In this document: positions 1 through 52,545 of the stretch, piece after piece
Layout: every line of letters begins with the position of its first letter
How positions within the stretch are numbered: position 1 is the stretch's first letter
NCBI GenBank assembly: GCA_029856155.1
Contig: JAHQWL010000026.1
Span: forward strand, 1-52,545
Direction: 5' to 3'
Length of the DNA: 52,545 nt
Origin: Promethearchaeia archaeon
GTDB taxonomy: Archaea > Asgardarchaeota > Lokiarchaeia > Sigyniarchaeales > SOKP01
Position numbers and translations under genes: made by a program
The notes under the pieces: model-generated
Database searches by the model: none
What the model was told of the DNA's origin: nothing
Seen by the model: the letters and a program-made list of their open reading frames with translations, nothing else

Positions 1-379
1 CCTTTACTTCTTTACCAAGTTATGATCCCCCAGTTATTAACAATGGAACTTACTACATTAGAGTCTGTACACAAGACATTGTAGGTAATATCGCTCCATG
101 GACTACTCTTTATGTATTTAAATACGAAAAGATAGTAAATGGTACAAAGATGATCCTATTGAAGAACCCGTTGACGATCCTGTTGACGATCCTATTGATA
201 ATCCGATTGATGATTCTGATGAAGATCCCAATGATAATTCCAACGACAGTAGTGATGATGAGCTCAATAAAGACACATTTGTTAATATAGAAGATAATAT
301 CATAGTAGAGTTTATTTTAATTATTGGAATATTAAGTTTATTGGTTTTTTTATTTATTAAGGTTCAAACAAAGAGATAA
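1..379 (+). CDS. 3' end of a secreted, C-terminally membrane-anchored protein (Ig/FN3-like end, acidic Pro linker, TM helix); apparent frameshift near 126-148
   Basis: Frame 3 reads ...NGTYYIRVCTQDIVGNIAPWTTLYVFKYE. Frame 2 continues KDDPIEEPVDDPVDDPIDNP...IIVEFILIIGILSLLVFLFIKVQTKR* (TAA 377-379). Confidence 0.6.
149..214 (+). repeat. Degenerate 12-bp tandem repeat encoding a (D/E)(D/E)P(I/V) linker
   Basis: GATGATCCTATT GAAGAACCCGTT GACGATCCTGTT GACGATCCTATT GATAATCCGATT. Confidence 0.75.
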
Positions 380-388
380 TGACTAAAG

Positions 389-466
389 AGCCAGAAAAAA
401 GAAAATTAATCTTAAATTGTTTAGTAATCATTTAGAAAAACTTGAAAAATCATCCAATAAATATGA
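389..466 (+). repeat. 78-bp exact direct repeat, copy 1 (intergenic)
   Basis: AGCCAGAAAAAAGAAAATTAATC...CAATAAATATGA is identical to 1355-1432. Confidence 0.95.
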
Positions 467-500
467 GCTGGAAATTCATTTTTTTTTTAAATATCAATAA

Positions 501-2894
501 ATGTTTAGTTTTTATATGATAGAAAATGCTGAGGACTCCCCAAATTTTTGTAAATATTGTGGTTGTAAATTTCAACAAAATGTAATTGAAAAAATAATAG
601 AAAACAAAGAACTTGTAATCTGTGAGTTCTGTGGAATCGAAATTAATATCGACAGAATTGATACTCAAGAGAGATTTGGTAAGGACTCAAATGAGAAAAC
701 CTCGAATCTTAAAGATGATATTAAGATAAATAAAAAGTCAGTTGTTAAAAAAGTCGGTAAATTTGTGAGAACAAGAAAATATTCAGTGAATGTAATTAAA
801 GAGGACGAGGATTTTCCTCAAATATTCAAAGAAAATTTAATCATAGTGACTTCTCGCTTAATCTACCATTTTATCAGAGAATGGGAGCAAGAAAATAATG
901 CAAATATACGTCATGCACGTCTAAACCAAGCAATTCTTACATATTTAGCAAGTAAGTTAAAGCCTATATTAGTTAAAAGAATAGGCAGAGCTTTTTTAGA
1001 AAATTTACATAACATCTCTCTCAAAGAATTTAATGATTGTTTAAAATTGTTACAAGAAAAAATAGAGTCAAATCAAGATTATCGAACTCATTTTATAACA
1101 TTTTTGATATGGTTACAAAGAATTGTGTTTAAGATAATTTCGCAGATGTGGGAAATGACACACCTCCCTAATTTTCAGGCTATTATCCTTAGAGATCTAA
1201 AGAAATTCATGAAACAAGATTTAGTTTTAGATGAAAAAGAAGTTGCAGTTAATTCTTTAAAAGAATTCGGTCCAGAATTAAATGAACACCAATTTAGTTA
1301 TCAAAAAAAAAATAGTAAGTTTGATCCGAATTTGATTAAGATTGTTCATGAATTAGCCAGAAAAAAGAAAATTAATCTTAAATTGTTTAGTAATCATTTA
1401 GAAAAACTTGAAAAATCATCCAATAAATATGAAAGAACGGCATTTATGGCTTCTGTAAGAATACTTCAAGATTTAATAAAAAAAGAAGAGATTCCTATTT
1501 TCATTAGAGGATCCTACCAGACTTCATTTGGAAAAAGCTATTTAAGAAGAGGTGAAAAAGGGTTTGATCATTTCCACTCATATATTGAAGCAATATATGA
1601 GATTAAATGCTTATTTAAAATGGGTACTAAAACTGATATTTATATTGGACATACCGAGAAATCTCTAAGAAGGAGATTTGAATATCATATAGAAACCGCA
1701 CTTAACGAGTATATTGAAAAAAAAAGGGAACCTCTATCATTAATTAGAAAAGCAATAATAAAAGCATTAGAGCAGGAAGTTACTAAAGATGGAGTCAAAT
1801 ATTTAGGATTGAAATATGAAAAATTTTGTGATATTAGCCATTTTATTGAGCAATATCAGTCTTTAACAAAAAAATCACGCTTTATTATTAGGAAAAAGCT
1901 AATGAACTCTTTTATAGGTAAATATTTTGAAATAAAAGTAATCGAAAAACACTATACAAAAAAAGATGTATCTGACAGAGAAAAATGGTATAAAGAAAAT
2001 TACCCAGATTCCAAAGGCACTGTATTTCCTTATGGACTTAATATGGATTCAACTTTAGAAAGTGTAAAAAAATATATTGCCCTTCCAATGTATGATATTG
2101 TTTTCATGTTATCTTTAGGATATAGAGTACCTTATATTTCAAGAATGATAAAAAAGTTATATAATATAAAAGAAGCATCTGAAGATAACATTTATGCTCG
2201 TATAAAGCAGTTTTTTAAAAGTGTTGAGAATGCTGAAGATCAATTTTTAAGGCTCGTAGTTCAATCATTGCTAGAAAATCATCTTAATTTATCTGGTGCT
2301 CAAATTGGCAGGATTATTCATCGAAAAGGAGGAAAACATTTTTTTGATTCACGAGCTTGTCCTTTTAGACGATGGTTTGGTGATATTAAGTTAAGAGAAT
2401 TGAAAAAAGTAATAGTTCGTGGAGATTTTAGCTGGAAAAAGTTGAATAGCTTATTAGAGGAACTTAGAAATGGATATAATATTAAAGGAATTCATAAATC
2501 GCAATGGATTGATTTATTCATTAAAGGTGCGTCTAATGCTGAATTAGCTATAATTGCTGGTTATAAAAATGCTGATACTTTTAGAAAACATTTTTTTAAA
2601 TTAGAGGAAAGTAGAAAAGCGTTTGGTGTATCTAATAGAAAAGAAGCTGTTAAAAAATATAGAAAATTAAAAACTATACAAATCTTAAAGAATACTACTT
2701 CTCCTTCATTATCAGTTTTTGAAAATATATATGTGGATGTATTTGGATTTCAGAGTCGTCAAGTATATATAAAAAAATATGAAAAACACTACAATAGTGG
2801 TGTTTATTTTTTCGAGAGAGCTCTTAAACAATATTTCATAGCATTATTTGATGGAATGACACTGAAAGAGATAATTGATAAATATAAAACTTAA
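501..2894 (+). CDS. Zn-ribbon + GIY-YIG endonuclease-like multidomain protein with basic, helical C-terminal region (start may be ATG 516)
   Basis: N-terminal CKYC...CEFC; AIYEIKC..DIYIGHTEKSLRRRFEYH; downstream DREKWY..YGLNM (GIY-YIG Glu/Asn motifs). Confidence 0.7.
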   Translation: MFSFYMIENAEDSPNFCKYCGCKFQQNVIEKIIENKELVICEFCGIEINIDRIDTQERFGKDSNEKTSNLKDDIKINKKSVVKKVGKFVRTRKYSVNVIKEDEDFPQIFKENLIIVTSRLIYHFIREWEQENNANIRHARLNQAILTYLASKLKPILVKRIGRAFLENLHNISLKEFNDCLKLLQEKIESNQDYRTHFITFLIWLQRIVFKIISQMWEMTHLPNFQAIILRDLKKFMKQDLVLDEKEVAVNSLKEFGPELNEHQFSYQKKNSKFDPNLIKIVHELARKKKINLKLFSNHLEKLEKSSNKYERTAFMASVRILQDLIKKEEIPIFIRGSYQTSFGKSYLRRGEKGFDHFHSYIEAIYEIKCLFKMGTKTDIYIGHTEKSLRRRFEYHIETALNEYIEKKREPLSLIRKAIIKALEQEVTKDGVKYLGLKYEKFCDISHFIEQYQSLTKKSRFIIRKKLMNSFIGKYFEIKVIEKHYTKKDVSDREKWYKENYPDSKGTVFPYGLNMDSTLESVKKYIALPMYDIVFMLSLGYRVPYISRMIKKLYNIKEASEDNIYARIKQFFKSVENAEDQFLRLVVQSLLENHLNLSGAQIGRIIHRKGGKHFFDSRACPFRRWFGDIKLRELKKVIVRGDFSWKKLNSLLEELRNGYNIKGIHKSQWIDLFIKGASNAELAIIAGYKNADTFRKHFFKLEESRKAFGVSNRKEAVKKYRKLKTIQILKNTTSPSLSVFENIYVDVFGFQSRQVYIKKYEKHYNSGVYFFERALKQYFIALFDGMTLKEIIDKYKT
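1355..1432 (+). repeat. 78-bp exact direct repeat, copy 2 (inside CDS 501-2894)
   Basis: Identical to 389-466; encodes ARKKKINLKLFSNHLEKLEKSSNKYE. Confidence 0.95.
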
Positions 2895-2988
2895 CAATTC
2901 TTATCTATTGAAAAACTTCTTTTTATTAGAGTTTTAATTTTTTAAGATATTTGAAATAAATTTAAATGATAAAATGTAATTTTAAGAA

Positions 2989-3786
2989 ATGCGTGAATAC
3001 ACTTACGGACCATTTCAATCGAGGCGATTAGGACTTTCTTTAGGTGTTAATGTTTTAACTAATTATAAATTATGCACATATAATTGTGTATACTGTGAAA
3101 TTGGTTTAACAAAAAAAGAAAATTTAGTTTCTCCTAATTATAGAATAAAATTACCACCATCACCCAATTTCAGAAAAGAATTAAAATCAATTTTAACCTA
3201 TTTTCCACATCTGAACTCAATTACTTTTGGTTATAATGGAGAACCTACCTTAAATGAAAATCTTTTAGATTTTCTTAAAGTAGCAGAGGGTATAAGGAAT
3301 AAATTCGACTGGGCAAATCAAAAACCAATCCTCACATTGTTTACAAATTCTAGTACATTATATATTGATAAAATAAGGAAAAGAGTCAGTCAATTCGAGT
3401 TAGTTTTAGCAAAATTAGATACAGCTAATAATGATGATTTTAAGAGAACTAACCGTCCACATCATGATGTTCCTAATATCGAAATGATAATTGAGTCCTT
3501 AATTAAATTAAAACAAGAAATACCAAAGAATAATAAATTAGCTATCCAGATTTTAATTTATGATTCCTACAATAAGGATTTTATACCAAATAACAATTCT
3601 AAAAATATTCTTGATATTGCTCAAGCATTAAAAAAAATAAAACCTGATATAATACAAATTTACTCAACAGCAAGAATTCCCGCAGAATATTTTGTTTTCT
3701 CAATAGATGACGAAAGAAAAAGGGAAATCGCTTCTATCTTTAAAGAAGTAATCCGTGATGATAAAATTGAAATAAATATTTATTAA
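2989..3786 (+). CDS. Radical SAM protein (TYW1-like archaeal family)
   Basis: YGPFQSRRLGLSLGVN, CTYNCVYC (CxxxCxxC), GEPTL. Confidence 0.85.
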   Translation: MREYTYGPFQSRRLGLSLGVNVLTNYKLCTYNCVYCEIGLTKKENLVSPNYRIKLPPSPNFRKELKSILTYFPHLNSITFGYNGEPTLNENLLDFLKVAEGIRNKFDWANQKPILTLFTNSSTLYIDKIRKRVSQFELVLAKLDTANNDDFKRTNRPHHDVPNIEMIIESLIKLKQEIPKNNKLAIQILIYDSYNKDFIPNNNSKNILDIAQALKKIKPDIIQIYSTARIPAEYFVFSIDDERKREIASIFKEVIRDDKIEINIY

Positions 3787-3891
3787 ATCATAGAAAAACT
3801 TTTATTACTGCCATAATATTTTGATGTATTCGAAATCTTTATTTTATTCAGAGGTTAAGGAAAACATAGAAAATTTTAATGTGAGAAAAAA

Positions 3892-4896
3892 GTGGATGAA
3901 AATTTCATTGCTGGTATAGATATTGGAGGTACTTGGGTTCGAGTTGCTATTTGTGCAGCAGATTTAAATGAAAAAAATATTAAAAAAAAAATTACAGCAA
4001 CATTAAAGGAAAATGAATATTCAATTAGCAATTCAGCATGTCAAATTTTATCAGAGTTATTATCTGAAAACAATATTAAAAAAGAACAGATTTTAGGAAT
4101 AGGGGTTGCTACCGCAGGTCCTTTAAACATGGAAAAAGGGGAGGTTTTTAATAATGCTAATCTCGGATTTAGAGTAATTCCCCTAAAAGAACCAATTAGA
4201 GAGAAATTTCCTGAAATCCCTATATATTTTATTAATGATTGTAATGGGAGTGTTTTAGGTGTACATTTCTTTGAAGCCGAAGACGATGAAAAAGACAATT
4301 TAGTATATATCACTATGTCTACTGGAGTTGGAGGAGGCGTTATTTGTAATGGACATTTATTATTAGGAAAAGAAGGGAATGCAGCAGAAATAGGACACAC
4401 ATTAGTTGAACCAAAGAGTAAAGCTCAGTGCAATTGTGGTGCGTATGGGTGCTGGGAAGCTTTTAGTTCTGGAACAGGTGTTCGAAACAGAGCATTAGAT
4501 GCATTACAAGAAGGAAAACTTAATGCAGGTATATTGATGAGCATTGTAGAAAAAGATAAATCGAGAATAACAGCTAAAGAGATTTTTCAAGCTGCAAGAG
4601 AAGGTGATGAATTATCTAAAAAGATAGTAAATGATTGTGTTTTCTATACCAAAATAGGAGTTGGCATAGTAAATAATTATTATGATTGTACATGTATTTA
4701 TTTTGGAGGAGCCATGATGAAAGATAAAGAACAGATAATTCCTCATATAATTAAGCAATTTGAAGTGGATCCCATTAAATTTACAAGTAATCATCCCCCA
4801 AAAATAAAATTAACAAAATATGAAGATGAAATTGGATTAAGAGGTGCTTTAGCTCTAGTCAAATACAAAATTGAAAGTAATTTAATAATCTCCTAA
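3892..4896 (+). CDS. ROK family sugar kinase (glucokinase-like)
   Basis: GIDIGGT, STGVGGG, AEIGH, CNCGAYGCWE Zn motif. Confidence 0.92.
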   Translation: MDENFIAGIDIGGTWVRVAICAADLNEKNIKKKITATLKENEYSISNSACQILSELLSENNIKKEQILGIGVATAGPLNMEKGEVFNNANLGFRVIPLKEPIREKFPEIPIYFINDCNGSVLGVHFFEAEDDEKDNLVYITMSTGVGGGVICNGHLLLGKEGNAAEIGHTLVEPKSKAQCNCGAYGCWEAFSSGTGVRNRALDALQEGKLNAGILMSIVEKDKSRITAKEIFQAAREGDELSKKIVNDCVFYTKIGVGIVNNYYDCTCIYFGGAMMKDKEQIIPHIIKQFEVDPIKFTSNHPPKIKLTKYEDEIGLRGALALVKYKIESNLIIS

Positions 4897-4912
4897 TAAA
4901 AGAATAAATAAA

Positions 4913-6337
4913 ATGGAAGACAAAAATTTAATTTTTACATTAAGCGGAATCAGAGGTCGTGCTGAGAAAGATCTTACATTCGACACTGTTAAGAAAATTG
5001 CGATTGCTTTTGGATTATGGATTGATGGAAAAGATAAGAAAGTGGTACTAGGCAGAGATACTCGACCAAGTGGTTCTCTAATTGAACAAGCGTTAATAGA
5101 AGGATTAAATTTTTCTGGTTTTAAAATATTAAATCTTGGAATATGCCCTACACCTGTAATAATTCATGCTAAGAATAAATTAAATATCCCAGCGGGTATT
5201 ATTATTACAGGATCTCATAATCCTCAACAATGGAATGGTCTAAAATTATTATCTACAAAAACTTTTCTGAATACTGATGATTTAGAAATAATTTCAATCT
5301 ATTTAGAAAACATAGATTTAAATTCTTATAATAAAGATCAGTTAAGTGTAGTCCAGAATGTTGAAACTTTGAATCCAATTAGAGATTATATTCAAGATTT
5401 ATTAAGTCATATTGATCATTTAGAGATTAAACATAAAAATAATCTAAGAGTAGTTATAGACTCGGGAGCAGGAGCGGGAAAACTTGTCACACCACTAGTA
5501 TTAAATGAATTGGGTTGCCATACAAAATTAATTAATAATGACTTGCTTGTAAATAAAGATTTCCCAAGAGAAATTGAACCAATAAAGGAAAATCTCAAAG
5601 ATTTGATAATGGAAGTGTGGCAAGGTAATTATGATATTGGATTCGCTCATGATACTGATGCGGATAGATTAACAATTATTGGAGAAACGGGTATATGTTA
5701 TCCCGAAGACATAGGATTAGCAATAATTACAAAATATTACTTAGAAAATCACCAAGATATGGATAGAAAAATATTTTTTGTTACAAATTTAGCATCTTCA
5801 TTAAGGTTTGACGCGATCGCAGAAAAATATAATGCTCAAATTATAAGAACACCTATAGGAGAACGCTTCTTAACAGAAGAAATGAATAAATTAATTTCGA
5901 ATTCATCAAAGAGTCGATTGGTTTTCGGCGGGGAAGGATCGTGTGGAGGTTTTATGTTCCCATATTTCAATAACACGAGAGATGGGATTTTCGCAGCTGC
6001 AAAAATAGTTGAAATTCTTGTAAAAACAGGAAAAACCATATCACAACTGGTTGCAGAACTACCTAAGTATTATTCTCATCGAGTAAAAATCAATGTAAAA
6101 AATATTGACACTATATCCCTTATTAAAAAAGTGAAAACAGAACTAATAACGGAGGGAGAAGATGTAGAACAAATAAACAATGATCTTAAATTTGGAAAGG
6201 CAAAAGATTGGTTTGTTCTAATCCATCCATCTAATACAGAACCAGTGATTAGAGTGATAAGTGAAGCAAAAAGAGAATCTCTAGCTAGAGTTTATTGTGA
6301 AGCAACAGCAGAACTTGTGAAATTAATCATTTCGTAA
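4913..6337 (+). CDS. Alpha-D-phosphohexomutase (PGM/PMM/GlmM family)
   Basis: GRDTR, ITGSHNP phosphoserine loop, DTDADR metal loop, SNTEP. Confidence 0.93.
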   Translation: MEDKNLIFTLSGIRGRAEKDLTFDTVKKIAIAFGLWIDGKDKKVVLGRDTRPSGSLIEQALIEGLNFSGFKILNLGICPTPVIIHAKNKLNIPAGIIITGSHNPQQWNGLKLLSTKTFLNTDDLEIISIYLENIDLNSYNKDQLSVVQNVETLNPIRDYIQDLLSHIDHLEIKHKNNLRVVIDSGAGAGKLVTPLVLNELGCHTKLINNDLLVNKDFPREIEPIKENLKDLIMEVWQGNYDIGFAHDTDADRLTIIGETGICYPEDIGLAIITKYYLENHQDMDRKIFFVTNLASSLRFDAIAEKYNAQIIRTPIGERFLTEEMNKLISNSSKSRLVFGGEGSCGGFMFPYFNNTRDGIFAAAKIVEILVKTGKTISQLVAELPKYYSHRVKINVKNIDTISLIKKVKTELITEGEDVEQINNDLKFGKAKDWFVLIHPSNTEPVIRVISEAKRESLARVYCEATAELVKLIIS

Positions 6338-6410
6338 ATCTTTTTTTTTTAAGAAAATTCTCATTAGTTTAATGCTTCACAAACAAGACTTAAATAAGAG
6401 AGAAATTACA

Positions 6411-8237
6411 CTACTCCTTTAGTTGTTCTAATATTTTTTCAGCTAATTTTTTTCCTATTAATTGAGAAATATCTTCCAATGAAGCTTTTTTAATCTTTTC
6501 TACACTTCCAAAATGATTAAGTAATTTATTTCTAGTTATTGGCCCAACGCCTTCAATATCATCTAAAACCGAACCTGTTGTTCGCCTCTCTCTCTGCTTT
6601 ATATGCAATTTTTTTGAAAACCTGTGGGCCTCGTCGCGTACTCTTTGAAATAGTTTTAAAGTTGAGGAATTTCTTGGTAAAATAATGGGTTCTTTCTTTG
6701 AAGGTATATATATTTCTTCATATTTTTTAGCTAAGCCAATAATGGGAATATCAAGGCTTAACTCTTTTAGAATCGATACTCCTGCGTTCAATTGCCCTTT
6801 TCCACCATCTACTAATATTAAATCTGGTAATTCTAAATTTCTTTCTAAAAGCATGTTGTAACGTCTTTTTAAAACTTCTTTCATCATCGCAACATCATCA
6901 GGTGTAGATTTAGATTGAATTTTAAAATGCCGATAATACTTATTATAAGGTTTTCCTTCAAGAAATTAAACCATAGAACCTGTAGCATCTTTGCCATCTA
7001 TATTGGAGATATCAAAGCCCTCAATAATTCTCGGAAATTTAGGTAAATCCAAAACTTCTTTTGTTTCTTCAAGAATTTTCTCTCTAAATTCTTTATCATT
7101 CATTTTGATCTCTTCCATTTGTATTTGCTGCTCAACCATTACTTTTGCGTTTTTATTCGCTATTCGCTGCAAACTTGTTTCATTCTCGTTATGTAAAGTT
7201 CTGATTTGTATATCTTGTTTAATATCTTTTAAAAAATCTGATAGGATTCTAAATCTATCATTTATGTCAGGAATGACAATAATATCTGGTAATTGAGATT
7301 TGAAATTTTGATAATATTGTTCTAAAATTGAATTCATAATCTCTTTCTTTTGAATTAATTTCTCCCGCAAATCAAAGGTAAATGAACTTTTATTTAAAAT
7401 TCTGCTTTCCCTAATATGGATAATTACCATCGCCATATATTTTTCAGTACTATAAAAACCAACAATATCCTTATTGGCTTCATGGTTCATTAATACGTGT
7501 TGTCGATCAGTGGCATGATCTATATCTTCCAATTTATCCCTCCAGAAAGCTGCAGATTCAAAATCCTGGTTTTTAGATGCAAGGTACATTTTTTCTGATA
7601 ATTGATTTTTCAACTCATCAGTTTCTCCTTTTAAAAATAATTCGATTTTCTTAATATTTTCACGATATTCTTCTTTAGTTATCGTGGTAAAACATGGACC
7701 AGGACAAAGTTTTAATTGATAATACAAACACGCTCTCTTTTTTTTTTTAATCGGCTTTTTACATGAACAATAAGGAAAGATTTTTCTTAAATCTCTAAGT
7801 ATTCTTATTATTTCTTTTTTATCTGTATAAGGCCCTAAAAATATATTATCTTTGGAATACTTTTCTGGATTTCTAAGTACACGGATCCTTGGAAAATCTT
7901 CAGAATAAAAAAATGCCACCCAAGGATATGTCTTAGAATCCCTCATGATTACATTAAAGCGAGGGAGATGCTTTTTAATTTGAATATTTTCTAATATTAA
8001 AGCTTCTTTCTCATTTTCAGTTACAATATATTCAATAGAATGTATCAGCTTTACTAGTTCTTTAATTTTCTCTTCATAATATGGATCTGTAAAACTTGTC
8101 TTTAAAAAATATTGATTGACTCTCTTCTTGAGATTTATAGCTTTTCCTATGTAAATAATTGAACCTTTTTTATCAGCAAATAAATAAACTCCTGGTTCAT
8201 TTGGTAAACTCTTTCGTTGTAAGTCTAAATCCTTCAT
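6411..8237 (-). pseudogene. uvrC: Excinuclease ABC subunit C interrupted by one in-frame TAA (6966-6968); nonsense allele or base-call error
   Basis: PGVY..YIGKA GIY-YIG, CLYYQLKLCPGPC, IEGFDISN..GSMV*FLEGKP..DDVAMMKEV, LILVDGGKGQL, RDEAHRF, HhH GVGP. Both track ORFs are in the same frame. Confidence 0.88.
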
Positions 8238-8407
8238 AAATATGAAATTTTAGTGAGAATTATGATATAATAGTGTGATGAATTTTTTATTTCTATTATT
8301 ATAAGAATAAATCAAGTATTAAAAATCAAAGAGAGTAAATGTTATTTATGATTATTAAATATTAGAAAATAACTGAATTTCTGATATATAAAAAATTTAC
8401 ATTAAAT

Positions 8408-8596
8408 ATGGTAAATATTAGAATTTGCCCAAAATGCAAAAAGCCGACGCTAAAAAATGCAACAAACGTTAGTGGTTGGTTAGCTCCAGATTTATACGAG
8501 TGTAAAGATAAAAAATGTGGTTATTTTGGTCGTTTTTACATCGAAGTTGATTCTGAAGATTATCAATTAGATCAAGATGAAAACTCATTAGAATAA
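8408..8596 (+). CDS. Small Zn-ribbon protein
   Basis: CPKC...GWLAPDLYECKDKKCGY. Confidence 0.75.
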   Translation: MVNIRICPKCKKPTLKNATNVSGWLAPDLYECKDKKCGYFGRFYIEVDSEDYQLDQDENSLE

Positions 8597-8675
8597 ATAA
8601 GTTTGATTAAATATTGTATTTTGACAACGAAAAGTTCGATTAACCATAAGAAATAATATTAAATGTGAATTTATA

Positions 8676-9608
8676 ATGAAAGAATTGTTAGAAGATGCCC
8701 AAAAGATTAAATCTTTAGAGATTCAAGGTGCTAGTAATGTTGCTATTAGTGCTATTGAATTTTTAAGTAATTATGCAAAAAGATTAAAATGTAAGAATAT
8801 TGAGACTTGTTTTAAGAAACTTAACGATGCACAAGTTATTTTAATAGATACAAGACCAACAGAACCGGCTATGAAAAATGGTTTGAAGTATATAATGAAT
8901 AAGTTAGAACAAGAAAAAGAAAGTATAATTCCTGAATATATATCTGATATTATTGAAAAATACAAGAATCTATATTGTGAAATGCTTCAAGATTCAAAAA
9001 GAAGAATTGCTGAAATAGGATCTAGGCGTATCCCTGCTTCCAGTCGTAAATTTAACGTGATGACTCATTGCCATTCTAGTCTGGTTACTGGTATTCTTTT
9101 AGAAGCTAAAAAACAAGGTAAAAATTTTAAAGTAATTAATACCGAAACACAACCACGATTACAAGGGAGGAAAACTGCAATTAAATTAATGAAGGCAAAT
9201 ATTGAAATTATCCATGTTGTTGATAGCGCTATGAGATGGGCTGTGAGACATTATCAAGTTGATCTGATTTTAATTGGTGCAGATAGTATAACTTCTGAAG
9301 GAACTATTATCAATAAAATAGGATCACGATTATTAGCATTGGTTGCTCATGAAGAACATGTTCCTTTCTATGTTGCATCTCCTTTATTAAAGTATAACCC
9401 TGAGACTAATCTAGGGCTTTTGGAAACTATTGAAATGAGAGATCCTCAAGAAATATGGGAAAACCCTCCAGAAGGAATTAAAATTTTAAATCCCGCGTTC
9501 GAAACTGTAAGTAGAAGATATATAGATGGTTTAATTACAGAAGCTGGTATTTTTGCCTCGAGCCACGTACCAAACTATTTTGCTAAAACATATCCAGAAC
9601 TGGTTTAG
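8676..9608 (+). CDS. Ribose-1,5-bisphosphate isomerase (eIF2B alpha/beta/delta-like family)
   Basis: IQGA, TRPTE, MTHCHS catalytic Cys, GADSI catalytic Asp, NKIGS, NPAF; convergent with RuBisCO. Confidence 0.85.
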   Translation: MKELLEDAQKIKSLEIQGASNVAISAIEFLSNYAKRLKCKNIETCFKKLNDAQVILIDTRPTEPAMKNGLKYIMNKLEQEKESIIPEYISDIIEKYKNLYCEMLQDSKRRIAEIGSRRIPASSRKFNVMTHCHSSLVTGILLEAKKQGKNFKVINTETQPRLQGRKTAIKLMKANIEIIHVVDSAMRWAVRHYQVDLILIGADSITSEGTIINKIGSRLLALVAHEEHVPFYVASPLLKYNPETNLGLLETIEMRDPQEIWENPPEGIKILNPAFETVSRRYIDGLITEAGIFASSHVPNYFAKTYPELV

Positions 9609-9619
9609 AAAATATTATT

Positions 9620-10921
9620 TTATTTCATACCCCATTTTTCAATAGCTTTCGCTAATTCAGAGTGGTTTTTTGCATATTCATTTAGACTATAACCTTGTAA
9701 AATTGCATCAACAGCTTGTCTAATCGCTCTTGCTCCCGCTTTAGTTCCATCTGGATGACCATGGCATCCTCCTCCAAACTGGTATACCATATCTTTTCCT
9801 AAAATTTTAATTAATTCGGGAACATGTAATGGACTCAAACCTCCTGATGCGACAGGTAAAACTGGCTTGATTGTATACCAATCTTGATTTAATGTCGTTA
9901 AATTGTTATCTTTAATATGGGGGTTGGAAATTATATCGTTAATTTCTAAGACTTCTTTTTTTTCTCCTTCCATTTTTCCAACAATAGTGCCAGTGTGTAA
10001 TTGATCCATACCTATCAATCTCATTAATTTTGCTAGCGCCAACATAGTCATTCCATGTTTCTTGTTGCGAGTGAATGCCGCATGCATAGCTCTATGGGCA
10101 TGAATTGCTACATCCTTATTATCAAGATATTCTCTGATTTCTTGTAAGGCAGAAAATCCAATGGTCACAATATCAACCATTACATATTCACCACCATTCT
10201 CTACTACAAAATCAGCGCGTTTCTTCATAACGCTTAGCGATGCTGTAATATTTGGCATATAAAACTTCCTTTCTCCGGTTTTGGATTCAATTTTATCCCG
10301 GATTTTTAATGTTTCTGTGATTCTTTTCTCGAACTTGTTAAATGTCATACTTGTTAGATTTTCATCATCTTTAACAATATCTAATCCACCCTGCCAAGCA
10401 TCTCCACAAACTTTGGCATGCTCAACTTCATTTAATCCAACTTTGGGTTTTACAATTGTGCCAAGAAGAGGTCTGTCTTTCACATTAGTTAATTTTTTGA
10501 TACCTTCAATTCCAAATTTAGGTCCTCTATAAGCTTTGACAATATCTTTAGGAAAACTTATATCTAATAACCTTAAAGACTTTAAAACCTTCATTCCATA
10601 TATATTACCTGCAATCGCACTTAAAATTTGAGGTAGATTACTTGCTTCAAATAGTTCTTTAGTGTACGCAATTTTGACAATACTATTTACCTTATCAATA
10701 TAAAAAGTTGATGGCTTAAGTCGTTCAGCTATTTCGGCAGATAATGTTGCTATTTCTGTCCAAGTGCCAATTGAACTTTCTTTTGCGATTTCTTCAGAAG
10801 CTTGCTCTAAATTTTTACACTCTGGTGAAATTTCCACATAATACATTGCAATCAAATCATTTTCACTTGGTTCATAGTCCAAATTTACATAATCCACCAA
10901 ATTATACCACCCAATTATCAT
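9620..10921 (-). CDS. rbcL: Form III RuBisCO (true start probably TTG/GTG 7-8 codons in)
   Basis: ESSIGTWT, GTIVKPKVGL, GGLDIVKDDE, HAHRAMHAA, GKMEG loop 6, SGG, QFGGGCHGHPDG. Confidence 0.95.
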   Translation of the reverse strand: MIIGWYNLVDYVNLDYEPSENDLIAMYYVEISPECKNLEQASEEIAKESSIGTWTEIATLSAEIAERLKPSTFYIDKVNSIVKIAYTKELFEASNLPQILSAIAGNIYGMKVLKSLRLLDISFPKDIVKAYRGPKFGIEGIKKLTNVKDRPLLGTIVKPKVGLNEVEHAKVCGDAWQGGLDIVKDDENLTSMTFNKFEKRITETLKIRDKIESKTGERKFYMPNITASLSVMKKRADFVVENGGEYVMVDIVTIGFSALQEIREYLDNKDVAIHAHRAMHAAFTRNKKHGMTMLALAKLMRLIGMDQLHTGTIVGKMEGEKKEVLEINDIISNPHIKDNNLTTLNQDWYTIKPVLPVASGGLSPLHVPELIKILGKDMVYQFGGGCHGHPDGTKAGARAIRQAVDAILQGYSLNEYAKNHSELAKAIEKWGMK

Positions 10922-11044
10922 TTAAACTTTAAATTAATTGAATAATTAAGAAATTTCTATTTAAGAAATTCAAATTTTGAATTACTATAATAAAATCATA
11001 AAAAATTAATAATATTTTTAATTATTTTACAGAGTGATAACACT

Positions 11045-11353
11045 ATGAGTGAAGCAAACAAATCTTTCATAATCAACGTTAAAGATTTAAGTTTTAAGAG
11101 TGAACAATATGTACTTGATTTAATTAGGTTCTTATCCGAAGCATTACCACAAATTATCCTTAACAGAAATGGAAATGATATTGGTGTAGAAATGCCAAAT
11201 AAATTATCAAAAAGAGCATTGAGACTTCGAATTAAAAAATTCCTTCATAAGAAAGGACTTTATAATGATTTCAGACCTATTTCTTATAAAACTTCTGAAT
11301 CTGAAGGATATATTGTGAAAGAGAAGAAAATTGTAGAGTTAAGTTATTATTAA
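11045..11353 (+). CDS. rpl22e: Ribosomal protein eL22 (L22e)-like
   Basis: LSKRALRLRIKKFLHKKGLYNDFRPIS resembles the eL22 motif FSKRYLKYLTKKYLKK..LRDWLRVV. Confidence 0.75.
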   Translation: MSEANKSFIINVKDLSFKSEQYVLDLIRFLSEALPQIILNRNGNDIGVEMPNKLSKRALRLRIKKFLHKKGLYNDFRPISYKTSESEGYIVKEKKIVELSYY

Positions 11354-11404
11354 TACCTATTCTCTTTCAAAATAATTAAATTATTTAAAAAAATATTATT
11401 AAAT

Positions 11405-12379
11405 GTGTCTTTACTAGGAACAAATCTTAATATTTCGATTAAACAGATTGATGATTTAATACGATGCCTTAGTTTAGCAAGCTTTTTAGAAGTAGCGGGG
11501 TGGCCTAAACCAGGGAATGTTCACCGTACAAAAGATTTTGAAAATACAAAATTTGAACATTTTTTAGCGGGAATTGTGGCAATTCAGCCAACTTTTAGAG
11601 AATTTTGTTATCAAATTTTTCAAATTCCTTTTAAAAATGACGATGATTATGAAAAAATCGAATTAGGTCAATTTTTCATGAAGGCTACTAAAGAAATGAT
11701 AAATTGGCAAAGTGGAGGTAATGTGTTATTAGGACATATATTAATTTTAGCACCACTCGCCGCAGCATCCGTAATTTGTTTAAAAACACAGAAATATCAT
11801 TATAATGATTTGAGAGATAATTTAAGTAAAGTTATTGATAACAGCACTGTAAATGATACTGTAAATTTGTACAAAGCTATACGAATATGCAATCCTGGTG
11901 GTTTAGGATCTATTGAAAAATATGATATTAACAACGAAAATTCTCTCAATGATATTATTTCTGATAATATAACTCTGAAAAAAATATTTAAACTTTCAAA
12001 GAACAAGGATTTGATAAGTATGGAATATGCGACTGGTTTTACCAAAATTATAAACGAGGGGCTACCCTATTTCTTAGAAGTATTTAACCAATATAGAGAT
12101 ATAAATACTGCAACTGTTAATACATATTTAAAACTCTTATCTTTACATCCAGATACTCTTGTTATAAGAAAATCTGGAATCGATGCTGCATTATATATCT
12201 CAAAAGCAGCATCAAAAATATTAGAAAAGGGAGGTATTTCATCTGATAAAGGTTTAAGATTAATAATGGAGTTAGATAATGAACTTCAACAAAAAAGAGG
12301 AAAATATAATCCCGGTACGACAGCTGATCTTCTATCTGGAATAATATTTTGCGCTTTATTGTTTGGTTTAAGAATCTAA
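11405..12379 (+). CDS. citG: Triphosphoribosyl-dephospho-CoA synthase (CitG family)
   Basis: LEV..PKPGNVHR, DTLVIRKSG, NPGTTADL. Confidence 0.85.
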   Translation: MSLLGTNLNISIKQIDDLIRCLSLASFLEVAGWPKPGNVHRTKDFENTKFEHFLAGIVAIQPTFREFCYQIFQIPFKNDDDYEKIELGQFFMKATKEMINWQSGGNVLLGHILILAPLAAASVICLKTQKYHYNDLRDNLSKVIDNSTVNDTVNLYKAIRICNPGGLGSIEKYDINNENSLNDIISDNITLKKIFKLSKNKDLISMEYATGFTKIINEGLPYFLEVFNQYRDINTATVNTYLKLLSLHPDTLVIRKSGIDAALYISKAASKILEKGGISSDKGLRLIMELDNELQQKRGKYNPGTTADLLSGIIFCALLFGLRI

Positions 12380-12461
12380 ATGCAAAAAAATTATTTGCTA
12401 GAATGAATTTATTATCTATTATAGAAAAAGATTAATAATTTCTCTTTGGGTTATTGAGATT

Positions 12462-12842
12462 ATGGAATTCTGCGACGAATGTGGAGGAATGATGTTACCT
12501 TCAAAAGTAGATGGTATAAAAGTATTAAAATGTAAGTGTGGAGCAACTAAGCCATTTTCAGAAGAAAAGTCTGAAGCTTATAAAGTATCCACTAAAATCG
12601 AGCATTCTATAAGAGAGGAGGTAACAAATCTAGTTGAAGTTATGGACTGGAAGGATAAGAATCTAAGAAGTTCGATTAAAGATTTTAAATGTCCTCGCTG
12701 TGGATATGATAAAGCACACCTTGAGACACGTCAAACACGCAGAGCTGATGAGGGAATGACAACTTAAAATGTGCCATTTTAAGTCATGAATCACTTCATC
12801 ACCTGCTTGAAATGTGGTAAAATGAAAAAAATTGGAAGCTAA
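12462..12842 (+). CDS. tfs: Transcription factor S (TFS/RpoM), split by a 30-nt insert; 116 aa if the insert is removed
   Basis: MEFCDECG..CKC; CPRCG..QTRRADEGMT | HFITCLKCGKMKKIGS*. The downstream part is in the same frame, beyond TAA codons at 12765 and 12780. Confidence 0.88.
12761..12790 (+). other. Candidate bulge-helix-bulge (BHB) mRNA intron in tfs
   Basis: Perfect 10-bp hairpin ACTTAAAATG-TGC-CATTTTAAGT, flanking 3-nt bulges, ATGA/TCAT helix, and exon-exon stem TGATGAGG/CTTCATCA. Confidence 0.65.
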
Positions 12843-13099
12843 CCATAAAACTTACATAAAAACTTTTGCTAAATCTAAAGATGGGAAGGGATATCTTGAA
12901 GATCATCCTATAAGTTGAAAAAATTAGAAATTAATAGAAAAAACTGGATTTATATTAAATCCAATTTAAGTAAGTCAAGTATAAAGATGTCTTATTTAAA
13001 GACGTCTATCGGATTAAATAATAATAGTTCAAATTCTCTTTAATATTTGCAATTAGTTTATATAGTTTTATATATTATTAGCAAAATGGCAATGATTAG

Positions 13100-13315
13100 G
13101 AATATCCAGAATATATAATTTGTCCTATATGTCAAACTAAAATAAGTATAGATTATAATAAAAAAAAGATAGCTTACACAGAAGATATTTATAATATACA
13201 AATTAAAACTCCAGGTCTTAGAGATGCGGGTCGTAGTTCTGTAAGACCAGGGGATACATATATTCAGGTAAGTATATGTACTAATTGTAAAGGAATACTT
13301 GGAACTAGTTGGTGA
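13100..13315 (+). pseudogene. Small Zn-finger protein not in the ORF track; start region disrupted
   Basis: EYPEYIICPICQTKI...VSICTNCKGILGTSW*. It is preceded by an in-frame TAG, and the nearby ATG (13086) is out of frame. Confidence 0.55.
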
Positions 13316-13386
13316 TATATAAAAAAAATCTATTAAATTTTTTTTTCTTAAGTTTAAACTATAATTTATTTGCTTTTAGTAATTAA

Positions 13387-13719
13387 AGGAACAAAATTTC
13401 TAGAAGAAAATTTTATGGAATTGCAATAACGGAAAGAACAGTAAAACACTGGAGGTTAGTATGGAATTTATTTCATACAGATCCTAAAGTTAAAGTTGCT
13501 ACCAAGGTAAATCTTATAAAAGAATTATTAGCATTGGAAGATTGGACTTTAGAAGAAATTTATTCTAAACTTATAGGTTATAATTATGATTCCTCAAATA
13601 GTAAACATCGTTATCGATTAAGAAAAAGATTAAAAGAGTGGTTTGCTAATGATCCATTGATTCAAGGATCTAATGATATAGTAAAAAGAATTAAGGAAGT
13701 CTATGGCGTCGCAATGTAA
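13387..13719 (+). pseudogene. Start-less ~110-codon C-terminal fragment of a basic helical protein
   Basis: Frame open from 13387; TLEEIYSKLIGY...RLKEWF...IKEVY loosely parallels the C-terminus of 501-2894. Confidence 0.4.
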
Positions 13720-13748
13720 ATGAGGAGCAGACTAATAAGCTAAATTAA

Positions 13749-14048
13749 TTATTTTTGATTAAAACGTTTTCTAATTACTTCTTCTTCGATATTTTCAAGA
13801 AAAGAAATTTTAATTAATTTATCTTTAGTTTTTGAACCGGAGATAATTTGGATTTGACTTGATGATATTTTTAGTTTTCTTTTTAGAAGATTTGTTAATT
13901 CTTTATTTGCTCTATTTTGGATGGGCTTCGAGGTAAGATAAATTGTCAAAAAACTCCCATTATTAACAATAGCTTGAGTTTTAGAGTTTGTCTTAACATT
14001 CACCCTTAAAAAATAAATAGTATCAGAATGTTTTTCTAAAAAATTCAT
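13749..14048 (-). CDS. DUF167/UPF0235 family protein
   Basis: LRVNVKTNS..PIQNRANKEL..IQIISGSKTKDK. Confidence 0.85.
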   Translation of the reverse strand: MNFLEKHSDTIYFLRVNVKTNSKTQAIVNNGSFLTIYLTSKPIQNRANKELTNLLKRKLKISSSQIQIISGSKTKDKLIKISFLENIEEEVIRKRFNQK

Positions 14049-14076
14049 TTTTCAAAGCCAAATAATATGTTATAAA

Positions 14077-15465
14077 TCAAATAAATTCATCTGCTCTCTT
14101 TTTTAAGATATTATATGACGGATTTGATAATCTAATACCTCCCGCTAATTTGTGCCCTCCACCTACTCCTCCCAATTCTTTCTTTATGCTGGTGATTATT
14201 TTATTTACACCACGGGTTTTATTGTTATCAAGATAATTTCTTGAACACCGAATACTCAATTTAATTGTGCCAGATTTCTTTTCGGGACCTCCTAAAAATA
14301 AGACTTTTTTTGGATTGAAAAGTTCATTTACAGCACTAAAACTAGCTGTATCTGACCAGCTGCTTGGAGGTATTTTACCTTTTACCTCCATAAATATTGC
14401 TTTTTTAGTTTCATGGTGAGGTATCTCATTAGATAAAATTCTTAGATTTCTAGAGAGATCCTGAATATATTCAGAATATATTCCTTTAGCATAACGAGTG
14501 ATTGATTTCAATTGAATAATAGAGAGAGCAGCACTAATATTTTTAAAACAAAGAATATTTAATAAAAGAGCATGTTCAAAAGCAAATTTTAATAATCCTA
14601 ATTTGTGAGGTAATATAGCAAAATGACCAAGACTATTAAAACCCGCGGTTTTTTGAATTAATTCGATTTCTGATTCATTTAGATCAATAAGATTAGTTCT
14701 TGGATTAATGGATAGCGAACTTAAGAAAGACGTGATTTTTTGATCTGATTCCCCTCCAAATTGATTGAGGAAGGGTAATATACTATATTTTAACCCATTT
14801 TTAATAGATTCGTGCATACTTCCAAATAAAATTAAACCTTCTTCATCTTCAATAAGGTCTTCCCTTACCAATTCCTCATAAACTTCTCGGTTAAATGATT
14901 GTAGCTTATCCATTGGTTTTAATGAATCTCCAGCAATTCCAATAACTGTTAACCATCCTTGTTTTATTATGGATGGTTTTACTTGTTTTGCAAACATGTG
15001 TGTTAAAGTTGCTCCAGCAATATGTTCAAGGCCATCATATCCATAAATAGTGGGATTTATAAAAAATAGATTCTCAGGCAATTCCTCTGTGTGAAACTCA
15101 TCTTCTACCTCATGATGATCAAGGATAAAAAAAATTTCTTTTCTATTTTTTATTATTGGGATTAATTCTTTTAAGTTGGAGCCAACATCTGTAAAAATAA
15201 AAGCGTTCTTGTCAGTTTGCCTACTTGAGAGAATTCCGTTTAAATAATTCTCCCAAGAAACCGATCTATTATAAATAAAATAATCATAATTTAGATGCAT
15301 CTTGTATAATAAATTTTGGATTATATGTAAGCAACTTATTCCATCTGCATCATTATGGGAAATAGTTATAACATGTGTAAAGGAACGATCGATGAATTGA
15401 TCTACTGCATTGCTAAGATCTGCTAAAAATTTAGTTTTATTTTGGGTATTGGCCATCCTTATCAT
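14077..15465 (-). CDS. DHH family phosphoesterase (RecJ/GAN/Cdc45-like)
   Basis: SHNDADG, FTDVGS, ILDHH, DHHA1 GGGHKLAGG. Confidence 0.85.
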   Translation of the reverse strand: MIRMANTQNKTKFLADLSNAVDQFIDRSFTHVITISHNDADGISCLHIIQNLLYKMHLNYDYFIYNRSVSWENYLNGILSSRQTDKNAFIFTDVGSNLKELIPIIKNRKEIFFILDHHEVEDEFHTEELPENLFFINPTIYGYDGLEHIAGATLTHMFAKQVKPSIIKQGWLTVIGIAGDSLKPMDKLQSFNREVYEELVREDLIEDEEGLILFGSMHESIKNGLKYSILPFLNQFGGESDQKITSFLSSLSINPRTNLIDLNESEIELIQKTAGFNSLGHFAILPHKLGLLKFAFEHALLLNILCFKNISAALSIIQLKSITRYAKGIYSEYIQDLSRNLRILSNEIPHHETKKAIFMEVKGKIPPSSWSDTASFSAVNELFNPKKVLFLGGPEKKSGTIKLSIRCSRNYLDNNKTRGVNKIITSIKKELGGVGGGHKLAGGIRLSNPSYNILKKRADEFI

Positions 15466-15743
15466 TATTTTTTAAATTATTAGATTATCTATAATCGATC
15501 ATTCAAATAAAAATTAATCCTTAAGATTTATCTTTAAATAGAGTAAATTATCAAAATGGTTTATTTTACTATTCTCATCTTATTTTGAATTTTAATAAAT
15601 CCAAAATAAATTCTATAATTATAAATATTCCGATTTTAATTAAGTCGTATGAAGAAAATGAGTCAAAAGATTAATCCTATAGAAAAATTATTTAATTTAT
15701 TTTAATTTTCTGTTCTAAATACTTTACTATTAAAACGTTAAAA

Positions 15744-17429
15744 ATGTTAAATAAAAAACGGAATTATGTTAATTTAAGTATTAAGATCTTGTTAATCTTT
15801 TTAATATTCTCGCATGTATTAATTCCGTTAGTTTTAGGAAGTAATAGTTTTAACTCCACTTCCCAGATTTATAATCCCGAACTTGAAATAAGTAAATTCT
15901 CTAAGGACGATTATAAAGCGATACTTAACGAAGAAAAACAGGCACTTGGAAATATTACAATAAATGATATTGATTTTAATGAATTAGAAATTGATTTTTC
16001 AATTGAAAATACCAGTTATCCTCTTATTTGGGAAGATATCAAATCTGGTGCGTTGAATATAACACAAATTAATATGCAATTTTTAAATACTTCAGAACCT
16101 GCAATTGTAGATAATATGAATGAAAATATTGAAGATAATAATATTTTAAAAGTGATTCTAAATGAAAGTTTAATGGTTGAACTTAATAGTCCGACTTTAG
16201 GATATTTAATATATCATTCTCGTTTAGTTCCTTGTCGATTACTCCAGTTTTTTGTAGATAATGGTACTAATGTTTTTGAACTTAATAATGAGACAGATTA
16301 CTCAAAGGATAATGATGATTTCATCATTTTTAATTACGAAGATTTTTTTAAAAATTGGCCAAGTTCAGAATTTAAAATGTATCTTATATGGGAATACGAG
16401 TTATCTATTGATGAGTGGCAATTAAATCAAAATTTAAGTAACGATTTAATAATTCAAGACCAAATTCAAAATTTTACCGTGGAATATCATTACTATTTTG
16501 TTTTAACTGGTAAAAAATATAATTTATCTGTTTTTAATCCAATTATTTTTGCTGATAATATAGATGTCGCCTTAACTGTTAATTTACCAGACAGATATTT
16601 ATTAAGTGATCACATATTAGAACTTAACAACCAATTCATTAATATTAATGATTATCTTAATTCAAATAAAACAATTGATATTTCTTTAACAGAACATTTT
16701 TCTGCAGATCAGAGTAAATTCTCTTTAAATTTTACAACATCTTTTACATTCCAATTTATTAAACCCCTGAGAAAGACATGGGCTATAGACAGACTTATTG
16801 AAGAGATAGATATTCGGGAGAGAATTTATTTTCCTTCCTTAATTCAAGGACCTCAACACATATATCTTAAAAATTTGTCATTTTATGAACCTACAATTTA
16901 TTTTGAACAAGTCTTAAAGAATTCTTCATTATTTAATAGAAATTCACCATATTTTTACTTGAATACTTCGCTCACAGGGAAAGTAGGAATATTAGTTAAA
17001 GTTCCCTATTTAGTAGTTGGTGAGACTTGCCCCTTTATAATTAAGTATAGATCAACACAAACTTTAAGATTAATTATAACAGATAATATAAAAATGCCTT
17101 TAGTAGGAGCATATGTAGAAGTATATTATTATGGTCAAAAATATGGAACTTATATTTCTACTGAGGAAATTCAGCCGATAACACCTGGAAATACTAATGA
17201 AAATGGACGCATCACATTAAGTGCTGTTCCTTATGGAAATTATACAATTAGAGTCTATCATAACAGAATCTTTCTTAAAGAATCAACAGCTAGTACTTAT
17301 AATGAATATAACTATATTTACACAACTTATCCTCATTTTCCTCTTTGGATAATAATTTTTGGAGGTATAAATGGGATCATTTTAATCTTTGGATTAATAT
17401 TTTATTTAAAAAATAAGAAATTGCGATAA
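15744..17429 (+). CDS. Secreted, C-terminally membrane-anchored protein with a carboxypeptidase-regulatory-like beta domain
   Basis: N-terminal hydrophobic helix, many NxS/T sequons, PLVGAYV..TNENG..VPYGNYTI, C-terminal TM plus basic tail. Confidence 0.7.
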   Translation: MLNKKRNYVNLSIKILLIFLIFSHVLIPLVLGSNSFNSTSQIYNPELEISKFSKDDYKAILNEEKQALGNITINDIDFNELEIDFSIENTSYPLIWEDIKSGALNITQINMQFLNTSEPAIVDNMNENIEDNNILKVILNESLMVELNSPTLGYLIYHSRLVPCRLLQFFVDNGTNVFELNNETDYSKDNDDFIIFNYEDFFKNWPSSEFKMYLIWEYELSIDEWQLNQNLSNDLIIQDQIQNFTVEYHYYFVLTGKKYNLSVFNPIIFADNIDVALTVNLPDRYLLSDHILELNNQFININDYLNSNKTIDISLTEHFSADQSKFSLNFTTSFTFQFIKPLRKTWAIDRLIEEIDIRERIYFPSLIQGPQHIYLKNLSFYEPTIYFEQVLKNSSLFNRNSPYFYLNTSLTGKVGILVKVPYLVVGETCPFIIKYRSTQTLRLIITDNIKMPLVGAYVEVYYYGQKYGTYISTEEIQPITPGNTNENGRITLSAVPYGNYTIRVYHNRIFLKESTASTYNEYNYIYTTYPHFPLWIIIFGGINGIILIFGLIFYLKNKKLR

Positions 17430-17434
17430 TTACC

Positions 17435-17725
17435 TTGATTGTTATATTTTGTGATACTATTGACGATTTCATTACATTCATAGACAAAAGAATTATGGAC
17501 GAAATTTTCTATGAAATGAGAGAAAGTGAAAAAGAGATTGTACTTCATTTTCTTGCAAAAGTCTCAGATACTCTAATACTATATGAAACCAAACAAAACA
17601 TAACAAAAGCTACTAATAATAAAGAAGTTATAACTTCATTAATAACTATCCTTACACAGGTAGATCCTGCCTTAAAACTTGTAAAAGGAAAAATAAGGGA
17701 AATTTTTTTGTCATATTCTTCTTAA
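17435..17725 (+). CDS. Hypothetical protein
   Basis: 96-aa ORF with TTG start 5 nt after the previous gene; fills the gap. Confidence 0.6.
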   Translation: MIVIFCDTIDDFITFIDKRIMDEIFYEMRESEKEIVLHFLAKVSDTLILYETKQNITKATNNKEVITSLITILTQVDPALKLVKGKIREIFLSYSS

Positions 17726-17748
17726 ATTATATGATTAAACAAATAACC

Positions 17749-19302
17749 CTAATTATGATTTATTGCCTCCCCATACCCAATTAATCTGTACCTTCTATTT
17801 ATAATTCTCGAAATAGCAAAGATGAAATTTTCAGGAGGACATATTGGAGGATTTAGTTTTAGGATAACGCTATTTTTTAGTATTTTTGTGACGGTTCCAC
17901 CCGTTTTTTCTGTTCCGACTACTAGCAATAATTTTTCATTATGTTTAACCGAATGTACTCTAAGCATCTGTTCAGAACCAATCACTCTATCTAAAAGATT
18001 CACTTTTAATTCTACTTCATCAAGAACCTCGGGTAAAGTACCGTGTTTTCCGACTAAATGGCCGATTAAGTGATCACCCTTAGTTAAAGCAGGATCCAAT
18101 TTTGTTCCCAAACCAATGAGCCCACCTGGCTTTGCATTATCCAATAGATTATTTCCCTGACTGATACTTACAACGGTGGATTTTAAAGGAGTGTAATTAT
18201 CTTTTATTCTTAAACCAGGACGAATTTCAATTTGCTCCCCGACATTAATTTTACCTTTTAAAACAGAACCGCCTATTACACCCCCTTTTAGATCATTGAT
18301 TTCTTTCCCAGGTCGATTAATATCAAAAGATCTTGCGATTAAAAATTGGAATTCTCCTTCACTAAATTCAGGAGATGGAATAATTTCTTCAAATGCTCTT
18401 AAAATTAGGCCTATATTTGCCCCAAATACTGCTGAAATTGGTATAATTGGAGCATTTTCAGCAATCGTACCTTTAATAAATTCTTTTATTTGTTGATAAT
18501 TCTCCATTGCTTGCTCTCGTGAAACCGCATCAATTTTATTTTGTAGTATGATAATATTTTCTATATTAGCTATATGCAATGCTTCTAGATGTTCTCTTGT
18601 TTGTGGTTGAGGACATATCTCATCTGCAGCGATTAATAGGCATGCACCATCCATCAATGAAGCACCACTCAACATTGTTGCCATTAAGATTTCATGACCA
18701 GGAGCATCGACAAATGAAATATTTCTTCTAAATTCCAATTGTTCTTTACATTTAGGACATAAAAAACGAGGTTGTCCTTTTTCTCTTGCTTTTTCTGCTA
18801 AGTAATATGTTAAAAACTCGTCACAACTTGGACAATATAAAATTGTTGCATTCGAATACCCCAATTTTATTGAAATTCCTCTTTCTTGCTCTTCTGAATG
18901 TCTATCTGTCCAATCTCCTGTAAGTGTTTTTACTAGTGTAGTCTTACCGTGATCTACATGGCCAACTAACCCAATATTGCATTCTGCTTGTTGTTTTATT
19001 AATTCTTTAATATTTGAAGCTTCAGTTTTAGGTTTAGGTTTAGAAGTAGGTTTGGTTTTTACTTCTGAAATTGCTTTTCCTTCTGATTTAGGTTCTTCTT
19101 GAGGAGTAATTTCTTCAAGTAATTGTTGAGCATTTTCAATATATTTTTGAGCTGTTGTTTTTCCAACACCTTTAATTTTTAATTTTGCTAAATCATCTGG
19201 TTTAATTTTAGCTAATTTTTCAATAGAATCTATTCCTGCTGCTTTCATTTTTTCTGCAGTTGCTTTCCCTATGCCACCAATATCCGTTAAGTCATATGAC
19301 AT
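17749..19302 (-). CDS. eif2g: Translation initiation factor aIF2 gamma with an N-terminal helix-hairpin-helix fusion
   Basis: NIGLVGHVDHGKTT, RGISIKLGY, CxxC..CxxC, DAPGH, QNKID, RYRLIGYG; N-terminus has GGIGKAT and KGVGKTT HhH motifs. Confidence 0.95.
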   Translation of the reverse strand: MSYDLTDIGGIGKATAEKMKAAGIDSIEKLAKIKPDDLAKLKIKGVGKTTAQKYIENAQQLLEEITPQEEPKSEGKAISEVKTKPTSKPKPKTEASNIKELIKQQAECNIGLVGHVDHGKTTLVKTLTGDWTDRHSEEQERGISIKLGYSNATILYCPSCDEFLTYYLAEKAREKGQPRFLCPKCKEQLEFRRNISFVDAPGHEILMATMLSGASLMDGACLLIAADEICPQPQTREHLEALHIANIENIIILQNKIDAVSREQAMENYQQIKEFIKGTIAENAPIIPISAVFGANIGLILRAFEEIIPSPEFSEGEFQFLIARSFDINRPGKEINDLKGGVIGGSVLKGKINVGEQIEIRPGLRIKDNYTPLKSTVVSISQGNNLLDNAKPGGLIGLGTKLDPALTKGDHLIGHLVGKHGTLPEVLDEVELKVNLLDRVIGSEQMLRVHSVKHNEKLLLVVGTEKTGGTVTKILKNSVILKLNPPICPPENFIFAISRIINRRYRLIGYGEAINHN

Positions 19303-19431
19303 GATAGTAAAATTTTAAGGTGTTTTGACAGCTGAATATATTATTCCTAAGAAAAATTAAGAAAAGACATTTTATTAAATTAATCAATAAATTTGATAAT
19401 TTAAAAAAACTTAACGCTAAAATCTATTATG

Positions 19432-19650
19432 TTATATTGTTTCAATTTTTTTGATACCACCGGGTTTTTTTTCAAGCTCCTTATAAGAAACTCTCAAAAG
19501 GCTATCCATATAAAAAGTAGATAATTTGTTACATGATCTACAAATAATATAAACGGGAGCAGGGTATTGTTTAGAATCAATATCACCCATCTCAATTCTA
19601 AATGTAATTTTACTATTACAATGTGGACAAGAATTAAATCGAAGTGGCAT
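19432..19650 (-). CDS. Small Zn-binding protein
   Basis: CPHC...YPAPVYIICRSC. Confidence 0.7.
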   Translation of the reverse strand: MPLRFNSCPHCNSKITFRIEMGDIDSKQYPAPVYIICRSCNKLSTFYMDSLLRVSYKELEKKPGGIKKIETI

Positions 19651-19751
19651 AAAATTCCGATATTTTTCTATTATAATAATTAGATTCTTATTTTTAATTT
19701 CCTATATCCATTATAAATATATTGAAAAATACTTATTATCATTGATAATAT

Positions 19752-21896
19752 ATGGTTAGGCTTCTTATTAAAAAATTTATTTATCTAATAATCATAATAT
19801 TAGCGTTCACTCCTTTCGTTAGTCTCAGCTTACATTCTAATTCTATTAATTCTAGAGAGCGTATATCTTTAGAAAGTATTAAGACTGCTAATGGGGATTT
19901 AAATGTTGATTTGTCTATTTTACCCGATATTGAATATACTCCTCTAAATAATCTCTGGTATGACTCTAAGATTGAAATGCTAATAATTACTCCAAATAGA
20001 ACTGATTTTATTGATGCTGTTAAACCGTTGATGGAATGGAAAAATGAGAAAGGTGTCAAAACCATTATCTTAAGTAATTTCTCTTTATATGAAGGGGTTG
20101 ATGATGCAGAAAAAATTCGAAATATGATTAGATCTTATTATGAAACTGAAAACATACGATGGGTTCTTTTAGCAGGAGACGCTCAGAATAATTTAATTCC
20201 TATAAGATATGTATACAATCCAGATGCAATTAGGTTTGGGGAGGGAACAAATGAAATAGTTGGAGATGATGAGTATAAACCAACAGATTTTTATTATGCC
20301 GACCTTAATGGTACATGGGATAGTGATGGAGATGGAAAGTGGGGAGAGTCTCCGTATGATAATGCTTATGGATTAGATGAAATTGCTTGGGACCCTGAAG
20401 TATATGTTGGAAGATTTCCCGCAAACACCGCGAATGAACTTGCGATAATGGTAAATAAAACATTGAAATATGAGTCTGAACCAGAAGTTGGCGATTGGAT
20501 GAATAGAATGCTACTAGCAGGGGGGATATCTGATACTATTTATAAAGAGCCTCCAGATGGAGAAGATGAGTCTTTCTTAACAACATATATTTGGCAGAAT
20601 TACGTTGCATCAGAGATGAACTTTACACATTTATGGAGATCAACCTATTATACACCTCCAGAACCTAAAGAACCCCTGACATCAACAAGTTTTAAAAGAG
20701 AAATTAATAAGGGTTATTCAACGGTCATTTTTGCTGGTCATGGAGATCCTTATCAGTATGCGGATGCATCTGGTGGTATTTATACTAATACAAACGCCAA
20801 TAATATTTTAAATACTAATAATCTCTCATTAGTATATGCTGATGCTTGTAGTACATCTTCCTATGATATTAATGATAATAGTATCGGAGAATATTTAATA
20901 AAAAAGAATAATGCTGGAGCTATTGGTTATATTGGAGGATTGAGAGTAACATGGTATTATAAAGATGATTATAATCTTGAAATGTTAAATCGTGGAAATG
21001 CAAAATTATTTTGGAAAGAGTTTTTCCTTAATAATAAATTTCAGCAAGGTAAGGCTTTATATGATTCAAAGGTTGCGTATATGAATAGTGATTATTATGT
21101 ATATGGATTTGGCTCAACGTTTTTTGATTTTGAACGTAAACAACTCCTCACATATTGTCTTTTAGGAGATCCAGAAGTTGATATCTATACCAACAAACCA
21201 AAATTAGCGCTCAACCCGTTTACCGAAACTATCTATGAAGGTCAATTAGTCTCGATAACTATAAGAGATGTTAATAACAGAATTGTTCCTTATGCACGAG
21301 TTCATCTTAGAGGTTCTGATGGAAAATATCACACCGCATATGCCAATGAGAATGGTTTAGTTAATTTTCGTATTCCCGCTGAAGAAAATGAGATTTATAA
21401 TGTAACAATTACGGGGCATAATTTAAAAACCTCAAATTTTAATTTTAAAGCACTTCCAGATAGTACATCACCTCGGTTGTTTGGAATAGAATGTAACCCG
21501 AAAAATCCTAAAACTTCGGATATGACTACATTTAATATCAATGTTCATGATAATAAATCAGGAATTGAATCTGCATTTATTTTTTTATCTAAAAATAATT
21601 TTATCGATTATACATACTATGGATTAGCAAACTCCATTGAAGAAAATAAGGATCTAATACCAATCAAAACGGAGAGATTAACTCCTGGTAAATATTCTTA
21701 CTGTATTGTGTTACGAGATTATGCTAACAATACAGAGATCTTTTATAATTCAGGCTTTATTTTTTCAATTCCTCAACATATAATTAACTATATAGCTCCT
21801 TTCTCTTTAGTTTTAATTATTGCAATAGTGGGAGTTTCTGTCGTAACTCTTTATACAGGTTTAAAAAAATATTCACGTATCTTTAAAGAAATATAA
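19752..21896 (+). CDS. Peptidase C25 (gingipain-like) cysteine protease, membrane anchored
   Basis: Signal peptide, VLLAGD, TDFYYADL, VGRFP, FAGHG (His), DACST (Cys), LLGDP, C-terminal TM. Confidence 0.88.
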   Translation: MVRLLIKKFIYLIIIILAFTPFVSLSLHSNSINSRERISLESIKTANGDLNVDLSILPDIEYTPLNNLWYDSKIEMLIITPNRTDFIDAVKPLMEWKNEKGVKTIILSNFSLYEGVDDAEKIRNMIRSYYETENIRWVLLAGDAQNNLIPIRYVYNPDAIRFGEGTNEIVGDDEYKPTDFYYADLNGTWDSDGDGKWGESPYDNAYGLDEIAWDPEVYVGRFPANTANELAIMVNKTLKYESEPEVGDWMNRMLLAGGISDTIYKEPPDGEDESFLTTYIWQNYVASEMNFTHLWRSTYYTPPEPKEPLTSTSFKREINKGYSTVIFAGHGDPYQYADASGGIYTNTNANNILNTNNLSLVYADACSTSSYDINDNSIGEYLIKKNNAGAIGYIGGLRVTWYYKDDYNLEMLNRGNAKLFWKEFFLNNKFQQGKALYDSKVAYMNSDYYVYGFGSTFFDFERKQLLTYCLLGDPEVDIYTNKPKLALNPFTETIYEGQLVSITIRDVNNRIVPYARVHLRGSDGKYHTAYANENGLVNFRIPAEENEIYNVTITGHNLKTSNFNFKALPDSTSPRLFGIECNPKNPKTSDMTTFNINVHDNKSGIESAFIFLSKNNFIDYTYYGLANSIEENKDLIPIKTERLTPGKYSYCIVLRDYANNTEIFYNSGFIFSIPQHIINYIAPFSLVLIIAIVGVSVVTLYTGLKKYSRIFKEI

Positions 21897-21914
21897 AAAA
21901 TCTGGAAAAAACAA

Positions 21915-22466
21915 TCATTTTTTCTTCAATTTATCTCTCTTCAGATCTAATAGATATCTTATAGAACTAAAAGTACCTAGTATACCGTGGATAATTAATG
22001 CTAAAGCTATTAAAAATACTGCTATGAGATCATTAAATACAAATAAAAATATTATAATAAACATTCCTGCCAAAGTAAATTTCAATACCGAAGAAAATTC
22101 ACTAAATGCAACTTTCCATGTTTTAGATTTTGTTAATCTATCTTTAATCTCATTTTTGTATTCTTCTTCTCCCGCTTCCCTGATATACCAACTTCCTTCT
22201 ATATTATTAGCAAATAGAAAAAGACTCCACCAGAATATGAAGAAACTTAAATAAAAATCCAATGAACCCAATATAACAATCGGAATTTGCATTAATACCA
22301 TTCCTTTCCAACCAATACGTCGGGCTATTTTATTAGTTTCTAATTTTAATTCTCTTGTAACATATCTGGTACTTAGTATATCAAGTAATCTTCCAATAAT
22401 TGTAATAAAAGCATTAATCAAAATTTGATACCATTGTACATCCCGTAGGATTAATTGAAATAACAT
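21915..22466 (-). CDS. Multi-pass membrane protein
   Basis: Several hydrophobic segments; LDILST..ETN motif. Confidence 0.7.
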   Translation of the reverse strand: MLFQLILRDVQWYQILINAFITIIGRLLDILSTRYVTRELKLETNKIARRIGWKGMVLMQIPIVILGSLDFYLSFFIFWWSLFLFANNIEGSWYIREAGEEEYKNEIKDRLTKSKTWKVAFSEFSSVLKFTLAGMFIIIFLFVFNDLIAVFLIALALIIHGILGTFSSIRYLLDLKRDKLKKK

Positions 22467-22607
22467 AATTCACGTACCATCTTGTTTAATCCTTATAAAC
22501 TTAACGTTCTTTATGAAAAAGTTTAATTATTAGCTTTTATTATTCCTATTTACTTATAACCATATAAGTAGGTATTTTCTTATAAAATAACCGACCTTAT
22601 ATAATGG

Positions 22608-22754
22608 GTAAGATTAGCGTTTATAACCACATGAATTAGTAGCAATTCGCTACTGCGCTGGAACCATCCGAACCCGGAAGTTAAACTTGTTTAGCGTTGT
22701 AGATAGTACTGTAATTGCGATTTATGGGAAACTACAAACTGTAAGTTAGCTTAC
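22608..22754 (+). rRNA. rrf: 5S rRNA, stand-alone, AU-rich, with an extra hairpin (ends approximate)
   Basis: Loop C/helix III signature CCATCCGAACCCGGAAGTTAA; loop E elements AGTA and GGGAAA; complementary ends GTAAG/CTTAC. Confidence 0.85.
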
Positions 22755-22897
22755 GGTCATGGCATACAAGGAAAATACCCGGTCACGCTTTTTTGTGTGG
22801 TTATACGTAGTCTACTTTTTTAATTTCATCTAAAATTAAGTTTTTATACTATTAATTATATCCTTAAATAATATTGAAGAATTCTTGGTTTTAAACC

Positions 22898-23440
22898 TTG
22901 CCAAAAAAGTATATAGTCATAGCAAAGACCATTGGAAGAAAGTGGTTTCTAATTCTTGTGGGAATAATTATCATCGTTGCTCTTTATAATCCAATTGCAG
23001 CGATCTGGATGTCCGGCATCACTTTAGTATTGTTCATATTATCGTATGTTCCAAAATTGTTTTTTAAAAATAAACTTCATAAATTTTTGAAAAAATTTTA
23101 TAAAATTGAGGATGAATTGATTGCTCGAAAGTTTAACAAGCGGAACGAGGTAATAAGAGATATTTTGTTTGAAATCTCTCAAAATCAGGAGAAAAAAAAA
23201 TGGTTAATAACCTTTATAAATAAACAATATGTTTTCTATCATCAAGAAACGATCGAAAAATTTAAGGAACTTTATAATAAGGGATTTAGTGAAAAGGAAA
23301 TTCTTGATAATTTAAAAGATTATAAAGTTACCACGAAAGCGGAAATTAAGACCATTAAAGACAGTCTGATTAAACTTAACAGGCTAAGTGAAAGAGAAAT
23401 CTCTGTAAAAGAACACAGAGAGAAACAAAGGTTTGCCTAA
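22898..23440 (+). CDS. Hypothetical membrane protein (2 N-terminal TM, basic cytoplasmic domain)
   Basis: Hydropathy pattern. Confidence 0.7.
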   Translation: MPKKYIVIAKTIGRKWFLILVGIIIIVALYNPIAAIWMSGITLVLFILSYVPKLFFKNKLHKFLKKFYKIEDELIARKFNKRNEVIRDILFEISQNQEKKKWLITFINKQYVFYHQETIEKFKELYNKGFSEKEILDNLKDYKVTTKAEIKTIKDSLIKLNRLSEREISVKEHREKQRFA

Positions 23441-23455
23441 ATAAGATAAAAAGAT

Positions 23456-23929
23456 TTAACGTCTTTTTCTTCCTTTTTTAACAGCAGAAAATTCAATTAT
23501 TATTCCTAATAAGGATTCAGTATCCATATATGCATATTTTAAACCCACTATTTTACCAGCCTGTAACACTCCAATGCCTTCTTCCTTAAATTTTTCTAAA
23601 ACAGCTGGTAAATCGTCAACATCATAGCGTATATGATGCAATCCTTCTCTTCCTTGTTCTAAGAATTCTTTATGAATAGATTCCCCACCTTGAGGTTCTA
23701 TTAATTCAATTTCAGTATTATTAAAAAGTCGACTATAACCAGCGGTTACTGTCCATTTCGTTTCTTTTCCTCTAAGGGTAATTTCCATTTCTATTGGACC
23801 TAATATATTGAATTTAGGGATGCCAAAGAATTGCTCCATTATACTTGCTTGCTTCCTAATATCTTTATAAATATAACCTAATTGGCTAATTCTTAGGGCA
23901 GCAAGATTAAAACTCAATTCATTCTCCAT
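23456..23929 (-). CDS. VOC/glyoxalase family (methylmalonyl-CoA epimerase-like)
   Basis: ISQLGY, IELIEP, EGLHHI, AYMDT..GIIIEF. Confidence 0.85.
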   Translation of the reverse strand: MENELSFNLAALRISQLGYIYKDIRKQASIMEQFFGIPKFNILGPIEMEITLRGKETKWTVTAGYSRLFNNTEIELIEPQGGESIHKEFLEQGREGLHHIRYDVDDLPAVLEKFKEEGIGVLQAGKIVGLKYAYMDTESLLGIIIEFSAVKKGRKRR

Positions 23930-24042
23930 TTTAATTCAACTCAAATCTTATTTCAATTGATTATATTTATCTATATTCATATAAATAGATTTTTTTTTGA
24001 ATTAAAAAAAGAATAAAAAAGTAAAATTAAAAAATCTATGAG

Positions 24043-24336
24043 TTATTCAACCTCTCCAAATTCTAAATCGAAACTATAGTGTTTTCTTATTGGTTTTTTT
24101 ACATTCCAAACACACTTTAAGCCTTTTTCAAATTGGACGAGGTCACCTTTCTTAAATTCTATTTTATCACCTGTATCAGAATCTATAACTTCCACTTCTC
24201 CATCTAAAACATAACACGTTTCTGTTTCGCCATATGACCAATCAAATTCACTAACTTCCTTACTCCAAGTCCCCCATGATTTTACTTTTAATTTCTCTAA
24301 ATCTTCTTCGGTTGGACTTTTCTTTTTCATTTTCAT
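24043..24336 (-). CDS. Cupin_3 (DUF861/EutQ-like) protein
   Basis: WGTW..FDWSY..ETCYVLDGEV..GDLVQF..WNV..IRKHY. Confidence 0.88.
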   Translation of the reverse strand: MKMKKKSPTEEDLEKLKVKSWGTWSKEVSEFDWSYGETETCYVLDGEVEVIDSDTGDKIEFKKGDLVQFEKGLKCVWNVKKPIRKHYSFDLEFGEVE

Positions 24337-24614
24337 AATTAATCACTTTATATCTATTCCTATTAATTTTTCTAAAAAAAGACTGGGAAATATTATTACA
24401 CGGACATTAATAAAATTTATTTTCAAAATCTTTTTTAAGGATTTAAATTTGAAAAAAACAATAAAAAACTAAAATTAAAAAGTATTATTCAATTAAATTA
24501 GATTCAAATTATCGTTTTAAAAAAGAATATTAATTCGTATAAAGATTATATTTATAATAGATAAAATTAACCTCCTTAAAAAAGTAGCTTCAGAAAGTTC
24601 TTACTATATAGTTT

Positions 24615-25166
24615 GTGCCCAAAAATCGAGATGAGTTTACAAGAATGCCACAAAAGTTTATACTGAAAATATTAACCGCAGGTGAAGGTGGCGTTGGAAA
24701 AACCACACTTTTACATAGGTACGTAGAAGGTAAATTTTCAGCTGAGACAAAAATGACAATCGGTGTTGAGTTTTTTTTGAAAGAAACAGAAATAGATTCC
24801 AAACAGTGCACATTGCAACTCTGGGATTTTGGAGGGCAAGAACGATTTCGCTTTTTGCTTGAAAGTTATGTTTTAGGCGCAAAAGGCGCACTACTCATGT
24901 TTGACCTCACTCGCATAACCACTTTGGAGAATTTGCAACAATGGATCAATATTGTACGTAAAGGTGCCCCAAATCTTCCCGTTCTCTTTTTAGGTACAAA
25001 ATTGGATTTAGGTGATGAGATTATGGTTGATGACGATTATGCAATGTCATTTCTAAACGAATTTAATTTATTTGATTTTATGAAAATCTCTTCAAAGACA
25101 GGCGAAAATGTTGCAGAAGCTTTTAATCTTTTAACAAGAAAAATATTAGAGCGTCAAGCCTATTGA
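24615..25166 (+). CDS. Rab-like small GTPase (start may be ATG 24645)
   Basis: GEGGVGKT, TIGVEF, WDFGGQERF, TKLD, SSKTG. Confidence 0.92.
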   Translation: MPKNRDEFTRMPQKFILKILTAGEGGVGKTTLLHRYVEGKFSAETKMTIGVEFFLKETEIDSKQCTLQLWDFGGQERFRFLLESYVLGAKGALLMFDLTRITTLENLQQWINIVRKGAPNLPVLFLGTKLDLGDEIMVDDDYAMSFLNEFNLFDFMKISSKTGENVAEAFNLLTRKILERQAY

Positions 25167-25606
25167 ATTCTTTTATTAATTTAATAATTCTGGATTCTAA
25201 TTTCATTTTACTTCCTTTTCAGTTTAAAATAGATTATTTTAATGAAATTAGGTTAAATCTTGAAGGAAAACTAAGATTTATAATATATCAACAAATTTTA
25301 GATGAATTAGATTCTAAAAAAAGGAGAGAACCAAAACGCACTAACTTTATAAGGTTGCTTGAAAACGGTTTATTATATCTAAATAAAAATATAGAAAAGT
25401 ATGATATTGAAATAATAGATGATGTTAAAAATGACGTTGAAACTACTGATGACTTTTTATTAAGAATGTCAAAAGAACTTCAGAATGAATCTCAAAATTT
25501 ATACTTAGCAACAAATGATTCAGAATTGCGTAGAAAAGCGAAAAAATTAAACATTGGAACAATTTTTTTAAGACAAAAGAAATATATATCCATCGAGAGA
25601 GTATAA
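25163..25606 (+). CDS. PIN-domain ribonuclease (Fcf1/Utp24-like archaeal family)
   Basis: ILDSNF, ILDEL, TDD, LATNDSELR; 4-nt overlap with the upstream GTPase. Confidence 0.85.
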   Translation: MNSFINLIILDSNFILLPFQFKIDYFNEIRLNLEGKLRFIIYQQILDELDSKKRREPKRTNFIRLLENGLLYLNKNIEKYDIEIIDDVKNDVETTDDFLLRMSKELQNESQNLYLATNDSELRRKAKKLNIGTIFLRQKKYISIERV

Positions 25607-25750
25607 AAGTATGAAATAGTCTATTTTTTTTAATATAATACTGTGATCTAGAATTTATTTAAGATTATTTTAAAACTATTGAATAATTATTACTTTTTAG
25701 AATATAATCGTAATTATCAACTTTAGTAAGAATTCAAGTAGAGACTCCAT

Positions 25751-26281
25751 ATGTTTAAGAACAAGGAATTCAAGCCGATTTTGCTGAAAGTCATTATAGG
25801 TGGTGATGGTGGTGTAGGAAAGACCACCCTCCTGCACAGATACATTGAAAGTGTTTTTCTCGCTGATACTCACCTAACTATAGGAGTAGAATTTTTCCTG
25901 AAAGAGATTCAAATTGATGAGACAAAAATTTTACTTCAAGTTTGGGATTTTGGTGGTCAAGAGCGCTTTAGACCTCTATTAATAAGTTATGCAACTGGAG
26001 CAAGAGGAGCATTATTGCTATTTGATCTAACTAGACCATCAAGTTTAAATCGAATTGACCAATGGGTAAATATTTGTAGGCAAAATAATCAAGATATTCC
26101 AATATTATTATTAGGGTCAAAGTTAGATTTAATTGATGCTATTACGATTGATGATGATTTTGCTACTAAATTTATAGATGAATATAACTTTTTCAATTAT
26201 TTAAAAATATCTTCTAAGACTGGAGAGAACGTAAATTTAGCTTTTGAATTATTAGCTAAAGAACTTATTAAAGACCTATAA
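25751..26281 (+). CDS. Rab-like small GTPase
   Basis: GDGGVGKT, TIGVEF, WDFGGQERF, SKLD, SSKTG. Confidence 0.92.
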   Translation: MFKNKEFKPILLKVIIGGDGGVGKTTLLHRYIESVFLADTHLTIGVEFFLKEIQIDETKILLQVWDFGGQERFRPLLISYATGARGALLLFDLTRPSSLNRIDQWVNICRQNNQDIPILLLGSKLDLIDAITIDDDFATKFIDEYNFFNYLKISSKTGENVNLAFELLAKELIKDL

Positions 26282-26309
26282 AAATATAATAATTTTAAAC
26301 ATTTGACCC

Positions 26310-27497
26310 TTATATTCTATTCAGAACTATATCCTTTATATTCTCTTTGCTTAAATTAGCGGGATTATTTTTTAATTCTGCCCTTTCTACTATTTTATCA
26401 ACATCTTTAAATTCAATACCATATTTTCCTAAGCGATCAATCTCTAATTCGTTTGTCCATTTTTCAAGAGTTTTTATTAATTTCATACAATATTCATTAA
26501 TCTTGCTCTCTTCTAATTGATATTTACCCGATAATAATGCACCAATTTGTGCATGCTTTCTTAAGCTTAATTTACCTTTAGATCCTAGTTTTTGAAGTAT
26601 TTCAATATTCATCTTTGTTGCTTCAAATAGAAGCGTACCACATACTACGCCATGCGGTATTTTAAAGATTCCTCCAATTGGTGAAGCTAATCCATGAACT
26701 ATTCCTAAACCTGCATTAGCAAGAGTGATCCCTGACATTAATGACCCATATGCCATCCCTGATCGAACATTCACATCTGATGCTCCATCTGAACATGCTA
26801 ATAATATATTTTCACTTAAATATTTCATACCACTAAAAGCTAAAGCATCTGTCATTAAGCTTGCTTTTGAAGAAATATATGATTCGAGGAGTTGAGTAAA
26901 GGCATCCATTCCACATGCTGCTGATACTGACTGTGGACATGAAATCATAAGTTCAGGATCAATAATAGCCATATTAGGAACTAAATTATCATGACGAAGT
27001 GATTTTTTAAAACCTTTGGGTCCTACTTCGGTAATAACGGCATTTTTTGTAGCTTCACTTCCAGTTCCAGAAGTAGTAGGGATCGCAATATACGGAATTT
27101 TCTTACCATCATGAATTTTATTTCCAACGCCTTCAAGATAATTTTTAATCGATTCATTCTTTGTTAACATAGCTGAAACTGCTTTTCCTGCGTCAATAAC
27201 ACTCCCTCCACCAATAGCAACGATTAGTTTGAGGTTTTTATTTCTAAATTTTGCCACAGTGTCGTCAATTAGACGGGGAGATGGTTCACTCGAAATTGAT
27301 ATTGATGAAAAATTGATTGCTTTATTTTCTAACATAGCAGTCATTTCATTCCATTTTCCCGATTGGTAGAGAGAACTTCCACCAATAACAAATAATACCT
27401 CATTTCCAAATTTAGGAATAATATTATAAAGTTCGTTTCGCTTTCCAGCTCCGAAAATGATCTGCGGAATACTAGCAAATTTAAAAGGAGAAATCAT
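26310..27497 (-). CDS. Iron-containing alcohol dehydrogenase
   Basis: GGGSVID, PTTSGTGSE, GMDAFTQLLE, GIVHGLA, PHG. Confidence 0.92.
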   Translation of the reverse strand: MISPFKFASIPQIIFGAGKRNELYNIIPKFGNEVLFVIGGSSLYQSGKWNEMTAMLENKAINFSSISISSEPSPRLIDDTVAKFRNKNLKLIVAIGGGSVIDAGKAVSAMLTKNESIKNYLEGVGNKIHDGKKIPYIAIPTTSGTGSEATKNAVITEVGPKGFKKSLRHDNLVPNMAIIDPELMISCPQSVSAACGMDAFTQLLESYISSKASLMTDALAFSGMKYLSENILLACSDGASDVNVRSGMAYGSLMSGITLANAGLGIVHGLASPIGGIFKIPHGVVCGTLLFEATKMNIEILQKLGSKGKLSLRKHAQIGALLSGKYQLEESKINEYCMKLIKTLEKWTNELEIDRLGKYGIEFKDVDKIVERAELKNNPANLSKENIKDIVLNRI

Positions 27498-27678
27498 TAA
27501 TCTGCACTTCCACTTCTATTTAATCGCTAAATTCATTATATTTATTTGAATTTATTATACAAAAAAATGCATGATAATTAAGGTTTTCAAACTTTTTATC
27601 TTTTTATAATGAGTAAGATTTATAATTTAATCTAGATAATTTGTTTTATAATATAATTCAACCTATTGGTGATTTACT

Positions 27679-28032
27679 ATCAAAAAAGTTCATGAAAATG
27701 ATTTTGAGTACAGAGGTGGAAGTTCTGGAGTTAAATACTTGATGAGAGGTCCTTCGATAGACTGGGGAGTTATATTACTTAAACCAGGTGAATTCATGGG
27801 TGAAAAATCGCATGGGCATAACATTCTAGATGAAACATTTTTCTTCATGGAAGGTGACGGTATTATGATTATTGATAATAAAGAATATGAGGCAAAAGAA
27901 GGAACTGTGTTTCTTTGCGAACCAAAAGAAATGCATAACATTAGAAATGATTCTGATAAACCAATAAAAGTTATTTTTATTAAAGGAGAATATAAACCTG
28001 AAGATAAGATCTATAATAATAATTTGTTTTAA
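27679..28032 (+). CDS. Cupin domain protein; frame extends upstream to a probable ATC start at 27679
   Basis: HGH..E..GDG..H cupin motifs; open frame IKKVHENDFEYRGGSSGVKYL upstream of the track start; GGTGA at 27668-27672. Confidence 0.8.
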   Translation: MKKVHENDFEYRGGSSGVKYLMRGPSIDWGVILLKPGEFMGEKSHGHNILDETFFFMEGDGIMIIDNKEYEAKEGTVFLCEPKEMHNIRNDSDKPIKVIFIKGEYKPEDKIYNNNLF

Positions 28033-28049
28033 AAGAAAGTATAGAAAAT

Positions 28050-28430
28050 ATGGCAAAAAAAAAAGGAAAAGCAAAGGGAAGAAAAAGAGGCGTTCAAGAA
28101 GAACCTGTAGTCACTCGTGTAAAATTCCCCAGTAAAAAATTAGGAGAAATGTTTGGACGAGTAGTAGGAATTTTAGGAAATGATCGAATGGAAGTTTTCT
28201 GCGAAGATGGCAAACATAGAATAGGTAGGATAAGAGGGAAAATCAAGAAAAGGGTATGGATAAGGTTGGCTGATCTTGTCATAGTGAACCCATGGGATTG
28301 GGAAACAGAAACCACAGAAAAAATGGGAAAGTGTGAGATTTCTTGGAGATATATGAAGCATGAGATTTCTTGGCTTGAGCGAAAAAATAGGATTCCAGAG
28401 ATTTTAAAAATAAATAATATTCCTCTCTAA
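28050..28430 (+). CDS. eif1a: Translation initiation factor aIF1A
   Basis: ILGNDRMEVFCEDG..RIRGKIKKRVWI..DLVIVNPW..WRY. Confidence 0.95.
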   Translation: MAKKKGKAKGRKRGVQEEPVVTRVKFPSKKLGEMFGRVVGILGNDRMEVFCEDGKHRIGRIRGKIKKRVWIRLADLVIVNPWDWETETTEKMGKCEISWRYMKHEISWLERKNRIPEILKINNIPL

Positions 28431-28597
28431 TTGAAAAAATACACAAACTTTTTAGATTTGATCATAGATATATTTCTACTAAGGTAAAAAAGTAGAATCT
28501 TAATAAAAAAGTAAAATTTTTTAATTTTGTATTATATTACTAATATATACTTATTTTCCAAAATTAATTTTAAAAAACCCAAATTCAAATAAGATTC

Positions 28598-29371
28598 GTG
28601 AAAAAATTGACCGATCAAGAAGAAAATATGAAAAAAACTGAAAGTAAAGAAGTTAATATAGTGGGAACCATCGGAAAAGAGGATATTGAAGAATTAGAGG
28701 ATTTAACTACTCTATTTGCCGTAAGAACAACTATAAATCAAGAAAGCAATATTTTGAAACAAATCTTTTATCGATTCAAAATATTAGATGTAATTCCCGA
28801 TATAAGAGCTATGTTAGTTAGCCCTCTATTACCAGGATACGTATTTTTCGAGGCTCCACAGAAAAGGGATGTGCAAATAGCGGTACAAGGTATTCCTCAC
28901 ATAAAAGGAAGGATTGTCCAGAATATTAAACTTAAAGAACTCAAACACGTGCTTTTACCAAGAAGCGTAACAGAATACTTAGAAGAAGGAGATACAGTTG
29001 AAATAATTAGCGGTGTTTTTGAAGGTTCACGAGCATTAGTAATGCGTATGCCTCATGACAGTAGTAGTAGTGAGGAAGTTGTTGTAAGGCTCCTCCAAGA
29101 AGAGACTCCTATTACTATTAAGATCCATGGGGATTATTTAAAATTAGTTGAAAAGAAGAAACCAATAGAAGAACCTATTCCACAAATAAAAGTGTCTGCT
29201 GACACTTCTACAGATATAGAACTAGAACAAGCTATAAGTTTTGAAGATGAACTTGAAGACTTTGAAGAAGACGTTTCTGAAAGCTATAAAAGTGATGAGA
29301 TAGAAGAGTATACTGATGATGAGGACGAACTTGAGGAAGAAGATGAATGGGCAAAATTTGATGGATTTTAG
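28598..29371 (+). CDS. spt5: Transcription elongation factor Spt5 (NGN+KOW) with an acidic C-terminal tail
   Basis: FAVRTTINQE, LPGYVFFE, EGDTVEIISGVFEG KOW; D/E-rich tail. Confidence 0.88.
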   Translation: MKKLTDQEENMKKTESKEVNIVGTIGKEDIEELEDLTTLFAVRTTINQESNILKQIFYRFKILDVIPDIRAMLVSPLLPGYVFFEAPQKRDVQIAVQGIPHIKGRIVQNIKLKELKHVLLPRSVTEYLEEGDTVEIISGVFEGSRALVMRMPHDSSSSEEVVVRLLQEETPITIKIHGDYLKLVEKKKPIEEPIPQIKVSADTSTDIELEQAISFEDELEDFEEDVSESYKSDEIEEYTDDEDELEEEDEWAKFDGF

Positions 29372-29562
29372 GGTAAAAATATTATTTTCCATATTATTCA
29401 TGTAGAAAATTTTTTAGTAGATAATTAAATCTAACGAAGTTTTGTAGATTGTCTGTTGCTCATACCTAAAGAAACTGATTAATAAAAGAATTTTTATACA
29501 TAGACTATTATTAAAGAAATTAAAGAATAGAATTTTCACGAATAAAAATTTCCTTGAGATAA

Positions 29563-30315
29563 ATGATAAAGAATATCTTCATAATGAAGGGAAACACTGG
29601 TGAATTAATTTTCTATAAGACTTATGAAGATATTTTTAATGTTAAACTAACAAGTAGTTTTCTAAGTGCAATTTTTTCTTTTGTTAAGCAAACATTAAAA
29701 ACTGAAGAATTATCTGAAATTGAAGTTGGACTGTTTAGGTTTATATTCGAAATTGAAAAAATAGGAAATGATGAATTGTTATTTGCGCTTTTTAGTGATC
29801 GAACGGATAATCTCGTTGAGATTCGAAATCAATTAAGAGAAATTAAGAATCAGTTTATAAATAAATATGATCTAACCTTATTATCCAATAATTTCGATGG
29901 AGAAATTTCAAAATATTTTGAATTTGAGAAAAATATTAATGAAGTTATGGAGAATCATGGTCAATTAGTTTCAGAGGAAATTAAAAAAGATTTATTAAAT
30001 GTTTTTAATGAATTGCATACTTTTTCTTCTTTTGTTGTATCTTCTGCTTTATTAACTCAAACAGGCAGGGTTATAGTATCATCTTTAGAACCGAATATTT
30101 TATCAGAAATAATTAGACTTTTAGAAGGAAGATTTATATCTGGAAATTTCAGAGTTAATGAACTTATATCTTTAGAAAATTTTGGTGTGCTTTCTTTAGT
30201 CGGAATTGATGTACATTTCATTTCTGTGATCCAATTCAAGAGCAATTGCCCCTTTGAAACGGGATTAGTCATCTCAAAAAGGTTTTCCAATAGGATACAG
30301 AAATTAATTTGTTGA
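29563..30315 (+). CDS. Longin-like + Roadblock/LC7-like fusion protein
   Basis: IFIM..GELIFYKTY..LTSSFLSAIFSF (longin-type); SSALLTQTGRVIVS (roadblock-type). Confidence 0.7.
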   Translation: MIKNIFIMKGNTGELIFYKTYEDIFNVKLTSSFLSAIFSFVKQTLKTEELSEIEVGLFRFIFEIEKIGNDELLFALFSDRTDNLVEIRNQLREIKNQFINKYDLTLLSNNFDGEISKYFEFEKNINEVMENHGQLVSEEIKKDLLNVFNELHTFSSFVVSSALLTQTGRVIVSSLEPNILSEIIRLLEGRFISGNFRVNELISLENFGVLSLVGIDVHFISVIQFKSNCPFETGLVISKRFSNRIQKLIC

Positions 30316-30353
30316 AAATGACATGATTAATTCGTAATAAATCGATCAATATT

Positions 30354-30376
30354 ATCCTTTTCATAAAAGGATTTTT
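30354..30376 (+). terminator. Hairpin + T-tract, candidate terminator
   Basis: ATCCTTTT-CAT-AAAAGGAT followed by TTTT, downstream of 30315. Confidence 0.4.
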
Positions 30377-30504
30377 TAAAAAAAAATGTGCCATTGTGAA
30401 TATCGTACATTTGTTTTCCAAAAATTAAAAAGTTAATGCACTTTTTCCCTAGTATAATCAATTACTTTAAAAATATTAAACATAAATAAGGGGGTTAAAA
30501 AGTT

Positions 30505-31788
30505 ATGCCAAAGTTTATAGATCAAGTAATTAATGACGAGATTTTAGATAAATTAAGTCTTAAAAATCGATATAATTTCATAAACAATAATTTAATGGCA
30601 ATTTTGACGCCAGAACAGTTTAATTTCTTCAAAAGTGTTCAAAAATTTTGTATGAGGTTCGAAAAGAAAAATGGGATTACTCATGGTCCTGAAGAAGATG
30701 TATATGATTGGATTCCCACCTTTGGGGCAGAAGGGTATGTTACAAGGGCACATAATTTTGAAATGGTCGATGTTAATTATGAATATTATGGAGCTGTAGC
30801 AGATCTCCTTAGGACTCTAGCTCTAGACAGCTTTGATACACAATTTGGGATGGCTATTGGTGCTACAGTATTAGCGGTTAATCCCATTTACGAACATCAT
30901 GAAAATATTCCTATTCGATTAGAAGCATTAAAAAGTCTTGTTATAGGCGAAGAATCAGGATGTATTTGTATAACAGAACCAGAAAGAGGCTCAGATGCGG
31001 TTCATATGTTAACCACCTGCGATGAGCAGGAGGACGGTTCTTTTATTCTCAATGGAGAAAAAGTGTTCAATACGAATGCACCTAAATCAAAATGGGTGAT
31101 TGCATATGCGACTGCTGAAAAAAATAATGGTAACACGATGGCCCAATTCTTAATAGATGCCAAATGGGACGGATTTACAGTTGAGCGTGTAGGAATACCT
31201 TGGGTACCAAAACTCTACTTAGGTCACGAGTGGTTTGAAAATCTCAGAGTGCCAAAAGAATATGTACTTGGTGGAATTGGGAAAGGAAGAGAACATCTCT
31301 TTGAGGGGTTAATACCCGAACGGATTGGTATTGCTTATGGTGCTATTTCCCAGTGTTGGGGGGCTGTGTCTCACGCTGCTATATATGCCAACATGAGAAA
31401 ACAATTTAATCAAGAGGTCTTAAAATTCCAAGGGGTCGGATTCCTATTAACAGATTTGTGGGCAAAAACTACAAATTTGACACTTGGTTTGCTAAAATTC
31501 TGCGAAGAGTATGATAAGAAGATGGAAAAATTCGAACATAATATTCCCGCAAATATTAGCAGAGCTATGGTCGCCTCGGCAAGTCAACTTAAATATCATT
31601 GCACAAATCTGTCCAAGGAGGTGTGCTATGAAGCAGCTAACCTTATGGGGGGTGCTGGGTTATCAGATAACACTTTAATGCATGATTATGTGAATATTTC
31701 ACGAATACAAGAAATAGTTGGAGGAAGCCGCCAAATTCAGCAATATATTATGTCTATGGCGTTACGCCAACTCTTTAAGATGCTCTAA
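30505..31788 (+). CDS. Acyl-CoA dehydrogenase (paralog 1)
   Basis: ITEPERGSD, LNGEKVFNTN, RKQF, MGGAGL, EIVGGSRQIQ. Confidence 0.92.
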   Translation: MPKFIDQVINDEILDKLSLKNRYNFINNNLMAILTPEQFNFFKSVQKFCMRFEKKNGITHGPEEDVYDWIPTFGAEGYVTRAHNFEMVDVNYEYYGAVADLLRTLALDSFDTQFGMAIGATVLAVNPIYEHHENIPIRLEALKSLVIGEESGCICITEPERGSDAVHMLTTCDEQEDGSFILNGEKVFNTNAPKSKWVIAYATAEKNNGNTMAQFLIDAKWDGFTVERVGIPWVPKLYLGHEWFENLRVPKEYVLGGIGKGREHLFEGLIPERIGIAYGAISQCWGAVSHAAIYANMRKQFNQEVLKFQGVGFLLTDLWAKTTNLTLGLLKFCEEYDKKMEKFEHNIPANISRAMVASASQLKYHCTNLSKEVCYEAANLMGGAGLSDNTLMHDYVNISRIQEIVGGSRQIQQYIMSMALRQLFKML

Positions 31789-31927
31789 AATTACTACTAA
31801 TTTTTTTTTCTTTTTCACTTATATCAATTAGGAATTAAAATATATCTTCTTTTAATTCATATACTTTTAATTAATTTTAATTTGATTAGATTATTAACAA
31901 AGGTTTAAAATTTCAAAGGTTTGAAAA

Positions 31928-34171
31928 ATGGAAAATTTACTTAATATTGCTAAAAATGCATTTCCTCCCGTATCAGGATCTGAAATAGTAAAGGGAATCG
32001 CAGAAGAGGTTGAAATATTATGGGATAAGTGGGGGATTCCACATGTTTATGCAAAATCATTAGATGATGCGTATTTTACTCAAGGTTATCTTCATACAAG
32101 ACATAGATTGTGGCAAATGGAAACATTTAGACGTTTAATATCTGGTGAATTATCAGAACTAACGGGAGAAGCAACACTTTTGAGTGATAAATATTATAGA
32201 ACGATTGGATTACATCGGTTAGCAAAAAAGTGTACCTCAAATTTAGAAAAGAAAAAAAAATCAGAAGAATATCGTTTGTTAAAAGCTTATGTAAATGGAG
32301 TAAACATAGGTATAAAAGAAGCTCAAAAAAACCTTCCAATTGAATTTTCAGTCTTAAAGGTTAAACCAAGTGAATGGTTAATTGAAGATTCTTTTAAAAT
32401 AATAAGTATGATTGAATGGAATTTAAGTAGTTGGAATTTTCCTTTAGAAGTAATACGTGAACATTTAATAATTAAATTAGGTCTTGCAAAAGCTAAACAG
32501 TTCATACCTTTTTTTTCAGAAACTTATGTTAAAGGATCTATGGGTAGTAATGCCTGGGCTGTTAGTCCCAATAAATCTGAATCTGGAGCTGTATTATTAG
32601 CAAACGATCCACATCTTGCTCTTACAAATCCGGCTATATGGTTTTTAATTCATTTAAATTGTCCAGAATTAAATGTAATAGGTACTTCGCTTCCAGGATT
32701 ACCTATAATTGTTATAGGACATAATGAAAATATAGCATGGGGTTTAACCAATGTAACTGCCGATACAATAGACTTATTTCAATTGGAAGTAAATCCCGAG
32801 AATCAAAACCAATATAAATATAATGGAGACTGGATAGACTTTGAAATTATAGAAGAGCAAATAACAGTACGAGATAAATCTGAATCAATAAAGCAGAAGG
32901 TTTTGATATCGAAATTTGGTCCAGTTGTAGAATATTTTGATGAAAATCAAAGATATTACAAGTTTAATCTTCCTGGTAAATATGCATTACGGTGGTCAAG
33001 TTTTAAACCAGAACTTCAGAATAATATAACTGGCTTTGTAAAGATAAATAAAGCTTTTGACTGGGAGAGTTTCAGAAACGGAATAAAACATCTAACCATT
33101 AATCCTCAAAACTTTATTTATGGTGATGTAAAAGGGAATATTGGCCATCAACATGGAGGTAGAATTCCTATAAGAAATTTTGGAGATGGTGCTACAATTA
33201 CTCCCGGAACAGATGAGAAGTTTAATTGGAAGAGTTTATCATTCTTCGATCAATTATTTTCACTATATAATCCTAAGGAAGGTTTTGTCTATACCGCGAA
33301 TTTTAATGAAGATAAAGCTCCAAATGGACTATTGATAGCACAAGATAGGATAGAACCTTATAGACAAATTAGATTAAAAAAGTTAATGCAATCAAAAGAA
33401 AAATTCTCAATCGAAGATTTTAAGAAATTTCAACTTGATAGATACACTGAAGAAGCTGCCGAATTATTACCCATTATGTTAAAATATCTAAAATCTGCTA
33501 AAAAATCAGAAGAATACTCAGATTTTATATCAATTCTTGAAGAATGGGATTACTATTTAACTAAAAAAAGTATTGCTGGTACCATTTTTAAAATATGGCA
33601 TCACGAGACATTAGATTTCATTCTAACACCTTTAATTGGTCAAGAAATACTGAAATTATTTTATGGGAGTCGTCCTTTTAATCTAAAGAAAATTATTGAC
33701 TCATATAATGAAAATATAAAGGAATTGGAAGATATATTGCTTACTTCATTCAAAAAAACAATTGATTTTCTAACAGATAAATTATCATCTGATAATAAAA
33801 AATGGCAGTGGGGTAATTTACATAAACTTACACTTGCTCATCCATTTTCGTCTATTAATAAAGATGCCAAAGTATTAAATGCAGGCCCTTTTAAGATTGG
33901 TGGAGATGGAAATACACTTAATAATGGATCTTATGATCGATTAAGCAATTATAATGTTATTGTGGGACCTTCTTATCGCCAAATACACGACTTATCCGAT
34001 TGGGATAAATCAATAGGTGCTTTACCGGGAGGACAATCAGGTTTACCTTTCCATAAACATTACAAAGATTTAATAAAATTATGGATAAAAGGTACTTATA
34101 TTCCCTACTTATTTACCCGAAAAGCAATTTTAGATAACTTAGAAGGAATTTTCAAATTAATGCCGGAATAA
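31928..34171 (+). CDS. Penicillin acylase family Ntn-hydrolase (S45)
   Basis: WGIPHVYA, RLWQME, GSNAW nucleophile Ser, ANDPHL, PGGQSG. Confidence 0.92.
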   Translation: MENLLNIAKNAFPPVSGSEIVKGIAEEVEILWDKWGIPHVYAKSLDDAYFTQGYLHTRHRLWQMETFRRLISGELSELTGEATLLSDKYYRTIGLHRLAKKCTSNLEKKKKSEEYRLLKAYVNGVNIGIKEAQKNLPIEFSVLKVKPSEWLIEDSFKIISMIEWNLSSWNFPLEVIREHLIIKLGLAKAKQFIPFFSETYVKGSMGSNAWAVSPNKSESGAVLLANDPHLALTNPAIWFLIHLNCPELNVIGTSLPGLPIIVIGHNENIAWGLTNVTADTIDLFQLEVNPENQNQYKYNGDWIDFEIIEEQITVRDKSESIKQKVLISKFGPVVEYFDENQRYYKFNLPGKYALRWSSFKPELQNNITGFVKINKAFDWESFRNGIKHLTINPQNFIYGDVKGNIGHQHGGRIPIRNFGDGATITPGTDEKFNWKSLSFFDQLFSLYNPKEGFVYTANFNEDKAPNGLLIAQDRIEPYRQIRLKKLMQSKEKFSIEDFKKFQLDRYTEEAAELLPIMLKYLKSAKKSEEYSDFISILEEWDYYLTKKSIAGTIFKIWHHETLDFILTPLIGQEILKLFYGSRPFNLKKIIDSYNENIKELEDILLTSFKKTIDFLTDKLSSDNKKWQWGNLHKLTLAHPFSSINKDAKVLNAGPFKIGGDGNTLNNGSYDRLSNYNVIVGPSYRQIHDLSDWDKSIGALPGGQSGLPFHKHYKDLIKLWIKGTYIPYLFTRKAILDNLEGIFKLMPE

Positions 34172-34214
34172 AAAGAAAAATAAAAAAAAATAAAATTATT
34201 TTTGATTTATTTTT

Positions 34215-35519
34215 TTATGTTACTGACATCTTATACAACGTTCTTAAAGAAAGAGACATAATATATTGTTGTATTTGTCTGGACCCACCAAGAATCTCCT
34301 GAATTCTTGAAATGTTCAAGTAATCATGCATTAAAGTATTATCACATAACCCAGCTCCCCCCATAAGATTCGCACATTCATAGCACACCTCCTTGGAAAG
34401 TCCTGTAGATTGGTATTTGAATTGACTCGCTGAAGCAACCATTGCTTGAGTAATATTTTTAGGAATATTTCCTTCAAACTTAATATATTTGTCATCATAA
34501 GCCTCACAGAATTTTAGTAATCCTATAGATAAATTTGTAGTTTTAGCCCAGAGATCTGCGAGTGAAAATCCGACGCCTTGGAATTTTAGTATTTCCTGGT
34601 CAAATTGCTTTCTATTATTGGCATAGATTACAGCATGGGTTAAAGCACCCCAACACTCTGCTAAACTCATCATAGCAATTGCTATTCGTTCTGGAATTAA
34701 CCCTTCAAAAAGATGTTCTCTTCCTTTCCCTACGGGTCCTAAGATACATTCCTTTGGTACTCTGAGATTTTTTAGATATTCTTTTCCAACAAATAATTTA
34801 GGGACCCAAGGTATTCCTACACGCTCAACAGTAAATCCGTCCCAATTCGTATTTATTAAGAATTGCGCCATCAAGGTTCCATTATTCTTTTCAGCTGTCG
34901 CATATGCAATAACCCATTTGGATTTAGGACCGTTTGTATTAAAAATTTTAGTTCCATTTAAGATAAAAGACCCATCTTCCTGCTCATCGCAAGTGGTTAA
35001 TTGGTGGACAGCATCTGAGCCTCGCTCAGGCTCTGTAATAAGAATTGCGCCAGGAGACTTTCCAGTAACTAAATCTTTAAGAGCTTCTAATCGAATAGGA
35101 ATATTTTCATGATGTTCGTAAATGGGATTAACCGCTAATACTGTTGCACCTCCTCCCATGGCGAATTGGGGATCAAACATATCGATTGCTAGATTACGAA
35201 GGAAATCTGCTGCTAAGCCCCAATCTTCATACCCAACATCAACCATATCAAATGAGTGTTGACGTGTAATATATCCTTTTTCTCCAAATTCTGGTATCCA
35301 TTCGTAAATATCTTCATCAGGACCGTGTGTTATATTATGCCTTTTCTCAAAACGTAAACAGAAACGCTCTACTTCCCTTAAAAAATTAAACTCTTTCGTT
35401 GTTAAAATAGCAGTTAAGTTGTTATTAAGAAAGGCATATCGATTTTTTAGATTGAATTTTTCAAGAATTTCGTCATTTATTACTTGTGTTTTAAACCTTC
35501 TTTTTTCCGCCATATTCAA
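34215..35519 (-). CDS. Acyl-CoA dehydrogenase (paralog 2)
   Basis: ITEPERGSD, LNGTKIF, EILGGSRQIQ. Confidence 0.92.
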   Translation of the reverse strand: MNMAEKRRFKTQVINDEILEKFNLKNRYAFLNNNLTAILTTKEFNFLREVERFCLRFEKRHNITHGPDEDIYEWIPEFGEKGYITRQHSFDMVDVGYEDWGLAADFLRNLAIDMFDPQFAMGGGATVLAVNPIYEHHENIPIRLEALKDLVTGKSPGAILITEPERGSDAVHQLTTCDEQEDGSFILNGTKIFNTNGPKSKWVIAYATAEKNNGTLMAQFLINTNWDGFTVERVGIPWVPKLFVGKEYLKNLRVPKECILGPVGKGREHLFEGLIPERIAIAMMSLAECWGALTHAVIYANNRKQFDQEILKFQGVGFSLADLWAKTTNLSIGLLKFCEAYDDKYIKFEGNIPKNITQAMVASASQFKYQSTGLSKEVCYECANLMGGAGLCDNTLMHDYLNISRIQEILGGSRQIQQYIMSLSLRTLYKMSVT

Positions 35520-35706
35520 TTACCTTTTAACTATTTTTTAATATTTTTTGATTTAACTTAATTTTTAATGTGGAAATTCATTTTTAATATAAGTTATTAT
35601 ACCATAATAAATTCGTTCAAATTCTTTAAATAATTTTATTTTTAAGAAATTGATAAAAATAAAATAAAAATCAATATTTTGAAAATGTAATATAAAATAA
35701 TAAAAT

Positions 35707-37002
35707 TTGATGAAAATGGATAGAAGATTTGAAACGCAAGTTATTGATGATAAAATTTTAGAAAAACTAAATCTTACCAATAGATATAATTTTCTTAATG
35801 AGAATTTGTCTCTTATTCTTACTGAAAAGCAGTTTACCTTCCTTAAAGAAGTCCAAGACTTCTGTCTAAAATTTGAAACAGAAAATAAAATAACACATGG
35901 TCTCGAAGAAGATGTTTATGAATGGTATCCTATTTTTGGAGAACAAGGATATATAACTCGCCAACATACGTTTGAATGCATTGATTTGAATTATAAGGAG
36001 GTTGGAATGGCTATGGATTTTATGAGAATATTGGCACTTGATTTATTTGATCCTCAATTTGCTATGGGAAGTGGGGCGACTGTCATCTGTATTAACCCGA
36101 TATATGATCATCATGAAAATATTCCAGTACGGCTTGAGGCCTTAAAGGAGTTAGTGACTGGAAAAGCCCCGGGATGTTTATTGATTACTGAACCCGAAAG
36201 AGGCTCTGATGCCGTACATATGTTAACTACATGTGAGGAACAAGATGATGGGAGTTTCATCTTAAATGGAACTAAAATTTTTAACACTAATGCTCCAAAA
36301 TCAAAGTGGGCGGTTGCATATGCGACTGCCGAACAAAATAATGGCAATTTGATGGCACAGTTTCTTATCAACACATCTTGGGAAGGATGGAATTGTAAAC
36401 GTGTTGGAATATCATGGGTCCCGAAATTACATTTAGGAAAAGAAAAATTAGAAAACTTGAGAGTACCAAAAGAATACGTACTTGGTGGAATTGGTAAAGG
36501 TAGAGAACACCTTTTTGAAGGATTGGTCCCAGAAAGGATTTCTATTGCTGTCAGAGGTGTAAGTGAATGTTGGGGAGCATTAGCACATGCAATTATTTAT
36601 GCTAATATGAGGAAACAATTTGACAAAGAAATTTTGTTATTTCAAGGAGTTGGATTTACATTGACAGACCTATTGGCCAAAACAACAGCTCTTACTCATG
36701 GTATTTTGAAATTCTGTGAAATCTATGATGAGAAAGTGGAGAAATATGGAAATAAACTGCCAGAAAACATTTCACGTGCATTAGTTGCCTTAGGAAGTCA
36801 ATATAAGTACAATTGTGCTTTACTTTCTAAGAAAGTGTGCTATGAAACTGCTAATTTGATGGGAGGAGCAGGATTGTGTGACAATACATTAATGCAGGAT
36901 TATTTAAATATTTCAAGAATCCAAGAGATAATTGGAGGAAGCAGACAAATTCAGCAATTCATTATGTCAAGAAATTTAAGATATCTCTTTAAAAATCTAT
37001 AA
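35707..37002 (+). CDS. Acyl-CoA dehydrogenase (paralog 3)
   Basis: ITEPERGSD, LNGTKIF, EIIGGSRQIQ. Confidence 0.92.
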   Translation: MMKMDRRFETQVIDDKILEKLNLTNRYNFLNENLSLILTEKQFTFLKEVQDFCLKFETENKITHGLEEDVYEWYPIFGEQGYITRQHTFECIDLNYKEVGMAMDFMRILALDLFDPQFAMGSGATVICINPIYDHHENIPVRLEALKELVTGKAPGCLLITEPERGSDAVHMLTTCEEQDDGSFILNGTKIFNTNAPKSKWAVAYATAEQNNGNLMAQFLINTSWEGWNCKRVGISWVPKLHLGKEKLENLRVPKEYVLGGIGKGREHLFEGLVPERISIAVRGVSECWGALAHAIIYANMRKQFDKEILLFQGVGFTLTDLLAKTTALTHGILKFCEIYDEKVEKYGNKLPENISRALVALGSQYKYNCALLSKKVCYETANLMGGAGLCDNTLMQDYLNISRIQEIIGGSRQIQQFIMSRNLRYLFKNL

Positions 37003-37065
37003 AGATAAATTAAGATATAAGAAATAAAAGAAAATAAATGTTTTTAATCATATAAGCGGGAGATT

Positions 37066-37275
37066 TTATTCATTCTCTTCTTCTCCCAATAATGCTTCTA
37101 CTTTATTTTCGAGTTCTTCAATTTTTTGTTCAAGTGCTTCAATTTTTTTATTAGTTTCACATGTAGCACATCCATCATCTTCATCACATTGCGGAAGTGT
37201 GTCACAAACTTCTTGAAGTTCATCCATTTCTTCTAATAACTTATCGACTTCTTCTTGTAGTTCATCAATACTCAA
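37066..37275 (-). CDS. Small acidic coiled-coil protein with a central 4-Cys motif
   Basis: Heptads flank CDTLPQCDEDDGCATC; AGGTG SD-like motif before the TTG. Confidence 0.75.
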   Translation of the reverse strand: MSIDELQEEVDKLLEEMDELQEVCDTLPQCDEDDGCATCETNKKIEALEQKIEELENKVEALLGEEENE

Positions 37276-37397
37276 ATTTCACACCTAAATTTTTTTAAGA
37301 TAATAAGGATATAATTATTTAATTTTTTTTGGTTTAAAAACTTAAATTAATATGAGACTATTGTTTTAAATAATTTTCAGAACTGTAATAATAAATA

Positions 37398-38393
37398 ATG
37401 GTTATTCAAAACGATTTTGCAGAAATACTTAAAAATTTAAGCGATAAAAGTACTTTAGATCGAGCAGAATCAATTTCAAATAATTGTATAAGAATTTTAA
37501 AGATTGATAAAGAAATTGGATTAATTGAAGCAGAGGTACAAGGTAATAAATTAATTCCGTATAAGCTTAATTTTAATATTTCTCAGAAAAACCTTCATGA
37601 TATGATATATCATGATTGTCCTGATTATTTAGCACGAAAGAAGCCAAATAACAGATTTTGTAAGCATATTGTGAAATTTTTCTACATTCTAAATAGTCAA
37701 GATTCAGTATTAGCACACAGACTATTAACAGAATTCAATACAAAAATAATTGAACACACTCAGAGTAATAAAATCGATTTATTAGACATTAATCATTTCA
37801 TAAATAAAGATCTAGAAAAGCAACTAACATTTGATTATAAAGGATTTGATTTCTTTTTTGACCTTTCTGAACTAGATGATTCAGCGAGAAAAATCGTAAA
37901 GGATATTTTAGTAGAAGCAAGGAAGTTACCAGCAGCTTTAAGAGGTTTTCACGGAGGGTATGAAGGTGGTCTATTTGATCATATTCTACTGGTTACAAAT
38001 TATGCCTATAAGTTAAGTAAATCCAAAAATTATCAAGTGGATGTTAAAAAAGCAGTTCTAACAGCAATATATCACGATTTTGGTAAAGTTTCGTATTATT
38101 CTTATAAAAAAAAGGACATTACATCAAAGATTACAGTAGCACGCGAAGAATTAGATAAAATTCATGATGAAATTGTAAGGAAGTTTAATTATAAGGGTAG
38201 ACATTACCATGTTGAAGAAGCATTAGCAGTACTTGGAAAAAATAAGCATGTTCTGTTCTATGATGATGAGATGTATAAAGCAATTATATTCCATCATGGT
38301 CAATGGAGTAAATATCATCCAATAGATATGAATGAGCTAGCGAATTTAGTACATGAGGCAGATATGATTGCTAGCCAAAAACATTTTGTATAA
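37398..38393 (+). CDS. SWIM Zn-finger + HD phosphohydrolase (YhaM-like HD)
   Basis: HDCPD..FCKH; GFHGGYEGGLFDH, YHDFGK, HHG, EAD. Confidence 0.75.
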   Translation: MVIQNDFAEILKNLSDKSTLDRAESISNNCIRILKIDKEIGLIEAEVQGNKLIPYKLNFNISQKNLHDMIYHDCPDYLARKKPNNRFCKHIVKFFYILNSQDSVLAHRLLTEFNTKIIEHTQSNKIDLLDINHFINKDLEKQLTFDYKGFDFFFDLSELDDSARKIVKDILVEARKLPAALRGFHGGYEGGLFDHILLVTNYAYKLSKSKNYQVDVKKAVLTAIYHDFGKVSYYSYKKKDITSKITVAREELDKIHDEIVRKFNYKGRHYHVEEALAVLGKNKHVLFYDDEMYKAIIFHHGQWSKYHPIDMNELANLVHEADMIASQKHFV

Positions 38394-38441
38394 TCCTATT
38401 ATACTCAGAAAGGAGAAATTTTGAGAATTTAATAAAAATTC

Positions 38442-39110
38442 TTAAGTTTCTTTTAATGTTTCTATAATCTCAGATATTTCTTCACTCTTACGATATTTTT
38501 TGACTAATTTTTTATAACTTTTAATTGATTTTTTAATTAGTTCCAGAGTTTCATCTGGGAGATCATCTTCGTGAATTTCAAGATCCTGTATCATAAAGTC
38601 TAAACCAATAGTTAATTTATAATCTTGTTCAAAGCTTTTTTTAGTAAATGTTCTTATTAGTGAAGATTTCCCAACTGCAGCGGCCCCGGCAAGTAAAATC
38701 TTAAACCTAAAATGGTTAGAATCTATGATTTCTCCAAGTCTAGGCTTAAAATCGAGTAAAGCTGTAATGGTCAATCTGTAAAATAATTTTTCCACATTTA
38801 TATTTTCTGAAGCAGAAGTTTCGATATATTCAAATAAGTAATATTGATTTACTTTTTGAATGATTTTTTCTCTAGGTATGGTTTCTCCAATATCTTGTTT
38901 TAGATCGTTCTTATTACCAATTAAAAAAATAGGTATATTACCGGAAATGTCTCTGATTTCATTGAAATATTCATCTATTTTATTAAATGTATCAGGGCGA
39001 CTTAAATCAAAAACCAGACCCAATGCAGCAACACCTTTGAAAAAGTCAGTTTTAAAAAAATCAAATCGTTCTTGTCCTCCCGTATCCCATAGTGATAATG
39101 TGATTTTCAT
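38442..39110 (-). CDS. Circularly permuted Rab-like small GTPase (G3-G4-G5-G1-G2)
   Basis: WDTGGQERF, GNKND, ETSAS, then GAAAVGKSS, LTIGLDF; helical tail. Confidence 0.85.
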   Translation of the reverse strand: MKITLSLWDTGGQERFDFFKTDFFKGVAALGLVFDLSRPDTFNKIDEYFNEIRDISGNIPIFLIGNKNDLKQDIGETIPREKIIQKVNQYYLFEYIETSASENINVEKLFYRLTITALLDFKPRLGEIIDSNHFRFKILLAGAAAVGKSSLIRTFTKKSFEQDYKLTIGLDFMIQDLEIHEDDLPDETLELIKKSIKSYKKLVKKYRKSEEISEIIETLKET

Positions 39111-39135
39111 TTTGGTATTAGCCCTCTACTCATTT

Positions 39136-39840
39136 TTATGGTTCCCAAATACCGATATATTCATCAGAAATATTGTAAATTTTATTAAATCCCATTTTTT
39201 TATATAAATCTTTAAGGCTCTGTTTGCTATAATTCCACTGCGATCTTTTTTGGTATGAATTAATACCATCATTGTCTAAAAAGAAGAAATCAACCATTTT
39301 GAATAAAGTTTTCGGCAGATGTTTACCTAAATATATAACGACCTTTAAAATCTTATCTCGGGCAGAAATCTCTTTAGGTTTAACTGTATAAGGTTCACAA
39401 ATTATAATTTTATGTGCGATATTTTTAGCTATATTAATTAAATCAAAATGTTTTGGGTATATATGATGCAAGATATCACTAATAACAATGACATCTTTCT
39501 TCTCCCCCTGATAGTACTTAAAATCAAATATGTTTTTTTGATGTAATATAATTTTCTTTAAAATAATATTTCTCAGTTTAAGTTCCTTATTTTTTATTCG
39601 TTTTAAAAATCGATGATTTAAATCTACACCCTCATATTCTATCATGGGATGTAGAAAACGCATTAAATATCCGGTACCACACGGTAAATCTAAAACTCTT
39701 TTTGGACCCTTTCCAACTAGTAAAGCAATTGTGAGAAATTTTGTATCTTGATTGTATAATCTCCTAGTAATTGCATTATAGAGCCACCCACTACGGTATA
39801 ATAAACTTCTAAAACGGGGGATTTCCATTTGTTTTTGCAT
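39136..39840 (-). CDS. Class I SAM-dependent methyltransferase
   Basis: VLDLPCGTG, GVDLN, DILHHI. Confidence 0.85.
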   Translation of the reverse strand: MQKQMEIPRFRSLLYRSGWLYNAITRRLYNQDTKFLTIALLVGKGPKRVLDLPCGTGYLMRFLHPMIEYEGVDLNHRFLKRIKNKELKLRNIILKKIILHQKNIFDFKYYQGEKKDVIVISDILHHIYPKHFDLINIAKNIAHKIIICEPYTVKPKEISARDKILKVVIYLGKHLPKTLFKMVDFFFLDNDGINSYQKRSQWNYSKQSLKDLYKKMGFNKIYNISDEYIGIWEP

Positions 39841-39872
39841 AATAAAATAAATAGAATTAATTTTTGTTGGAA

Positions 39873-41924
39873 TTAAGGGAGAGAGAGAGAATTCATTTTT
39901 TCCTCAATTGTTTTATTTAAATCTTTAACCTTCTTGTCTAATAACTTAAGTTCTTTATGAATTTCCTCAAATCTACTTTCCTGATCATTTAATTTTTTTA
40001 TGTATCTCTCCTTTAGTGAAATTGATTGACTATCATCGCCTAAAACAGAGATATTCTCTCGTAAACGAGATTGTTCATCAGTCATATTATTTCTCTCTTC
40101 GTCTAATTTTTCTTGTTTAGATCTTAAATCATTTAAAGTTTGAATTAATTCTGCGATTTCTTTTAAACGATTTTCTAGAACTGATTCGATAAATTTCTTT
40201 TTGACGTAAAAACCTACTCTTTTTAATAAATCCTCTTTACTATAATTCCATAAATATATGCTTGAATAATTTTCTCTTTGTTCTTTTATTTTAAAAACAA
40301 TTGCATCCTTTGGTTTTAAAGTGATTTTGAATCGCCAGTAATTAGCAGTTTCTTCTGGCTCTATAGGTTTCTCTATAATCTTGTATTCATAAGTTTTTGG
40401 ATGATCAAGGTAAAGCTCCTTTTCTTCATCAGTTTTATTTTTAATTTTATAGGTGGTCATTAAATTTGTAAAATAATATTCATAAGAGTACCCACTTTTA
40501 AAGGTAACTTTATGTATACTTAAATTCTCAGATTTCTGTTCATGATTAATTATTATAGCCTGTTCTACAGCAAAATTTAATAATCTCGTATCATCTTTAT
40601 TCAAAAAAGGGATAATAGCTTCGCCAGCAAGATTATCATCATAAATAATTGTTACTGGCCCTCTTTCTAGTGTAAGATTAGTGTTGTTTGTAATTTCCAG
40701 GCAAGCATTAGGGTTTTGATCATTTTCATTTTTGTTATAGAGTAAAATTCTCTTTGCTTTAATCGATTCAGTAAGTATTGGAACTAAAGCAGATTGCATT
40801 CGTTTAATTGTTACTGGGTTCGAAATATTATATTCAAATAATTCTCCCAAATCTTTTGTTTGAGTTTTGACTTGAGATTTCACCTTATCATAAACCTCTG
40901 TATCAGACATAATACCTTGCATACGCCCAAATCCACCAGCTCCACCGGGAGCAGGAGGTGGGCGAACTCCTATAGTTGAGGCTATAGCTCTTTTCTTCAT
41001 TGCCTTTGGTTTTGCTTCCATTTCTGCCATAGCAAAATCCTCAAATTTTTCCATTTCCAATCCTTCTTCAATTTCTGTGGGCCTAGCGCTTAAAACTTTC
41101 GGTGGTTGAATTATTGGTCGTTGGATGAAAATAGGTCGATAAAATTCATAAATGAATGAAACTGGCATACCAGCTACTAAAGATAATTCAATATCGTCCC
41201 AATCTTGATTAGTGGTATTTTCAATAAGACTCCACCCCGAAAGTAAGCATTTTTGCTCTAAAGCTTGTTGTTTGCTCATAATTAAACGGTAAGAAGTTTT
41301 CCAGATAGGACTTTCACGAATATACGACACGAAAATGTTTCTTTCAACTTCATCTTCTCCTCCAGACTCACAATTTATTATTATTTTTTTAGCATCTTTC
41401 TTCTTTCCAGCTATAACTGTATCCAAGAAGAATTTCAAATCCTTTTTGATTTCTTCATTTATAATTTCTAAAGAACGAATTTCTGTGAAGTTATATTTAG
41501 TTATTGTACCATCATCTTGATGCAGTATTAATAATTTTTCAGTAATCTTCTCATCTTTAGTCAATTTTTCTGTATATTCGATTCCCATTATTTTCCCCGA
41601 AATTTTCTTTGCACCCCCTACGATTAAAAAAACGTCAGCTCCTTTTATTTGCGTTACTAGGGAAGAAAAAGAATCTCTATCAGGAATGTTTAACATTATG
41701 GATTTTAGTAATTGGTCAGTATCTAATGCTGCATCGTAAGAAATCGAGGATATATACCCTTTCTTGCTTGTATCTAAAACAAAAAGTGATTTTAATACAT
41801 CATTCATCTCATCAATCTTAAACTCAATTTCAAATTTTCCTGAGCTCTTTAAGGTACCCTCAAGAATGTAATAAGATACTCCGTGCTTAAATATAATTAC
41901 TCTTTTTACTTTTAATTTTGACAT
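39873..41924 (-). CDS. DUF4139-family protein with C-terminal coiled coil
   Basis: VIIFKHGV, MNDVLKSL, PIWKTSYR, ENTTNQDW..LSLVAG, GELFEY. Confidence 0.75.
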   Translation of the reverse strand: MSKLKVKRVIIFKHGVSYYILEGTLKSSGKFEIEFKIDEMNDVLKSLFVLDTSKKGYISSISYDAALDTDQLLKSIMLNIPDRDSFSSLVTQIKGADVFLIVGGAKKISGKIMGIEYTEKLTKDEKITEKLLILHQDDGTITKYNFTEIRSLEIINEEIKKDLKFFLDTVIAGKKKDAKKIIINCESGGEDEVERNIFVSYIRESPIWKTSYRLIMSKQQALEQKCLLSGWSLIENTTNQDWDDIELSLVAGMPVSFIYEFYRPIFIQRPIIQPPKVLSARPTEIEEGLEMEKFEDFAMAEMEAKPKAMKKRAIASTIGVRPPPAPGGAGGFGRMQGIMSDTEVYDKVKSQVKTQTKDLGELFEYNISNPVTIKRMQSALVPILTESIKAKRILLYNKNENDQNPNACLEITNNTNLTLERGPVTIIYDDNLAGEAIIPFLNKDDTRLLNFAVEQAIIINHEQKSENLSIHKVTFKSGYSYEYYFTNLMTTYKIKNKTDEEKELYLDHPKTYEYKIIEKPIEPEETANYWRFKITLKPKDAIVFKIKEQRENYSSIYLWNYSKEDLLKRVGFYVKKKFIESVLENRLKEIAELIQTLNDLRSKQEKLDEERNNMTDEQSRLRENISVLGDDSQSISLKERYIKKLNDQESRFEEIHKELKLLDKKVKDLNKTIEEKMNSLSLP

Positions 41925-42044
41925 AAAATTATTATAACTTATTTAAAATTTAAATTTTAATGATTTTAAAAAAAAATTCTATTTGATAATATTTTGGATG
42001 AAATAAGATGCTATTACAAAAGTAAGATTTCTTTTAATAAATCA

Positions 42045-42551
42045 TTACATATTTCTTACTAGAATCTCTAGAATGCCCTCCTCTAAAGTGGAAGACCACT
42101 TCGGATTTTCTACTATGACTCCAATATAATCACCAGCATCATTAAAGAAATAGAAAGTGGGAATTGCTTTTAAATCAAACTTTGGATCACTTGCTTCTGG
42201 TGGTGACCGTTTTTTGTGCCAAATCGTCTCTCCTGGTTTATGTAATGCGTTCACCATTATACCATATAAAATTTTTAAGTCAACATCTTTAGTATTGATA
42301 TCTTTTACTATTTTTATCATTCTAGGTATATTTTTCGTACAATCAGGACACCAATCAGCACCTAAAGCAACAATTTTTAATTTTTCTCTCTTACTTTTAA
42401 GAAATTGCTTAATTTTCTCAAGGAACTCTGATTTTGGTTCGTAAGTTTCATAGACTTTATTAATTTTTTCCCCATAAATTTTTAAATATTCCTCAGGGGT
42501 CATTGTTGGAGAGATTAGATCAGTCCACTTTAAATCACTTATTGAATTCAT
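42045..42551 (-). CDS. Thioredoxin-family protein
   Basis: ADWCPDC, AIPTF cis-Pro. Confidence 0.85.
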   Translation of the reverse strand: MNSISDLKWTDLISPTMTPEEYLKIYGEKINKVYETYEPKSEFLEKIKQFLKSKREKLKIVALGADWCPDCTKNIPRMIKIVKDINTKDVDLKILYGIMVNALHKPGETIWHKKRSPPEASDPKFDLKAIPTFYFFNDAGDYIGVIVENPKWSSTLEEGILEILVRNM

Positions 42552-42708
42552 ATTTATTATTGAAATTACTTGTTTTAAAAAAATTATTTTAATAATTCAT
42601 AAAACTCAACTTATTAAAGTTTAATTAAGAAAAATAAATGATATGAAAAAAAAATGAATTTTTAATTCCAAAATAGATTTTCTAAAAGATACAAATTGGT
42701 GCTTTCAA

Positions 42709-44553
42709 ATTTTATATTCTTTAAGAGATAAGATATTAAAAATTAATCTTACAAATAAAGAAATTTCTATTCAGCCTTTAAATGAAGAAATCGCTAAGGA
42801 TTTCTTAGGTGGAGCTGGTTATGCTTGTCGTTATCTATATGATAAGTTAGAACGAGATACAGATCCTCTTTCTCCAGAGAATATTCTAATGATAATGACA
42901 GGTCCGTTAAATGGAACTTTTGCTCCGAATACGGGTAGATGGGTTGTATGTTCTAAATCACCATTAACAGGAATTTGGGGGGAATCTAATTGTGGAAGTT
43001 GGTTTGGAGCTGAAGTGAAGAAAGCTGGATATGATGGTATTGAAATTATTGGGGTTTCAGAAAAGCCCGTTTATATTGAAATAAATGATAACGATGTTCA
43101 AATTAAAAATGCGGATTTCATTTGGGGAAAGGGAACATTTCATACTACTAAAAAGCTTAAGGAAGTTTTTGAAGTCAATAAAGCGAAGGTGGCATGTATA
43201 GGAATAGCAGGTGAGAACCTTATAAAATATGCAAATATAATTTCTGAACAAAGAGCTGCAGGTAGAACGGGTATGGGGGCTGTTTTCGGTTCAAAAAAGC
43301 TAAAAGCTATCATTGCTAAAGGTTCTAACTTAGAACTCAACGTAGCAGCAAAGGAAAAATTAGATAATGCTATAAAGATCGCGAGGAATTACGTGAAATC
43401 GTCATTCGCGACTAAAATGCTTGGTAAGTTCGGAACTGCTGCCGCTCTTGATATGTATAATGAGACAAGTGAATTACCAATAAGATATCATACACAACCT
43501 AAATGGGTAAAAGCAAGAAATATATCAGGGGTAAAAATGGCAGAGACTATATTAGTAAAACAAGCATTTTGCCATTCTTGTGTAATAGGATGTGGAAGAA
43601 TTATTGAAATAAAAGACGGAAAATACAAAACAGAACAAGTTAAAGGTCCTGAATATGAAACAATTTGCGGATTTGGCAGTTTAATCTTAAATGATGATTT
43701 AAAATCGATTGCTTATATTAATAAAAAGTGCAATGACTTCGGAATTGATACAATCAGTACGAGTGGAGTTATTGCTTGTCTAATTTATCATTATAACTTG
43801 AATAATATAAATTCAAAAGATCTAGATGGTTTAGATCCTGAATGGGGAGAAATGGAAATAGTTGAGCAATTATTAGAAAAAATTGTTATTAGAGAAGGAA
43901 TTGGTAATGTCCTTGCTGAAGGTTCTAATTATTTTGCTGAAAAATTTAAAATAAATAAAGAGGAAATTGCCGCAGTAGATAATTTGGAAGTTACTTATCA
44001 TGATAGTCGTTCTAACTATGGAATGTCAATTGCTTATGGGATAGGACCCCGTGGTCCCTCCCATAATGCATGTGATGCTTATTATATATTAATGGGTATT
44101 CCGTTAGATGAATTAAGTATTAAGCAAATTGACACATATAAGGACGATATGGAAATGGCAGAGTGCTGTTCTTTACTAATGGACTATAGAGCATTGTATA
44201 GCTCGATGATTATGTGCTCTTTTTGTAATCCTTTACCTTCTCAAAATGCAGATATAATTAAATATGCAACTGGATTAAATTTTGGACTAAAAGAAGTAAA
44301 ATTATATGGTGAAAGAATTGCGAATATGAAAAGAATTTTCAATGTTAAAATGGGATTAACCCCTTTAGATGATAGAATACCTCAGATTTTATTAAAACCA
44401 TTTGAAAGTGGAGGGTCAGCAGGAAGATCTCCAAATTTTACCAAATTAAAAGAATTATACTATAAATATCGTGATTGGGATCCTATAACTGGAATACCTA
44501 GCATAAAGAAATTAAAATCTTTAAATTTTGATCAAAAATTTTATAGAAGTTAG
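42709..44553 (+). CDS. aor: Tungsten aldehyde:ferredoxin oxidoreductase family; frame extends upstream of the track start (probable ATT start 42709)
   Basis: KILKINLT..FLGGAG..DPLSPEN upstream of 42889; KSPLTG, GRTGMGAVFGSKKLKAI, CHSCVIGC, GPEYET, GIDTIS. Confidence 0.9.
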   Translation: MLYSLRDKILKINLTNKEISIQPLNEEIAKDFLGGAGYACRYLYDKLERDTDPLSPENILMIMTGPLNGTFAPNTGRWVVCSKSPLTGIWGESNCGSWFGAEVKKAGYDGIEIIGVSEKPVYIEINDNDVQIKNADFIWGKGTFHTTKKLKEVFEVNKAKVACIGIAGENLIKYANIISEQRAAGRTGMGAVFGSKKLKAIIAKGSNLELNVAAKEKLDNAIKIARNYVKSSFATKMLGKFGTAAALDMYNETSELPIRYHTQPKWVKARNISGVKMAETILVKQAFCHSCVIGCGRIIEIKDGKYKTEQVKGPEYETICGFGSLILNDDLKSIAYINKKCNDFGIDTISTSGVIACLIYHYNLNNINSKDLDGLDPEWGEMEIVEQLLEKIVIREGIGNVLAEGSNYFAEKFKINKEEIAAVDNLEVTYHDSRSNYGMSIAYGIGPRGPSHNACDAYYILMGIPLDELSIKQIDTYKDDMEMAECCSLLMDYRALYSSMIMCSFCNPLPSQNADIIKYATGLNFGLKEVKLYGERIANMKRIFNVKMGLTPLDDRIPQILLKPFESGGSAGRSPNFTKLKELYYKYRDWDPITGIPSIKKLKSLNFDQKFYRS

Positions 44554-44556
44554 TTT

Positions 44557-45036
44557 TTATTTAATTTTGATAAATAGTCTATGCATATAATCTTTAAATC
44601 CGTGTTTCTTCCAAAAAGAGGAAGATATGGGATTAGCTGGTACAATACTAAGTTCTACTCTTTCTAAACCTAACGCTTTAAACCATTTAAGAGCTTCCTG
44701 CCACAATTTATTTCCAATACCCTTTTTTCTATGTTTTAATGTAACATACATATCATAAATAGAGCCATGTTTTTCTAACAAATAAACTGGGGGATAAAGA
44801 TCAATTTTAGCAATTGTATACCCAATGAGTTTTTCATCCTCTAATGCTATGAATATTTTTGCCTCTTCAGATCGGATTAATTTAGCGATAAAAGATTCAA
44901 AGTTTATATGTCCATCTTTTTTCCTGGTAAAAAAAGGATCTATATTTGAATGATAATCAGCAAGCTCTTTCCATAATCCTACAATTTCAGGGATATGTTT
45001 TTCTGTTGCTTCAGCAATCTTAAAAGGAAATGACAT
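44557..45036 (-). CDS. GNAT acetyltransferase
   Basis: MYV..HRKKGIG, N..SSSFWKKHGF. Confidence 0.88.
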   Translation of the reverse strand: MSFPFKIAEATEKHIPEIVGLWKELADYHSNIDPFFTRKKDGHINFESFIAKLIRSEEAKIFIALEDEKLIGYTIAKIDLYPPVYLLEKHGSIYDMYVTLKHRKKGIGNKLWQEALKWFKALGLERVELSIVPANPISSSFWKKHGFKDYMHRLFIKIK

Positions 45037-45136
45037 AATTTTTATTTAATATCACTATTTTAAATAAACCTAATATCTGTTTCTTTATATTTAATTATAC
45101 TTTTATTAGATTAAAATTAGGTGAAATATAAAAAAG

Positions 45137-45673
45137 TTAGTTTGTTGTTCGTGAATCTCTGTTTTTAAGAATTAATTTTGTCAGTAAGTTAAAAATTTTA
45201 TGAACATTCTCACCAGTTTTAGAACTACACTCGATAAATCCATCTGCACCCTTATTCATCGCTAAGTCCATAGCTTTTTTTGTAGAAACTTCTTTAAGAT
45301 GCATTAAATCAGTCTTTCCCCCCACAAACACGATCGGTAATTTATAGTTGATTTCTTTATCAAGAATTTCAAACCAATCATCTACATGAGCAAGTGAGCC
45401 ATAATTTGTAATATCATACATAAAGATTGCTCCATTAGCACCTCTAATATAAGATGGAAAAAGGAATCTAAATCTCTCTTCACCTGCAAAATCCCAAATC
45501 TGGAGTTTTACCATCTCTCCATCTAATTCAATAGCTTTTAGGTGAAAATCTACACCAAGAGTCATTGTTATATCGTCTTTAAATAAATTCGTTAAGAATC
45601 TATGAGTTAACGTAGTTTTACCAGTTTGTGAATCTCCAAAGATTACTATCTTGAATGTGGAAGTGTAGGACAA
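45137..45673 (-). CDS. Rab-like small GTPase
   Basis: GDSQTGKT, TLGVDF, WDFAGEERF, GKTD, CSSKTG. Confidence 0.92.
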   Translation of the reverse strand: MSYTSTFKIVIFGDSQTGKTTLTHRFLTNLFKDDITMTLGVDFHLKAIELDGEMVKLQIWDFAGEERFRFLFPSYIRGANGAIFMYDITNYGSLAHVDDWFEILDKEINYKLPIVFVGGKTDLMHLKEVSTKKAMDLAMNKGADGFIECSSKTGENVHKIFNLLTKLILKNRDSRTTN

Positions 45674-46531
45674 CCCAAATACCCAAAAATTTTAATTAGT
45701 ATACCTAATTCCTTAGGTTTTTATCTGGTGTTATGTATAAATATAATTTCAGACTATAAAAATTTTACATTAAATTCAAATTTCTAAGAATTTCTAACGA
45801 ATTTAATCATAATTTTCTAAATAGTCGTAATTTACTCAATAGGTTGGATTAGCTTTCTTAGTAAAAATTTGGCTCCTTCCTCATCTAAAAGTTTAATAAA
45901 CAAATATTCTCTCAATATAAAAATTTGAAAATATTAAAATTATGATAAAAATGGGTTTACAAGAACAGACCCATACAAAAAAAAGGGAATCTTATGAAAA
46001 CAATTGAATATGCCATTAAAACTTCAAAAATGTCGTCAATAATCCAGCATCATAAAGATGCTATTAATGCAATGATGTATAGATTTATAACAAATACTGT
46101 AGGAGGTGCGATTCCATTGTTCACTAAAAGCATTATTCGCTTTAATAATGTGAGCGTAGGAATAGTCATTGAATTATTCTCTGAATTGAGATAATAAAAT
46201 GATAAAGGAGGGTGTCTCTATGTTTTCAATAACCTATTATGTAAACCTGCACCTCATACTGCTACAAAGACGGTATTACACCGTCCCCAATTTTTATTCG
46301 ACTTATAAATTTAGTTATTTAGATGAAAATCAAGATCTTCGAAGGTTTCGGGAGCTTGTGTTAATTTTATTCTTATTTGCCAAAAGGATAGATTTTCTTG
46401 CATTATAATCTAATAAAACCTGTAAAAATCTTTGAACTGAATTTAGAATTAATATTTATTCTATAATTTATTATAAAAAGCCAAATATTTGTGTCCTACT
46501 AGCAGATTTTAATATAAAAAAATTAGATCTT

Positions 46532-49500
46532 TTAACCTGATTCATAATTATCTCCAGTTGTTTCTTCAGGATTTACTTCTTCAGGTTCAGGGAGGGGTTC
46601 ATCATAATTATCTGTTTCATATTCACTTATATTATTTGTTCCTTCTAAAGAATCTTCTATTTCTGAAAAATTGTTTATATCTTCATTGAATTCTTGATTA
46701 AAGTCATCGAAAAAAGAATTTTCCTCATAATATTTTTCATAAATTCCTCCATCATCAAAATCTTTTACGCCTTCATTGATATCTTTAATATCAGAATCAT
46801 CTATTGGTATCAGATTAGAATCAATAAAAGCTTGTTCAGTGTTTTTTTCTAATATCTGTTCATTTGGATTTTCATTCAAAGACTCATTATTAGCTAATTC
46901 TTCTGGATCTGTTATCAACTCGAGATCTCCATCGTGTATTTCCCTTGGTGTATTTTCAGTAGTATCTTCTGTTTGCGTATCACCATCTTTTGAATCATCG
47001 GGCTTATAATTAGCTAATTCTTCTGGATCTGTTATCAACTCAAGATCTCCATCGTCTATTTCCTTTGGTGTATTCTCAGTAGTATCTTCTGTTTGCGTAT
47101 CACCATCTTTTGAATCATCGGGTTCATAATTAGCTAATTCTTCGGGATCGGTTATCAACTTGAGATCTCCATCGTCTAATTCCTCTGGAATGTTTTCCAA
47201 AATTTCCTCATTTGGATTATCTATGTTATTTGGTGTGTCTTGAGATATGGGATTTGAATTATTATCTGGAGGTTCTGGTTCTAAATACGTAATTAATCCT
47301 GAACTCGTCTGTTGAGCTATTGGCTGTTCTATTGGTTGTTCTATTGATTGTGTTGTTGGTTGTTCAGCTGGTTCGTCTATTGTTTGTGTTGTTGGTTGTT
47401 CGGCTGGTTCGTCTACTGTTTGTGTTATTGGTTGTTCAGCTGGAGGGTCTACTGATTGTGTTATTGGTTGCTCAGTTGGTTCGTCTACCGATTGTGTTAT
47501 TGGTTGCTCAGTTGGTTCGTCTACCGATTGCGTTATTGGTTGCTTAGCTGGTTCGTCTATCGATTGTGTTATTGGTTGCTCAGCTGGTTCGTCTACTGAT
47601 TGTGTTATTGGCTGATCAACTGGCTCGTCTACTGTTTGTGTTATTGGCTGATCAACTGGCTCGTCTACTGTTTGTGTTATTGGTTGTTCAGCTGGCTCGT
47701 CTACTGTTTGTGTTATTGGCTGATCAACTGGCTCGTCTACTGTTTGTGTTATTGGTTGTTCAGCTGGCTCGTCTACTGTTTGTGTTATTGGCTGATCAAC
47801 TGGCTGATCTACCGATTGTGTTATTAGTTGTGAAGTTGGCTGGTCTACCAATTGCGTGATAGGATTTAGAATAGAATGATCAATTATAGAACTATTTAAA
47901 TCAGATATTCCGTGTTCTAATCCCTTTTCCCTTATTTCTGTAATACTCTCGTTGTAAAACCCTGAAACTTCATTAGTTTTATGATATTTATCTATATCTT
48001 CTCTATTGAAATGAGTTTTGCCATTTTCTTCTCTCAGAGAATTTGATTTGTTATGAGCGTTCTCTTTAGCCTTATCAAGCAAATATTTTACTCTAGCTTT
48101 ATTATCTTCTCTAACTTTTTCAGCAATCCATAAATATTCATTATCAAATTCATTCGCCTCATCACTATTTTCAGAATTGGACTTAGGGCTATATTCTTTA
48201 AACTTTTCAATTGCATTTATAGTAACCTTTGATTGATTATACTTTGGTTGAAATTTAGCAGATATTTGATGCTCTTTTGTTGGTTTATGTTCTTCTGCCC
48301 TTTCTTTCCTAGTAATCCATTGATCTAAACTTATATCACTAATATCTTCACTTAATAGACTTACTAATCCATGACTGTTAATGTATTCTTCAAATTCTTT
48401 TTGTTGATTTTTGAGATTCTTCAATTCTTTTTTTGCTTTTTTTGCCAAATTTTTTAACTCTTCATAAGCTTGAGGTAAAAAACATGCATCTTGTGCTAAT
48501 TTAACTATTCTACTAAACTCTGCTAATTCTTTTCCAGAATATCCCATAAATCGAGCAAATTCCTTAACTTTTAAAACAGCTACATGGTTTCTATAAGGAA
48601 TGCTATTTGGAATTTTAATTTTTTTCTTAGAAGCGCCTAAATGCACAATAATGAGAAACTTTTCTTTTCCTTGATATCCTTTATTGAGTTTACTATTAAT
48701 AGTTCTTCGTCTTGAACCTATTGTGTAATCAATATTAACAACTTTGATAATTTCTGGTATTTTTATTATATTTTGCCTAGATTCAATGAACTCTCTAAAA
48801 GTTGAATTACGAAAAATTGAATTGTCTACCTTTTTTGGACTATTTAAATTTGGTGAAATTTCATAATAAGAACAACACTTATGTTGCATACAAAATTTAA
48901 TAAAAAGAAGTTCTAAAATTGAATGCAGATTATTTCCCACAATTCTCTCTACTTTTTGCCTTGGTTCTAGCCCAGTGTCACTTATAAATTCCGTATAGGT
49001 TTTATGATTTCTACGTAGTGCCTCAATGAAGCCACCTTTAACAATTTTAGTTAATTCATCCAAGTTTGGAGCTTCATTTTCCTTTAAAGCAAAGCTAATT
49101 TTAGTTTCCGGATATATCTCATCAATAAATAGATCTACCAAGTCTTTATATGTCATATCTTTATATTTATATTCATAATTAGGCAGAAATCCAGATGCTT
49201 TTATTAAATCGTTATAAGAACATATATCATATACTTTGTTTAAAAAACTATTATATCCCAAATCTCGAAGCATTTTCGCTGTTGGAACTTCCTTCTCTTG
49301 TAAAGTAAGATTTAATGCTTTAAATTTCTCTAATATGTCTGGATAAACCTCCACCTTAAATATTTCAACAAGTTCTTCAAAATTCTCTATCCCGCTGTAT
49401 TTTCCATATTTTTGTTGAAATCCCGCATCTGAGAGTAAATCAGAATATTTCTTCTTTACTCTTGTTAAAGCCTGTAAGAAACCTCTAAAATTTTTTTCAA

Positions 49501-50320
49501 TATGCTCATATAGAGGTACTTCATTATCTTTGAGAGAATAAAAATTCTTTATTTTTGGATAAATTTCTTTTTTGAATAGGTTAATTAACTGTTTATACGT
49601 TTTATTGTCATAAAGACGGGCATATTTAGGGTTAAATCCAGATTCCCTTAATATATATGTCCAATTTTTACCGAGATTTCTTATAGCAGCGATAAATCCA
49701 GAATATCCATTGTTATTGAGAATTTCTTTTGTAGGTCGAACTCCTGCTTTAATTATTTTTTTTCTTATCAAATCAGGATATATTTGATTATTAAATATAG
49801 CAACTAAATCTTGAATTGATTTTCCTTTATATTTAAATTCCCGAAGGGGTTTAAATCCTGCTGCGATTAATAAATTTTCATAATTGTAATTCAATTTTTT
49901 TATATTATAGGTAAAACCTCTATAACCGTTTTTATCGAGTTCTTCTTTAGTTGGAGGGATATTATCTTCAAGTGAAAGTTTTTCTCTTAAATCTGGATAA
50001 ATATCATTTAAAAATAGTTCTAGTAAATCTTCAAAACTCATTCCAACATATTTAATTTCAAAATTAGTTTTTAATCCCAGTTCATTTAGATAATCATTGT
50101 GTGTTTTCCCTGTCTTTTTAATTGCATTCAAAAACCCCCGATATCCAAGATTGTTGATTTGTTCAATCTTTGGGGTACTATCGAAATGAGGACAAATAAC
50201 TTCTCTATAGAAGACCAAAGCTTTTTCTTTATCAACCCATTCCCATCTAGTTTTTAATTTTTGTGGATTTATCCCATATCTTTTTAAGAATTCAATTTCT
50301 TCAATAGTTTGGTTTGTCAA
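46532..50320 (-). CDS. Large protein: six helical repeats, probable PD-(D/E)xK-like nuclease domain, and a repetitive acidic tail
   Basis: Repeat consensus Y.....DL..LF..EIYP......PT...L...GY.GF...I......Y..LL..aGF.P; then GNNLH..E..KVDN..NIDYT; D/E/P/Q/T-rich tail. Confidence 0.65.
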   Translation of the reverse strand: MTNQTIEEIEFLKRYGINPQKLKTRWEWVDKEKALVFYREVICPHFDSTPKIEQINNLGYRGFLNAIKKTGKTHNDYLNELGLKTNFEIKYVGMSFEDLLELFLNDIYPDLREKLSLEDNIPPTKEELDKNGYRGFTYNIKKLNYNYENLLIAAGFKPLREFKYKGKSIQDLVAIFNNQIYPDLIRKKIIKAGVRPTKEILNNNGYSGFIAAIRNLGKNWTYILRESGFNPKYARLYDNKTYKQLINLFKKEIYPKIKNFYSLKDNEVPLYEHIEKNFRGFLQALTRVKKKYSDLLSDAGFQQKYGKYSGIENFEELVEIFKVEVYPDILEKFKALNLTLQEKEVPTAKMLRDLGYNSFLNKVYDICSYNDLIKASGFLPNYEYKYKDMTYKDLVDLFIDEIYPETKISFALKENEAPNLDELTKIVKGGFIEALRRNHKTYTEFISDTGLEPRQKVERIVGNNLHSILELLFIKFCMQHKCCSYYEISPNLNSPKKVDNSIFRNSTFREFIESRQNIIKIPEIIKVVNIDYTIGSRRRTINSKLNKGYQGKEKFLIIVHLGASKKKIKIPNSIPYRNHVAVLKVKEFARFMGYSGKELAEFSRIVKLAQDACFLPQAYEELKNLAKKAKKELKNLKNQQKEFEEYINSHGLVSLLSEDISDISLDQWITRKERAEEHKPTKEHQISAKFQPKYNQSKVTINAIEKFKEYSPKSNSENSDEANEFDNEYLWIAEKVREDNKARVKYLLDKAKENAHNKSNSLREENGKTHFNREDIDKYHKTNEVSGFYNESITEIREKGLEHGISDLNSSIIDHSILNPITQLVDQPTSQLITQSVDQPVDQPITQTVDEPAEQPITQTVDEPVDQPITQTVDEPAEQPITQTVDEPVDQPITQTVDEPVDQPITQSVDEPAEQPITQSIDEPAKQPITQSVDEPTEQPITQSVDEPTEQPITQSVDPPAEQPITQTVDEPAEQPTTQTIDEPAEQPTTQSIEQPIEQPIAQQTSSGLITYLEPEPPDNNSNPISQDTPNNIDNPNEEILENIPEELDDGDLKLITDPEELANYEPDDSKDGDTQTEDTTENTPKEIDDGDLELITDPEELANYKPDDSKDGDTQTEDTTENTPREIHDGDLELITDPEELANNESLNENPNEQILEKNTEQAFIDSNLIPIDDSDIKDINEGVKDFDDGGIYEKYYEENSFFDDFNQEFNEDINNFSEIEDSLEGTNNISEYETDNYDEPLPEPEEVNPEETTGDNYESG
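46889..47183. repeat. 120-bp tandem repeat, about 2.5 copies (40-aa unit)
   Basis: ATTAGCTAATTCTTC(T/G)GGATC recurs at 46889, 47009 and 47129. Confidence 0.92.
47324..47863. repeat. 36-bp coding minisatellite, about 15 copies (PITQ(T/S)VDEP(A/V/T)(E/D)Q)
   Basis: Unit resembles GGCTCGTCTACTGTTTGTGTTATTGGTTGTTCAGCT; head-to-tail with no spacers. Confidence 0.92.
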
Positions 50321-50326
50321 TTTTAT

Positions 50327-50372
50327 TTTTGGCTTTTAATATATTTTAAAATTCTTAGTTAAAAAGCCAAAA
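50327..50372. promoter_or_regulatory. Inverted repeat just upstream of the 50320 start codon
   Basis: TTTTGGCTTTTAA ... TTAAAAAGCCAAAA. Confidence 0.45.
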
Positions 50373-50458
50373 TATTTTCAATTAAAATTAGATGAGTATA
50401 TATTAACATCTTTTAATTAGTATTTGAGAGAATATTGTTTTTAGCATATTAATTAAGG

Positions 50459-52543
50459 CTAAATTAGTAATTTCTTCAAAAGAAATAGAGCACCATTCTT
50501 ATCTAATGGAGAGTTTAAGTTCCCACAACGACTTGACATGCAACAACATGGACAACCATCAGGATTTTTACAGCTACAAGAATCTATCAATTTATAAGTC
50601 ATTTCTAGTAATTTATATAAATTTAAATATAAGACTTCAGATATCCCTATTCCACCTCTATAGGCATCATAAATATAAATGATTGGTTGCTGTTTAATAG
50701 GGTCAAAATCAATTGATACTCCCCCTAAATCCCACCTAGAAATTTGAGCTAAAGCAGGTGCCATGGCAATCATTGCATGTTCTATTGCGTGAATGGTTCC
50801 GCCAAGGTCATGACCACTTATTTCCAATTCTTTTTGATATTCAAAAGGAATAAGGAACCATAGAGCCTGACTTTCAAACTCTATTATAGGGATATCTTCT
50901 AGTGGATGTCTTGAGCGAATCTCTTGATTTACGGTATCAATAACTTTATAAGAGTAATATTCATGCTCTACTTTCACGTTTCCAAAAAAGGCTTCAATAT
51001 TGTTGTTTGGACCTACTTTCTTTTCTGAGATCACTTTAAGAGTAGTGATATCAGTATGTTTTAAGGATTGAGTATAAAAATCTACATCTGTTCTTTTCAG
51101 GAAGACTAATCTCTCATTTATATCTAGTTCTTCTACTAAATAAGTTTCTGCTTCATAAAGATACACAGCACCTTGGTGTAAATCACGGAAAACAAAACTC
51201 TCATCTTCAACAGTCAAAAGTTCTTCGCTTGAATCAGTTCTTAGCAGAACCTTATAACTTCGACTCGATAGATCATTTAATCCATATTTTTCATTAGGAA
51301 AAAAATCGCTATTCCAATAATAGCGATTTCCTCTTTTCATTAGCAAAGATTTAGAAACTAATTCTTCTAAACATTCTAAAAATAGATTTTTATCTTGAAC
51401 CCCAAATTTCTCATAATCATCAACTCTTATTGGACTCTCCTTGCTTGCACAGCAGATATGATTTCTAAGTATGTATTTATTATTTAGAGTTATGAGAACT
51501 TCCTCTTGGATTGGTCCGAATAATTTGTCTGGATTATGGATATAGAAAAAGTCTAAGGGATTTTGCATTGGTATAAGAGTCGATAAGGATAGATCGGTAC
51601 CTCTTCCGGAACGACCAATTTGCTGTCTGAAACTTGAGATTGTTGAGGGGAAGCCAGAACTAATTGTCGCATCAAGAGAACCTATATCAATTCCTAATTC
51701 AAGCGCATTAGTAGAGCTAATTCCTAAGATTTTCTTCTGTTTAAAATTTAACTCAATTTCTCTTCTTTTATTTTTACTAATACCAGCTCGATAACTGAAA
51801 ATTTTATCTTTTAATGTAGGTAGAGTATTTCTTGTCCATATAGCTTGTAATTCAGCCATTTTTCTTGAGAGTGTGAAGGTTAATGTCTGTATTCCATTTC
51901 TCAAATGACTAGCAAATAGATTTTTAGTTTCTTGATGAGCTGAACGATATTTATTGGAAATTTCATCATATGGTAAATCCCATAATATTACTTTTTTCGC
52001 ACCTGAAGGAGAATCATCTCTATCTACAACAACAAACTCTTCGCCTACTAATTTTTCACAAAATTCTTTAGGATTATATATTGTAGCGCTAGATAAAATC
52101 CATTGGGGTTTTATATTGTAGAATTCAAGCAATCTTTTTAATCTTCTAAGTAATAAGGCAAAATTGGATCCAAAAATCCCTCTATAAATGTGGATTTCAT
52201 CTAATACGATGTATTTTAAATTCTGGCAAATTCTTCTCCACTTCTGTTTGAACCAAGGTAAATAAAAATGTAATCCATAGGGATTGGTTATAATAATATT
52301 AGCATTGTTTAAAACGAATCTCTTTTCATTAGGTTCAATATCTCCATCATATACACCAATCCTATTTTGCTTTATATTAGTTTCTTCTAACAGTTTTGAT
52401 AATACAGTAAATTGATCTCTAGCTAAGGCTTTAGTTGGGAAGACATAGAGCGCAGTTGTAGATGGTTCTTCTAAAATTGAGTTTAAAACAGGGAGATTAT
52501 AACAAAGAGATTTTCCTGAAGCTGTTGATGTAACTATTACAGT
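50459..52543 (-). CDS. DEAH-box helicase with DUF1998 (Hrq1/MrfA/SftH-like), N-terminus outside the window
   Basis: Frame open to the window edge: TASGKS, PTKALARDQ, DEIH, SAT, ALELGIDIG, QQIGRSGR, HAIEH, CSC..GCPCC..C. Confidence 0.92.
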   Translation of the reverse strand, partial: TVIVTSTASGKSLCYNLPVLNSILEEPSTTALYVFPTKALARDQFTVLSKLLEETNIKQNRIGVYDGDIEPNEKRFVLNNANIIITNPYGLHFYLPWFKQKWRRICQNLKYIVLDEIHIYRGIFGSNFALLLRRLKRLLEFYNIKPQWILSSATIYNPKEFCEKLVGEEFVVVDRDDSPSGAKKVILWDLPYDEISNKYRSAHQETKNLFASHLRNGIQTLTFTLSRKMAELQAIWTRNTLPTLKDKIFSYRAGISKNKRREIELNFKQKKILGISSTNALELGIDIGSLDATISSGFPSTISSFRQQIGRSGRGTDLSLSTLIPMQNPLDFFYIHNPDKLFGPIQEEVLITLNNKYILRNHICCASKESPIRVDDYEKFGVQDKNLFLECLEELVSKSLLMKRGNRYYWNSDFFPNEKYGLNDLSSRSYKVLLRTDSSEELLTVEDESFVFRDLHQGAVYLYEAETYLVEELDINERLVFLKRTDVDFYTQSLKHTDITTLKVISEKKVGPNNNIEAFFGNVKVEHEYYSYKVIDTVNQEIRSRHPLEDIPIIEFESQALWFLIPFEYQKELEISGHDLGGTIHAIEHAMIAMAPALAQISRWDLGGVSIDFDPIKQQPIIYIYDAYRGGIGISEVLYLNLYKLLEMTYKLIDSCSCKNPDGCPCCCMSSRCGNLNSPLDKNGALFLLKKLLI

Positions 52544-52545
52544 AT

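What the first reader, a model, noticed from the sequence alone, without database searches (positions are those of the whole stretch)
12746..12801. Candidate BHB (tRNA-endonuclease-type) intron in the mRNA of transcription factor TFS
Seen: tfs reads QTRRADEGMT, then 30 extra nt with two in-frame TAA codons (12765, 12780), then resumes in frame with HFITCLKCG, the missing second CxxC of the C-terminal Zn ribbon. The insert is a perfect 10-bp hairpin (12762-71/12775-84), and the flanking exons pair (12746-53 with 12794-801). Established: archaeal splicing endonucleases cut BHB motifs after the second nt of each 3-nt bulge, and protein-coding BHB introns are rare (cbf5 is the classic case). Inference: two registers are possible. 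The relaxed register (bulges 12759-61 and 12789-91, one A-G mismatch in the central helix) removes 30 nt and gives ATG ACT CAC = ADEGMTHFITC, the normal TFS spacing. The perfect ATGA/TCAT register removes 28 nt and gives a truncated frameshift product (MTITSSPA*), which could be a splicing switch or an argument against splicing. Alternatives are ribosomal bypassing between matched ATG codons exactly 30 nt apart (12756/12786, stop in a hairpin, as in T4 gene 60), or a palindromic insertion with an ATGA duplication. An mRNA intron in a core transcription gene of an Asgard archaeon would be notable.
Basis: partly seen in the sequence, partly recalled or inferred. Interest (0 to 1): 0.92.

Follow-up and report, generated by a model that had tools for sequence, protein, structure and literature searches.

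The report
tRNA-type mini-intron in Asgard TFS paralog
A gene for a TFS-like transcription factor in an Asgard (Promethearchaeota) archaeon is split by a 30-base insert shaped like a tRNA intron; related species keep it with matching stem changes, so it is very probably cut out of the mRNA, which papers I could search report inside only one archaeal coding gene (cbf5).

Summary
The ORF at 12462 stops at TAA 12765. Thirty extra nt follow, with a second TAA at 12780 and a perfect 10-bp hairpin. The frame then resumes with HFITCLKCGKMKKIGS.

Most orthologs in the family are uninterrupted (..ADEGMTHFITC..). Twenty-one alleles carry a homologous insert at the same codon: 14 species genomes in 5-6 genera and 7 metagenome contigs. 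The 20 complete inserts are 30 nt, except one of 31 nt. The hairpin shows compensatory changes, and exon 2 is under purifying selection (pN/pS 0.125).

The fold is a bulge-helix-bulge motif. Cutting after the second nt of each bulge (12760^12791) restores the ortholog sequence exactly. The genome encodes two EndA paralogs and RtcB. Its rpo10, elf1 and uL11 genes carry similar mini-inserts.

My best reading, at about 0.85, is an EndA/RtcB-spliced mRNA intron. The gene is a TFS paralog; a canonical TFS lies elsewhere in the genome.

Open points:
- In the window, a competing 28-nt register is about 3 kcal/mol more stable and would frameshift.

The intron is scattered on the gene tree and linked to an exon-2 haplotype, which suggests turnover by recombination. 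This scan has already noted the same kind of intron on other Asgard DNA and elsewhere in this genome.

The parts
12462..12760 (+). Exon 1 of the TFS-paralog gene, from ATG to the first two bases (AC) of the Thr codon. It encodes the N-terminal Zn ribbon, the linker, the first CxxC of the C-terminal ribbon and the acidic RADEG loop.
   Evidence: ORF list and translation. Pfam Zn_ribbon_RPB9 covers residues 1-35. Zn_ribbon_TFIIS covers 75-101 and matches only profile positions 1-27 of 39.
12761..12790 (+). Predicted 30-nt bulge-helix-bulge intron in phase 2. It runs from the third nt of the 5' bulge through the hairpin and the intron strand of the central helix to the second nt of the 3' bulge. 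It carries in-frame TAA codons at 12765 and 12780.
   Evidence: Uninterrupted orthologs read GGN ATG ACN CAY TTY, so exactly these 30 nt are extra. A homologous insert sits at the same site in 21 alleles. The cut rule was checked on this genome's own tRNA-Ser(UGA) intron.
12791..12842 (+). Exon 2: the third base of the Thr codon, then HFITCLKCGKMKKIGS and the stop at 12840-42. It supplies the second CxxC of the TFIIS-type Zn ribbon.
   Evidence: Translation. The intact ortholog matches Pfam profile positions 1-36 of 39. pN/pS is 0.125 among carriers.
12746..12754 (+). 5' strand of the outer exon-exon helix h. It pairs with 12792-12801, with A12793 bulged.
   Evidence: Fold. 92-94% of cells are paired across carriers. 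Exon-exon duplexes are stronger in carriers than in intronless alleles.
12792..12801 (+). 3' strand of the outer exon-exon helix h.
   Evidence: Carriers of this genus use the CAC TTC ATC/ATT codons, whose C's pair with G's of GAT GAR GG.
12755..12758 (+). Exon strand of the 4-position central helix H (AAUG). It pairs with 12785-12788 (CAUG). The outermost position, A12755 with G12788, is a mismatch in this genome.
   Evidence: The three inner pairs are invariant or G-U across carriers. The outer pair is AU 5, UA 4, CG 1, UG 1, unpaired 8.
12785..12788 (+). Intron strand of the central helix H.
12759..12761 (+). 5' three-nt bulge (A C | A). The predicted cut is after 12760.
   Evidence: Geometry, with the rule verified. 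Pair 12762:12784 covaries (AU 16, GC 1, GU 1, UA 1, none unpaired), which fixes this bulge.
12789..12791 (+). 3' three-nt bulge (A A | U). The predicted cut is after 12790.
   Evidence: Geometry. The third bulge nt becomes the wobble base of the Thr codon, and it gives ACN = Thr in all carriers.
12762..12784 (+). Intron hairpin h': a 10-bp stem (12762-71 with 12775-84) and a 3-nt loop (12772-74).
   Evidence: Sequence. Four stem pairs change on both sides across carriers, while the loop and bulges vary freely.

Best explanation
Bases 12761-12790 are an archaeal bulge-helix-bulge (BHB) intron inside the coding sequence of a TFS-family paralog.

The pre-mRNA folds so that exon 1 pairs with exon 2 (outer helix). 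AAUG of exon 1 pairs with CAUG at the 3' end of the insert (central helix). The rest of the insert forms a 10-bp hairpin. This leaves two 3-nt bulges on opposite strands, four positions apart.

The host's two-subunit splicing endonuclease (EndA) cuts after the second nt of each bulge, at 12760|12761 and 12790|12791. RtcB then joins the exons. The result is ..GGA AUG ACU CAC UUC.. = ..ADEGMTHFITCLKCGKMKKIGS, a complete TFIIS-type zinc ribbon. Unspliced mRNA gives a 101-aa product that lacks the second CxxC.

Shown here: the anatomy, its conservation and covariation, selection on exon 2, and presence of the enzymes. Inferred: the cutting and joining themselves, and which of two competing registers the enzyme uses in this genus.
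For: 1. Exact restoration. Most orthologs in the family are uninterrupted and read ..ADEGMTHFI(T/I)C... Removing 30 nt from the window reproduces this.

2. Recurrence. A homologous insert sits at the same codon in 14 species genomes (genera g1, g14, g16, g18, g23, and a g21 bin) and on 7 metagenome contigs, including a Loki's Castle contig.

3. Length. The 20 complete inserts are 30 nt, except G057 at 31 nt with an extra loop base. In G057 exon 2 is out of frame in the DNA and comes into frame only after BHB excision.

4. Structure under selection.
- 92% of cells are paired, against 31-55% when partners are slid.
- 21 cells change on both sides, and 0 of 500 shuffles reach this.
- Stem pairs 22:45, 23:44 and 24:43 switch AU/GC/UA, CG/UA and UA/AU.
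- Loop and bulges vary.

5. Exon 2 of carriers has pN/pS 0.125 with pS 0.80.

6. Exon-exon complementarity is stronger in carriers: mean duplex energy -16.9 against -10.4 kcal/mol, MWU p = 2e-6, not corrected for phylogeny.

7. Machinery. The genome has two EndA paralogs and RtcB. Asgard EndA is the (alpha-beta)2 type with the L1 loop, which confers broad specificity (PMC5829648).

8. The cut rule was verified on this genome's tRNA-Ser(UGA) 37/38 intron.

9. Same genome. rpo10 (30 nt), elf1 (31 nt) and uL11 carry similar stop-bearing mini-inserts at conserved residues. The same rule restores CCKRMIVSHVDL and FTCPECGEK. rpo10 also has a mismatched outermost H pair.

10. No second copy of this paralog exists in G000, which is 97% complete.
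Against: - There is no RNA-level evidence.
- In the window the 30-nt register has an A-G mismatch in the central helix. It scores -14.5 kcal/mol, against -17.4 for the perfect 28-nt register, which would frameshift. The unconstrained MFE is neither BHB.
- On the 3' side, covariation supports both registers about equally: 15:49 paired in 11 of 19, 15:52 paired in 14 of 19.
- A purely structural BHB scan of the genome, with or without an ORF-rescue filter, did not exceed its mirror-image control. The motif alone is therefore not rare in this 30% GC genome.
- A canonical TFS paralog is intact, so loss of this gene might be tolerated.
Confidence: 0.85

Rival explanations
1. The insert is a BHB intron, but in this genus the enzyme mainly uses the perfect ATGA/TCAT register. 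That register has bulges at 12760-62 and 12888-90 minus 100, i.e. 12788-90, removes 28 nt and yields a truncated frameshift product (..MTITSSPA*). This would be either wasteful mis-splicing or a switch that limits how much full-length factor is made.
For: This register is a flawless hBHBh' motif in the window and about 2.9 kcal/mol more stable than the 30-nt one. Pair 12755:12791 is complementary in 14 of 19 carriers, with both AU and UA.
Against: - The frameshift tail is not conserved, whereas exon 2 is under strong purifying selection in the frame reached only by the 30/31-nt excision.
- When 12762 changes, its partner 12784 changes with it (UA, GC, GU). This breaks the 28-nt register's 12759:12784 pair in G060 and G057.
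- Metagenome allele L148 has GGC, which makes a C:G pair in the 30-nt register and breaks the other one.
- rpo10 in the same genome has the same kind of outer-pair mismatch, yet it is a single-copy essential gene.
Confidence: 0.08
2. The insert is an inactivating small palindromic insertion (MITE- or REP-like, or a hairpin duplication), and the gene is a pseudogene tolerated because a canonical TFS exists.
For: The sequence is palindromic, ATGA is present on both sides in the window, most relatives lack it, and an intact TFS paralog lies at C72.
Against: - The element is single-copy in the genome at up to 6 substitutions. Exact core matches across 135 family genomes occur only at this locus.
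- The flanking ATGA repeat is not conserved; other carriers have CATA or CATT.
- Both exons stay open and conserved in 21 alleles, with exon 2 pN/pS 0.125.
- Length is held at 30/31 nt, and stem changes are compensatory.
Confidence: 0.04
3. The insert is skipped by the ribosome through programmed translational bypassing, as in T4 gene 60: a stop codon in a hairpin, with take-off and landing on matched codons 30 nt apart.
For: ATG 12756 and ATG 12786 are exactly 30 nt apart, and a stop lies inside a stable hairpin.
Against: - Hopping from ATG to ATG would give GM-NHF, not the conserved GMTHF.
- The second ATG is absent in many carriers, which read CATA or CATT there.
- No other matched codon pair is conserved.
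- The motif fits the BHB geometry, and the host splices many tRNA introns.
Confidence: 0.02
4. The insert is an assembly or sequencing artefact.
For: None, beyond the fact that the window comes from a metagenome-assembled genome.
Against: The same insert occurs in 21 independently assembled genomes and contigs from different studies.
Confidence: 0.01

Closest known systems
BHB intron in the cbf5 (pseudouridine synthase) pre-mRNA of Crenarchaeota (Watanabe 2002; Yokobori 2009, PMC2738675)
   Same: Both are protein-coding genes interrupted by a tRNA-type intron removed by the splicing endonuclease. Both are patchy among relatives, with lineage-specific loss inferred. PMC7714728 calls cbf5 the only further BHB intron reported, apart from its own Haloferax 5' UTR case.
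   Different: The phylum differs (Asgard/Promethearchaeota) and so does the gene (a TFS paralog). Splicing was shown experimentally for cbf5 and is only inferred here. Turnover here is far faster: at least 9-11 state changes on the gene tree within one family.
Archaeal tRNA introns at BHB motifs, very abundant in some Asgard classes (bioRxiv 10.64898/2026.10.13.758758; Marck and Grosjean 2003 as cited there)
   Same: The motif, cut rule and enzymes are the same. This genome's own tRNA-Ser(UGA) intron shows the identical geometry. ARAGORN found introns in 11 of the 23 tRNA genes it detected.
   Different: The host RNA is an mRNA, so excision must also preserve the reading frame. The exon-exon helix is built from synonymous codon choices rather than from a tRNA stem.
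BHB intron in the 5' UTR of Haloferax volcanii HVO_1309 mRNA (PMC7714728)
   Same: EndA processes an mRNA.
   Different: That intron lies in the untranslated leader. This one splits a zinc-ribbon domain within the coding sequence.
TFS paralogs of archaea
   Same: The protein has an N-terminal RPB9-type ribbon and a C-terminal TFIIS-type ribbon, and it sits alongside a canonical TFS.
   Different: This paralog keeps the acidic D-E loop (RADEG), so it is probably cleavage-competent rather than an inhibitor. Its function was not tested.

Membership tests
Archaeal BHB (EndA/RtcB-spliced) intron | [quoted passage not shown] | tested here: met
   The window has bulges at 12759-61 and 12789-91 and helix 12755-58/12785-88, with one A-G mismatch (a relaxed motif). 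The motif is perfect in 11 of 19 distinct homologs.
Archaeal BHB (EndA/RtcB-spliced) intron | Flanking helices: exon-exon (h) and intron-internal (h') | tested here: met
   h is 12746-54/12792-801 and h' is 12762-71/12775-84. 92-94% and 92% of cells are paired across carriers.
Archaeal BHB (EndA/RtcB-spliced) intron | Cutting after the 2nd nt of each bulge yields the functional product | tested here: met
   The 12760^12791 junction gives ACU CAC = ..GMTHF.., identical to intronless orthologs. The rule was checked on the genome's own tRNA-Ser intron and on the rpo10 and elf1 inserts.
Archaeal BHB (EndA/RtcB-spliced) intron | Structure maintained by compensatory change | tested here: met
   Five pairs change on both sides, in 21 cells, and 0 of 500 shuffles reach this. 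Slid controls give 31-55% paired, against 92%.
Archaeal BHB (EndA/RtcB-spliced) intron | Host encodes the splicing endonuclease and RtcB ligase | tested here: met
   PF01974 matches at C13 and C52, which are two paralogs. PF01139 matches at C83.
Archaeal BHB (EndA/RtcB-spliced) intron | Excision and exon ligation observed in RNA (spliced junction, circular intron) | not testable with these tools
No spliced-form protein of this species is in the protein collection.
TFS / TFIIS-type transcript cleavage factor | N-terminal RPB9-type and C-terminal TFIIS-type zinc ribbons with an acidic D-E hairpin | tested here: met
   For the intact ortholog, PF02150 has E = 8e-6 and PF01096 has E = 1.4e-14. The RADEG loop is present. 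The window's exon 1 alone covers only profile positions 1-27 of 39.
TFS / TFIIS-type transcript cleavage factor | Stimulates RNA polymerase transcript cleavage | not testable with these tools
   This is a biochemical property. A more canonical TFS (..SSDEPSTHFF..WRE) is also present at C72.
Programmed translational bypass (T4 gene 60 type) | Conserved matched take-off and landing codons that give the conserved protein | tested here: not met
   The second ATG is absent in many carriers, and hopping from ATG to ATG would drop the conserved Thr.
MITE / repetitive palindromic element | Multiple copies in the genome and a conserved target-site duplication | tested here: not met
   There is one copy at up to 6 mismatches. 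Exact core matches in the family occur only at this locus. The flanking repeat is not conserved.

The most novel reading that the evidence does not exclude
The mini-intron is a presence/absence polymorphism that moves between Promethearchaeota species, or is erased, by homologous recombination together with its flanking exon. This would be homing-like turnover without a homing endonuclease. In this genus, its two competing BHB registers (30 nt productive, 28 nt frameshifting) would make endonuclease splicing a tunable on/off switch for a transcription-factor paralog.
Probability: 0.12. Interest if true: 0.9.

Novelty: new member of a known kind. Interest (0 to 1): 0.74.

Why it matters
In the papers I could search, endonuclease-type splicing inside an archaeal coding sequence is documented for one gene only, cbf5 in Crenarchaeota. 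One 5' UTR case in Haloferax is also reported (PMC7714728, PMC2738675).

[quoted passage not shown] The same genome shows similar inserts in rpo10, elf1 and uL11.

- It means gene callers truncate such genes. Public databases hold this one as 101-103-aa 'TFIIS-type domain' fragments.
- It gives a clean test case for intron gain and loss, because intron-plus and intron-minus alleles coexist among close species.
- It raises the question of whether protein-mediated mRNA splicing was already routine in the archaeal lineage from which eukaryotes arose.

Tried and rejected
- Spliced-transcript assemblies: a search through the protein collection found only truncated forms or proteins at 87% identity or less.
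- Genome-wide structural BHB scans at three stringencies, and an ORF-rescue filter, gave counts no higher than the mirror-image control. They are uninformative in this 30% GC genome and are neither support nor refutation.
- Copies of the intron elsewhere: none in the genome. The family-wide pattern search gave only this locus at 0 mismatches. A recurrent 1-mismatch hit (C26:71877) has no open frame on the matched strand, so nothing marks it as an intron.
- Rfam: no family at 11500-14000.
- MFE folding does not return the BHB for most carriers, because alternative exon-exon pairings compete. I therefore relied on pair counts, not on MFE.
- Considered and rejected: stop-codon readthrough or tolerance of a 10-aa insertion (1-3 stops in every carrier, and a 31-nt variant); matched-ATG bypass; MITE; assembly artefact.

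Full report
**What is there**

The window's + strand carries an ORF from ATG 12462 that reads ..CPRCGYDKAHLETRQTRRADEGMTT and stops at TAA 12765. The same frame has a second TAA at 12780. It then continues ..HFITCLKCGKMKKIGS to the stop at 12840. Bases 12762-71 and 12775-84 are a perfect 10-bp inverted repeat around a 3-nt loop. The 78 nt from 12735 to 12812 fold at -25.9 kcal/mol, against -12.7 +/- 2.7 for shuffles (z = -4.8).

**What the gene is**

Pfam finds an RPB9-type N-terminal ribbon and a TFIIS-type C-terminal ribbon. In the window's exon 1 the TFIIS match stops at profile position 27 of 39. In an uninterrupted ortholog it runs to position 36. The genome (G000: 4.10 Mb, 104 contigs, 97% complete, 30% GC) has a second, more canonical TFS at C72 (..SSDEPSTHFFKCTNCRYTWRE), which is 32% identical. 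The interrupted gene is therefore a TFS paralog, with the ending ..KIGS, and it is conserved through the family.

Titles of close relatives name Promethearchaeota (Lokiarchaeota-type) MAGs, so the 'Asgard' call holds. Synteny is conserved: CitG lies upstream and a PF02594 gene lies downstream.

**Relatives**

In the family, 123 of 135 species genomes have the paralog, and most read ..ADEGMTHFI(T/I)C.. without interruption. Fourteen genomes carry an insert at exactly this codon:
- g1: G000, G022, G074, G078, G084
- g16: all four genomes
- g14: one genome
- g18: one genome
- g23: two of seven genomes
- g21: one bin, whose carrier copy nests inside g1 on the gene tree and which also holds an intact copy

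Outside the family, orthologs in the class are uninterrupted.

The protein collection holds further truncated 101-103-aa forms. I fetched seven of these contigs, including one from the Loki's Castle metagenome, and all carry the insert, although one is cut by its contig end. The inserts are clearly homologous. The 20 complete ones are 30 nt long, except in G057, where an extra loop base makes 31 nt. In G057 exon 2 is out of frame in the DNA, and only excision at the BHB sites restores HFIICLRCGKMRKIGS.

**Structure**

On the 20-sequence alignment A2, the 30-nt BHB model has these elements:
- outer helix: columns 6-14 with 53-62
- central helix: columns 15-18 with 46-49
- bulges: columns 19-21 and 50-52
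- hairpin: columns 22-31 with 36-45

Under this model 92% of cells are paired, against 31-55% when partners are slid. Twenty-one cells change on both sides, and 0 of 500 shuffles reach that (the 14-sequence version is). Hairpin pairs switch AU/GC/GU/UA (22:45), CG/UA (23:44) and UA/AU (24:43) in different genera. The loop and bulges vary freely.

I checked the cut rule on this genome's own tRNA-Ser(UGA). There the four exon bases 32-35 pair with the intron's 3' end, and each cut falls after the second bulge base. Applied to the window, the rule gives cuts at 12760|12761 and 12790|12791. The spliced sequence ..AUG ACU CAC.. is the ortholog sequence.

**Function is maintained**

Among carriers, exon 2 has pS 0.80 and pN 0.10, a ratio of 0.125. 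None of the carrier genomes except the g21 bin shows a second copy of this paralog at E <= 1e-20.

Exon-exon complementarity is stronger in carriers than in intronless alleles: mean duplex energy -16.9 against -10.4 kcal/mol, MWU p = 2e-6, not corrected for phylogeny. In g1 this comes from the CAC TTC ATC/ATT codon choices. In the other genera it comes from a GCAGAUGA/UCAUCUGC helix.

**Machinery and company**

The genome encodes two EndA paralogs and RtcB. Published work assigns Asgard archaea the (alpha-beta)2 EndA with the L1 loop, which gives broad substrate range (PMC5829648). ARAGORN finds only 23 tRNA genes, 11 of them with introns. This fits a preprint's report of heavily interrupted tRNA genes in some Asgard archaea.

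Following leads from earlier notes of this scan, I checked three more genes in this genome. The Pfam matches to Rpo10, Elf1 and uL11 are each cut short. The DNA shows 30-, 31- and roughly 36-37-nt stop-bearing inserts at conserved residues. For the first two, the same cut rule gives CCKRMIVSHVDL and FTCPECGEK. rpo10 is single-copy and its product is an RNA polymerase subunit, so this organism must remove such inserts.

**The register problem**

In the window the productive register has an A12755-G12788 mismatch. A shifted register (ATGA/TCAT, bulges 12760-62 and 12788-90) is perfect and about 2.9 kcal/mol more stable. It removes 28 nt and frameshifts.

Comparative data settle the 5' side. When 12762 changes, its partner 12784 follows it (UA, GC, GU). 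This breaks the shifted register in G060 and G057.

The 3' side stays ambiguous. Column 15 pairs with column 49 in 11 of 19 sequences (four pair types, including a C:G in metagenome allele L148). It pairs with column 52 in 14 of 19 (two pair types).

The coding constraint requires the 30-nt cut. rpo10 carries the same kind of outer-pair mismatch. Whether some 28-nt product is also made remains open.

**Evolution**

On a maximum-likelihood tree of 56 coding sequences with the introns removed, the 14 carriers need at least 11 changes of state, and well-supported branches force at least 9. The window's gene is sister to an intronless gene of G005 (support 100/99).

The differences between those two genes pile up towards the 3' end: 14/240, 9/59 and 11/49 (exon 1 against exon 2, Fisher p = 0.003). 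By contrast, the window's exon 2 differs at only 2 of 49 sites from that of carrier G084, whose 5' part differs at 40 of 240. So the intron travels with an exon-2 haplotype. This points to recombination, either spreading the intron or erasing it. Direction cannot be told from these data.

**Rivals**

- Matched-ATG bypass fails. The second ATG is missing in many carriers, and the product would lack the conserved Thr.
- A repetitive palindromic element fails. The genome holds one copy, and exact core matches in the family occur only at this locus.
- Readthrough fails because of the 31-nt allele and the 1-3 stops per insert.
- An assembly artefact is excluded by 21 independent assemblies.

**Limits**

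I saw no RNA. Structure-only scans of the genome do not exceed a mirror-image control, so the motif alone proves little. The case rests on homology, covariation, frame logic and selection.

**Literature**

Searches for a TFS intron, or for Asgard mRNA BHB introns, found nothing. PMC7714728 states that cbf5 is the only further BHB intron reported in an mRNA, besides its own 5' UTR case. This scan itself has many unchecked notes, and some follow-ups, of the same kind of intron in other Asgard windows and elsewhere in this genome.

**Verdict**

This is a new member of the known kind 'BHB intron in an archaeal mRNA', with unusually good comparative support and an open question about register choice.

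Noticed in passing
G000:C14:57532-57681 (-), locus L144: rpo10 (RpoN) of the same genome matches Pfam positions 1-50 of 58 and then hits two stops. A 30-nt insert separates ..CCKRMIV from SHVDLIDELLKF. It has BHB geometry with a U-U mismatch in the outermost central-helix pair.
   Followed up: partly
G000:C83:75217-75372 (-), locus L145: elf1 of the same genome is split inside its first CxxC (FTCPE | CGEKSV) by a 31-nt insert containing a stop. Exon 2 is out of frame in the DNA.
   Followed up: partly
G000:C44:135900-136190 (+), locus L146: The uL11 N-terminus lies in three pieces (..KALVTGG / ASGGPPI / GPSVGPTGINI..), separated by two short stop-bearing inserts.
   Followed up: partly
L126:540-599 and L143:1-80 (genome G091): Two contigs of one MAG end and begin exactly at the intron site: one ends ..GGAATGAC and the other starts CATTTTATAAC.. 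. This may reflect intron-plus and intron-minus variants coexisting in that sample and breaking the assembly.
   Followed up: no
L037 and L048 (genome G069): One bin holds both an intron-bearing copy, which nests within genus g1 on the gene tree, and an uninterrupted copy typical of its own genus. This is either bin contamination or lateral transfer.
   Followed up: no
L038 (genome G072): An otherwise intronless ortholog has a single in-frame TAA in exon 1 (..EDQKDS*KLKTK..), where relatives have Tyr. This is a nonsense mutation or a sequencing error.
   Followed up: no
whole genome G000: ARAGORN detects only 23 tRNA genes in a 97%-complete 4.1-Mb genome, 11 of them with introns. Many tRNA genes are probably hidden by multiple or non-canonical introns.
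   Followed up: no
window 11405-12379 (+) and 13749-14048 (-): The neighbours of the TFS paralog are a CitG-family gene (324 aa) upstream and a PF02594 (PF1765-like) gene downstream on the other strand. This arrangement recurs on metagenome contigs that carry the intron.
   Followed up: no

Follow-up and report, generated by a model that had tools for sequence, protein, structure and literature searches.

Among the GTPases whose G domains are known to be circularly permuted, the closest in layout to the archaeal protein described here is cpRAS, which was defined by Elias and Novotny (2008, Biol Direct 3:21, PMC2430557) as having the motif order G3-G4-G5-G1-G2. Their paper corrected an earlier claim that a break in the beta2-beta3 turn should prevent folding, and it described cpRAS as a eukaryote-specific member of the RAS family, with a TIE G2 motif, that resides within host proteins of 840-3900 aa carrying VWA or alpha-2-macroglobulin-like domains (PMC2430557). 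The initial annotation of the archaeal gene had assigned the order G4-G5-G1-G2-G3 to cpRAS, and this has to be replaced by the published order. Since cpRAS has the same motif order as the archaeal protein, the type of permutation is not in itself new.

The order G4-G5-G1-G2-G3, with the chain cut between beta3 and alpha2, belongs to the YRG GTPases, YlqF (RbgA), YjeQ (RsgA) and YqeH, which are also naturally permuted and which are universal ribosome-assembly factors with RNA-binding domains, whereas in the archaeal protein G3 comes first. Its scores against profiles of that group lie far below the cut-offs (NCBIfam YqeH, 21 bits against 297; Pfam RsgA_GTPase, 13.7 against 30). A functional analogy can be drawn with Arf and Sar1, in which an amphipathic helix located by the interswitch could link nucleotide state to the membrane, but there the helix is N-terminal, preceding beta1, and the hairpin is intact.

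The gene was found in a 52,545-nucleotide stretch of DNA from a Promethearchaeia archaeon, which is referred to below as the window. It is encoded on the minus strand, in the following setting:

39873..41924, minus strand: 683-aa protein with a C-terminal coiled coil, first gene of a co-directional trio; DUF4139-like by language-model features only
39136..39840, minus strand: SAM-methyltransferase-like gene, directly upstream and co-directional (Pfam Methyltransf_12/31/25)
39122..39126, minus strand: GAGGG Shine-Dalgarno-like site, 11 nt before the ATG (read from the sequence)
38442..39110, minus strand: whole coding sequence of the permuted GTPase, 222 aa plus stop (ORF call; Pfam Ras, E 7e-36)
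ending at 38393: convergent HD-domain ORF downstream, 48 nt from the GTPase coding sequence

The adjoining genes end 25 nt upstream (39136) and 48 nt downstream (38393), both distances agreeing with those first given. The accompanying argument, that missing halves of a GTPase do not fit into this space, is strengthened by the open frame around the 222-aa coding sequence, which extends from stop to stop over 227 codons. Because stop codons bound so short a frame, with only 5 codons upstream of the start, there is no missing in-frame piece upstream, and a translation start at beta3 is supported by the GAGGG site.

The permuted GTPase is the last gene of the trio, and this arrangement is kept in three genera and not in three others. 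Of 301 genomes, 89 encode the 683-aa protein, among them 26 of the 28 genomes of genus g4, where the probe for the GTPase described below matched one genome in 42. Since it occurs far more widely than the GTPase, the link between the two is weak and no functional partnership is claimed. A 919-aa upstream gene in another genus, considered as a possible counterpart, proved to be unrelated.

Motif order and predicted fold

Each of the five GTPase motifs occurs once, in the order G3-G4-G5-G1-G2 that had originally been read from the ORF, and the same order results from motif reading, Pfam, a profile of our own and an alignment with human Rab30. G3 is WDTGGQ (residues 8-13), G4 is NKND (66-69), G5 is TSA (98-100), G1 is GAAAVGKS (142-149) and G2 is Thr167 within LTIGLDF. 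The protein thus departs from the canonical order, G1-G2-G3-G4-G5, by which the Ras superfamily is recognised. The Pfam Ras profile (PF00071) matches with 123.7 bits against a cut-off of 21.6 (E 7e-36), compared with 29.9 bits for Pfam Arf, and it does so in two stretches of swapped order, the one listed extending over residues 2-114 (profile positions 47-157). With the profile built from canonical domains, residues 134-216 correspond to positions 4-55 and residues 1-128 to positions 54-168, while in the Rab30 alignment residues 130-181 correspond to Rab30 21-72 and residues 2-116 to Rab30 74-186. As the two halves align to Rab30 21-72 and 74-186, the chain is cut in the beta2/beta3 turn and essentially nothing has been lost, in line with the proposal that a single Rab-like G domain was broken in its beta2-beta3 hairpin. 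The parts of the protein, all on the minus strand, are distributed as follows:

38754..39110, minus strand: beta3 to alpha5 (switch II, G3, G4, G5), the usual C-terminal two thirds, residues 1-119 (Rab30 74-186; RhoA/Rab superposition)
39072..39086, minus strand: G3 DTGGQ, residues 9-13, including the catalytic-type Gln13 (conservation, 41 sequences)
38904..38915, minus strand: G4 NKND, residues 66-69 (K67 and D69 invariant, N66 nearly so)
38811..38819, minus strand: G5 TSA, residues 98-100 (S99 and A100 invariant)
38706..38753, minus strand: linker from alpha5 to beta1, residues 120-135, with the family signature PRLGE...F(R)F (conservation)
38568..38705, minus strand: beta1, P-loop, alpha1, switch I and beta2, the usual N-terminal third, residues 136-181 (Rab30 21-72; permuted-GTPase superposition)
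38664..38687, minus strand: G1 P-loop GAAAVGKS, residues 142-149 (G142, V146, G147 and K148 invariant)
38574..38636, minus strand: switch I with G2 Thr167, and beta2, residues 159-179 (Y164, T167 and D171 invariant)
38445..38567, minus strand: acidic turn with Pro185 followed by a long helix, residues 182-222, without a transmembrane segment (AlphaFold model, tail analysis)

The linker which joins alpha5 to beta1 is conserved and 12-16 residues long. Its family signature is PRLGE followed by F(R)FK, within which G126 is invariant throughout the family (41 sequences) and R124, G126, E127, D130 and R135 are invariant among close members.

Each half of the protein shows its relationship to Rab proteins. 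Among PDB sequences the 60 best matches are Rab proteins without exception, a Thorarchaeota Rab (PDB 7ezb) being one of them, and the nearest clusters defined by language-model features are Asgard small GTPases. Canonical Rab-like GTPases (Rab30, Rab35, Rab11 and the Thorarchaeota Rab) are the best matches for each half and have the same predicted fold as well as Rab-type switch and interswitch motifs, TIGLDF and WDTGGQERF aligning with their counterparts in Rab30 and Rab35. The archaeal protein differs from them in that its halves are swapped and that it lacks the C-terminal cysteine motif required for geranylgeranylation, there being no cysteine among its 222 residues. Apart from the Ras-type G domain, it contains no Pfam domain.

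Structure prediction and superposition on the Rab fold, proposed at the outset as a check, led to a model with a compact G domain. When AlphaFold2 was supplied with 22 close homologs the result was mediocre (pLDDT 71), and with 41 more diverse family sequences it reached pLDDT 83.5 and pTM 0.80, the five models falling within one pLDDT unit. The predicted structure is a six-stranded alpha/beta G-domain fold in which beta3, alpha2, beta4, alpha3, beta5, alpha4, beta6, alpha5, a short linker strand, beta1, alpha1, beta2 and a helix at residues 186-221 follow one another along the chain. Only switch II (block 11-20) and switch I (159-169) are modelled with low confidence, the latter constituting the sole long stretch of this kind, and this is expected for both switches in a model that contains no nucleotide; beta2 is predicted with pLDDT 81-91.

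Using VIA-align, canonical Rho and Rab structures cover model residues 1-119/124 (Z 12-13.4, rmsd 1.4-2.0 A), the RhoA/Rab part superposed on residues 1-119 being about 51-180, and the permuted YlqF, Nog2-type pre-60S factors, YqeH and RsgA cover residues 13-178 (Z 11-13, 140-146 residues). Since the two overlapping superpositions together span residues 1-178, every element of the G domain would occupy its usual spatial position in the model. Foldseek, which aligns sequentially, yielded about 122 aligned columns against the PDB, and the second piece was covered only with VIA-align. A separate prediction for two copies of the chain gave a homodimer score of 0.00, which speaks neither for nor against a dimer.

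Conservation, distribution and origin of the family

More than 120 full-length homologs, with 73-94% identity, are present in independent assemblies from several data sources. To follow the permutation itself, a junction probe was employed comprising residues 92-181, that is, beta6, alpha5, the linker, beta1, alpha1 and beta2, and it found full-length matches in 67 of 400 representative Asgard genomes, so that homologs sharing the motif order, for which a search had been advised, are clearly available. Purifying selection was evident in the dN/dS test suggested at the same time, the pairwise values being 0.06-0.28 over the full coding sequence, 0.03-0.27 within the G domain and mostly higher in the tail; for the linker, most of the pairs in which a value was defined gave 0.00-0.27. 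An alignment of 41 family members, with identities down to 40%, showed no variation at G12, Q13, K67, D69, S99, A100, G142, V146, G147, K148, Y164, T167 or D171, and at least 90% of these members retain D9 and N66. The window's own genome encodes about 90 Ras-like ORFs, 73 of them with a full canonical domain, and a single one, present in one copy, is cleanly permuted. The gene is real and conserved, and its nucleotide-binding motifs are intact.

Taxonomy-controlled genome sets, examined with the junction probe, placed the permuted proteins in two taxonomic families of one Asgard order, with full-span matches in the following numbers of genomes:

g1 (the window's genus): 49 of 53 genomes
g3: 5 of 5 genomes
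g6: 4 of 10 genomes
g8: 1 of 1 genome
g9: 1 of 1 genome
g73: 2 of 2 genomes
g11 (second family): 2 of 2 genomes
g79 (second family): 1 of 1 genome
g4: 1 of 42 genomes

All other Asgard families yielded no match to the junction probe (0 of 250 genomes). The four g1 genomes that lack a match are 58-88% complete. The single g4 match may represent contamination, since it sits at the end of a contig and shares 79-82% identity with g1 proteins. Moreover, a more divergent form occurs in genus g5, where it was found by profile search and had been missed by single-protein probes, and the limits of the family are consequently not sharp. These divergent g5 members carry DPPG(D/E) in place of DxxGQ, and hence not every member need hydrolyse GTP. 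A spread over all Asgard archaea, as might be gathered from the source labels Thor-, Odin-, Hod- and Hermodarchaeota attached to close homologs, found no support in the taxonomy-controlled genome set.

When the halves were restored to the canonical order, 20 family members formed one clade (SH-aLRT 97) in a tree that also included 73 canonical domains from the same genome and 49 from a library of unlabelled sequences; the tree derives from a short search over 182 columns, and support is below 80% for 72 of its 139 inner branches. Recovery of one clade after reordering fits a single origin, and the data as a whole fit a permutation that arose once, among the many small-GTPase paralogs of one Asgard (Promethearchaeota) order.

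The sister of the family in this tree consists of one library protein and an ORF of the window's own genome (C68:17852-18688), with SH-aLRT 93. This grouping was not relied on, given that the own-genome member has a degenerate G3 and that the deeper branches are weak.

Tandem duplication of a Rab-like gene followed by trimming, the route put forward in the initial annotation, is a plausible origin, and the raw material for it exists. Three canonical GTPase genes lie in a row on contig C21 of the window's genome, and in another genome of the genus two canonical GTPase genes share one frame and are separated by one TAA and 21 nt, such that a single substitution would fuse them. The later part of the route has left no trace that we could find, in that a search for a half-trimmed intermediate between a tandem and a permuted GTPase revealed none. 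Tandem Ras-Ras proteins were also considered as direct precursors and rejected, because the PRLGE motif is absent from their inter-domain linkers and those read out to their full length resemble eukaryotic gene models.

C-terminal tails and membrane attachment

The charged helical tail recognised in the ORF corresponds in the model to the helix at residues 186-221, and residues 188-208 within it are basic and amphipathic, with a hydrophobic moment of 0.64-0.69 and a net charge of +6 to +9. Three architectures can be distinguished among the relatives. In type A (253-316 aa), the permuted G domain leads into the basic amphipathic helix, which a low-complexity spacer separates from a single C-terminal transmembrane helix. 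In type B (428-755 aa), this G domain is combined with a long disordered linker, a conserved segment some 150 residues in length, for which a Pfam search gave no match, and two transmembrane helices. In the short form (206-226 aa), to which the window copy belongs, the chain stops after the helix.

A strongly hydrophobic, transmembrane C-terminal helix, a feature of most relatives that the initial annotation had missed, is present in 31 of the 46 members examined, and 14 of the 15 members without this anchor belong to the window's genus. The G-domain tree, which is poorly resolved, requires about five changes of anchor gain or loss. Taking these two results together, the anchor is probably ancestral and was lost several times, so that the ancestral form would probably have been membrane-anchored. 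The window copy belongs to a group within its genus which has no anchor and has kept the basic amphipathic helix alone.

The manner of attachment in the anchored relatives differs from that of canonical Rab proteins in that the membrane is reached by a transmembrane helix that follows beta2, and not alpha5. In the Ras fold the beta2/beta3 turn shares a face with the usual N and C termini, and the nucleotide is bound on the other side. The new C-terminus thus leaves from the side that usually faces the membrane and, as a consequence, the membrane orientation of the domain can be preserved.

On this basis we propose that the window protein is a working member of the Ras superfamily of small GTPases, most similar to the Rab-type proteins, and that its chain would run from beta3 through switch II, G4, G5 and alpha5 to the linker, and from there through beta1, the P-loop, alpha1 and switch I to beta2. 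Judging from its motifs it would bind GTP and GDP, probably hydrolyse GTP, and act as a switch at the cytoplasmic face of the membrane. In the anchored form, beta2 would be followed by the juxtamembrane basic amphipathic helix, the low-complexity spacer and the C-terminal transmembrane helix, while the second form would add an extra conserved domain and two transmembrane helices. Because the tether would run on directly from beta2 and switch I, nucleotide-dependent interswitch movement could pass to the juxtamembrane helix. For the anchor-less window copy, a location at the membrane would be a guess.

Competing readings and significance

The account that we favour is that of a functional, Rab-like permuted GTPase which arose once in one Asgard order, most likely independently of cpRAS, and was probably membrane-anchored ancestrally, and taken as a whole we consider it likely to be correct. 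Other readings of the gene and of its history were weighed against it. One is that the ORF is an artefact of assembly or gene calling, produced by the misjoining of neighbouring GTPase genes or by read-through of a tandem pair. Canonical GTPase genes are commonly arranged in tandem here, in some cases in the same frame and only 21 nt apart, and such pairs do give a collinear G3..G5-G1-G2 match once stop codons are ignored. However, ORFs of 206-297 aa with the same conserved linker recur in dozens of independent genomes, including single-contig assemblies; the G-domain region of the orthologs is free of stops, some ending earlier but within the tail; the orthologs start within a few residues of beta3, with the frame open for only 5 codons upstream; and dN/dS is well below 1, also for the linker in most pairs with a defined value. 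With the junction conserved across independent genomes a misjoin is untenable, and the probability of an artefact is negligible. A more interesting alternative is that the family is an archaeal homolog, possibly an ancestor, of cpRAS, such that one permutation event would have preceded the eukaryotes. Like the window protein, cpRAS is broken between beta2 and beta3, has alpha5 joined directly to beta1 and keeps all of the GTPase motifs, so that motif order and broken hairpin are identical, and a 2026 survey (PMC13393502) lists CPRas as a potential component of the last eukaryotic common ancestor. Nevertheless, cpRAS belongs to the RAS family, with its TIE motif, while the window protein has Rab-type TIGLDF (as LTIGLDF) and WDTGGQERF motifs and finds only Rab proteins among its best 60 PDB matches; cpRAS is embedded in proteins of 840-3900 aa, while the archaeal domain is N-terminal in proteins that are small or membrane-anchored, being followed by a basic helix and, in most relatives, by a transmembrane anchor; the PRLGE linker is a conserved feature of the archaeal family and its own with respect to cpRAS; the family was found in one Asgard order and in 0 of 250 genomes of other families; and the nearest feature clusters are Asgard small GTPases. 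We therefore consider common descent improbable. Judging from the motif type and the best matches, the archaeal permutation most likely arose independently of cpRAS.

Two further alternatives concern how the protein works. According to one, the fold has been kept and the switch has not, leaving a nucleotide-bound scaffold or pseudo-GTPase, and this would agree with the alanines at the positions of Ras Gly12 and Gly13 (GAAAVGKS), with the g5 members that lack the G3 glutamine, and with the fact that no GAP, GEF or effector has been identified, the conserved neighbouring genes being uninformative. Yet, within the main clade, purifying selection has preserved Gln13, Thr167, Lys148, Ser149 and the NKxD residues and, to our knowledge, Rab proteins likewise lack a glycine at the equivalent of Ras position 12; the loss of switching seems about as improbable as descent shared with cpRAS. 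The other holds that the hairpin, once opened, allows beta2 to pair with beta3 of a second chain, the active species being a domain-swapped dimer or oligomer. In Ras structures beta2 is an edge strand, and in the window protein switch I and the tail are all that hold it in place; moreover, an Asgard Rag-like GTPase in the PDB is homotetrameric (8yl2). Against this, the monomer model is self-consistent, with beta2 at the confidence given above, and we rate a swapped arrangement as slightly less probable still.

A further step is to regard the permutation as adaptive and not neutral, such that the movement made by beta2 in response to GTP would be relayed mechanically to the helix next to the membrane, roughly as if an Arf-type interswitch toggle acted on a C-terminal anchor. 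This proposal is speculative and we consider it rather unlikely, less so than the alternatives above. If true, it would represent a mode of coupling between GTPase and membrane which has not been described for any Ras-superfamily protein.

A low-sensitivity search of longer proteins for cpRAS or fused forms returned only eukaryotic tandem or EF-hand Rab proteins, and it also missed the known long archaeal forms. No mention of a permuted small GTPase in archaea was found in the literature searched, which included a survey of Asgard GTPases and covered subscription journals incompletely, and within the same limits we found no description of a prokaryotic, stand-alone, Rab-like and ancestrally membrane-anchored protein with the order G3-G4-G5-G1-G2.

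The archaeal family provides a second, and probably independent, natural example of this motif order, the published one being cpRAS, which is contained in huge uncharacterised eukaryotic proteins. Because the archaeal protein is small, stand-alone and conserved, it should be possible to express, assay and crystallise it, and this renders it a tractable subject for studying folding and switching in a G domain whose interswitch hairpin is open. The reach of the finding is limited, as the family was found in one order only. It also shows that the Asgard radiation of small GTPases includes topological rearrangement and transmembrane anchoring, and thus extends beyond the eukaryote-type anchoring by lipids or amphipathic helices.

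Genes flanking the permuted GTPase locus

The locus of the permuted GTPase is flanked by three acyl-CoA dehydrogenase-like paralogs, and such paralogs lie close to the permuted GTPase gene in most of the genera examined, an arrangement that looks like retained synteny. Neighbouring features in the window are as follows.

30499-31785, +, acyl-CoA dehydrogenase-like paralog
34218-35519, -, acyl-CoA dehydrogenase-like paralog
35707-37002, +, acyl-CoA dehydrogenase-like paralog
37066-37275, -, 69-aa ORF, acidic and coiled-coil, containing clustered cysteines (C..C......C..C)
39873-41924, -, gene for a 683-aa protein with a C-terminal coiled coil

The 69-aa ORF is located between an acyl-CoA dehydrogenase-like gene and an HD-domain gene. 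No family was assigned to the 683-aa protein in Pfam or NCBIfam; on the basis of language-model features it groups, at a score of 0.99, with clusters containing DUF4139. Of 301 representative genomes from Asgard archaea, 89 contain a homolog.

Long, divergent and isolated members of the permuted family

The long members of the permuted family (protein P0127:480-724 and loci L042:4974-6299 and L049:61-2184) share a conserved stretch roughly 150 residues long, with the motifs RKTTVFY..QMNP and PGC.CVP and no match in Pfam, which is followed by two transmembrane helices. A divergent branch from another genus (L044:444-2036, L045:1061-2524 and L046:46-1464) shows DPPG(D/E) in place of DxxGQ at G3 and, judging from this motif, its members may lack the usual mode of GTP hydrolysis. 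A further genus yielded a single permuted GTPase match (L030, at G099:C223:4354-4944), with none in 41 of the 42 genomes searched, and since it lies at a short contig's end, with 79-82% identity to proteins of the window's genus, it may reflect contamination of the G099 assembly.

Canonical GTPases and tandem arrangements

Three ordinary small GTPase genes are also present in the window.

24651-25139, +, small GTPase
25712-26254, +, small GTPase
45143-45691, -, small GTPase in canonical order (Pfam Ras, E 5e-46)

Across all contigs of the 4.1 Mb genome to which the window belongs, Ras-like domains are present in about 90 ORFs, and in 73 of these the canonical domain is complete; some of the ORFs occur in runs of adjacent genes, for example three at C21 46388-48395. 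On another contig, a 332-aa ORF (C86:81553-82548, -) carries a partial G-domain match, spanning profile positions 100-166, followed by a full canonical domain, and it may be a leftover of tandem duplication. At L047:997-2091, a locus in another assembly, two canonical Rab-like genes share one reading frame, in which a single TAA and 21 nt lie between them, such that a single substitution would suffice, from the sequence, to generate a tandem-domain fusion protein.
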